Shown in pieces: positions 1-39,381 of a stretch of DNA of 39,381 bases (positions are counted from its first letter, which is position 1; each line of letters begins with the position of its first letter). A model generated the notes under the pieces. The model was not told the origin of the DNA. It did not search any database and worked only from the letters and a program-made list of their open reading frames with translations. The DNA lies in the NCBI GenBank assembly GCA_031549365.1, contig JAVBPX010000011.1:1-39381 (forward strand), in the 5' to 3' direction. Source of the stretch: Alphaproteobacteria bacterium (lineage in GTDB: Bacteria; Pseudomonadota; Alphaproteobacteria; Rs-D84). Both the position numbers and the translations under genes were made by a program.

Positions 1-141
1 CAACGTGCAGATGGATCATTGCAATTAAAACCCATCTCGCCCCAACGGGGAGAGATAATAAAACATATGATCTTCGATCATCATGTTTTATAGAGAGGGG
101 GAAAATAAACCATTGCGACAGCAACTTTTTATTGTCATCCC
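1..141 (+). repeat. 141-bp terminal direct repeat, left copy (identical to 39241-39381)
   Basis: Bases 1-141 (caacgtgcag...attgtcatccc) match the last 141 bases exactly; includes a family E element and the start of a family A element. Confidence 0.97.
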
Positions 142-334
142 CCGGGACAGATTCAGAAAACAATTAATAATTGTTTTCCCAGTCCTCGGCAGCATCAGCA
201 ATCTTTGATTGCGTGGTTGCATTCTATACCATCATATCCACTCCTCCGGCCTTGCGCCGCCCTGCAACAAATTGCTTGACAAAACCAATAATCTTGCCAC
301 AATCAAATCCAAACCAATAACTACTGGATAAAAC

Positions 335-742
335 ATGAAGAAAAAATTAACCGCCTACACCCTAAATCACTTTATGAAATCACGCAAAATTGGCGAACAA
401 TGGATGGACAAAAGATCCGACAATGAAATATGGCTCTGTCCAACCCACGAATTGGCTGAAACTGTTCGTATGACAAACTTCGAATGGTCTGAAATTTGCA
501 CAGTTATTGGCGATATTAATTTCAGAATGGAAAACGGTTTATACGTAACCCGCGATGCCCATAATTTAAAAATAACAAAAATGGAATCTGAACCAACCGC
601 TCGAACCAATGACCTGCACGATATTCGGAAATCCTATGTAAATCTTTTTAATGATGCGGAACGAACTGCCCAAATATTGGAAAAACTGGACGAATCTGGA
701 CAATTACTAAATAAAATCCACTCTGCAATCCGCAGCATATAA
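335..742 (+). CDS. hypothetical protein (135 aa)
   Basis: ATG ORF with GGA 7 nt upstream and TTGACA-N16-CACAAT at 276-303; no family recognised. Confidence 0.65.
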   Translation: MKKKLTAYTLNHFMKSRKIGEQWMDKRSDNEIWLCPTHELAETVRMTNFEWSEICTVIGDINFRMENGLYVTRDAHNLKITKMESEPTARTNDLHDIRKSYVNLFNDAERTAQILEKLDESGQLLNKIHSAIRSI

Positions 743-826
743 ATTATTCCGCGTGGACCTTTATCTAACGCTCGGACAAAAAACAAATTGTAATTTTATT
801 TTTTGTCCTTATAATGTGCAACACAT

Positions 827-900
827 TGGGGCATCGTCTAATGGTAGGACTGCAGATTCTGATTCTGCCTATATTGGTTCGAATCCAGTTGCCCCAGCCA
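827..900 (+). tRNA. tRNA-Gln (anticodon CUG)
   Basis: Acceptor TGGGGCA/TGCCCCA, anticodon arm GCAGA-TTCTGAT-TCTGC, T-loop GGTTCGAATCC, encoded 3' CCA. Confidence 0.97.
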
Positions 901-1089
901 TCCTGTGCAGTTGCGAGTGTTTTGACCCGGGAGGGTTGGAACGATTGACTCCAAGCGGGTTCGTAGGTTACCATTCGAAAAACGTAGTTTTTTAGGTTAA
1001 TACGAATCAATCGACCAAAGCGTGAAAATTTTAAGTATTTTTTAAGTTCGAAAGTTTGTGTAAGTTCTCTGGCTATTTTAGCATAAAAA

Positions 1090-1587
1090 CTACTGGTTAT
1101 CTATTTTTTCTTGTATGAACAGATTGAAATAACCATTGTACTTTTCTTGTAATGCCTTAATCTTCCAGTCTTTACCGGTTATGATATGTCTACAATTCGG
1201 CACCCCGCAATGACACTCCATAGTCCAATCCATATCATCAATCATTGCATAATCCTGTGTTAATTCTTCACCTGCGGAAATATCTCGCATAGCAACGACG
1301 GCAATTTGACCGTGACACCCGCAATTAGGGTCACATGAGTGGTTGATATAAATTTTCAAGTTTTCCGCCTCATCTTTTGACAGAGTGCCTAAGAAATAAT
1401 CATCAGAAATGGACCAAAACGATCCATCTCCATAATCCGTAAGTCCCACATATTTTTGAGATATAATATGGCCAGCTTTAATAGCAACAATCTCTCCTCT
1501 TTTGATAGATTCTTTCGCAAAAGAACCTTTTCCAGCAATAGCGTTATCACGAATTTCTATTTTGTCTGAATGAAAACTTTTTAGCAT
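1090..1587 (-). CDS. SET domain protein-lysine methyltransferase with post-SET Zn motif
   Basis: GKGSFA, INHSCDPN, ELTQDY and post-SET CHCGVPNCR motifs; AGGAGG RBS upstream. Confidence 0.92.
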   Translation of the reverse strand: MLKSFHSDKIEIRDNAIAGKGSFAKESIKRGEIVAIKAGHIISQKYVGLTDYGDGSFWSISDDYFLGTLSKDEAENLKIYINHSCDPNCGCHGQIAVVAMRDISAGEELTQDYAMIDDMDWTMECHCGVPNCRHIITGKDWKIKALQEKYNGYFNLFIQEKIDNQ

Positions 1588-1869
1588 TGGAATCCTCCTG
1601 TTTTATTAAGGTAATTATATCATAGATAAGGTATTTGGGGAAATCAAATTTTCTTAATGAAGTCAGCACAACTTATCAAGTCATCAGCTCGTGAACCGCA
1701 AGCAATCTCCAACCAACAAATACAGGTGTCAAATTTTTGTGACACGGGTCAGCACCACCAAGCATTTGGCAAGGTCCGAAAGCCATCCGCCAAAAATCAA
1801 CAAATTACACTAACATTCGGACTGTTTTGTGTTACAATACAACGGAGAACCAAACAAAAGGGCAAATCT

Positions 1870-2481
1870 ATGAAAGATAAATTTCAGAATGCAATAAAGT
1901 CAATCGCTACAAAAGTTGCACCCATTGCAGTCGGTGCAATGACGCTTAATGCTTGTAACAGGATACCAAAAGAACCTGAAATGATGCACGGAGATAAACA
2001 TATTGTAAATCTCGAAGTATTGGATTCAAAAAAATTATCTTCCACTATGCTTATGCCCATGCCAATTATGATATCTACTGGAAAAACAATAACAACGTCC
2101 ATAATTTTGGTTCCAGTTACCAGTATTGATGATATGTATGTTTGTGCAGAAATCCCCAACAAAGACCCTGTTGTTTTACTAGAAAAATCAGATATGTATA
2201 AGCCAGGTGATATAGTAGAGGCATATATTTCCAGTGCCTCAAGGTATGAAAGAGGCAAAAAAAATGGTGACAATGTCAAGGCGTCACATGTTTCTAAGGT
2301 TAACGGTAAATCCACGGCGCAATTTCAACTTGATTCCGCACAAATAAAATTATACCAAAAGTATAAACCAATATTTCAAGAACGAGCGGTAAATAACAAT
2401 GTTAATGACGCGTATAAAAAGGCTAGAAAAGAATATATGCAACAACGAAAAGCTTTAAAGCAGCAGTATAAAAATCGTTAA
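1870..2481 (+). CDS. hypothetical protein, possible lipoprotein (203 aa)
   Basis: Start moved to ATG 1870 (MKDKFQ...) after AAAGGG; lipobox-like LNAC; no family recognised. Confidence 0.6.
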   Translation: MKDKFQNAIKSIATKVAPIAVGAMTLNACNRIPKEPEMMHGDKHIVNLEVLDSKKLSSTMLMPMPIMISTGKTITTSIILVPVTSIDDMYVCAEIPNKDPVVLLEKSDMYKPGDIVEAYISSASRYERGKKNGDNVKASHVSKVNGKSTAQFQLDSAQIKLYQKYKPIFQERAVNNNVNDAYKKARKEYMQQRKALKQQYKNR

Positions 2482-2692
2482 ATAATTTTTGACTTAAAAA
2501 CCTTAACTTTTCATGCCAATTCCATCAATTCATCCGGACAATCGGTCCGAAGATTGCACAGGCTCTCCAACCAAAATTAAAAAATGTCCCTTGCGGATAT
2601 TTTTTTTATTTTAGATCGGACTCTCAGATATAAACGGTCGGTTCGCTTACGAGTTAAGTTTCACAAATGAAATGCCGTGAAACAAAGATTAT

Positions 2693-2718
2693 GCCCCGCA
2701 TAAACGGGGCGATTTTTT
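2693..2718. terminator. intrinsic terminator-like hairpin between convergent genes
   Basis: GCCCCG-cataaa-CGGGGC followed by a T-run on the + strand. Confidence 0.6.
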
Positions 2719-2745
2719 AATAAAATTTATCCTGAATCTTTTGAT

Positions 2746-4599
2746 TTATTTTTTCTTCTTTGTCGGCACCTTCGCACGATTTTGCAATATAACATCATCC
2801 AATTTTTTCTTCTTCTCGGCCGCTGCTGGCAACTTTGCGCCCGGGAAAAACAAATTATGAATTTCTTTGATTTTCTTTTTCGCACGCCCACCTTGTTTCG
2901 TATAATTTTTCTCGGCAATTGTTGCCAGCGCGGAATATCCCCCAGAACGCAATTTTTGAATTGTTTCTGCAACCTGTAATTCTGGAATTCCTAATTTCAA
3001 TAAAATCTCTTGGCCTAATAAAAAACTGGATTCAATTGTTTCAGGCAACGCTTGCGCAACACCCTGGGCCGTTAATTGATCTGCTTCCATCAAATTACGC
3101 GCGCGCGCAAAAACTGTAATACGTGTTGATAACGAACGAACCGCACGAACAGTACGCTTAACCACCGCGGCATTATCCAACGCAATAACAGCAACCTTGA
3201 CTTTGTCCACACCCAACGCTCTCATAACTTCTGCCTGGGTCGTATCGCCATAATATGCATTAAATCCATCTGCCCGCGCCAATACAACTTGATCCGCATC
3301 CAAATCAATCGCGACATAATCAACATGCGCCATCTGTAACATTTTTGCAATTGTCTGACCCACACGACCGAATCCCAAAATTGCCACAGTTGCTTTTTTT
3401 TCGCCACCCAAATTGTTCAATACAGCGGCCTTCTTTTTTGAAAAGAACAAACCATACGACGCCATAAAATCATAAATTTTAACCAAAATTGGTGTAGTCA
3501 TCATAGACGCAACAATAATCACCATTAATAATTGTCCATCTTCAATTGGAATAATTTCAATTCCATTTGTATTGGTCAACTGTAACATTAATAAACCAAA
3601 TTCACCCGCCTGGGCTAATACTAATGCAATCTCGAATGAATCTCGGGACATAATTCCGCGAATTCGTCCAATGATATAAATCGCCAAAAATTTTAATATG
3701 AAAATCCCCGCAACCCAGGCCAAAATAATATGCCAATACGCGGGCAATAAATGTACATTTAAATTCATCCCCAATACCAAGAAAAAGAACGCTAAAAATA
3801 TCATCTTATACGGCGCAATGTCGGCCATAACTTGATGACGGAAAACGGTTTCTGAAAACAACATACCTGCTAAAAACGCACCCATTGCTGGCGGCAATCC
3901 AATCTTTCCCATAACCACAGCCCAAAACACAATATTGCACATGACTAATAAAACCGAAGCCTCTGGACTTTTTTGTTTTGACACCAACCGCATCAAAGGA
4001 TTTAAAACAAACTTTCCAATAATCATAACGCCTAAAATTAAGCCAGCAGTCATCACTAAAATATCTACAACAGACGCGCCCAAATTCAACGACTTCCCGG
4101 CAAACACAGGAATCATTGCCAACAATGGAATCGACAATAAATCTTGAAATAATAAAATTGAAAAAGCCTGACGCCCAACGTTTGTCTGCAATTCATTGCG
4201 TTCTGCCAAAATCTGCAAATCGGACGAAGTCGATGACATCGACAACATCAGAGCCACCATAACAATCGCCAACGGCGCCCAAGTGGTAACACCAAATAAA
4301 ATCGGGACCAAACATAATGAAACAAATAAAACCTGCATTCCGCCGAAACCAAAAATATTACTGCGCAACGACCACAAACGCTTCATGTTTAATTCCAGCC
4401 CCATCGTGAACCATAAAAACATAATCCCCAATTGCCCCAAAAAATCCCAAATCGGAGTGATATTAAAAATTCCAAATTCAAACGGCCCAACTATGATGCC
4501 TGTTACCAAAAACGCCAACACAGAACCCAATCCCAAATATTTGAATAAAAACGAAGACACAAATGCCACCGCCAAAAATATCAATGCAGACTCAACCAT
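2746..4599 (-). CDS. CPA2-family K+/H+ antiporter (KefB/KefC-like) with TrkA-N domain
   Basis: Many TM segments with GLEL, LLFQD, GAFLAG and LAQAGEFG motifs; C-terminal GFGRVG Rossmann motif and YYGD. Confidence 0.92.
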   Translation of the reverse strand: MVESALIFLAVAFVSSFLFKYLGLGSVLAFLVTGIIVGPFEFGIFNITPIWDFLGQLGIMFLWFTMGLELNMKRLWSLRSNIFGFGGMQVLFVSLCLVPILFGVTTWAPLAIVMVALMLSMSSTSSDLQILAERNELQTNVGRQAFSILLFQDLLSIPLLAMIPVFAGKSLNLGASVVDILVMTAGLILGVMIIGKFVLNPLMRLVSKQKSPEASVLLVMCNIVFWAVVMGKIGLPPAMGAFLAGMLFSETVFRHQVMADIAPYKMIFLAFFFLVLGMNLNVHLLPAYWHIILAWVAGIFILKFLAIYIIGRIRGIMSRDSFEIALVLAQAGEFGLLMLQLTNTNGIEIIPIEDGQLLMVIIVASMMTTPILVKIYDFMASYGLFFSKKKAAVLNNLGGEKKATVAILGFGRVGQTIAKMLQMAHVDYVAIDLDADQVVLARADGFNAYYGDTTQAEVMRALGVDKVKVAVIALDNAAVVKRTVRAVRSLSTRITVFARARNLMEADQLTAQGVAQALPETIESSFLLGQEILLKLGIPELQVAETIQKLRSGGYSALATIAEKNYTKQGGRAKKKIKEIHNLFFPGAKLPAAAEKKKKLDDVILQNRAKVPTKKKK

Positions 4600-4630
4600 A
4601 AAAACCTCTTTTCCTATATATAAATATTTA

Positions 4631-4663
4631 TGTCATTGCCATGGACCCAGGCTCTGTGGCAAT
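4631..4663 (+). repeat. family A TGTCA-led hairpin repeat (representative copy)
   Basis: TGTC-ATTGCCA...TGGCAAT; related copies at 133, 5461, 7729, 10984, 13593, 13710, 13852, 16788, 17043, 35700, 39131, 39191 and 39373. Confidence 0.75.
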
Positions 4664-4837
4664 TATTGCAATATTAAAATCTCGCGAATTATACCAAAAA
4701 TCCAAACTAAAATCAATCCCCGACTATTACTGCCATACCGAAACATATTTAATTCCACGCCTCGATTCACTTTTTCCTGAAATCCGACTTTTTTTATGGT
4801 ACAATTCGATTCGAATCGACTAACAATGGGGTAAAAC

Positions 4838-5455
4838 ATGACACTAATTCCAATGGTAATTGAACAAGACGGACGCGGCGAACGCTCGTTCGACATATAT
4901 TCACGCCTGCTTCGCGACCGCATAATCATGGTTTTTGGACAAATTGAACCAACCATGGCATCATCAATCGTCGCGCAATTATTGTTCTTGGAATCTGAAA
5001 ATCCAAACGCTGATATTTCGATGTACATCCAATCTCCTGGCGGCCATATTGACGCAGGATACGCAATTATGGACACCATGCGCTATATTAAACCTGACGT
5101 TTCAACCATTTGTATTGGCCAGGCTGCCTCCATGGGTGCCGTATTATTGGCCGCGGGAACTCCTGGCAAACGCTTTGCTCTACCAAATTCTGAAATTATG
5201 ATCCACCAACCATTGGGCGGTTTTCAGGGTCAGGCCACCGACATCGACATTCATGCCAACCGCATGAAACGAACCAAGGATTTATTGGTAAAACAAATGT
5301 CTGAATTTACTGGCCAACCGACAGATACCGTTCGCGCGGCAATGGAACGCGATAATTTCATGTCCGCCGCCGAAGCAAAAAAGTTTGGCATCATCGACGC
5401 CATAATGGAACCACGCACCGCGAACGACGAAAAATCCACAGGAACAAAAAAATAA
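4838..5455 (+). CDS. clpP: ATP-dependent Clp protease proteolytic subunit
   Basis: [22 protein letters not shown] (catalytic Ser), MIHQP (catalytic His), ERDNFM. Confidence 0.98.
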
Positions 5456-5524
5456 TAATCTGTCATTGCTGGCCAATTTATTGGTGCTGCAATCTCAACC
5501 GATAAAAACCCAAAGGCTAATACC

Positions 5525-6778
5525 ATGACCGAAGACAAAAAACAAGACGCCGCCGAACAAAAAACGTGCTCATTTTGCGGAAAATCTCAGTTCGAAGTCA
5601 AAAAACTTGTCGCAGGACCTTCTGTATATATCTGCGACGAATGTATTTCCCTTTGCTCGGACATAATGTCCGAAGATCGCAAACGCAAATCCACCTCGGA
5701 ATTGAAAAACCTGCCAACTCCATCAAAAATTTTCAATTTCTTAAACGAATATATCATTGGTCAGGATAACGCAAAAAAAACTCTCTCTGTCGCTGTTTAC
5801 AATCACTATAAACGTCATTCTGCGGGTAACGTTGGCGACGTTGAAATCCAAAAATCGAACATTATGTTAATCGGCCCAACGGGAACTGGAAAAACTCTGT
5901 TTGCTCAAACCCTGGCTCGTGTTTTGGATGTTCCATTTGCAATTGCCGACGCGACTACACTGACCGAGGCGGGCTACGTCGGCGACGACGTTGAAAACAT
6001 CCTGACGCGCTTACTCCAAAGTGCGAATTACGATCTTGAACGTGCCCAGCGCGGAATAATTTACATCGACGAAATTGATAAAATCGCCCGCAAATCTGAA
6101 AACCCATCACTAACACGTGACGTATCTGGCGAAGGCGTTCAACAAGCCCTATTAAAATTAATCGAAGGCACAACCGCCATGGTTCCACCCCAGGGTGGGC
6201 GCAAACACCCGCAACAGGAATTAATCGCTCTTAACACTTCTGGCATCCTGTTTATTTGCGGCGGGGCATTTGACGGGCTTCAAAAAATTATCGCATCCCG
6301 CACAAACGAACGTGCCGGCATGGGATTTGGCGCATCTGTATCATCAAAATCGGAACGCACCGATAACACAAAATTATCAGACGTCGAAACTGGGGACTTG
6401 GTAAAATTCGGAATTATCCCTGAATTAATCGGCCGCTTGCCAATCATTACAACTTTGACTGAATTGGACGAACCGGCATTGATTCAAATTTTAACTGAAC
6501 CAAAAAATGCGATTGTAAAACAATACGCGGCCATGTTCGCCGTCGAAGGGGTAACATTAACAATAACCGATGATGCCCTGCACGCAATCGCAGCATTGGC
6601 ATTAAAACGCAAAACTGGTGCACGCGGTCTCCGTTCAATTTTGGAAACTGTATTATTACAACCAATGTTTGACGCCCCGGATCGTCCGGAATTATCATCT
6701 GTTGTGATAAACGCGGACGTCATCAACGGAAAATCAGAACCATTATTGGTATTTTCCGACACAAAAAAACAAGCCTAA
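5525..6778 (+). CDS. clpX: Clp protease ATP-binding subunit
   Basis: Zn finger CSFCGK...ICDECI, Walker [33 protein letters not shown]. Confidence 0.98.
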
Positions 6779-6806
6779 CGGATAATTACATAAAATCTAA
6801 ACTCAA

Positions 6807-6898
6807 AAAAATCGCCACTGAATTATTTCTGACATCTGAAAATCGAGATTGCTATTCAAAAATTAATTCCTTTCCTGGGTCGGTTTCACGCGATTTTA
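6807..6898 (+). repeat. degenerate family B element abutting the OMP stop codon
   Basis: Right end TCACGCGATTTTA matches the family B end at 18156-18167; left end AAAATCGC..GAATTAT; central core missing. Confidence 0.45.
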
Positions 6899-7702
6899 AA
6901 ACAGAACACGTGCGCCCAATCTAAACTCTGGCGCAAATAATCTGGCTTCAACTTCTGCCCTGTTCCCATTAACACTTATAATTTCATCATACTTCGGCAT
7001 GGCGGTAAAAGTCTGATCAATCGTGATACTAAACGAATCGGTCAAATCATATTCCAATCCAAAAATTGCTCGCACTGAAAATCCCGAAACAGAACTATTT
7101 AAATCCAAATTCCAATTTGCAGCACCAAATCCTGCACCAACTTTGGCGGATAAATTTGGGACTACATAATACCCATAAATTGCATCTATATACATTGAAA
7201 AAACATACCCATCATATCTATACAAATCGCCCAAAATTGTATATTTTCCGTCAAAATTATGAAAATTTAAATCCAACCCAATGTCAAAATATTGCCGTTT
7301 TGGTTCCGATCCAATATAATTGCGCACGCCATAGGCAACATAAATCCCAATGTTATCGGAAATTGTACTGAATGAATCAAAATCAACACCATTAACTTCT
7401 GCTTTCATATCCAAATCTGGCTTTTCATACACAGACAATCCAAACTTGGCAAAAGTCCGGCGTTTTTCACCCGAATAATCTAAAATATATTTATCTTGAT
7501 CAACTTTTATCGACTTAATCTCAACAATTTCTACTTTGGTTGGAACATCACCCTCAACCATGGTCACTTTTTCTGGTAACATTTCTGTAACTTCAACTGT
7601 ATGCGTTAATACAACCTTTGGCTTACTTTCTTTTGCATTTTCGGCCCCAGCCCCCGAAACCATCAATCCAATCAAGCCACCCGCCAATAAAATCTTTTTC
7701 AT
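6896..7702 (-). CDS. outer membrane beta-barrel protein (OmpA/Opa/porin-like)
   Basis: Start moved to MKKILLAGG (signal peptide); alternating beta-strand pattern; C-terminal RLGARVLF ending in Phe. Confidence 0.8.
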   Translation of the reverse strand: MKKILLAGGLIGLMVSGAGAENAKESKPKVVLTHTVEVTEMLPEKVTMVEGDVPTKVEIVEIKSIKVDQDKYILDYSGEKRRTFAKFGLSVYEKPDLDMKAEVNGVDFDSFSTISDNIGIYVAYGVRNYIGSEPKRQYFDIGLDLNFHNFDGKYTILGDLYRYDGYVFSMYIDAIYGYYVVPNLSAKVGAGFGAANWNLDLNSSVSGFSVRAIFGLEYDLTDSFSITIDQTFTAMPKYDEIISVNGNRAEVEARLFAPEFRLGARVLF

Positions 7703-7849
7703 ATCGCATCCATCAATAATTTTATTTTTGTCATTGCGACCGCCGGCACAGCAATATCCGCAATTTTCAACATTATACCAACATCCACATAAAACTTGCA
7801 ACTCCCATTTCAATATGCCAAAATGGCTTGAAACAAACGGAAAGCAAAA

Positions 7850-9085
7850 ATGGCAAAATTTAAATCAGACTTTTTAAACGACATGAACGAACGTGGTTTT
7901 ATATACCAATGCTCGGACTTTGACGGCCTGGATAACGCACTAAAATCTGGCTCTGTTACTGCATACTTGGGCTCCGACCCAACAGCCGACAGCTTGCACA
8001 CCGGGCACTTAATCCCAGTAATGTTAATGCGCTGGTTTCAAAAATATGGCAATAAGCCAATATTGTTGGCGGGCGGCGCGACTGGCCGAATTGGTGACCC
8101 CTCTGGCCGCGATACATCGCGCCCAATGTTAACGAACGCTGATATTGAAAAAAATGTTGCTGGATTAAAACAATCATACTCACAATTTATGAAATTTGGA
8201 ACAGGCGAAACCGACGCCATAATTGTTGATAATTACGACTGGTTTAAAAATTTCGGATATATTGATTTTTTACGCGATTACGGCACTCATTTTACAGTAC
8301 CTCGAATGTTATCGATGGAGAGTGTAAAACGTCGTCTGGACAACGGCATGACCTTTTTGGAATTTAATTACATGATCTTACAGGCTGTTGATTTTCTGAC
8401 CCTATTTCAAAAACACAACTGCGCCCTGCAATTATGTGGTGCCGATCAATGGGGCAATTGCATTATGGGCGTTGAATTAATTCGTCGCAAATTGGGTGAA
8501 ACTGCATATTGTTTATCAACATCATTGTTAATGGATGCATCCGGAAATAAAATCGGAAAATCTGCGGGCAACGCAACCTGGGTGCGCGCAGATAAAACAT
8601 CCCCGTATGATTACTATCAATCATTCCGAAACGTTGCAGATTCTGATGTAATAAAAATGATGAAAATTTACACAGACCTCCCAATGTCCGAAATCAAAAA
8701 AATGGAAAACATTGGCGGCTCTGAAATCAATGAACTGAAAAAAATCTTGGCCTGGAACGCAACCATGATTGCACACGGCGACGTGGCCGCAACGGACGCA
8801 CAAAACGCAGCCATTGCAATGTTTGAATCTGGTGTTGCACTTGATTCGATTCCATCATATACAATGGAAAATGTTGCGCCTATTGGATTGCTTTCATTAA
8901 TGGTCCATGCAAAATTATCCGGGACAAACTCGGACGCCAGACGCCTGGTTATGGAACACGCGGTAAAAATTGATGATAACATCATCGACGATCCAAAATA
9001 CATTATTGACCCATCTTCATTTGATGAAAATTATTTTGTATTATCAGTCGGCAAAAAGAAACACCTAAAAATAAATATAAAATAA
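7850..9085 (+). CDS. tyrS: tyrosine--tRNA ligase
   Basis: DPTADSLHTGH (HIGH), EFNY, GADQWGN, KIGKS (KMSKS), C-terminal S4-like domain. Confidence 0.97.
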   Translation: MAKFKSDFLNDMNERGFIYQCSDFDGLDNALKSGSVTAYLGSDPTADSLHTGHLIPVMLMRWFQKYGNKPILLAGGATGRIGDPSGRDTSRPMLTNADIEKNVAGLKQSYSQFMKFGTGETDAIIVDNYDWFKNFGYIDFLRDYGTHFTVPRMLSMESVKRRLDNGMTFLEFNYMILQAVDFLTLFQKHNCALQLCGADQWGNCIMGVELIRRKLGETAYCLSTSLLMDASGNKIGKSAGNATWVRADKTSPYDYYQSFRNVADSDVIKMMKIYTDLPMSEIKKMENIGGSEINELKKILAWNATMIAHGDVAATDAQNAAIAMFESGVALDSIPSYTMENVAPIGLLSLMVHAKLSGTNSDARRLVMEHAVKIDDNIIDDPKYIIDPSSFDENYFVLSVGKKKHLKINIK

Positions 9086-9091
9086 AAAATC

Positions 9092-10891
9092 ATGTCTCAA
9101 AAATTAATACGGAATTTTTCTATCGTCGCACATATTGACCATGGCAAATCAACCCTGGCCGATCGCTTAATTGAATTCACTGGCGGCCTTGACTGTCGCG
9201 AAATGAAGTGCCAGGTTTTGGATTCAATGGACATTGAACGCGAACGCGGCATTACGATCAAGGCTCAAACCGTCCGTTTATCATACAGGGCCAAAGACGG
9301 CGAAACATACCAATTAAATTTGATGGACACTCCTGGCCACGTGGATTTCACGTACGAGGTTTCAAGATCATTGGCCGCCTGCGAGGGCGCACTATTGGTT
9401 GTCGACGCAGCCCAGGGTGTCCAGGCTCAAACCCTGGCGAACGCATACCTTGCAATCGACAATGATTTGGAAATTATTCCAGTATTAAATAAAATTGATT
9501 TACCATCATCGGACGTTGAATCCGCAAAACAACAAATAACCGAGGTTATCGGCATCGATGCCACAAACGCAATTTCCGTATCTGGCAAAACCGGCATGGG
9601 CATCCCCGATGTATTGGAAGCAATCGTAACAATGCTCCCACCTCCTCACGGCGATGAATCCGCACCAACCCGTGCTCTCTTGGTCGACAGCTGGTATGAT
9701 GCTTACTTGGGCGTTGTAATTCTGGTACGCGTTGTGGACGGTGAATTACATCGCGGACAAATGATTCGCTTTATGAAATCCGGCGTTGATTATAAAATCG
9801 ACCGCGTTGGTGTATTTACTCCAAAAATGATTTCAACAGACGTACTTAAAACGGGCGAGGTTGGATTTATCATAACCGGCATGAAAACGATTCATGATTG
9901 TAAAATTGGGGACACTCTGGTTGATGTAAAATCAACTGGCATTGAACCCTTGCCTGGCTTTAAGCCATCAATTCCAGTTGTCTTTTCATCCTTTTTCCCG
10001 GTCGAGGCTGACGAATACCCAAAATTAAAGGAAGCCGCGGAAAAATTATCCCTAAACGACGCATCATTTTCATATCAAACTGAAAATTCATCTGCCTTGG
10101 GCTTTGGGCTTCGCTGCGGATTTTTGGGATTATTGCACATGGAAATTATTTCCGAACGCCTATCTCGTGAATTCGATTTAAATTTGATTACAACTGTACC
10201 ATCCGTTCGTTATCGCTTGGAATTAAATAATTGCACGGATATGGATTTGCATAATCCATCCGACATGCCAGACCCAACATATATCAAAACAATTTATGAA
10301 CCATGGGTACGCGCAACCATTATTATGCCTGATACTTATGTTGGAAACATTTTGGGTCTTTGCACTGAACGTCGCGGGGTCCAGGAAACTTTGACATACA
10401 TCGGCACCCGCGTAATGGTTGTTTATAAATTACCATTGGCCGAGGTTGTCTTTGATTTCTACGACCGAGTGAAAAGTTTGTCCCAGGGTTACGCCAGCTT
10501 TGATTATGATTTAATCGGCTATGAACCATCTGATTTGGTCAAGGTTACAATCCTGGTCAACGGTGAAAACATCGACCCATTGTCGTTTCTGTGCCATAAA
10601 TCATCTGCCGAACAACGGGGCCGCGCAATTGTTACAAAATTAAAGGATTTAATCCCACGCCACCAATTCAAAATCCCGATTCAGGCGGCCATTGGCGGAC
10701 GCATAATCGCGCGCGAAACCATCGCCGCATTTTCCAAGGACGTAACGGCAAAATGCTATGGCGGGGACGCAACCCGTAAACGCAAATTGCTTGAAAAGCA
10801 AAAGGCCGGAAAAAAACGTATGCGCTCATTTGGCAACGTTGAAATCCCACAATCGGCATTTATCAACGCTCTCAAAATCGACAATAAATAA
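9092..10891 (+). CDS. lepA: elongation factor 4 (LepA)
   Basis: [53 protein letters not shown]. Confidence 0.99.
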
Positions 10892-11056
10892 TCTGATATG
10901 ATAAAACTACAACACCCATTCTCGGGCGTATCCTATTTATTTGTAGATCCTCTATCAATTATGCGGATCTTTGCGCCTAAATTTGTCATTGCGATGATTC
11001 ACGACCCCGCGGCAATCTTTATCTCGGCGAGACGAAGCACAGACGGATCTTCGCCA

Positions 11057-11420
11057 CACCAGACTTAAACACAAAATCAAAGGCGTTGCGGAATTTGCAC
11101 TCGCAAATTCCCATGACACAACGGCTTCCAAAGAACCAGTATCAAAAACCAAAAAAGAAAAATAAATATAATCAACACCGGACTTAATTCAAACCAAAAG
11201 AACATTTCGAAAATTTGTTTACCAAATTTTCCGTGACAAAATGTTCTCCAAATAATCTAAACCAAAAAAAAGAATAACAAATATAATCAACACCAATCTT
11301 AAACTCAAAATCAAAGGCGTTGCGGAATTTGCACTCGCAAATTCCCGTGACACAACGCCTTCCCACTAACCAGAAAAAGCCCAAAGAATAATAAATATAA
11401 TAAACACCTGACTTAAATCA
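11057..11420. repeat. family C structured repeat, tandem array (three full units plus the 5' box of a fourth; period ~114-119 bp)
   Basis: CACC.GACTTAA-like boxes at 11057, 11176, 11291 and 11405; each full unit is P1-CG-P2-loop-P2'-CCRTGACA-P1'. Confidence 0.9.
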
Positions 11421-11446
11421 ACACAAAATAACACGGAAACAAAATC

Positions 11447-12301
11447 ATGAAAAAACAATTTATCGGAATATCATACGGACGCGGCGGATGTAAAATCCCA
11501 TCAAACACTGGCTGCGAACTTGGCCCGCGCGAAATACAAAAAATGTATCCGAATTACGATTGGACCATCATCGAACCAACCTGGCCATTTGATTTTGAAA
11601 AATTACAATCGGACCGCTTTGGCGAAAATATCAAAATGCAAAAAATAATTTATGATGCATGCGTAAACCGCGATCCAAACCATATATTTATCGGCGGCGA
11701 CCACAGCGTTAATTTCGCCCACTTTAAATCAATCCGCGATAACTTGAACAACGATGACATCTGTTTAATTTATATCGACGCCCACTTTGATATCCACACT
11801 CCGGAATCCAGTATGGCAGAGGCTTCCGGCTCACCTCATGGCACAAACGTGCGCCAACTATTGGGATTTGGCGACGAACGATATTTATCCCTCGGCAATT
11901 CCCGCGCGCCATTAAAATCTGAAAACTTATTTTTCATTGGCCCTCGTTCATACGAACCGGCGGAATTGGAATTCATAAAATCACAAAACATTTTTACAAC
12001 CGATAATTCAAAAATAAACGACCAAAATTATTTGAATGAAACAATAAAACATATACGTGAAAAAATCGGTGATAAAAAATTCGTAATATCATTTGACTTC
12101 GACGCAATCGATGAATCCGAATTTGACGCTGTCCAGGTGCCAGAACCAAACGGCCTCACCCTAAAAAACCTGGAATATTTACTGAACAATTTGATAACCG
12201 AAAATATGATTTCATGCGAATTGGTTGAATACGCCCCATTAATGTCGCGTGATGAAAAATCAAAATCCACGGTCCAAAAAATCATCAACAAATTTTTATA
12301 A
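11447..12301 (+). CDS. arginase/agmatinase (ureohydrolase) family protein
   Basis: GGDHS, IDAHFD, SGSPHG, SFDFDAID metal-binding motifs, EYAP. Confidence 0.9.
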   Translation: MKKQFIGISYGRGGCKIPSNTGCELGPREIQKMYPNYDWTIIEPTWPFDFEKLQSDRFGENIKMQKIIYDACVNRDPNHIFIGGDHSVNFAHFKSIRDNLNNDDICLIYIDAHFDIHTPESSMAEASGSPHGTNVRQLLGFGDERYLSLGNSRAPLKSENLFFIGPRSYEPAELEFIKSQNIFTTDNSKINDQNYLNETIKHIREKIGDKKFVISFDFDAIDESEFDAVQVPEPNGLTLKNLEYLLNNLITENMISCELVEYAPLMSRDEKSKSTVQKIINKFL

Positions 12302-12309
12302 AAAATATC

Positions 12310-12398
12310 CACGCCGGACGCCAGCACATCCAAAAGAACATTTCGAAAAATCATTATATGATTTTTCCGTGACAAAATGTTCTCCAAATAACTTGAAC
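12310..12398. repeat. family C structured repeat, single copy
   Basis: AGAACATTT-CG-AAAAATCAT-tat-ATGATTTTT-CCGTGACA-AAATGTTCT at 12335-12383. Confidence 0.88.
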
Positions 12399-12414
12399 AA
12401 ATCCATAAAAACAT

Positions 12415-12440
12415 AAAAATCGGCCCAATCCGGCCGAAAA
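12415..12440 (-). terminator. intrinsic terminator of the 13124-12445 two-gene operon
   Basis: TCGGCC/GGCCGA hairpin followed by a T-run on the minus strand. Confidence 0.6.
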
Positions 12441-12444
12441 CGAA

Positions 12445-12780
12445 TCATTTTTTTGAAATCCGTTTATACAATTGATCCGGGGTCCAAACGAACGGCCACC
12501 ACACACCAATTGATTTTTTTGCAAACCCGACACACGTCATCACGCTCGGCCGCACCGAACATTTGCTGCACACAGAAACAGACACCAAAACCCACCCGGC
12601 GGCAACTAATCGATCCTCGACACTGTTATCCATCTGAAACAATCTGACGCGATCCAATCCAACTTGGATGACAACATTTGAATCATAATCCAACACCATA
12701 CAGTGACGAAAATTTCGACATAAAATTTTCACCCACCAAATTGATGTTTGTTTTGAAAAAGCAATCTTAACAATTTTCAT
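12445..12780 (-). CDS. hypothetical protein with a permuted papain/NlpC-P60-like motif order (111 aa)
   Basis: Start at ATG 12780 overlapping the upstream stop (ATGA); FRHC ... TCV ... WTPDQLY pattern places His before Cys. Confidence 0.7.
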   Translation of the reverse strand: MKIVKIAFSKQTSIWWVKILCRNFRHCMVLDYDSNVVIQVGLDRVRLFQMDNSVEDRLVAAGWVLVSVSVCSKCSVRPSVMTCVGFAKKSIGVWWPFVWTPDQLYKRISKK

Positions 12781-13124
12781 GACACCCAACCTTTTATTTT
12801 TGCCCATTCGCCCAACGTCACCATTGCATCGTTCCATAATTTTGCATCACGCCTCTGCCTAAATTCGCGATCATCAGGAACGCGTTGTCGTTCTCCATAC
12901 GAAATCAAAATTGCAATTTGCTCTCGACTAATTTTTTGTGATAACACCAACTTGGTAATTAATGCTTCAACGTCCACCAATTCGCAAGGCCGAAAGCTTG
13001 AATAATCGCCTCGCCTTTGCAATCCATTTCTTACTTTTTTACAATACATAAACCATAACCATAAATCTTCGGCGGATAAAAATAACCCCTCTGATTTCAA
13101 ACATTCGTTTCCATAATAACCCAT
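12777..13124 (-). CDS. conserved alphaproteobacterial hypothetical protein (115 aa)
   Basis: Start at MGYYGNE after AGGAGAG; FxSAEDLWLWF...RPCE...YG...LW pattern recalled from Rhodospirillales hypothetical proteins. Confidence 0.7.
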   Translation of the reverse strand: MGYYGNECLKSEGLFLSAEDLWLWFMYCKKVRNGLQRRGDYSSFRPCELVDVEALITKLVLSQKISREQIAILISYGERQRVPDDREFRQRRDAKLWNDAMVTLGEWAKIKGWVS

Positions 13125-13192
13125 ATTTTTCTCTCCTTTTTTTGATTTCTGGGGTCCCTCGCCCCAATATCGCCTCAGTCTGATTTTTTTGA

Positions 13193-13236
13193 TTGAAAAA
13201 GTAAATAAATACAACTATAATTAGAAACAAGTCCTA
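13193..13236 (+). promoter_or_regulatory. sigma70-type promoter of the HTH gene with a candidate operator over the start site
   Basis: TTGAAA(13193)-N17-TATAAT(13216), directly followed by the imperfect palindrome TAGAAACAAGTCCTA. Confidence 0.55.
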
Positions 13237-13278
13237 TTAAAAACGGGACCAACAAATTCAAAAACACGGGAAAACCAC

Positions 13279-13515
13279 ATGACACACGAAGAAATATGGA
13301 AAGCCATAGAATTATTTGCCAAAGACAAAAACACATCGGTCTCTGGCCTTGCTCGATTGGGCGGCTTGGACCCAACAACCTTTAACCGTAGCAAACGCCT
13401 GACATCTGATGGACAGCAACGTTGGCCCTCAACCCAGAGCTTGGCCAAAGTACTCTCCGCGACAAAAACATCCTTGGATGAATTTGCAAAATACATTCCC
13501 GCCTCAGGCAATTAA
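13279..13515 (+). CDS. XRE/phage-repressor-like HTH protein (N-terminal domain of the alphaproteobacterial LexA-related repressor family, no S24 domain)
   Basis: IWKAIE...SGLARLGGLDPTTFNRSKR...RWPSTQSLAKVL signature; only 78 aa. Confidence 0.85.
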   Translation: MTHEEIWKAIELFAKDKNTSVSGLARLGGLDPTTFNRSKRLTSDGQQRWPSTQSLAKVLSATKTSLDEFAKYIPASGN

Positions 13516-13589
13516 AAAATTGCAATTTACGGTTAAACTACGCAATCTTCATCCCGAGCATATTTTTGCCTTTATCCAAACCATAAAAT

Positions 13590-13870
13590 TATTGTCATCC
13601 GGATCGCGCAGCCGAGAGGATCCAGTAAAACAAACGTTGCGACAGCAACTTTTTATTATCATCCCTCAGGAATCAGGTCCCCGCGTCAATCCCAACAATA
13701 TAAATAATATGTCATCCCTCGGGAATCACAACTCTGCACCAATCATTTCAATTAAAAACCATCTCGCCCCAACGGGGAGAGATAATAAAACATATGATCT
13801 TTGATCATCATGTTTTATAGAGAGGGGGAAAATAAACCATTGCAACACAATTGTCATTGCAATTAAAAAC
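13590..13870 (+). repeat. mosaic repeat cluster (family A hairpins plus a family E element at 13742-13843)
   Basis: 13742-13843 differs from 15-116 at about 3 positions; shares TTGCGACAGCAACTTTTTATT, GGATCCAGTAAAACAAACGTT and TCAGGAATCA.GTCCC.GCG modules with other clusters. Confidence 0.9.
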
Positions 13871-13919
13871 AAAATATACAAAACTTGAAAAATATCCATT
13901 TTTCTAATATACTACCCGT

Positions 13920-14276
13920 ATGACTTCATACAAAATTGGAATCACCTCTGAAACCCGCGCAAAATGGTACCTGCGCCTGCGCGGATATAAAATTTTGGAA
14001 CAACGCTATATAACCGGCCGCGGCACAAACTGTGCCGAAATTGATATAATCGCATCCCGTAAAAACACCCTTGTTTTTGTCGAAGTAAAACACCGAAAAA
14101 CCACATCCGACGCGTTACTATCAATCACCCAAACCCAACAAAGGCGTTTATTTCACGCGGCTGAAATTTACCGCGCCAAAAATAAAAAATATCAAAATTT
14201 CGATGTCAGATTCGATATAATAACCATAAATGAATCTGGAAAATTGGAACACCATAAATCCATGCTCCACCAATAA
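13920..14276 (+). CDS. yraN: YraN family (UPF0102) putative endonuclease
   Basis: GYKILEQRY, EIDIIA, LVFVEVK, RFDII. Confidence 0.92.
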   Translation: MTSYKIGITSETRAKWYLRLRGYKILEQRYITGRGTNCAEIDIIASRKNTLVFVEVKHRKTTSDALLSITQTQQRRLFHAAEIYRAKNKKYQNFDVRFDIITINESGKLEHHKSMLHQ

Positions 14277-14338
14277 TAATCTAATAAACTTGCTTCAATT
14301 ATGAAAAGACAAAAAATAATCCGAACCGCTCCAAAATT

Positions 14339-14475
14339 CAAAACGTTCAGAATTATGTGATTGTAAAGAATTCGTCCAATCTTTGATTGGTGGGTGCGTT
14401 AAGCGTATATAGACATACGTAAGTGTTTAAAAATTGGACGAACTTGTTTAGATACGCATAATTATCAACGTTTTG
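14339..14475 (+). repeat. family B ERIC/RPE-like palindromic element overlapping the topA 3' end
   Basis: Arms CAAAACGTT/AACGTTTTG, AATTATG/CATAATT, TTCGTCCAAT/ATTGGACGAA; core GCGTATATAGACATACGTAA. Confidence 0.85.
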
Positions 14476-16765
14476 TAAATTTACGTTTCTTCGCAGCACT
14501 TAATAACTCAACCGCTTCATCCAATGTCGGCTTTCCTCCGCGAACACTGGCGTTCACGCCCGCGCTCGAAACATACGGCCCAAATTTACCGGACGAATAA
14601 TATAATACAACTGCTTTTGTTTCTGGACTTGTTCCTAATTCTTCTGCTGCTGGTTTTTTCTGACCGGCAATCAATGCCAATGCTTTTTCCAACGTCATTG
14701 TTTCGGAATTCTCGCCTTTGGCGCTTGCGCGTTCGGCTGTTGGGCCATCACCTTTTTGAACATACGGACCAAAACGCCCTGTTCTAAATGTAACTGGCTC
14801 GCCGGCATCTTCACCCAATACTGCGGCTCCATTATTTGCGGCGGCCTTTTGCTCGTCTGTTCTATCATCTTTGTTGTCAATCAATTGACGGGTATGGGTA
14901 CATGTTGGATAATTCGAACACCCAATAAATCCTCCAAACTTTCCAATTTTCAAGGCCAATTTACCATCCGCACAATCTGGACATTTATTTAACAATTCGC
15001 CATTTTCATCGCGTTTAAATAAATGATCCGACAACACAGAATTCAACATATCAATAACATCAGTTGTGGTAATTTTTTGCACTGATTTAACTGTATCAAT
15101 AAACGGATCCCAAAACGCACGAACTTCTTTAATCCAATTTTTTTTACCATTTGCAATTTCGTCCAAATCGTCTTCCAATTTTGCGGTAAAATCAACCGCG
15201 ACATATCGTGGAAAATACTGAGCCAAAAATAACGCAACCACCCAACCTCGTTCTGTTGGAATAAATCTTTGCTTGTTTAAATCAACGTAATTTCGATCAA
15301 CAATCACGGACAAAATATTCGCATATGTTGACGGGCGACCGATTCCCAATTCTTCCAATTTTTTAACTAACGAAGCTTCGGTATACCTTGGCGGGGCTTG
15401 TGTAAAATGTTGTTCAGGCAAAAACGATTCCAAAGACACATCATCGCCCTCGTTTAACATCGGCAATTTTTTGTTTTCTTCGTCTTCTTTGTCATCTTGA
15501 TCTTCTTGATAAACTTTTAAAAACCCATCAAATACCTGGGTTGTACCAACGGCATGAAACAAAGTTTGCAATTCATTTTTCGGCGCAACATCAACAACAA
15601 CAGAATCAAACTGTGCTGCCGCCATCTGACAAGCAATCGTGCGCTTCCAAATCAATTCATATAATTTTTCAGCGTCGGACGAATCAACCAATCCCATAAC
15701 TGTCGAACGTCCCATTTCGGTTGGACGAATCGCTTCGTGGGCCTCTTGGGCATTTTTGGATTTATTCGCATACATAATGGGCGAATCTGGCAAATAATTT
15801 TTACCATATTGGCCGTTAACATATTCACGAATTGCGGCAATTGCTTCATTCGATAAATTCACCGCATCGGTTCGCATATATGTAATGAATCCGCGTTCAT
15901 ATAAATGTTGCGCAGCACTCATTGTACGCTTGGCTGCAAACCGTAATTTTCGCGACGCTTCCTGTTGTAATGTTGATGTTGTAAACGGCGCAACTGGACG
16001 ACGTTGTGTTTTTTTCTTTTCAACAGATATAATCGTGGCATCCATTCCATTTGATAACGTTGCCATAACCCGATCAATATCGGCCTGATTTTTTAATGTT
16101 TCTTTTTCAATTTTTTCGCCACGAAACCTTGTTAATTTTGCTACAAAGCTTTCTTTTTTTCCTGTAATACAATTTGCATCCATTGACCAATATTCAATTG
16201 GTTTAAACTGTTCAATTTCGCGTTCACGATCAACCACCAACCATAATGCTACTGATTGCACACGTCCCGCAGACTTTGCCCCAGGCAGCTTTCTCCATAA
16301 CACCGGCGACAAATTGAATCCAACCAAATAATCCAACGCACGTCTGGCCAAATAAGCATCAACCAAGTTCTGATCAATTTCACGAGGATGTTCAATCGCT
16401 TCGGTAATGGCTTTTTTTGTAATTTCGTTAAATGTAATACGTTCTACTTTTTTTCCTTTTAAATCGCCACGGGAATTTAAAATATCATATAAATGCCAAG
16501 CAATTGCCTCACCCTCACGATCCTGATCCGAAGCCAGATATAGCGTATCCGCCTTCTTTAATTCTGATTCTATTAATTTGATTTGCTTTTCTTTGTCCTT
16601 CATAATTTCCCAAGTCATTGCGAAATTATTCTCAACATCCACAGATCCCTCGGCCACTTTTAAATCACGAACATGTCCAACGGACGCAACAACTTTGAAA
16701 TCCTTTCCTAAATACTTTTCGATTGTTTTCGCCTTGGCGGGGGATTCCACAATTAATAATTTCAT
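14465..16765 (-). CDS. topA: DNA topoisomerase I
   Basis: LLIVESPAKAKTI, DQDREGE, SAGRVQS, ITYMRTD (catalytic Tyr), LGIGRPSTY, C-terminal Zn ribbon. Confidence 0.98.
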   Translation of the reverse strand: MKLLIVESPAKAKTIEKYLGKDFKVVASVGHVRDLKVAEGSVDVENNFAMTWEIMKDKEKQIKLIESELKKADTLYLASDQDREGEAIAWHLYDILNSRGDLKGKKVERITFNEITKKAITEAIEHPREIDQNLVDAYLARRALDYLVGFNLSPVLWRKLPGAKSAGRVQSVALWLVVDREREIEQFKPIEYWSMDANCITGKKESFVAKLTRFRGEKIEKETLKNQADIDRVMATLSNGMDATIISVEKKKTQRRPVAPFTTSTLQQEASRKLRFAAKRTMSAAQHLYERGFITYMRTDAVNLSNEAIAAIREYVNGQYGKNYLPDSPIMYANKSKNAQEAHEAIRPTEMGRSTVMGLVDSSDAEKLYELIWKRTIACQMAAAQFDSVVVDVAPKNELQTLFHAVGTTQVFDGFLKVYQEDQDDKEDEENKKLPMLNEGDDVSLESFLPEQHFTQAPPRYTEASLVKKLEELGIGRPSTYANILSVIVDRNYVDLNKQRFIPTERGWVVALFLAQYFPRYVAVDFTAKLEDDLDEIANGKKNWIKEVRAFWDPFIDTVKSVQKITTTDVIDMLNSVLSDHLFKRDENGELLNKCPDCADGKLALKIGKFGGFIGCSNYPTCTHTRQLIDNKDDRTDEQKAAANNGAAVLGEDAGEPVTFRTGRFGPYVQKGDGPTAERASAKGENSETMTLEKALALIAGQKKPAAEELGTSPETKAVVLYYSSGKFGPYVSSAGVNASVRGGKPTLDEAVELLSAAKKRKFTKR

Positions 16766-17157
16766 GCCACATCCTTTTTAATTTAATTGCCATTGCGATG
16801 GAAACACAGCCAGAGGATCCAGTCAAAACAACATGCTGCACTGCAACACATTATTTTAATTCCAACACAATCAACTTAATAAACACTACCCCCAATTAAA
16901 ATGATAAAAACCAAAAAAGCAACCTAAATATTTTTCACCCGACCATTATATTATATATAATATAAAAAATTTTATCCATGACACCAAACAATCCAACTGT
17001 TAATTCTAGTAATATAACTTAATCCATACATCATTTTATTTTTGTCATTGCGCGCCACATAGTGGCGCGGCAATCTTTGCATTCATTTTATTTTGTTCAA
17101 CAAAATAAAATGCCCCGACAATCGTCGGGCAATTAAATTAAAAACACCGAAAAACCA

Positions 17158-17287
17158 AATATGCCTTGGTCCAGTGTGCCGACTGGACCAAATTTTTAAT
17201 TTTTTCGGGACGATGTGTATATGAACATACATGAGTTTCGAAAAAATTAAAAACTTTCGTTCAATGCGGACCGCTGGCCGAGATACC
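17158..17287 (+). repeat. family B core nested in a CCAGT-GTGCCG-ACTGG hairpin element, abutting the engB stop
   Basis: Stem TTTTTAATTTTTTCGGGAC/GTTTCGAAAAAATTAAAAA around core GTGTATATGAACATACATGA; flanks match 29468-29506. Confidence 0.8.
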
Positions 17288-17907
17288 TATGCACTCAATG
17301 ATATAGACCCCAGCACCGCATCAATCCCACACTTCGATTCCGAACTTGTCGCCAACACATCCGGATGCATCGCAGGATGTTTTTTTGAAATTGCATGAAC
17401 GGCGGCAACTGCTTCTTGCATTTCTTTCTGACCAATTTTATCAACTTTGGTCAAAACTATTTGATAACCAACTCCGGCATCATCACATTCTTTCATCATA
17501 ATTAAATCGACATCTTTGATACCGTGACGCGAATCAATCAATAAAAATACTCGGCGCAATTGACGACGGCCAAATAAATACATATGCATACGCTCTTGCC
17601 ATTTTTGAACATCCACCTTGGATGCTTTGGCATAACCGTATCCCGGCAAATCGACCAACATAATTTGATTATCCCAATTGAAAAAATTCAGAGTCTGTGT
17701 CCGACCGGGCGTTGACGACACACGCGCTAATTTTGAAAATCCAGTAATTGCATTTAATAACGAAGACTTTCCAACATTAGACCTCCCAATAACTGCAAAT
17801 TCTGGCAAATCCACGGTTGGCAATGTATTCAAATCATCAAACGCCCCTATAAATTGTGGTAACTGCTTCATCCATAATGGCTTATCAAAACACTCTGTAA
17901 CTTTCAT
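17287..17907 (-). CDS. engB: ribosome biogenesis GTPase YihA/EngB
   Basis: GRSNVGKSSL, TPGRTQ, DLPGYGYA, LTKVDK. Confidence 0.96.
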   Translation of the reverse strand: MKVTECFDKPLWMKQLPQFIGAFDDLNTLPTVDLPEFAVIGRSNVGKSSLLNAITGFSKLARVSSTPGRTQTLNFFNWDNQIMLVDLPGYGYAKASKVDVQKWQERMHMYLFGRRQLRRVFLLIDSRHGIKDVDLIMMKECDDAGVGYQIVLTKVDKIGQKEMQEAVAAVHAISKKHPAMHPDVLATSSESKCGIDAVLGSISLSA

Positions 17908-18041
17908 CCTAATCCTCTTTTATTTAATCTTTCTAAATTATTCTACACCAAGCTTTATAAACTCAAAAGAAAATTTTCTCTAAACAACCTAAATCAACCC
18001 CTATTAATTTAACTCAACACGCCTACTATCTATTCCGACAC

Positions 18042-18167
18042 AAATCGCGTCAGAATACGATGATTATAAAGAATTTTTAAATTTTTTGGCCCGCGGTTTA
18101 TATGAACATAAATAAGGGTCGAAAAATTTAAAAACTTGTTCATAGGCGCGTATTATCACGCGATTTA
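18042..18167 (+). repeat. family B element ending in the rsmI stop codon
   Basis: Arms AAATCGCGT/ACGCGATTT, AATACG/CGTATT, TTTTTAAATTTTTTGGCC/GGTCGAAAAATTTAAAAA; core TTTATATGAACATAAATAA. Confidence 0.88.
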
Positions 18168-19013
18168 CCCCTGTTTCTCTCTCAACACTAAATCATACGC
18201 CTCATTTTTGCTGACTCTCGCCCTCTCGGCAATTATCACCGCCGCATCCTTGGACGTGGTCGCGCTTGAAATAACATCCTGAACAATTTCGCGAATTTCT
18301 TCATCGCTTAATTTGATATCTGCGGCTGGCTCAATCACCAAAACAATTTCACCGCGTGGCCAACCATCGCGTGAATACGAATGAATTAACCCAGCAGGTA
18401 AATCAATTTTTGTTTCTTCGTATAATTTTGTAATTTCTCGAACAACTGCAACTTTTCTCTCGGGACAAATTACAGCCATGTCGCGTAATGAATCTTCCAA
18501 TCTGTTTGGCGATTCGTAAAAAACTATCGTACCAGGAATCCTCAAAACATCACGCAATGCTTTGGCCCGAGCCATACTTTTTTCTGGCAAAAAACCGCCG
18601 AAATAAAATTTATCTGTCGGAAATCCGGACAAACATAACGCTGAAATAACCGCGGTCGGACCTGGAATAACGGTAATATATAAATCCGCTTCACGCGCTG
18701 CACGCACCAACCGAAACCCAGGATCCGAAATCATCGGCATCCCAGAATCCGAAACAACGGCCACCGCCTCACCATTTTGAACCCGTTCAATAATTTTTGG
18801 AAATACTTCGCGCTCGTTATGATCATGCATTGAAATCCGTTGGGTATTAATGTCAAAGCGTTGTGCTAAAACACCTGTAACACGGGTATCCTCACACGCA
18901 ATAACGTCGCATGACTTTAAAATTTCGACTGCGCGTGGCGACAAATCGGATAAATTCCCAATGGGTGTCCCAACAATATAAATTCCAGCCTTTAAAATCC
19001 CTTGCATTTTCAT
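18165..19013 (-). CDS. rsmI: 16S rRNA C1402 2'-O-methyltransferase
   Basis: GTPIGNLSD, ACEDTR, SDSGMPMISDPG, FYESPNR, REITKLYEE; start 19013 or 19007. Confidence 0.96.
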   Translation of the reverse strand: MKMQGILKAGIYIVGTPIGNLSDLSPRAVEILKSCDVIACEDTRVTGVLAQRFDINTQRISMHDHNEREVFPKIIERVQNGEAVAVVSDSGMPMISDPGFRLVRAAREADLYITVIPGPTAVISALCLSGFPTDKFYFGGFLPEKSMARAKALRDVLRIPGTIVFYESPNRLEDSLRDMAVICPERKVAVVREITKLYEETKIDLPAGLIHSYSRDGWPRGEIVLVIEPAADIKLSDEEIREIVQDVISSATTSKDAAVIIAERARVSKNEAYDLVLREKQG

Positions 19014-19065
19014 CTCTTTTTTATACACTATACTGGATATTATATCATATTGGGGGAAAAACAAC

Positions 19066-20652
19066 ATGTTTCGTAAAATTATTGCAATGTTTATCGTTGC
19101 CCTAGTGGCTGCTTGCGGTGGAAAATCACAATTGAGTGGCCCAACTGACACAACATCATCTTTTGACGCTGAATTAATGAAACAAAACATGTGGACGGAC
19201 ATGACTGGCGAATCGGCCAGCGGTATAAAAACTATCGCCGCCCTGTTGCCATTATCCGGCCCGAATGCAAGCCTGGGCTTGGGCATCCAACACGCAATTG
19301 AAATCGCAATGTACCAAAAACAATCTGATAATACATTGCTATCATTCCATGATGTCGGGACATCCGGAACCGAAAAACATAAAAACATCCAAACTGCATT
19401 AAACCAAAGGCCGGATTTAATCATCGGCCCATTATTCGCAGACGACGTATCATTGGTCCGCGACATGGCTGATTCTGATATCCCAATTTTATCATTTACA
19501 TCTGATTCTCGGGTACTTGGCAATAACGTTCACACAATGGCATTAATGCCATCACAACAGGTTTCATCTGTTATTGCGGCCTCATCAATCCAAAACAAGC
19601 GCGACTTGGTAATTATCGCACCCGATAATACTTCTGGATACATCATGGCAAACGCCGCCCTTGATTCGGCAAAACATAATGGAATGCACGTGGCAGGTTT
19701 ATATTACTACCCTGAAAACAATCCGCAAAAACTGCGGGACACAGCAAAATTGGTTGCCCACTATGACGAACGTAATTCAACAAATAATTCGGCAAAAACC
19801 ATCATTTCAAATATATTGGTTCAAAACGAAAGTAAATTAACACTTGCCGAATCCGAATCTCTGAACAACCAATTGGATAAATTAAAAAAATCGGATACCT
19901 TGGGCGACGTAAATTACGATTCGATTTTATTACTCGGATCAAATTCTGATTTGCGTAGTCTGGGCTCATATTTGCGTTACTATGATGTTCGCTCATCATC
20001 CGTTCAATTCTTGGGCACCGCATTACTGGATTCTCCGGATATGTATACGGATCCTGCATTTTCTGGGGCAATTTTTGCAACTCTACCGGCTGAATCAGAA
20101 TATTTTAAAACAACATATTCAAATATCGAAACAACTGAACCAACCCGCCTGGCATCAATGGGATATGACGCAACGAATATCGCATTATCTGTATTGTTTG
20201 ATTCAAATCCAAACTATGCTTTGTCTAAATCATCGGGTTTTTCTGGCATTGATGGCATCGTACGCTTTTTATCTGACGGCACATCTGAACGCGGATTGCG
20301 CATTATGAAAATGACAGGGTCCCAACCACGCGAAATTGTACCGGCTCCACGCTCATTTTTGGATGACAACCCAATCAACGCATCGTCTTCCAAACCATCT
20401 GCAATTAAATTAAATAAATTGAATTTGCGCGCCCGCGATTTCATAACAATCCCATCACGTTTCAGTGGCATGGCCAAAACAACATCCGAACCAACCATCA
20501 CCGTAACTGAAACCGTATCGGAAATATTACCCGAAGATGACTCTGGCACAATAATCGATTCAGAATACATGCCGGGCAACATCGAAAGCGTCGAAACCGA
20601 AATTCTGGACTCGGTTGAAATCATCGAAAAACCCACCACCAAAAAACAATAA
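19066..20652 (+). CDS. penicillin-binding protein activator LpoA/LppC-like lipoprotein
   Basis: Lipobox VAAC; ALLPLSG, IIGPLF, MGYDA, FSGIDG..RF motifs; divergent from rsmI as in the conserved rsmI-lpoA arrangement. Confidence 0.85.
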   Translation: MFRKIIAMFIVALVAACGGKSQLSGPTDTTSSFDAELMKQNMWTDMTGESASGIKTIAALLPLSGPNASLGLGIQHAIEIAMYQKQSDNTLLSFHDVGTSGTEKHKNIQTALNQRPDLIIGPLFADDVSLVRDMADSDIPILSFTSDSRVLGNNVHTMALMPSQQVSSVIAASSIQNKRDLVIIAPDNTSGYIMANAALDSAKHNGMHVAGLYYYPENNPQKLRDTAKLVAHYDERNSTNNSAKTIISNILVQNESKLTLAESESLNNQLDKLKKSDTLGDVNYDSILLLGSNSDLRSLGSYLRYYDVRSSSVQFLGTALLDSPDMYTDPAFSGAIFATLPAESEYFKTTYSNIETTEPTRLASMGYDATNIALSVLFDSNPNYALSKSSGFSGIDGIVRFLSDGTSERGLRIMKMTGSQPREIVPAPRSFLDDNPINASSSKPSAIKLNKLNLRARDFITIPSRFSGMAKTTSEPTITVTETVSEILPEDDSGTIIDSEYMPGNIESVETEILDSVEIIEKPTTKKQ

Positions 20653-20721
20653 ACAAACCGCATAAAATCATTTTTAATACAATTATTACTTCATATCATC
20701 AAACAACAACCCAAATGATAC

Positions 20722-20752
20722 AAAAAAAAGGTTGGTGCACAAAACACCAACC
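20722..20752 (-). terminator. intrinsic terminator of the 21036-20779 gene
   Basis: GGTTGGTG/CACCAACC hairpin with an 8-T run on the minus strand. Confidence 0.7.
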
Positions 20753-20778
20753 ATCAAATAATCTAAAACTTTGGAAAA

Positions 20779-21036
20779 TTATCTTCCTTGCGACATCTGA
20801 AAATCCAGCAATTGATCTATACTAAACGGTCCCTGATAAATATCGCTTTCATCAACTCTCGCCTTAACCACTTTCTTTGGCTCGCTTTTAACCGGAGGCT
20901 TAATAAACTGCCTCGACCAACACAGAACATATTCCGGCTTTTTCCCCATAATTCTATCCTGCATATCCAATAAATTTAAATAGGTATACATACCTCCAAT
21001 TCCATTTATTGTTCCCATGTTATCATCATTAATCAT
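20779..21036 (-). CDS. small orphan protein (85 aa)
   Basis: AGGAG RBS, TTGACA-N16-TAAATT upstream and a terminator downstream. Confidence 0.7.
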   Translation of the reverse strand: MINDDNMGTINGIGGMYTYLNLLDMQDRIMGKKPEYVLCWSRQFIKPPVKSEPKKVVKARVDESDIYQGPFSIDQLLDFQMSQGR

Positions 21037-21266
21037 TTTTATAATCTCCTTGATTACACGACTAATTTAACACAAATAAATAAATTGTCAACCAAAAACC
21101 AAAATTATTATAAATAAATTTTTACAAATTCTAAATTTAGAATCTCTCGCCCCAACGAAAAATTGCATATTACTTCGCAATTTTCTACTCTTGATTGAAT
21201 TATTTGTATTTTCCCGCTATAATTGTTATTATAATCAAAGCTCAACCTATAATAAAAACGGAAAAC

Positions 21267-22262
21267 ATGCAAAAATTAAACTTTCCTCTGCCCTCTATTT
21301 CATCAGCATATATAAACGAAACAAAAATATACTTGGTATCTCCGGATCCAACGTTTGTAACTCCTAAATTTGGCACCCAATTATCCCCAAAAATTTATGA
21401 AATTAAAATTTCCGATTACGCAGATTTGGAATTATCATTCTCTCGCCCAAACGGACAATTTTTAATCGCAACCCGAATCACAACATCCGATTTAAATGTA
21501 ATCGAATATCATGCAAATATCTTTGTAAAAAACGATAAATTGTTTCGCGGTCCTTGGCTTTCCGCTGCAATTGAAAAACAAATAAAATCTTGGCGCCTAC
21601 ATTTTGATTCCGAAAACATTGACAACGACGAAACGAAAATTGAAATTACTGGTGTCCCAGACCAGTGGGAAATGCATCCTGGAACAAAATTTGACGATTT
21701 AACTTGGGTTATCCCAAACATGCGCGAACCTATCGAATTAGCGCCACCGATTGATATAAAAAAACACCCTGTGTCTGTAATTCCATTAACAATTATCGCA
21801 AAAAATTCCATGGCTTCGACCGCACTTCCGATAATAATAACAATCCCTGAACAATTATCTCTACACCACACAATATTTTATCAATCGGCGGATATAAAAC
21901 TCCCTAAAACAAATGATATCATCATAATCTCGGACATCCCAGCACACACATGTCTGTGCTCTGGCGTACAAACCCCTGATAAAAATTGGATTATAACCCC
22001 CAGCGACACAAAAAACGGAATTATAACAATAAAATACTTCAAGCCTTTGGGAACAGAGTTTCAAATAACCATATCCCTATATAATTCCTCGACAATGGAA
22101 AAGTCTGGCGAAATAAAAAAACAAATCCATCTCAACGGATCAATGAATCTACACCAAGAACAATACTGTAACGATTGTGGCATACGAAAAACCTGCTCAA
22201 TATTTGCAAATATGAATGGTAATCCATTGTATCTTTCGAACGATCTTCCCTCTGGCCACTAA
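21267..22262 (+). CDS. hypothetical protein with two adhesin-like Ig repeats and a C-terminal Cys cluster
   Basis: Start at MQKLNF; ITGVPDQWEMHPG..TWVI and ISDIPAHTCLCSG..NWIIT repeats; CNDC-x5-C. Confidence 0.65.
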   Translation: MQKLNFPLPSISSAYINETKIYLVSPDPTFVTPKFGTQLSPKIYEIKISDYADLELSFSRPNGQFLIATRITTSDLNVIEYHANIFVKNDKLFRGPWLSAAIEKQIKSWRLHFDSENIDNDETKIEITGVPDQWEMHPGTKFDDLTWVIPNMREPIELAPPIDIKKHPVSVIPLTIIAKNSMASTALPIIITIPEQLSLHHTIFYQSADIKLPKTNDIIIISDIPAHTCLCSGVQTPDKNWIITPSDTKNGIITIKYFKPLGTEFQITISLYNSSTMEKSGEIKKQIHLNGSMNLHQEQYCNDCGIRKTCSIFANMNGNPLYLSNDLPSGH

Positions 22263-22296
22263 CTTATAGCAATAATCTCGATTCTCAATACAACCA

Positions 22297-22413
22297 TAAA
22301 TCGCGTCAGAATACGATAATCCGGTGGATTCTTTTTATTTTTTCAGCGGGCTGAGCGTATACAAACATACGTGACCCCACGAAAAAATGAAAAAACGCGC
22401 CACCCCGCGCGAC
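22297..22413 (+). repeat. family B element, first of a tandem pair
   Basis: Left end AAATCGCGTCAGAATACGAT identical to the 18042 copy; core GAGCGTATACAAACATACGTGA. Confidence 0.85.
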
Positions 22414-22414
22414 A

Positions 22415-22544
22415 TAAAATCAATCAAAACGTAGTAGTTGGTTGTGGCTTCGCCGTTTTTTGACACGACGGAGTGTACATAAACGTACATGACCCGTGCA
22501 AAAAACAAAAAACGCAGCCAAATGCTGCGTTTTCATTGATTTTA
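22415..22544 (+). repeat. family B element ending in the rpmH stop codon
   Basis: Perfect 10-bp terminal inverted repeat TAAAATCAAT/ATTGATTTTA; core GAGTGTACATAAACGTACATGA. Confidence 0.85.
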
Positions 22545-22697
22545 ATTGTTGACTGGGCCAACAGACACTCTCGCACGACCTTTCGCGCGTCTTGCGTTCA
22601 AAACCTTGCGTCCACCGGCTGTTTCCATACGTGTGCGGAACCCGTGCGTATGCACGCGGCGAACTTTTGATGGTTGATAAGTACGTTTCGTAGCCAT
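22542..22697 (-). CDS. rpmH: 50S ribosomal protein L34 (absent from the ORF track)
   Basis: Manual translation [51 protein letters not shown]; AAGGA RBS. Confidence 0.97.
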
Positions 22698-22760
22698 AAT
22701 AAATCCTTTTATTGCTGTGGCATTTAATCACAGGTTTTTTTGAATTGCAAGTAAAATATG

Positions 22761-23018
22761 CTATTCAGCAACTTCTTCCGCAACCGGGGCATCATTTTTA
22801 ATTTTTTCGCGTAAAATGATGCGTCCTCGAGATAAATCATATGGGGTCATTTCAACCTGAACCTTGTCCCCAACATTAACCCAAATCTTAAATTTTCTCA
22901 TTTTTCCGGCAATTGTGCCCAATACTTCGTGTCCATTTTCCAACTTTACACGAAACATAGTATTTGGCATTTTTTCTGTAACAACGCCGTTAAAAACAAT
23001 CATATCGTCTTTTGCCAT
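22761..23018 (-). CDS. infA: translation initiation factor IF-1
   Basis: MAKDD...[12 protein letters not shown]...GKMRK...[17 protein letters not shown]; alternative in-frame ATG at 23039. Confidence 0.97.
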
Positions 23019-23145
23019 ATTAAACCTTTTGGTTGACATGGGCGGAATTATACCTCGCCGAACCCAAATTGCAACTGTTTTGTTGAAAATTTGATATTTT
23101 TGGTCTATGCTTGACATATTGAACACGAAACCTCAGGGGCATAAC

Positions 23146-23319
23146 ATGATTTTTATGATAATACTTTTGACCATTTTGGTCGCAATCTTGGGCGCAGAAA
23201 TAATAAACATCTATACCCGAATTTTAAAACAGTACGACAATAAAATCGACGGACTGAATAAACGCATCCGCGATTTGGAATTAAAATCGGAATCTGGTGA
23301 AAAACGTGGAAAAAAATAA
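23146..23319 (+). CDS. small membrane-anchored coiled-coil protein (57 aa)
   Basis: AGGGG RBS, N-terminal hydrophobic helix, heptad-like tail; overlaps the rbfA start. Confidence 0.5.
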   Translation: MIFMIILLTILVAILGAEIINIYTRILKQYDNKIDGLNKRIRDLELKSESGEKRGKK

Positions 23320-23662
23320 ATACCTGCCGCGCCAAAAAAAGATAGCATCCGCAGTACAAAAATACATTGCGGAAATCCTGCTTGAAAATTATTTGGACGA
23401 CCCTATTATATCAAACGTATCAATCGTATCGACGGACGCATCCGGCGGCCTGCAATTTGTAAAAATATTTTATTATGTTCGCGGCGGCATTGATTTAAAA
23501 TTGGTTGATAAAACATTGGCCGAGGCCAAAGATAACATCCGCTATGTCCTGGCGCAAAAAATGAACCAAAAATATGTACCAGACTTACGCTTTATCTATG
23601 ACGACACTCTGGAACGCGCCCAACATATCGAATCTTTGTTTGAAAAAATTCGGGAACAATAA
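23297..23662 (+). CDS. rbfA: ribosome-binding factor A
   Basis: RQKKIAS.VQ..IAEIL, IRYVLAQKM..KYVPDLRFIYDDT; GTG start. Confidence 0.9.
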   Translation: MKNVEKNKYLPRQKKIASAVQKYIAEILLENYLDDPIISNVSIVSTDASGGLQFVKIFYYVRGGIDLKLVDKTLAEAKDNIRYVLAQKMNQKYVPDLRFIYDDTLERAQHIESLFEKIREQ

Positions 23663-23663
23663 A

Positions 23664-23990
23664 ATGCGTAAAACTTTGACCCAACGGTCTGACTTTTTGG
23701 AACTGGCGGCATCCGATATTTCATATATCACACCTTTTTTCGTGGCCAAGGCGCGCAAAACAAAAACCCCAAACGACCCGAAATACGGGCTGGTTGCAAC
23801 ACTAAAAACCTTTAAAACAGCTGTTGCCCGCAACCGTGCAAAACGACTATTGCGGGAATGGATTCGAATTACCGAAAAAGAAATGAATCCCAATTTTGAT
23901 TATACATTTGTCGCCCGCCACGCAATTTTACACGCAACACGGGATAACGGATTAAAACAAATGACCACCACCCTTAAAAACATAAAATAA
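23664..23990 (+). CDS. rnpA: ribonuclease P protein component
   Basis: L.QRSDF, GL.ATLK, AVARNRAKRLLRE (RNR motif), DYTFVAR. Confidence 0.93.
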   Translation: MRKTLTQRSDFLELAASDISYITPFFVAKARKTKTPNDPKYGLVATLKTFKTAVARNRAKRLLREWIRITEKEMNPNFDYTFVARHAILHATRDNGLKQMTTTLKNIK

Positions 23991-24102
23991 CTTGTACCCA
24001 ATGTGGAATAAAATAAAACAGTAAATGTTTTATTTTATAGAATAGCGCGCCCAATCTTTGATTGGTGGGCGCGTTGTCCCCAACGAGAGAGATACCAAAA
24101 CA

Positions 24103-24318
24103 ATGAAACAAATCGCATCGTTCTTAATTGCCACCTACCGCGTCGCCATCTCGCCCTTTGTTTCAAACAAAGCAGTCTGCCGATTCTATCCCTCGTGTTC
24201 CGATTATATGGATATGGCAATACAAAAATACGGCTTTATCCGGGGCGCATGGCTTGGTATCAAACGAATTTCGCGCTGCCGTCCCGGCGGGGGCCACGGC
24301 TTTGACCCAGTCCCCTAA
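24103..24318 (+). CDS. yidD: membrane protein insertion efficiency factor YidD
   Basis: YR.AISP, CRFYPSCSDY, RISRCRP..GHGFDPVP; follows rnpA. Confidence 0.95.
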   Translation: MKQIASFLIATYRVAISPFVSNKAVCRFYPSCSDYMDMAIQKYGFIRGAWLGIKRISRCRPGGGHGFDPVP

Positions 24319-24353
24319 ATCCAAAACAAACACATCCCTATCAAATAATTCCA

Positions 24354-24440
24354 CACCTGACTTAAATCAATATGCCACGAACTCCGCGAATTTTGTTTCA
24401 CAAAATTCCGTGACACAATGTTCTCATAAATAATCAGAAC
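24354..24440. repeat. family C structured repeat, single copy
   Basis: CACCTGACTTAA...GAACTCCG-CG-AATTTTGT-ttc-ACAAAATT-CCGTGACA-CAATGTTC...TAATCAGAAC. Confidence 0.85.
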
Positions 24441-24546
24441 AGGCCCAACCAAATAACCAAAATTATAAAAAACAAATTCTGATTGCCATCCAATCTCAAA
24501 AGTGCTAGCCTGCTATCGTGGATAAAAATCATCACAAGGAAAAACT

Positions 24547-25668
24547 ATGTCATTTCAATTACGCAAACTCGTAAAACGCTTGGTATCCTGGTCTGGGATA
24601 TTTTTCTTTTTACTGGCCGCATTCATGCTGTATAAACAATTGGGCAAATACGATTGGACCGACATCCAAGCCGCCTTATTCGCAATCCCAAAAAAGAATT
24701 TATTGCTCGCTTGCCTTGCATCAATCGCCGGATATTTGGCTCTGTCTTCTTATGATTATTTGGCCCTACGCTATGTCAAGCGCAGTATTTCTACCTGGAA
24801 ATGGATGTTCGCCGGCATAATTGGTTTTTCAGTATCCAATAACGCGGGGCACGCCGTTGTATCTGGCGGGACAATTCGCTATCGCCTATACACTCGTTGG
24901 CGTTTCCGAGGCGGAGAAATCGTAAAAATGGTAACTTTTTCTGGATTTACTTACCTAATGGCTTGCTTTGCACTGATTATCATGGGCTATTTTTTAACGC
25001 CAGACCGTGCCTTTGGCGATGGATCAATCTCTCATCACGCAACTGGCATAATTGCTCTGTGCTCCGCAATCGGTCTTGCCTTATATTTCGGCGCCAGCTT
25101 GCTACACAAAAAATCAATCACCATTCGTGGTCTACAATTTGATATACCAACACCATCAATGGCCCTGGCCCAGGTTGTAATCGGCGGCATTGACATATTG
25201 TTGGCATCTCTTGTGCTATATTTTTCGATTACCCCATTCATTGACATTCCATTTGATACCTTTATCGGGGTATTTATAATTGCCCAGGTCCTGGGCGTAT
25301 TCAGCCAGGTCCCCGGCGGCCTTGGCGTATTCGAAGGCCTATTCATGTACATAATCCCAGGCGATCATAATTCCGCTGCCTTGTTCGGCGCCTTAATCGC
25401 ATACCGTATTATTTATTATCTGTTACCCTTGGTATTTTCGGCCGTCGCCCTAACATCATATGAAATGTATTTGAAATATGTCCGCCACCAGACATTGTCC
25501 AAATTGAAAATCTTGGATACTGACACAATCGCAGAAAAACTATCCCACCCAGATGATAAAAATGACAAAGAAGATAAAACCAAAAAATCTGGCGAAAAAA
25601 CAACAAAAAGGCAATCATCAAAAAAATCTACAACCAAAAAACCGACTAAACCAAAATTAAAAAAATAA
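24547..25668 (+). CDS. lysylphosphatidylglycerol synthase TM-domain / UPF0104 (MprF flippase-like) membrane protein
   Basis: YDYLAL, SGGTIRYRLY, VPGGLGVFE, YRIIYYLLP; Lys-rich tail; no synthase domain. Confidence 0.85.
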   Translation: MSFQLRKLVKRLVSWSGIFFFLLAAFMLYKQLGKYDWTDIQAALFAIPKKNLLLACLASIAGYLALSSYDYLALRYVKRSISTWKWMFAGIIGFSVSNNAGHAVVSGGTIRYRLYTRWRFRGGEIVKMVTFSGFTYLMACFALIIMGYFLTPDRAFGDGSISHHATGIIALCSAIGLALYFGASLLHKKSITIRGLQFDIPTPSMALAQVVIGGIDILLASLVLYFSITPFIDIPFDTFIGVFIIAQVLGVFSQVPGGLGVFEGLFMYIIPGDHNSAALFGALIAYRIIYYLLPLVFSAVALTSYEMYLKYVRHQTLSKLKILDTDTIAEKLSHPDDKNDKEDKTKKSGEKTTKRQSSKKSTTKKPTKPKLKK

Positions 25669-25682
25669 TTCTTCACATTATC

Positions 25683-25708
25683 ATCCCGAACTCGTTTCGG
25701 GATTTTTT
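25683..25708 (+). terminator. intrinsic terminator
   Basis: ATCCCGAA/TTCGGGAT plus T-run after the MprF-like gene; starts like a family A repeat (TATCATCCC). Confidence 0.7.
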
Positions 25709-25747
25709 ATGTTTTTAAAAGACTTTGTATACGGATAAAAACGTTTC

Positions 25748-25875
25748 AAAATGTGTCAGAATTATGTAGTTACAAAGAATTTATCCCATTTTTGGGACCG
25801 CTGTGTACATGAACATACATAAGGTTCCAAAAATGGGATAAACTTGTTGGCAAATGCGTGATTATCACACGATTT
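25748..25875 (+). repeat. family B element overlapping the xth 3' end
   Basis: Stem TTTATCCCATTTTTGGGACC/GGTTCCAAAAATGGGATAAA; core GTGTACATGAACATACATAA; the right arm contains the xth stop. Confidence 0.88.
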
Positions 25876-26635
25876 CTAACACCAATGGGGTATGATCACT
25901 CGGACTACTTTCCCCTCTGGGCCCCTTATCAATCCAACAATTTTTAATCAATGGCAACGCAGCTTTATTCACCAAAAAATAATCCAATAACAAACCATGA
26001 TTTTTTGGGAATCCGCCCATACGATATCCCCACCAAGTATAGGCCTTTTCTGCATCTGGATTTACATGGCGAAACGCATCAACCCAACCAGCATCAATCC
26101 ATTTTTGCATAATTTTTCTGGCAGCTGGCGCTGAAATCGATGAACCTTTGTATCCTGCAGGATTCCAAATATCGCGATCAAACAAGGCAACATTATAATC
26201 GCCACCAATAACAACTGGTTCTTCTGCCTCCAACAGATGTGAAATATGATTCGTAAAAGCTTCCATCCATTCAATTTTATACGGAAATTTTGGGGAATCC
26301 TCGGCCTCGCCATTTGGCATATAAACATTGATAATTCGAACGCGACCATCAATCAAACATTCCATATATCTTGAATTTTCATCTGGATAATTTGGCAACC
26401 CTCGCGTAACATCTTCAATTGAATACTTGGAAAAAACAGCAACCCCATTCCAGCTTTTTTGCCCAAATACTTTTATATTATATCCCAAATGATCAAACAA
26501 AATATGTGGGAACTGACAATCAACGCACTTTAACTCCTGAACTAAAATCACATCAGGATCTGCTTCTTTCACCCAATTATTAAAATTTTCTGCGTGCGCC
26601 CGCATTGAATTAATGTTAAAAGTTGCGATTTTCAT
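25865..26635 (-). CDS. xth: exodeoxyribonuclease III
   Basis: MKIATFNINS, VQELK, NVYMPNG, GDYN, YTWW.YR, SDHTP. Confidence 0.96.
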   Translation of the reverse strand: MKIATFNINSMRAHAENFNNWVKEADPDVILVQELKCVDCQFPHILFDHLGYNIKVFGQKSWNGVAVFSKYSIEDVTRGLPNYPDENSRYMECLIDGRVRIINVYMPNGEAEDSPKFPYKIEWMEAFTNHISHLLEAEEPVVIGGDYNVALFDRDIWNPAGYKGSSISAPAARKIMQKWIDAGWVDAFRHVNPDAEKAYTWWGYRMGGFPKNHGLLLDYFLVNKAALPLIKNCWIDKGPRGESSPSDHTPLVLEIV

Positions 26636-26695
26636 AAAAAATCCTCCTAAATAATACGCTTGAAATGTTGTTTATCTGGGCTTATGATAACGCTT

Positions 26696-29458
26696 ATGAC
26701 CGAACATTTCAAGGCATCAGTTTTTTCAACAACCAACCCATCAAAAATACTTGATGCCTTGTGGGATTTGGCAAAACGCGCTGACCATAATTATATAAAC
26801 GATGTAATATTTTTACCCACTTCACGCGCTTGCCGTGCAATCGAAAAAATGTTCGTTGAAAAAATTGGTCATGCAATAATCCCACCAAAATTAATACCAC
26901 TGGGGAACGGCCTGGATGATTTGGACGATTCAAATGTTATGGATTCGTCGGACCGCTTATTAATACTTCTTGCCCTAATCATGGCCGAACAGCGCGCCAC
27001 CGGAAACCCTGAATCAATTTCATTAACATTACCGCTCGCCAACAGTTTGATACAAATGTTGGACTATATCACAACGGAACAAATTGACGTCCCAAATTGG
27101 GATGAATTGGTTGATGATAAATTCGCAACACATTGGGTGGCCAAGGCTAAATTCCTAAACCTGGTAACAAAATCATTACCAAAAATAATGTCTGAATACG
27201 GGGTTATTTCATCAAAACAAAAACAAATAATTGACGCAAAATCGGCAATAAAAAAAATTGATAATAATGAAATCACCGGAAAAATTATTGTGTGTGGTTC
27301 CACGGCCAGCATTCCATCCACAGCAGAATTAATGCAATCCGTTTTACGCCACAAAAACGGAATTATAATCTTACCAGGTGCTGTACACGAAATGACCGAA
27401 CAAACAATGCAGTCCGTCATTGAAAACGGATCCGAGCACCACCCATATTTTGGAATTTTTCGGTGGTTAAAAAAATGCAATCTAAAACCATCCGATATCC
27501 AAAAATTGGATTACGGCATATCGAACATAGGCTTTTTAAATCAATGTTTTGAACCCACGGAAAAACTTCCATCAGATTTAAAATTAAACGGTGTAAAATT
27601 AATCGAATGCGAAAACGAAAGCATTGAATCCCAAACTCTCGCACTAATGATTCGCGATAATATCGAACAAAAAAAATCGGTACTTGTCGTAACGCCAGAC
27701 ATCGGAACATCATATCGCATATCAAAACACTTGTCTAATATGGGAACTATGGCGGATTTATCGTCCGGGCAACCAGCATCCATGACAGCCTTCGGCAATC
27801 TATTTATAATGATTTTAAACGCATATTTGGAACCCCATAATCCAGTAAATATTCTGGGAATATTAAAGCATAAATTTGTTTATTGCGGAATAACATCCGA
27901 ACAAAACAAAAAATTTACCGAACAATTGGAGCGCCATTATTTTCGAAAACCTATAACATACGAAACATTAAATGAACTAAAATCTGAAATTATATCACGC
28001 GACGGGACAAACGATGAATTTGCGTCATGGACAACAACATGGATTAACGCATTAATTCGCCCAGAAAACAATTTCTTTGATTACACAAAACACTCCATTG
28101 CAACTCTGTGTAAAAACAATGACAACCAATATAACGCTGAATTATATACCGACGAATCAAAATCGGCTTGGCTTGCATTAAATGATTTAAATCAATCCAT
28201 TATAAACGGCCCGCTTGAAATTAATCTTGCCGATTATAAAACCCTGTGCATGAATACATTGCAATCAACCGCCATCCGAAATAAAAACGCAACCTCTTCA
28301 AACATTTCGGTCCTTGGCCCGATCGAGGCTCGGCTACTAACCGCAGACACAGTAATCCTATCCGGCCTAAACGAGGGGATGTTTCCAAAAAACGGGTTCG
28401 ACCACCCATGGGTAAACCGCAAAATAATTGATGAAATTGGACTACCTCATCCAGAACGCAAGGTTGGACTCATGGCATTGGACTTTATGACTCTGTCTTG
28501 TGCAAAAAATGTATACTGGGTTCGGTCAAAAAAAATGGGATCGGAAATTACAACGGAATCGCGATTTTTATCCCGCGTTGATGTAATATCAAAACGAATG
28601 GGCGACAAAATCGAGCATTGTGAACTATATACAAAAATGGCCGAATCTCTGGACAATGTTGAAATATCACCAATCACGCCATTGGAACCACGTCCTCCTG
28701 TTAATTCACGAATTAATAACCCATATGTAACCGACTTGGATTTATTAATCCATAATCCGTACGCATATTACGCTAAATGTATTTTAAAATTACGTCCATT
28801 GGATGAAGTTAATCGAGAAATTGATTCACGTGATTTCGGAAATTTAATACACTCTGTTTTGGAAAAAATAAATCCAAATATTTCGGAAAATGATTTAATA
28901 AAAAAACTGGATTTTGAATCTGATAAAATTCTTCCAAAAAAATCCGTCCTTCGCCGTTTTTGGCACAATCGTTTTGTTGAAATTGCACCAACAGTTATTA
29001 AAATGTTGCAACTATCAATAAACGCAAGAACAGAAATTTCTGGATCCCTCAATTTCGGAAAACACACAATTCGCGCCCGCGCTGACCGCATCTGGAACGA
29101 CAACGATACCGGACACGTATTGGATATTAAAACAGGAACTCCGCCATCTAAAAAATCACTAAACGCCGGCAATTCGCCGCAATTACCATTATCAGCATCA
29201 ATGTTAATTAATGAACCTGGGTTCATCAATCAATCAAAATGCAAAACCGCAATCATCCATTTTTTACAATTACAGTTCAGAAACACTAAACTTGTAACAT
29301 ACGATGAAACATCAACATCGGAAATGATTTCAGCAACCCATGATAAAATCGAAAAACTATTTGAATACTATTCAAACCCAAACACACCTTTTGTATACCG
29401 CGAAACATCGGAACCTAAATATCAAATTTACGACCAACTGGCCCGTACCACAGAATAA
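26696..29458 (+). CDS. addB: double-strand break repair protein AddB (PD-(D/E)XK nuclease)
   Basis: FLPTSRA, GSTASIPSTA, LGPIEARL, LNEGMFP, SRFL, NPYAYYA, RADRI, DIKTG, YDQLAR C-terminus. Confidence 0.88.
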   Translation: MTEHFKASVFSTTNPSKILDALWDLAKRADHNYINDVIFLPTSRACRAIEKMFVEKIGHAIIPPKLIPLGNGLDDLDDSNVMDSSDRLLILLALIMAEQRATGNPESISLTLPLANSLIQMLDYITTEQIDVPNWDELVDDKFATHWVAKAKFLNLVTKSLPKIMSEYGVISSKQKQIIDAKSAIKKIDNNEITGKIIVCGSTASIPSTAELMQSVLRHKNGIIILPGAVHEMTEQTMQSVIENGSEHHPYFGIFRWLKKCNLKPSDIQKLDYGISNIGFLNQCFEPTEKLPSDLKLNGVKLIECENESIESQTLALMIRDNIEQKKSVLVVTPDIGTSYRISKHLSNMGTMADLSSGQPASMTAFGNLFIMILNAYLEPHNPVNILGILKHKFVYCGITSEQNKKFTEQLERHYFRKPITYETLNELKSEIISRDGTNDEFASWTTTWINALIRPENNFFDYTKHSIATLCKNNDNQYNAELYTDESKSAWLALNDLNQSIINGPLEINLADYKTLCMNTLQSTAIRNKNATSSNISVLGPIEARLLTADTVILSGLNEGMFPKNGFDHPWVNRKIIDEIGLPHPERKVGLMALDFMTLSCAKNVYWVRSKKMGSEITTESRFLSRVDVISKRMGDKIEHCELYTKMAESLDNVEISPITPLEPRPPVNSRINNPYVTDLDLLIHNPYAYYAKCILKLRPLDEVNREIDSRDFGNLIHSVLEKINPNISENDLIKKLDFESDKILPKKSVLRRFWHNRFVEIAPTVIKMLQLSINARTEISGSLNFGKHTIRARADRIWNDNDTGHVLDIKTGTPPSKKSLNAGNSPQLPLSASMLINEPGFINQSKCKTAIIHFLQLQFRNTKLVTYDETSTSEMISATHDKIEKLFEYYSNPNTPFVYRETSEPKYQIYDQLARTTE

Positions 29459-29467
29459 CAAAAACCT

Positions 29468-29506
29468 AATATGCATTGTCCCAGTGTGCCGACTGGCCCA
29501 GATACC
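29468..29506 (+). repeat. short hairpin element related to the flanks of the 17158-17287 element
   Basis: AATATGC.TTG..CCAGTGTGCCGACTGG.CCAGATACC. Confidence 0.7.
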
Positions 29507-29544
29507 CTCTTGAAAAAACCATTGGTTTATGATAAACTCTCTCT

Positions 29545-30303
29545 ATGCTTGATATAACATCCCTAGACTATTTATACATCGCAGTGATCATCGTGTCCTC
29601 AATCTGGGCATGGTTTCGCGGCGGCATATTCGAAATTATCACAACAGCATCTTGGATAACAGCTGCTTTGATGGCGCGTTTTTTGGCCCCCCAAATGAAT
29701 ACCGTGATTCAGGCTTTATTTAACCTCTCATCATCCAGTTTAATTTCTCTCGCCACATCATATTTTTTGGTATTTTTCATAACATTGGGAATTGCCCACT
29801 ATATGGCAACAAAAGTTCAGGGTAAAATCCACGAATCCTCCTTCCACTTTATGGATAAAAGTTTGGGCATCCTCTTCGGCGTAATCCGTGGAATCGCAGT
29901 CATGGGGATCGTCTACTGGGGCGCAATATGGTACTATTCCACAGACCCACAATTACCATCATATATATCAAACGCCAAATCTCGCCCAGTAATGCAGGTA
30001 ACCGCCCTAAAATTACATAAATGGTTTATCCCTGGAAAAAATAAATTACTGGAACGGGACGCCCGCGGCCTGGCTCTATCCGATGAAAACATCCAAGAAA
30101 CCTATGAAAATTTGATAAATCCAAAAGTCCGTGCAGAAAAATTAAAAGACAACATTTCGGAAACCGGATACCGCGAAAACGAACGAGAATCTCTAAACAA
30201 TCGACTATTACAACTCGAAGCATCAAATCCCGATGGCGACGATCCAAACCGTTTGGATCTGGACGGATCTCAAATGGACTCACTCCTCCCCCCATCTATG
30301 TAA
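29545..30303 (+). CDS. cvpA: CvpA family membrane protein
   Basis: LDY..I, RGG..E, DKSLGILFGVIRG, AKSRP; four TM helices plus a soluble tail. Confidence 0.88.
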   Translation: MLDITSLDYLYIAVIIVSSIWAWFRGGIFEIITTASWITAALMARFLAPQMNTVIQALFNLSSSSLISLATSYFLVFFITLGIAHYMATKVQGKIHESSFHFMDKSLGILFGVIRGIAVMGIVYWGAIWYYSTDPQLPSYISNAKSRPVMQVTALKLHKWFIPGKNKLLERDARGLALSDENIQETYENLINPKVRAEKLKDNISETGYRENERESLNNRLLQLEASNPDGDDPNRLDLDGSQMDSLLPPSM

Positions 30304-30341
30304 AATTAAAAACACTGCGGCTGTGCAAATCTACACTTTTA

Positions 30342-30467
30342 TAAAACGCATCAAAATGTGATGATTATAAAGAATTATTTCATTTTTAGGTGCGCGGTGT
30401 ATATAAACATACATAAGCATCTAAAAATGAAATAACTTGTTTATAGGCGCACATTTTCATGCGTTTA
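30342..30467 (+). repeat. family B element ending in the stop of the 30465 gene
   Basis: Arms AAACGCAT/ATGCGTTT, AAATGTG/CACATTT, TTATTTCATTTTTAGGTGC/GCATCTAAAAATGAAATAA; core GTGTATATAAACATACATAA. Confidence 0.88.
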
Positions 30468-30908
30468 ATTACTTTCTAACTTATCCAATAATTTCTCAAA
30501 CCTAGCCGCCGAAGTATTCGCACAACCCCAACTATCCCAATTTAAAATCTCATCCCCTGTTTTATTATCTGCAATCGACACAGTAAAAGACCACATCTCG
30601 GCCCCTGCAAATAAACACGTAATTGGCGCCCATCTTACATCTTCTCTCACCCATACATAATAATGAACATTTCCAACATCCTGGGTCAATATTTCAATTC
30701 TATCTCCTTGAGTATCATTTTTAACTTTTCCAACTCTTACATCCCATCCCCTTTGTTCCAAAATACTTTTCGCCCGATGCCTCATCCCCTCACCCCCGCG
30801 CTGAGAATAAACAATATTATTGTCTTTTTTATCCATAGTCTGCGGCTTAACAGATAACGACGTACACCCAACCGATAATGTGGCTAATAAAATTATCATA
30901 TACCTCAT
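30465..30908 (-). CDS. hypothetical lipoprotein (147 aa)
   Basis: GAGG RBS; signal peptide ending LSVGC. Confidence 0.7.
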   Translation of the reverse strand: MRYMIILLATLSVGCTSLSVKPQTMDKKDNNIVYSQRGGEGMRHRAKSILEQRGWDVRVGKVKNDTQGDRIEILTQDVGNVHYYVWVREDVRWAPITCLFAGAEMWSFTVSIADNKTGDEILNWDSWGCANTSAARFEKLLDKLESN

Positions 30909-31055
30909 AGAAACCTCTTTTATGTAATTACGATAAAAATCCTAAACCACCCAACCCGAAAAAGCAAGCGCCCTAAAAATCGACCAACTTATCTTGCAAT
31001 TTTTGGGGAAATCTCATACAATCCTTATAATCAATTCACAAATTACGGATTTATC

Positions 31056-31826
31056 ATGGCATTAATTTATACCATCGGACGATTTGCCTTAAAGCTATTC
31101 GAAAACATCGGGGACTTTTTGTTATTTTTAGGCCACGTTTTGTTTCACATGTTTACTCCTCGAATTTATTGGAAAAACACTCTGATTCAAATTATGGAAA
31201 TTGGTTTTTATTCACTTCCAATTGTTGCAACCACAGCTCTTTTTTCTGGCATGGTTCTGACTCTTCAAATCCACACAGGATTTTCTGAATACAGCGCCGA
31301 AGGCGCAATGGCCACCATTATCGCCCTTGCGATAACGCGCGAACTTGGACCTGTCTTTGCCGGACTTATGGTAACAGCGCGTTGTGCATCCTCCATGGCG
31401 GCTGAAATTGGAACAATGCGCGTATCTGATCAAATCGATGCACTAACGACTCTCTCGGTCAATCCTATGAAATATTTAATTGCCCCCCGCGTATGGGCAT
31501 CAATCATTACCATGCCGCTGCTTGTCATTGTTGCCGACCTTATTGGAATTTTCGGCGGATACCTGGTTGGCATTGAAATGCTTGGCTTTAACCCGGGCAC
31601 ATATCTTCATAAAACCGTAATGGCCGTATCAATATCGGACATAACTTCCGGAATGACCAAGGCCGCCGTATTCGGAATGGTAATTGCTCTTGTGGCAACA
31701 TTCTTTGGCATGAAAACCAAACAAGGTGCTCGGGGCGTGGGTATCGCCACAACAAATACAGTTGTAGTATCATCAATTTTAATTCTGTTGCTAAATTATG
31801 TAATGACAGATTTATTTTTCAGTTAA
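31056..31826 (+). CDS. mlaE: MlaE-family ABC transporter permease
   Basis: RELGPV, AEIGTMRVSDQIDAL, GARGVG.ATT. Confidence 0.94.
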   Translation: MALIYTIGRFALKLFENIGDFLLFLGHVLFHMFTPRIYWKNTLIQIMEIGFYSLPIVATTALFSGMVLTLQIHTGFSEYSAEGAMATIIALAITRELGPVFAGLMVTARCASSMAAEIGTMRVSDQIDALTTLSVNPMKYLIAPRVWASIITMPLLVIVADLIGIFGGYLVGIEMLGFNPGTYLHKTVMAVSISDITSGMTKAAVFGMVIALVATFFGMKTKQGARGVGIATTNTVVVSSILILLLNYVMTDLFFS

Positions 31827-31839
31827 CGGGGTTAAAAAA

Positions 31840-32613
31840 ATGGCAAAATCATTAAATACTTTTTCAATAAAAAACCTTACCAAACAATTTAATGGTAATG
31901 TTGTACTGAATAAATTAAACCTTGAAATTAAACCAATGGAATCATTGGTAATTCTGGGTCCCTCTGGCATTGGCAAATCTGTTTTAATCCGTACCATGAT
32001 TGGCCTAATGCGTCCAAATTCTGGCGACATTTTATTTAACGGCAAATCGACTCTTGAAATGACCAATTCTGAACGCAAGGATTTCTACCGCCAAATTGGG
32101 ATGCTGTTCCAAGAATCCGCATTATTCGACAGTTTGTCTGTTTTTGAAAATATAATGTTCGGGCCAATGATGAACGAAAACATGGAACGCGACTCAGCGC
32201 GCAAACACGCACTGGAATTATTAAAACACGTTGGCATGACCGCGGATGACCTGGACAAGGGCACTTCTGAACTATCCGGTGGTATGAAAAAGCGCGTCGC
32301 GCTTGCCCGCGCAATGGCATTAAATCCATCTGTACTATTTTTTGATGAACCCACAACTGGACTTGACCCGATTATGGCAGCAACAATCACAAATTTGATT
32401 CACACACACATCCGTCGTTTAAAAACGACAACTATTACAATCACGCACGATTTAATGGCCGCGCGCACAATCGCAGATCGCATAATAATGCTACAAAACG
32501 GGCACGTGGAATGGAGCGGCACATACAACGATCTCTTCAAATCAAAAAACAAAACCGTCCGCGCCTTTTTGGAACCTTGGCGCGCCGCCGGCATGGTCAA
32601 ACCACTGCGTTAA
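31840..32613 (+). CDS. mlaF: MlaF-family ABC transporter ATPase
   Basis: GPSGIGKS, LFQESALFDSL, LSGGMKKRVALARA, DEPTTGLDP, ITHD; follows mlaE. Confidence 0.92.
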   Translation: MAKSLNTFSIKNLTKQFNGNVVLNKLNLEIKPMESLVILGPSGIGKSVLIRTMIGLMRPNSGDILFNGKSTLEMTNSERKDFYRQIGMLFQESALFDSLSVFENIMFGPMMNENMERDSARKHALELLKHVGMTADDLDKGTSELSGGMKKRVALARAMALNPSVLFFDEPTTGLDPIMAATITNLIHTHIRRLKTTTITITHDLMAARTIADRIIMLQNGHVEWSGTYNDLFKSKNKTVRAFLEPWRAAGMVKPLR

Positions 32614-32642
32614 TAAACTAAACTATGCTACCATAAATAACA

Positions 32643-32666
32643 ATGTCCCCAGAATTTCGGGGACAT
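32643..32666. terminator. hairpin between convergent mlaF and gyrA
   Basis: ATGTCCCC/GGGGACAT. Confidence 0.5.
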
Positions 32667-32727
32667 AAAAAATTGCAAAGAAATTAAATACGCTTTGTTC
32701 CCAACACATCCCTATGATCCAAATACT

Positions 32728-32754
32728 AAAAAACCCGGTTTTCTACCGGGTTTT
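32728..32754. terminator. bidirectional intrinsic terminator downstream of gyrA
   Basis: AAAACCCGGT/ACCGGGTTTT. Confidence 0.75.
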
Positions 32755-32757
32755 AAA

Positions 32758-35487
32758 TTATGCTTCCGCTTCCATGTTTTCTACTCCTTCAACCGCTTCC
32801 TCGCCTTCGCCCCCTTCATCCTCTTCGGATGCTTGAATTGCAACGGCAGATACTACTTTTTCTTTGTCAGCAGTGTTAAACAATGTAACACCAGCAGTCG
32901 AACGTCCTGCAACACGAATGCCTGTTACTGGAATTCGAATAATCTTTCCACCATCTGTAACCATCATAACTTCTTGATCATCACAAATTGGGAAAGACCC
33001 TGCAACCGCGGTATTTTTTCCGCCCAATTTAATATTGGTAATACCACTGCCTCCACGATGTGTTAATCTGTATTCGTAATCGGACGTACGCTTTCCAAAT
33101 CCATTTTCTGAAATTGTAATAATGAACTGTTCATTATTTTTCATCTCGGCAAATGTTGCTTCATCCAACACCAAACTTGTTGTTTCTTCTTCCGCACCAG
33201 CTTCTTCCTCGACACCAGATTCTGCACGACGCAACGCACGTGATTGTTTGATATACGCGGCACGCTTTTCGGAATCTTCTTCTCCATGATTTAAAATTGC
33301 CATATTAATGACACGATCATCATTTGCCAATTTAACACCACGAACACCAACAGAATCACGACCTGTAAATACGCGAATTTCATCAACTTTGAACCGAATA
33401 CATTTTCCTAAATATGTTGATAAAAACACATCCTGGTTGTCGGAACAAGGCAACACATTTACTAACTTATCCCCCTCTTCCAACTTCATAGCAATCTTTC
33501 CATTGGCACGAATGCTTTCGAAATCAGACAAACGGTTTCGACGCACAGTACCATTTGCTGTCGCAAACATCAAAAACACTTCTGATGCTTCTGCGTCATT
33601 TTCTGGCATTGGCATAATTGCAGTAATTGTTTCACCATTTTGCAAAGGCAGAATATTAATTAATGGTTTTCCACGTGATGCCGCGGCCCCTTGTGGCAAC
33701 AAATATGTTTTAATACGATAAGCAATTCCACGATCACTGAAAAATATTAATGGCGTATGGGTATTTGCAACAAAAACTTGGGTAACATAATCTTCTTCTT
33801 TTGTTGTCATTGCATTTCGTCCCTTACCTCCACGACGTTGGGCACGATATGTATCCAAAGTAACGCGTTTTATATAACCGGTATTTGAAACCGTAACAAC
33901 CATATCCTCACGCGCAATTAAATCCTCCATATCCATATCCAATTCTTGATCAGAAATTTCTGTACGGCGTTCTCCTGCAAAACTTGTTTTGATTAATGCC
34001 AATTCGTTGCGAATAATATCCAACACTTTGGCATGATCGCCCAAAATCGATAATAACGCTTTAATTTCATTTCCCAAATCAACCAAATCTCCATGAATTT
34101 TTTCACGTTCCAACCCGGTTAATCTGTGCAATCTTAATTCCAAAATTGCTTTTGCTTGTTCTTCGGACATATAAAATAAACCATCCCGATAATCAGTATT
34201 CGGATCATCGATTAATTGAATGTATTCCAAAATATCATCTGCCTTCCAACCGCGGGCCAACAATCCAGCACGTGCAATTTCCGGAGTTTGCGAAGATTTA
34301 ATCAAAGCAATAATTTCATCCAAATTGCCAACAGCCACGGACAAGCCCAACAAAGTATGGGCACGATTTCTGGCTTTATTTAATTCATAAATTGTGCGAC
34401 GACGAACAACCTCAATTCTGAATTCAATAAATTCATCAATAACGCCTCGAACATTGAATTGCTGTGGTTTTCCTTTGGAAATCGCCATCATATTAACAGG
34501 GAAACTGGTCTGCATCATTGTGAATTTAAACAATTGATTTAATACAACATCTGCAATCGCATCGCGTTTTAATTCAATAACAACACGAACTCCTTCGCGA
34601 CTGGATTCATCGCGCAAATCAGAAATTCCCTCGATTCTTTTTTCTTTAACCAATTCGGCAATTTTAATAATTAATTGAGCCTTGTTAACCTGATATGGAA
34701 TCTCGGTCATAACAATTGCTTGACGATCTTTGTGTTCTTCAATTTCTGTACGGGCGCGAATAACAACAGACCCACGACCCGTTGTATGCGCTTTGTATGA
34801 ACCAGAACGCCCTAAAATAATTCCCCCCGTTGGAAAATCAGGCCCAGGAATTTTTGCAAACAAATCATCATCTGAAATTTTTGGATCATCCATAACAGCC
34901 ATGGTCGCATCAATAACTTCGCCCAAATTATACGTTGGGATATTGGTTGCCATACCAACAGCAATCCCTGCCGATCCATTTACCAACAAATTCGGGAATT
35001 TGGCCGGCAAAACGGTTGGCTCTTCTTCTTTTTCGTCATAATTCGGCATAAAATCAACCGTATTTTTATCCAAATCTTCCAACATATGCGTTGAAATCTT
35101 GGCCAAACGCGCTTCTGTATAACGCATGGCGGCGGCACTATCCCCGTCCATGGAACCAAAGTTTCCCTGTCCTTGAACCAAACAAACCCCCATGGAAAAA
35201 TCCTGGGCCATACGAACCATGGCTTCATACGCTGCGCTATCACCATGAGGATGATATTTACCCAAAACTTCACCGACAATACGGGCAGACTTAACATAAT
35301 TTTTTGCAACATCATTCATGGTGTACAAAATACGACGATGCACAGGCTTAAATCCATCGCGAACATCCGGCAACGCACGCTCAACGATAACCGACATAGC
35401 ATAGTCTAAAAACGACGTCTGCATCTCGGTTTCAATTGCGGTCGACGGCACGTTTGAAATTGGCATATTCTGATCCATTTCTGACAT
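32758..35487 (-). CDS. gyrA: DNA gyrase subunit A
   Basis: [30 protein letters not shown], GyrA-box QRRGGKG; start moved to MSEMDQ after AAGGA. Confidence 0.98.
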
Positions 35488-35808
35488 AACAAAATCCTTT
35501 ATTTTCTCTAATGTTAATAACGTATAATTTATAGCACAAAACAACCCAAAACGTCCAGCAAAAAAACGAAAAAATGGGATAAAAAACCACTTGATTTTCA
35601 CCAAAAAATAATCCCTATTCTCCTCATAAAATAATAATTATATTACCACCTTCACTACTAACTATCATATAAAACCCTCCCCCCAAACCCTAAAATTATT
35701 GTCATCCCGAGGCACAGCGCCAGGATCCAGTAAAACAAACGTTACGACAAATCTGTTCGGTTAATTTTTCTGCCGCCTAAATTTTATTCTAATAAATTAA
35801 ACGCTCTC

Positions 35809-35837
35809 TTGACTTCTGATTTTAATGAATCTACAAT
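35809..35837 (+). promoter_or_regulatory. sigma70-type promoter with no downstream ORF
   Basis: TTGACT(35809)-N17-TACAAT(35832). Confidence 0.6.
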
Positions 35838-35843
35838 ATTATC

Positions 35844-35930
35844 AACACCTTGGGGGGATGAATTCTTACCCCCAAGGGAGCCAATCATTCCATTCTATAT
35901 AAATTAAAAAATGGGCCAATTTGGCCCATA
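35844..35930 (+). ncRNA. candidate small RNA
   Basis: Follows the promoter; 9-bp GC stem CCTTGGGGG/CCCCCAAGG then GAGCCA; ends at hairpin ATGGGCCAA/TTGGCCCAT; family not recognised. Confidence 0.4.
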
Positions 35931-35931
35931 A

Positions 35932-36183
35932 TTATCTCGAATTATCTTTTTTCAATCTATCTTTTGACGAACTCGCCACCATTTTTGGCGTCGTAATCCT
36001 CTGTCTTTTAACCGACGTGGGTCTTTTATGAAACTCACAACCGAACACAGATGTTATCATTTCGTAATACCCATCATTAATAACAACTCTTTGATACACA
36101 ACATATTCTGACGGATCAACCCTCTCTACTAAACTACCATTTAATTCTGTCCCATCAAACATAAAATCATTCATTTGCGACAT
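35932..36183 (-). CDS. small orphan protein (83 aa)
   Basis: GGAG RBS before MSQMND, TTGACA-N16-TACATT upstream, terminator at 35906-35929. Confidence 0.65.
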   Translation of the reverse strand: MSQMNDFMFDGTELNGSLVERVDPSEYVVYQRVVINDGYYEMITSVFGCEFHKRPTSVKRQRITTPKMVASSSKDRLKKDNSR

Positions 36184-36304
36184 TTCAATCTCCATTTTTT
36201 GCTTAGCAGCACTGAATGTATCACAAAAAATCATTTTGTCAACCAAATATTTCCGGATAAAAAATATCCTAGCTAAAATCACCTGAACTAATAAAAATAG
36301 TCCG

Positions 36305-36390
36305 CACCGGTCTTAAAAATAAAACACGGTTGGCGCGAAACTCGTTTTATAATTTTCCGTGACACGCCAACCGCTCAATAATTAAACCCA
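36305..36390. repeat. family C structured repeat, single copy with a third P1 sequence
   Basis: CACCGGTCTTAA...CGGTTGGCG-CG-...-CCGTGACA-CGCCAACCG. Confidence 0.85.
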
Positions 36391-36402
36391 AACTATAAAA
36401 AA

Positions 36403-37026
36403 TTACTTCTTAATTTGTGCATTTTTCGCCCTAATCTTGCCAATCAAAACCTCAACCCCACTTCCCGGCTTCGCCGCCTCGGCCTGTTTATAAATATTGC
36501 CATATTCTGTCCTGTAATTCATAACCATTGAAACCTCGGCAATAACAGCATCCACAATTTTAAACCCACTGCCTTCCTTTTTAAATCTCCACTGTAAATT
36601 CAAAACATCATTGGTATTTTTTGGATTTACAACGCTCATTTTAACAAAGTATTGCCCCTTGGTCTTGGCGGGCGTCACAGAAATCAAATTAAAATCACGC
36701 GTCGCATAATCGTCGAAATAATTTGCAAACGTTGTTAAATTAAATTCAGTAAACACTCTTTTAAATTCAGCCTTCTCAGAATCTGTTGCAACTTTTGCAG
36801 CGGGTCCCATAACAACCGGGACAATATAATCCAAATCAAACAATAGGATAAAATCTTCATCAAATTTTTGAATTTTTTTATCCCGCGGCATATCCGATCT
36901 GAATATATCATTTTGGAAATGATTAATCATATCGACTGAAAACTTTTTAACATCAGCCATTTCATCCGCCCGCGCTAACCCAATAAAACAAAATAGTGCA
37001 ACCATCGCCATTAAAAAATTTTTCAT
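36403..37026 (-). CDS. mlaC: MlaC/Ttg2D-family periplasmic lipid-binding protein
   Basis: Signal peptide; FD..I...VMG, WRF, FKIVD..IAEVSM...YRTEY. Confidence 0.82.
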   Translation of the reverse strand: MKNFLMAMVALFCFIGLARADEMADVKKFSVDMINHFQNDIFRSDMPRDKKIQKFDEDFILLFDLDYIVPVVMGPAAKVATDSEKAEFKRVFTEFNLTTFANYFDDYATRDFNLISVTPAKTKGQYFVKMSVVNPKNTNDVLNLQWRFKKEGSGFKIVDAVIAEVSMVMNYRTEYGNIYKQAEAAKPGSGVEVLIGKIRAKNAQIKK

Positions 37027-37919
37027 ATACTACTCCCTGTTAATTTTTTTTGAATCTCGCTTTTTATAACTTCATTATCTATTTCCATAATAATGCTATT
37101 CTCAAACGCAGCCTGCAAGGCCAAATCCGCATCATGCCTATCCATCCCGGCCGCCTCTAAAAACCAAATCTGATTTCGATCATTATGCCCAATAGAAGCC
37201 CCATGCTTGGCTTCGACACTTTCGGAATTTATATTTTGGTTCGGTGATATTTCAATAAAATCAATTTCCGGCTCGCACAGGGCTTTAAAATCAATTGAAT
37301 TATTAACACCCGTCAATCCGGGCCCAACAATGGCATTTCCACGAATATTTGTTTTTGAATTTGTCACAGCAACTACACTTAATTCCAACTCTGCTGAATT
37401 ATTACTGATCAAATGCGAAACATCACTATTAAACCTAAAATCTTTATAATTTTTGACCAATGCCTTTTGATTAAACTTTGAACCCTCTCCAATCATTTTG
37501 ATATCGCTGATATAATTTAAATTAGCATTTACTAAAACCACCGCAACATTTTTTAATTCTGAATTTGCACCAATCGAAACCGCCCAATTATCATTTGAAT
37601 CCATATCCACGCGCCTCATGGCATAGTTCAAAACTTTCGCACCATTTAAAACTTCAATACTATGGCGAACGCCTCGCGATAAAATAGATTCAACAATTGT
37701 ATTGTTTGCCTTAACTTTTAAATTAACCCGTGTATTATCGCCAACAACAATCAAATGTATTGGTTTATCGCAAGTTTTGTTTATAAAAACATCTGAACCT
37801 TCGACAACAGCAACCGAATCCGAAACCATAGACAATTCCGAAACAAACCCAGAATCATCAATAACAATGGTCTCGGCTGAAATTTCCAATACATTAAACT
37901 TGTCCCACATAAAGTCCAT
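37023..37919 (-). CDS. SufB/SufD-family Fe-S assembly protein (short, SufD-like)
   Basis: Beta-helix-like composition; C-terminal P...I..E.VEAKHGASIG....QIWFL..AG. Confidence 0.72.
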   Translation of the reverse strand: MDFMWDKFNVLEISAETIVIDDSGFVSELSMVSDSVAVVEGSDVFINKTCDKPIHLIVVGDNTRVNLKVKANNTIVESILSRGVRHSIEVLNGAKVLNYAMRRVDMDSNDNWAVSIGANSELKNVAVVLVNANLNYISDIKMIGEGSKFNQKALVKNYKDFRFNSDVSHLISNNSAELELSVVAVTNSKTNIRGNAIVGPGLTGVNNSIDFKALCEPEIDFIEISPNQNINSESVEAKHGASIGHNDRNQIWFLEAAGMDRHDADLALQAAFENSIIMEIDNEVIKSEIQKKLTGSSI

Positions 37920-37991
37920 AATAAAAAACCTTTGATTTTTTGAATAAATCCATTATGTTATAGACAAACCAAAAAAACAAGGAATAAACAA

Positions 37992-39092
37992 ATGGGCTTT
38001 AACTGTGGAATTATCGGACTTCCAAATGTCGGCAAATCAACACTGTTCAATGCATTAACGGCGACTTGCTCGGCCGATGCACAAAACTATCCATTTTGCA
38101 CAATTGAACCAAACGTGGGCCGGGTAATTGTACCTGACAATACTCTATTGCGCCTGGCCGAAATTGCAAAATCACAAAAAATCATTCCAACCTCTATGGA
38201 ATTTGTGGACATTGCGGGCTTGGTTGCAGGGGCATCTACGGGCGAGGGGCTCGGGAACAAATTCCTTGGTCATATCCAGGCTGTGGACGCAATCTTACAC
38301 GTTGTTCGCTGCTTTGATAATTCAGACATCGTCCACGTATCCGAAACGGTTGACCCAATACGTGACATTGAAACAATCGAAACCGAATTAATGCTGGCCG
38401 ATCTGGACAGCATCGAACGTCAAATCCAAAATTTAACAAAACGCGCCCGCGGTAATGACAAGGACGCCTCCCGTGCAATGTCCTTGGCCGCAACTGTCCG
38501 TGATGGCTTGGCCGCCGGCAAAATGGCAATAAACTTTATCCCAACCGATGCCGAAGACCGCAAATTCTTCGACGCTTTTTCGATGCTAACCGCAAAACCA
38601 ATGATGTACGTCTGCAATGTTGATGAAAATTCAGCAACAAACGGGAACCATTATTCACAGCGTGTAATCGACCAATTCGGCAAAACAAATTCCGTTGTAA
38701 TTATTTCATCAAAAATCGAACAGGAAATATCCCAATTAACCGACGCCGGCGAAAAACAAGACTTCTTGGAAACAATGGGATTATCGGAAACTGGATTGTC
38801 GCGCGTAATTAACGCAGGATATAAATTATTAAACTTAACTACATTTTATACCATCGGCCCAAAAGAAGCTCATGCCTGGACCATCACAATTGGATCCACT
38901 GCGCCAATGGCCGCTGGCAAAATCCATACTGATTTTGAACGCGGTTTTATACGTGCCGAAATTATTTCATCTGCTGATTTCATTGCATGCGGCGGCGAAG
39001 TAGCAGCCAAAGAATCCGGAAAAATGCGAACCGTTGGCCGTGATTACATAATGAATCCTGGCGACATCTGCCATTTCCTGTTCAACGTATAA
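37992..39092 (+). CDS. ychF: ribosome-binding ATPase YchF
   Basis: [56 protein letters not shown]. Confidence 0.98.
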
Positions 39093-39100
39093 ATTTATCC

Positions 39101-39131
39101 ATAAAACCCACAATTTGTGGGTTTTATTTTT
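39101..39131 (+). terminator. intrinsic terminator of ychF
   Basis: ATAAAACCCACA/TGTGGGTTTTAT plus T-run. Confidence 0.75.
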
Positions 39132-39381
39132 GTCATTCTGGGGCATATTCGAAAGAATCCTGTAAAAAACCATCGCAACACAATGTATTATGTCATTACT
39201 CAGGAATCACGTCCCTGCGGCAATCTTTATCTCGGCGAAACAACGTGCAGATGGATCATTGCAATTAAAACCCATCTCGCCCCAACGGGGAGAGATAATA
39301 AAACATATGATCTTCGATCATCATGTTTTATAGAGAGGGGGAAAATAAACCATTGCGACAGCAACTTTTTATTGTCATCCC
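39131..39381 (+). repeat. mosaic repeat cluster including the right 141-bp terminal direct repeat (39241-39381)
   Basis: Family A copies at 39131, 39191 and 39373; GCGGCAATCTTTATCTCGGCGA shared with 11009-11030; family E element. Confidence 0.93.

Follow-up and report, generated by a model that had tools for sequence, protein, structure and literature searches.

A structured, strand-polarised repeat, probably a lineage-specific palindromic DNA element, in a 0.9-Mb alphaproteobacterial genome

Copies of the repeat in the window and in the genome

The window analysed here is the entire contig C3 (39,381 nucleotides), one of the 15 contigs of an alphaproteobacterial genome of 911,163 bases that is 97.6% complete. 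It carries several copies of a repeat of about 115 bases, here called Family C, some of them in a tandem array just ahead of an arginase-family gene. Read on its A/C-rich top strand, the unit consists of an AT-rich stretch, a CACC-N4-TTAA box, a spacer of 9–12 nt, a stem P1 of 9 bp, a single C, a second stem P2 of 8–9 bp with a loop of 3–8 nt, a CRTGACA bulge, the returning strand P1′ and a short CYNNAKAAY tail. P2 has a conserved GAA/TTC base and a variable tip, and P1 occurs in at least six unrelated sequences within the family. The genome was searched with a covariance model (R1) built from 13 copies. The features found in the window are as follows.

10996..11054, + strand: end of a different repeat family (D14), abutting copy 1; from a repeat search, 15 loci in the genome
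11041..11156, + strand: copy 1, stem type A (P1 AAGGCGTTG, one mismatch); R1 E 4.2e-14
11160..11276, + strand: copy 2, stem type B (P1 AGAACATTT); R1 E 2.7e-16
11275..11390, + strand: copy 3, stem type A, perfect P1; R1 E 1.0e-14
11389..11452, + strand: box without hairpin (AT-rich stretch and CACCTGACTTAA), closing the array; weak R1 match, E 0.55
12296..12412, + strand: copy 4, type B P1 with a different P2 and a degenerate box; R1 E 2.2e-15
17930..18008, + strand: remnant, a box-like sequence and a collapsed mini-palindrome GAAAATTTTC; weak R1 match, E 0.46
24338..24453, + strand: copy 5, 5′ half of P1 degenerate, P2 intact; R1 E 8.4e-11
36289..36402, + strand: copy 6, P1 CGGTTGGCG, degenerate P2; R1 E 5.5e-12

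All six copies that the preliminary description had placed in the window are present, and the P1 stems quoted there (AAGGCGTTG/CAACGCCTT, AGAACATTT/AAATGTTCT and CGGTTGGCG/CGCCAACCG) and the P2 variants listed there are correct. The pattern CACC-N4-TTAA-N35-55-YCRTGACA matches the window five times, against 0 expected from 100 shuffles; it misses the copy at 12310 because the box of that copy is degenerate. The mismatch in P1 belongs to the copy at 11057, and the copies at 24354 and 36305 are partly degenerate.

Copy 1 opens the tandem array; in place of its left AT-rich part stands the end of another repeat family. Family D14 also abuts the array of contig C10, and Family C adjoins another repeat family at three loci. 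The hairpin of copy 2 is identical to that of two C10 copies at 49/49 positions. The box that closes the window array (PWM score 19.5, p ~0.001) lies just before the start of the arginase-family gene at 11447, and copy 4 begins 5 nt before the stop of that gene. Both tandem arrays, in the window and on C10, have the form (box-hairpin-tail)n-box with an extra box at the close and a period of ~115 nt, and stem types A and B follow each other in the same order at two loci. At the end of the C10 array (L001 ~1490–1600, minus strand, G000:C10) there is a third box; a P2-like hairpin, AAAATCG/CGATTTT, comes after it, and the box core then recurs in inverted orientation.

In the whole genome the model yields 13 full copies (E ≤ 5.8e-10), of which six are on C3 (+), four on C10 (−), one on C12 (+) and two on C15 (−). 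Two short variants, at C11:793 and C15:82997 (E 6.7e-7 and 5.8e-6), keep box, P1 and tail without P2 and the bulge, and three weak remnants have E values of 0.06–0.55. All matches together make up ~14 loci on six contigs. The six occupied contigs are all strongly skewed in base composition, and no match falls on C1, C6, C7 or C14.

Other repeats were seen in the window. Positions 1–141 are identical to 39241–39381, so that the two contig ends are the same, and the sequence recurs at 13728–13868; it belongs to a repeat family of 29 loci, many copies of which lie at contig ends (C4, C8–C13, C15). The assembly breaks at this repeat, and the identical ends of the window are probably no evidence of a circle. 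A second structured family lies at 17191–17256, 18072–18137, 25779–25844 and 30373–30438, with upstream partners at 18039, 22295, 25745 and 30340. It is designed as Family C is, with a covarying outer stem around a conserved core (about GTGTATATGAACATACAT), and 13 of its 14 genome loci have the same strand polarity as Family C.

Structure and covariation

The structure, the covariation and the conserved junction claimed in the preliminary description were all borne out. In the model-fitted alignment 91% of the cells pair and both sides vary in 13 of the 18 base pairs. Its covariation score of 0.505, which none of 500 shuffles reaches, compares with 0.18 for shuffled alignments and falls to 0.136 or less when the partners are slid against each other. 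A MAFFT alignment, which is not fitted to the structure, has 83% of cells paired, 12 of 18 pairs changing on both sides and a score of 0.377 against 0.193 shuffled (0/500 shuffles reach 0.377). RNAalifold predicts no pairs on the MAFFT alignment of the hairpins alone, because 4–7 of its rows are out of register. The junction is the best-conserved part of the unit, with a mean pairwise identity of 0.92, compared with 0.47 for the 5′ half of P1.

The earlier hint that the minus strand is the one that folds was not substantiated: there are four G.U pairs on the plus strand and three on the minus strand, and neither strand is favoured. Folded as DNA, both strands of the intact copies are equally stable (z −2.9 to −6.1 against shuffles). 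On the bottom strand the two helices stack, and GTCACG is left as a clean bulge of 6 nt. By eye, the junction was rejected as a kink-turn or a loop-E motif, since the loop lengths are inconsistent and the basal G-C pair of P2 covaries.

Among copies of one stem type, the hairpin has diverged much less than its surroundings. For type B it is identical at 49/49 positions in all three pairs, with 24–32/38 in the left flank and 15–16/29 in the right flank; for type A the figures are 44–46/48, 25–29/39 and 15–18/29. Such a distribution is unexpected under simple copy-and-paste of the whole unit and hints that selection or gene conversion is at work or that the hairpin moves by itself. Almost invariant hairpins in diverged flanks could possibly result from selection on the hairpin, from gene conversion between hairpins, or from exchange between older scaffolds.

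Neighbouring genes and the copy in truB

Family C is co-directional with its neighbouring genes at four loci and antisense to them at six. The co-directional loci are the window array (lepA / arginase-family gene), 12296, 24338 and the C10 array upstream of ruvA; the antisense loci are mlaC, rph, efp, the uppS-cdsA spacer, truB and one more. Copy 6 takes up the space between mlaC and another gene, both on the minus strand, and is antisense to the two.

The truB locus is the sole intragenic one and holds one of the 13 copies. This copy, C15:81801, lies antisense and in frame within an intact truB frame of 386 codons, between the TruB_N and TruB_C_2 domains. In an alignment of four orthologues the matches of the relatives skip query residues ~157–220. 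The turn at which the insertion lies has ~3–15 residues in relatives and in a solved TruB, the latter having 3 residues where the product here has 57. The Family C element contributes 38 of the extra residues, and the remaining extra residues at the turn have no repeat elsewhere in the genome. The insertion shows that the flanks travel together with the hairpin. Read in the truB frame, each of the other ten full copies examined contains at least one stop; the family is therefore not inherently coding and has no conserved peptide. No empty-site polymorphism was seen. One genome carries the family, and we therefore infer its mobility from this single gene insertion. The same TruB product has a second lineage-specific segment at residues ~266–315 (L004:2120–2340), near its C-terminal part, which is not repeated elsewhere in the genome.

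A related sister genus (genome G004) carries an unrelated palindromic insert of 243 nt at the same turn of truB (L262:1948–2190). About 150 nt of it form a near-perfect palindrome, and the whole insert has an RNA fold energy of −84 kcal/mol. The insert is made of two repeat families, parts of which recur 48 times in that genome; across the other three genomes of the genus they give one weak match. With the query's own locus left out, 44 of 47 copies share the majority orientation of their contig, the local GC skew of the 3-kb loci being too weak for an assignment of polarity.

Replication-strand polarity

In all 18 copies and remnants the A/C-rich top strand lies on the locally C-rich, lagging strand. 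A sign test gives ~1e-4 when counted per locus (~14 independent loci) and 0.03 when counted per contig (six contigs). The cumulative GC-skew minimum on C15 lies beside gidB-parA-parB (L414 = G000:C15:58000–72000, ~6190–10000), which is likely the replication origin region; dnaA is elsewhere, at C14:120337–120816. The G-rich strand carries 346 of 559 genes (62%), and the skew minimum lies beside gidB-parAB; both agree with the usual assignment of the G-rich strand as the leading one, and the G/T-rich bottom strand of the element would therefore lie on the lagging-strand template. The orientation bias expected for insertion into that template, as used for REP/RAYT and IS200/IS605, is thus seen in 18 of 18 cases.

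This polarity belongs to the whole genome and not to Family C alone. Six other repeat segments taken from the window have the same polarity at 13/14, 13/14, 17/17, 29/29, 15/15 and 4/4 loci. We know of no report on the strand polarity of Rickettsia palindromic elements (RPEs). The absolute GC skew is ~0.2–0.3 on C3, C4, C8–C13 and the end of C15 and ~0.05–0.13 on C1, C6, C7 and C14. It is unusually strong and uneven, and Family C and all 29 loci of the contig-end repeat are confined to the strongly skewed contigs.

The box was also compared with known replication-associated sites. It was rejected as a DnaA box, with no cluster near dnaA and no enrichment pattern, and also as a dif half-site, since the best dif-like sequence in the genome (~C6:2450, minus strand) is unrelated. 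That sequence has an inner palindrome, a 6-nt centre and eight mismatches to the classical 28-mer.

Search for RNA families, expression signals and relatives

At gathering score the only Rfam match in the window is a tRNA, and Family C has none. A relaxed search of 10900–12450 gave four matches with E 1.8–6.2, at 17–21 bits against thresholds of 50–72. No conserved promoter or terminator was found within Family C: the top strand has no U-tract terminator 3′ of the hairpin, and there is no conserved upstream −35 element. A reading of the unit as a promoter/terminator module was rejected, as only the tandem copies have promoter-like hexamers, and these on the bottom strand (9/12 matches). Beside copy 4, the gene at 12445–12837 has a terminator-like hairpin of its own. 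Of the words in the 4-kb stretch that was searched, 26% occur in one metatranscriptome run, whose sparse contigs lie in gene bodies and are uninformative over the repeats.

Among 60 relatives within the family and order the full covariance model found no match. A hairpin-only model gave weak matches in five of 150 other genomes of the order (E 2.5e-4 to 7.2e-3); they are chance-like and none is convincing. Two are in apparent coding sequence, one is an unrelated perfect palindrome, and none has the box, tail or junction context. In loose pattern scans of genome and metagenome contigs, none of the 236 listed matches that were screened for P1 pairing has the layout of the family, and a scan of viral contigs with the P2/junction pattern gave 119 loci, the best of which is a chance-like partial hairpin. 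By its LepA and TruB homologues the organism belongs in the Alphaproteobacteria; LepA is 77–79% identical to proteins of metagenome-assembled genomes labelled Alphaproteobacteria. A limited literature search found no description of such repeats in the lineage; the main text of a genomics paper on gut Hepatincolaceae, possibly another lineage, mentions neither palindromes nor transposition.

Mobilising enzymes and membership of known classes

An HUH or reverse-transcriptase gene, of the kind raised in the preliminary description, was sought in the genome and not found, and neither was an integron integrase. Y1_Tnp (Y1 HUH) has no match in the genome, with a positive control in 6 of 14 genomes, and RVT_1, rve, DDE_Tnp_1, IS110, Relaxase and TrwC have none in this 97.6% complete assembly. 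Y2_Tnp has no match, its controls being equally silent, and the TnpB zinc-ribbon model gives a match below cut-off only. Three tyrosine recombinases are present, one XerC-like, one XerD-like and one divergent, and integron-integrase models score far below their cut-offs on all three. The divergent one, a protein of 362 aa (L257:880–1965, G000:C15:48241–49326), weakly resembles tyrosine recombinases, at ~31 bits to XerD models, and on its sequence is a candidate unusual recombinase.

Family C was rejected as a member of attC or REP: the searches found no integron integrase, no Y1/RAYT gene and no core motif that defines either class. The stem base lacks the conserved core sites that pair with each other in attC, P1 there having at least six unrelated sequences. 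The terminal inverted repeats of a classical MITE are likewise absent. P1 and P1′ are internal, with ~40 nt on the box side and ~10–26 nt of tail outside them, and these outer parts are not mutually complementary. No parent insertion sequence with a transposase was found (rve, DDE_Tnp_1 and IS110, 0 matches in a 97.6% complete genome, a missing contig being possible), and at the variable boundaries no consistent short direct repeat was seen that would mark a target-site duplication. A PWM test for a second box is significant at the two array ends (p ~0.001) and at the single copy C10:23335 (p = 0.007), and 7 of the 8 full single copies have no significant second box (p ≥ 0.08). A target box downstream of single copies was rejected on this test, save at C10:23335.

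Interpretation

We consider Family C to be, with somewhat better than even probability, a lineage-specific, non-coding interspersed palindromic DNA repeat without a transposase of its own, and not an RNA gene. Its kin by kind, on the best reading, would be the Rickettsia palindromic elements, ERIC and REP/BIME. Tandem arrays, the abutting of other repeats and derivatives without P2 are repeat-like behaviour, and given its fixed orientation relative to replication and the copy in frame within truB, the repeat has the look of selfish DNA, probably copied as a folded single strand. The common polarity of the repeats, together with the presence of Family C and of the unrelated G004 repeat in frame at the same turn of truB, points to a replication-coupled, single-strand mechanism.

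The mechanism that we find likeliest acts at the fork, and we hold it more tentatively, as something that may perhaps apply. The G/T-rich bottom strand, on the lagging-strand template, would be exposed single-stranded at the fork and could fold into the P1–P2 hairpin, with GTCACG as its 6-nt bulge. Acting in trans, a structure-specific nuclease or recombinase might read the bulged junction and the nearby box and ignore the stem sequence; insertion or copying into the single-stranded template would then fix the orientation relative to replication. The single-stranded intermediate and its enzyme are what we infer, and the bulged hairpin with its box offers concrete substrates for tests of the mechanism.

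The preliminary description had left two alternatives, a functional RNA and a folded single-stranded DNA site. The second gains support from the 18/18 polarity, and the first is weakened by the lack of an Rfam match, the mixed gene orientation, the truB copy, the lack of a promoter or terminator and the absence from relatives. A structured RNA, either a family of small RNA genes or a cis-acting mRNA element in which a protein or another RNA would read the conserved 1×7 internal loop (C opposite CRUGACA), would account for the strong compensatory covariation in both stems, for the junction being conserved at 0.92 against 0.47 for the 5′ half of P1, and for folds more stable than shuffles; strong covariation with conserved junctions is, as a caution, not enough to identify an RNA. 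We think this very improbable, given that Rfam has no match at gathering score, that the unit is antisense to its neighbours at six of ten loci with one copy within a coding frame, that the top strand has neither a U-tract terminator nor a conserved −35 element, that four G.U against three A.C give no strand signal, that none was found in the relatives searched, and that an 18/18 replication polarity is unexpected for RNA genes where genes are 62% biased. We also give very little credence to the box as a site-specific recombination site between copies of which hairpin units are exchanged as cassettes by a tyrosine recombinase, so that the arrays would resemble integron or neisserial mosaic arrays. 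The closing box of both (box-hairpin-tail)n-box arrays, the A–B order shared by two loci, the near-identical hairpins in diverged flanks and the presence of XerC, XerD and one divergent tyrosine-recombinase-like gene would all agree with such exchange. However, the genome has no integron integrase, the best dif-like site is unrelated to the box, the box lacks dyad symmetry, and a significant second box is missing from 7 of the 8 full single copies (p ≥ 0.08; C10:23335, p = 0.007).

A conserved junction and box with free stems would also fit a host function. Family C could be a DNA site that depends on replication direction and is kept by selection, for example a hairpin on the lagging template at which replication is primed or restarted, or a site bound by a nucleoid, segregation or repair protein. 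The perfect strand polarity, the conservation of box and junction at the motif level, the identity of hairpins within a type despite diverged flanks and the position outside genes at all loci but one are what such a site would show. Its limitation to one genus-level lineage among at least 150 genomes searched argues against it, as do the small number of loci (~14, on six strongly skewed contigs, with none on C1, C6, C7 and C14), the same polarity in unrelated repeat families, the interruption of truB by one copy, and the existence of decayed and internally deleted copies. We judge a host site unlikely, though less so than an RNA or a recombination cassette, and return to the repeat without a transposase as the preferred reading.

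An extension of that reading, which we likewise regard as unlikely, is that Family C and the other strand-locked repeats of this genome form a new class of fork-targeted hairpin elements moved by an enzyme that belongs to none of the known HUH, DDE and reverse-transcriptase families; host replication or repair proteins and the divergent tyrosine recombinase could be candidates. On the lagging-strand template this enzyme would read the bulged junction together with the nearby box, and the variable stems would be free passengers or local DNA copied at insertion. A genome of 0.9 Mb with several unrelated repeat families, all of near-perfect replication-strand polarity, bears on a wider question, the still unexplained spread of orphan palindromic repeats that lack a transposase, foremost among them the Rickettsia elements. 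If the extension were true, this lineage could show how they spread.

Comparison with known systems

In behaviour Family C is like the RPEs, which are also palindromic repeats of 100–150 bp in a reduced alphaproteobacterial genome with no known transposase (PMC10969869). In-frame gene insertions are reported for these Rickettsia elements, in housekeeping genes (PMC10969869), as Family C is inserted in truB; Family C differs in having one of 13 copies intragenic and no conserved peptide.

The ends of IS200/IS605 elements, their gene-less derivatives and REP/BIME with RAYT are imperfect hairpins with unpaired bases, as is Family C (PMC6006769, PMC5027513). In IS200/IS605 and REP/BIME the folded single-stranded DNA is read, with a conserved sequence at a fixed distance from the foot of the hairpin (PMC6006769, PMC5027513), and a corresponding reading of single-stranded DNA may hold for Family C. 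Insertion into the lagging-strand template is described for IS608 and ISDra2 (PMC6006769). Unlike these systems, the genome with Family C has no Y1 gene and each unit has one hairpin, not two ends; unlike REP, there are no inverted REP pairs, the stems vary freely and the bulge is of 6–7 nt. Integron attC sites also combine conserved extrahelical bases with variable stems and occur in arrays, and recognition of structure, as in attC, would be conceivable for Family C, which by contrast has no integron integrase, no paired core sites and no cassette genes, and a period of ~115 nt.

ERIC and the pneumococcal BOX, RUP and SPRITE repeats are likewise intergenic, structured and present in long and short forms, nested or clustered with other families (PMC10969869); such clustering and nesting is reported for BOX, RUP and SPRITE in particular (PMC10969869). 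ERIC is occasionally intragenic (PMC10969869), as Family C is in truB. The ERIC, BOX, RUP and SPRITE repeats extend across bacterial families and are usually discussed as transcribed, whereas Family C occurs in a single lineage and keeps one orientation relative to the replication strand.
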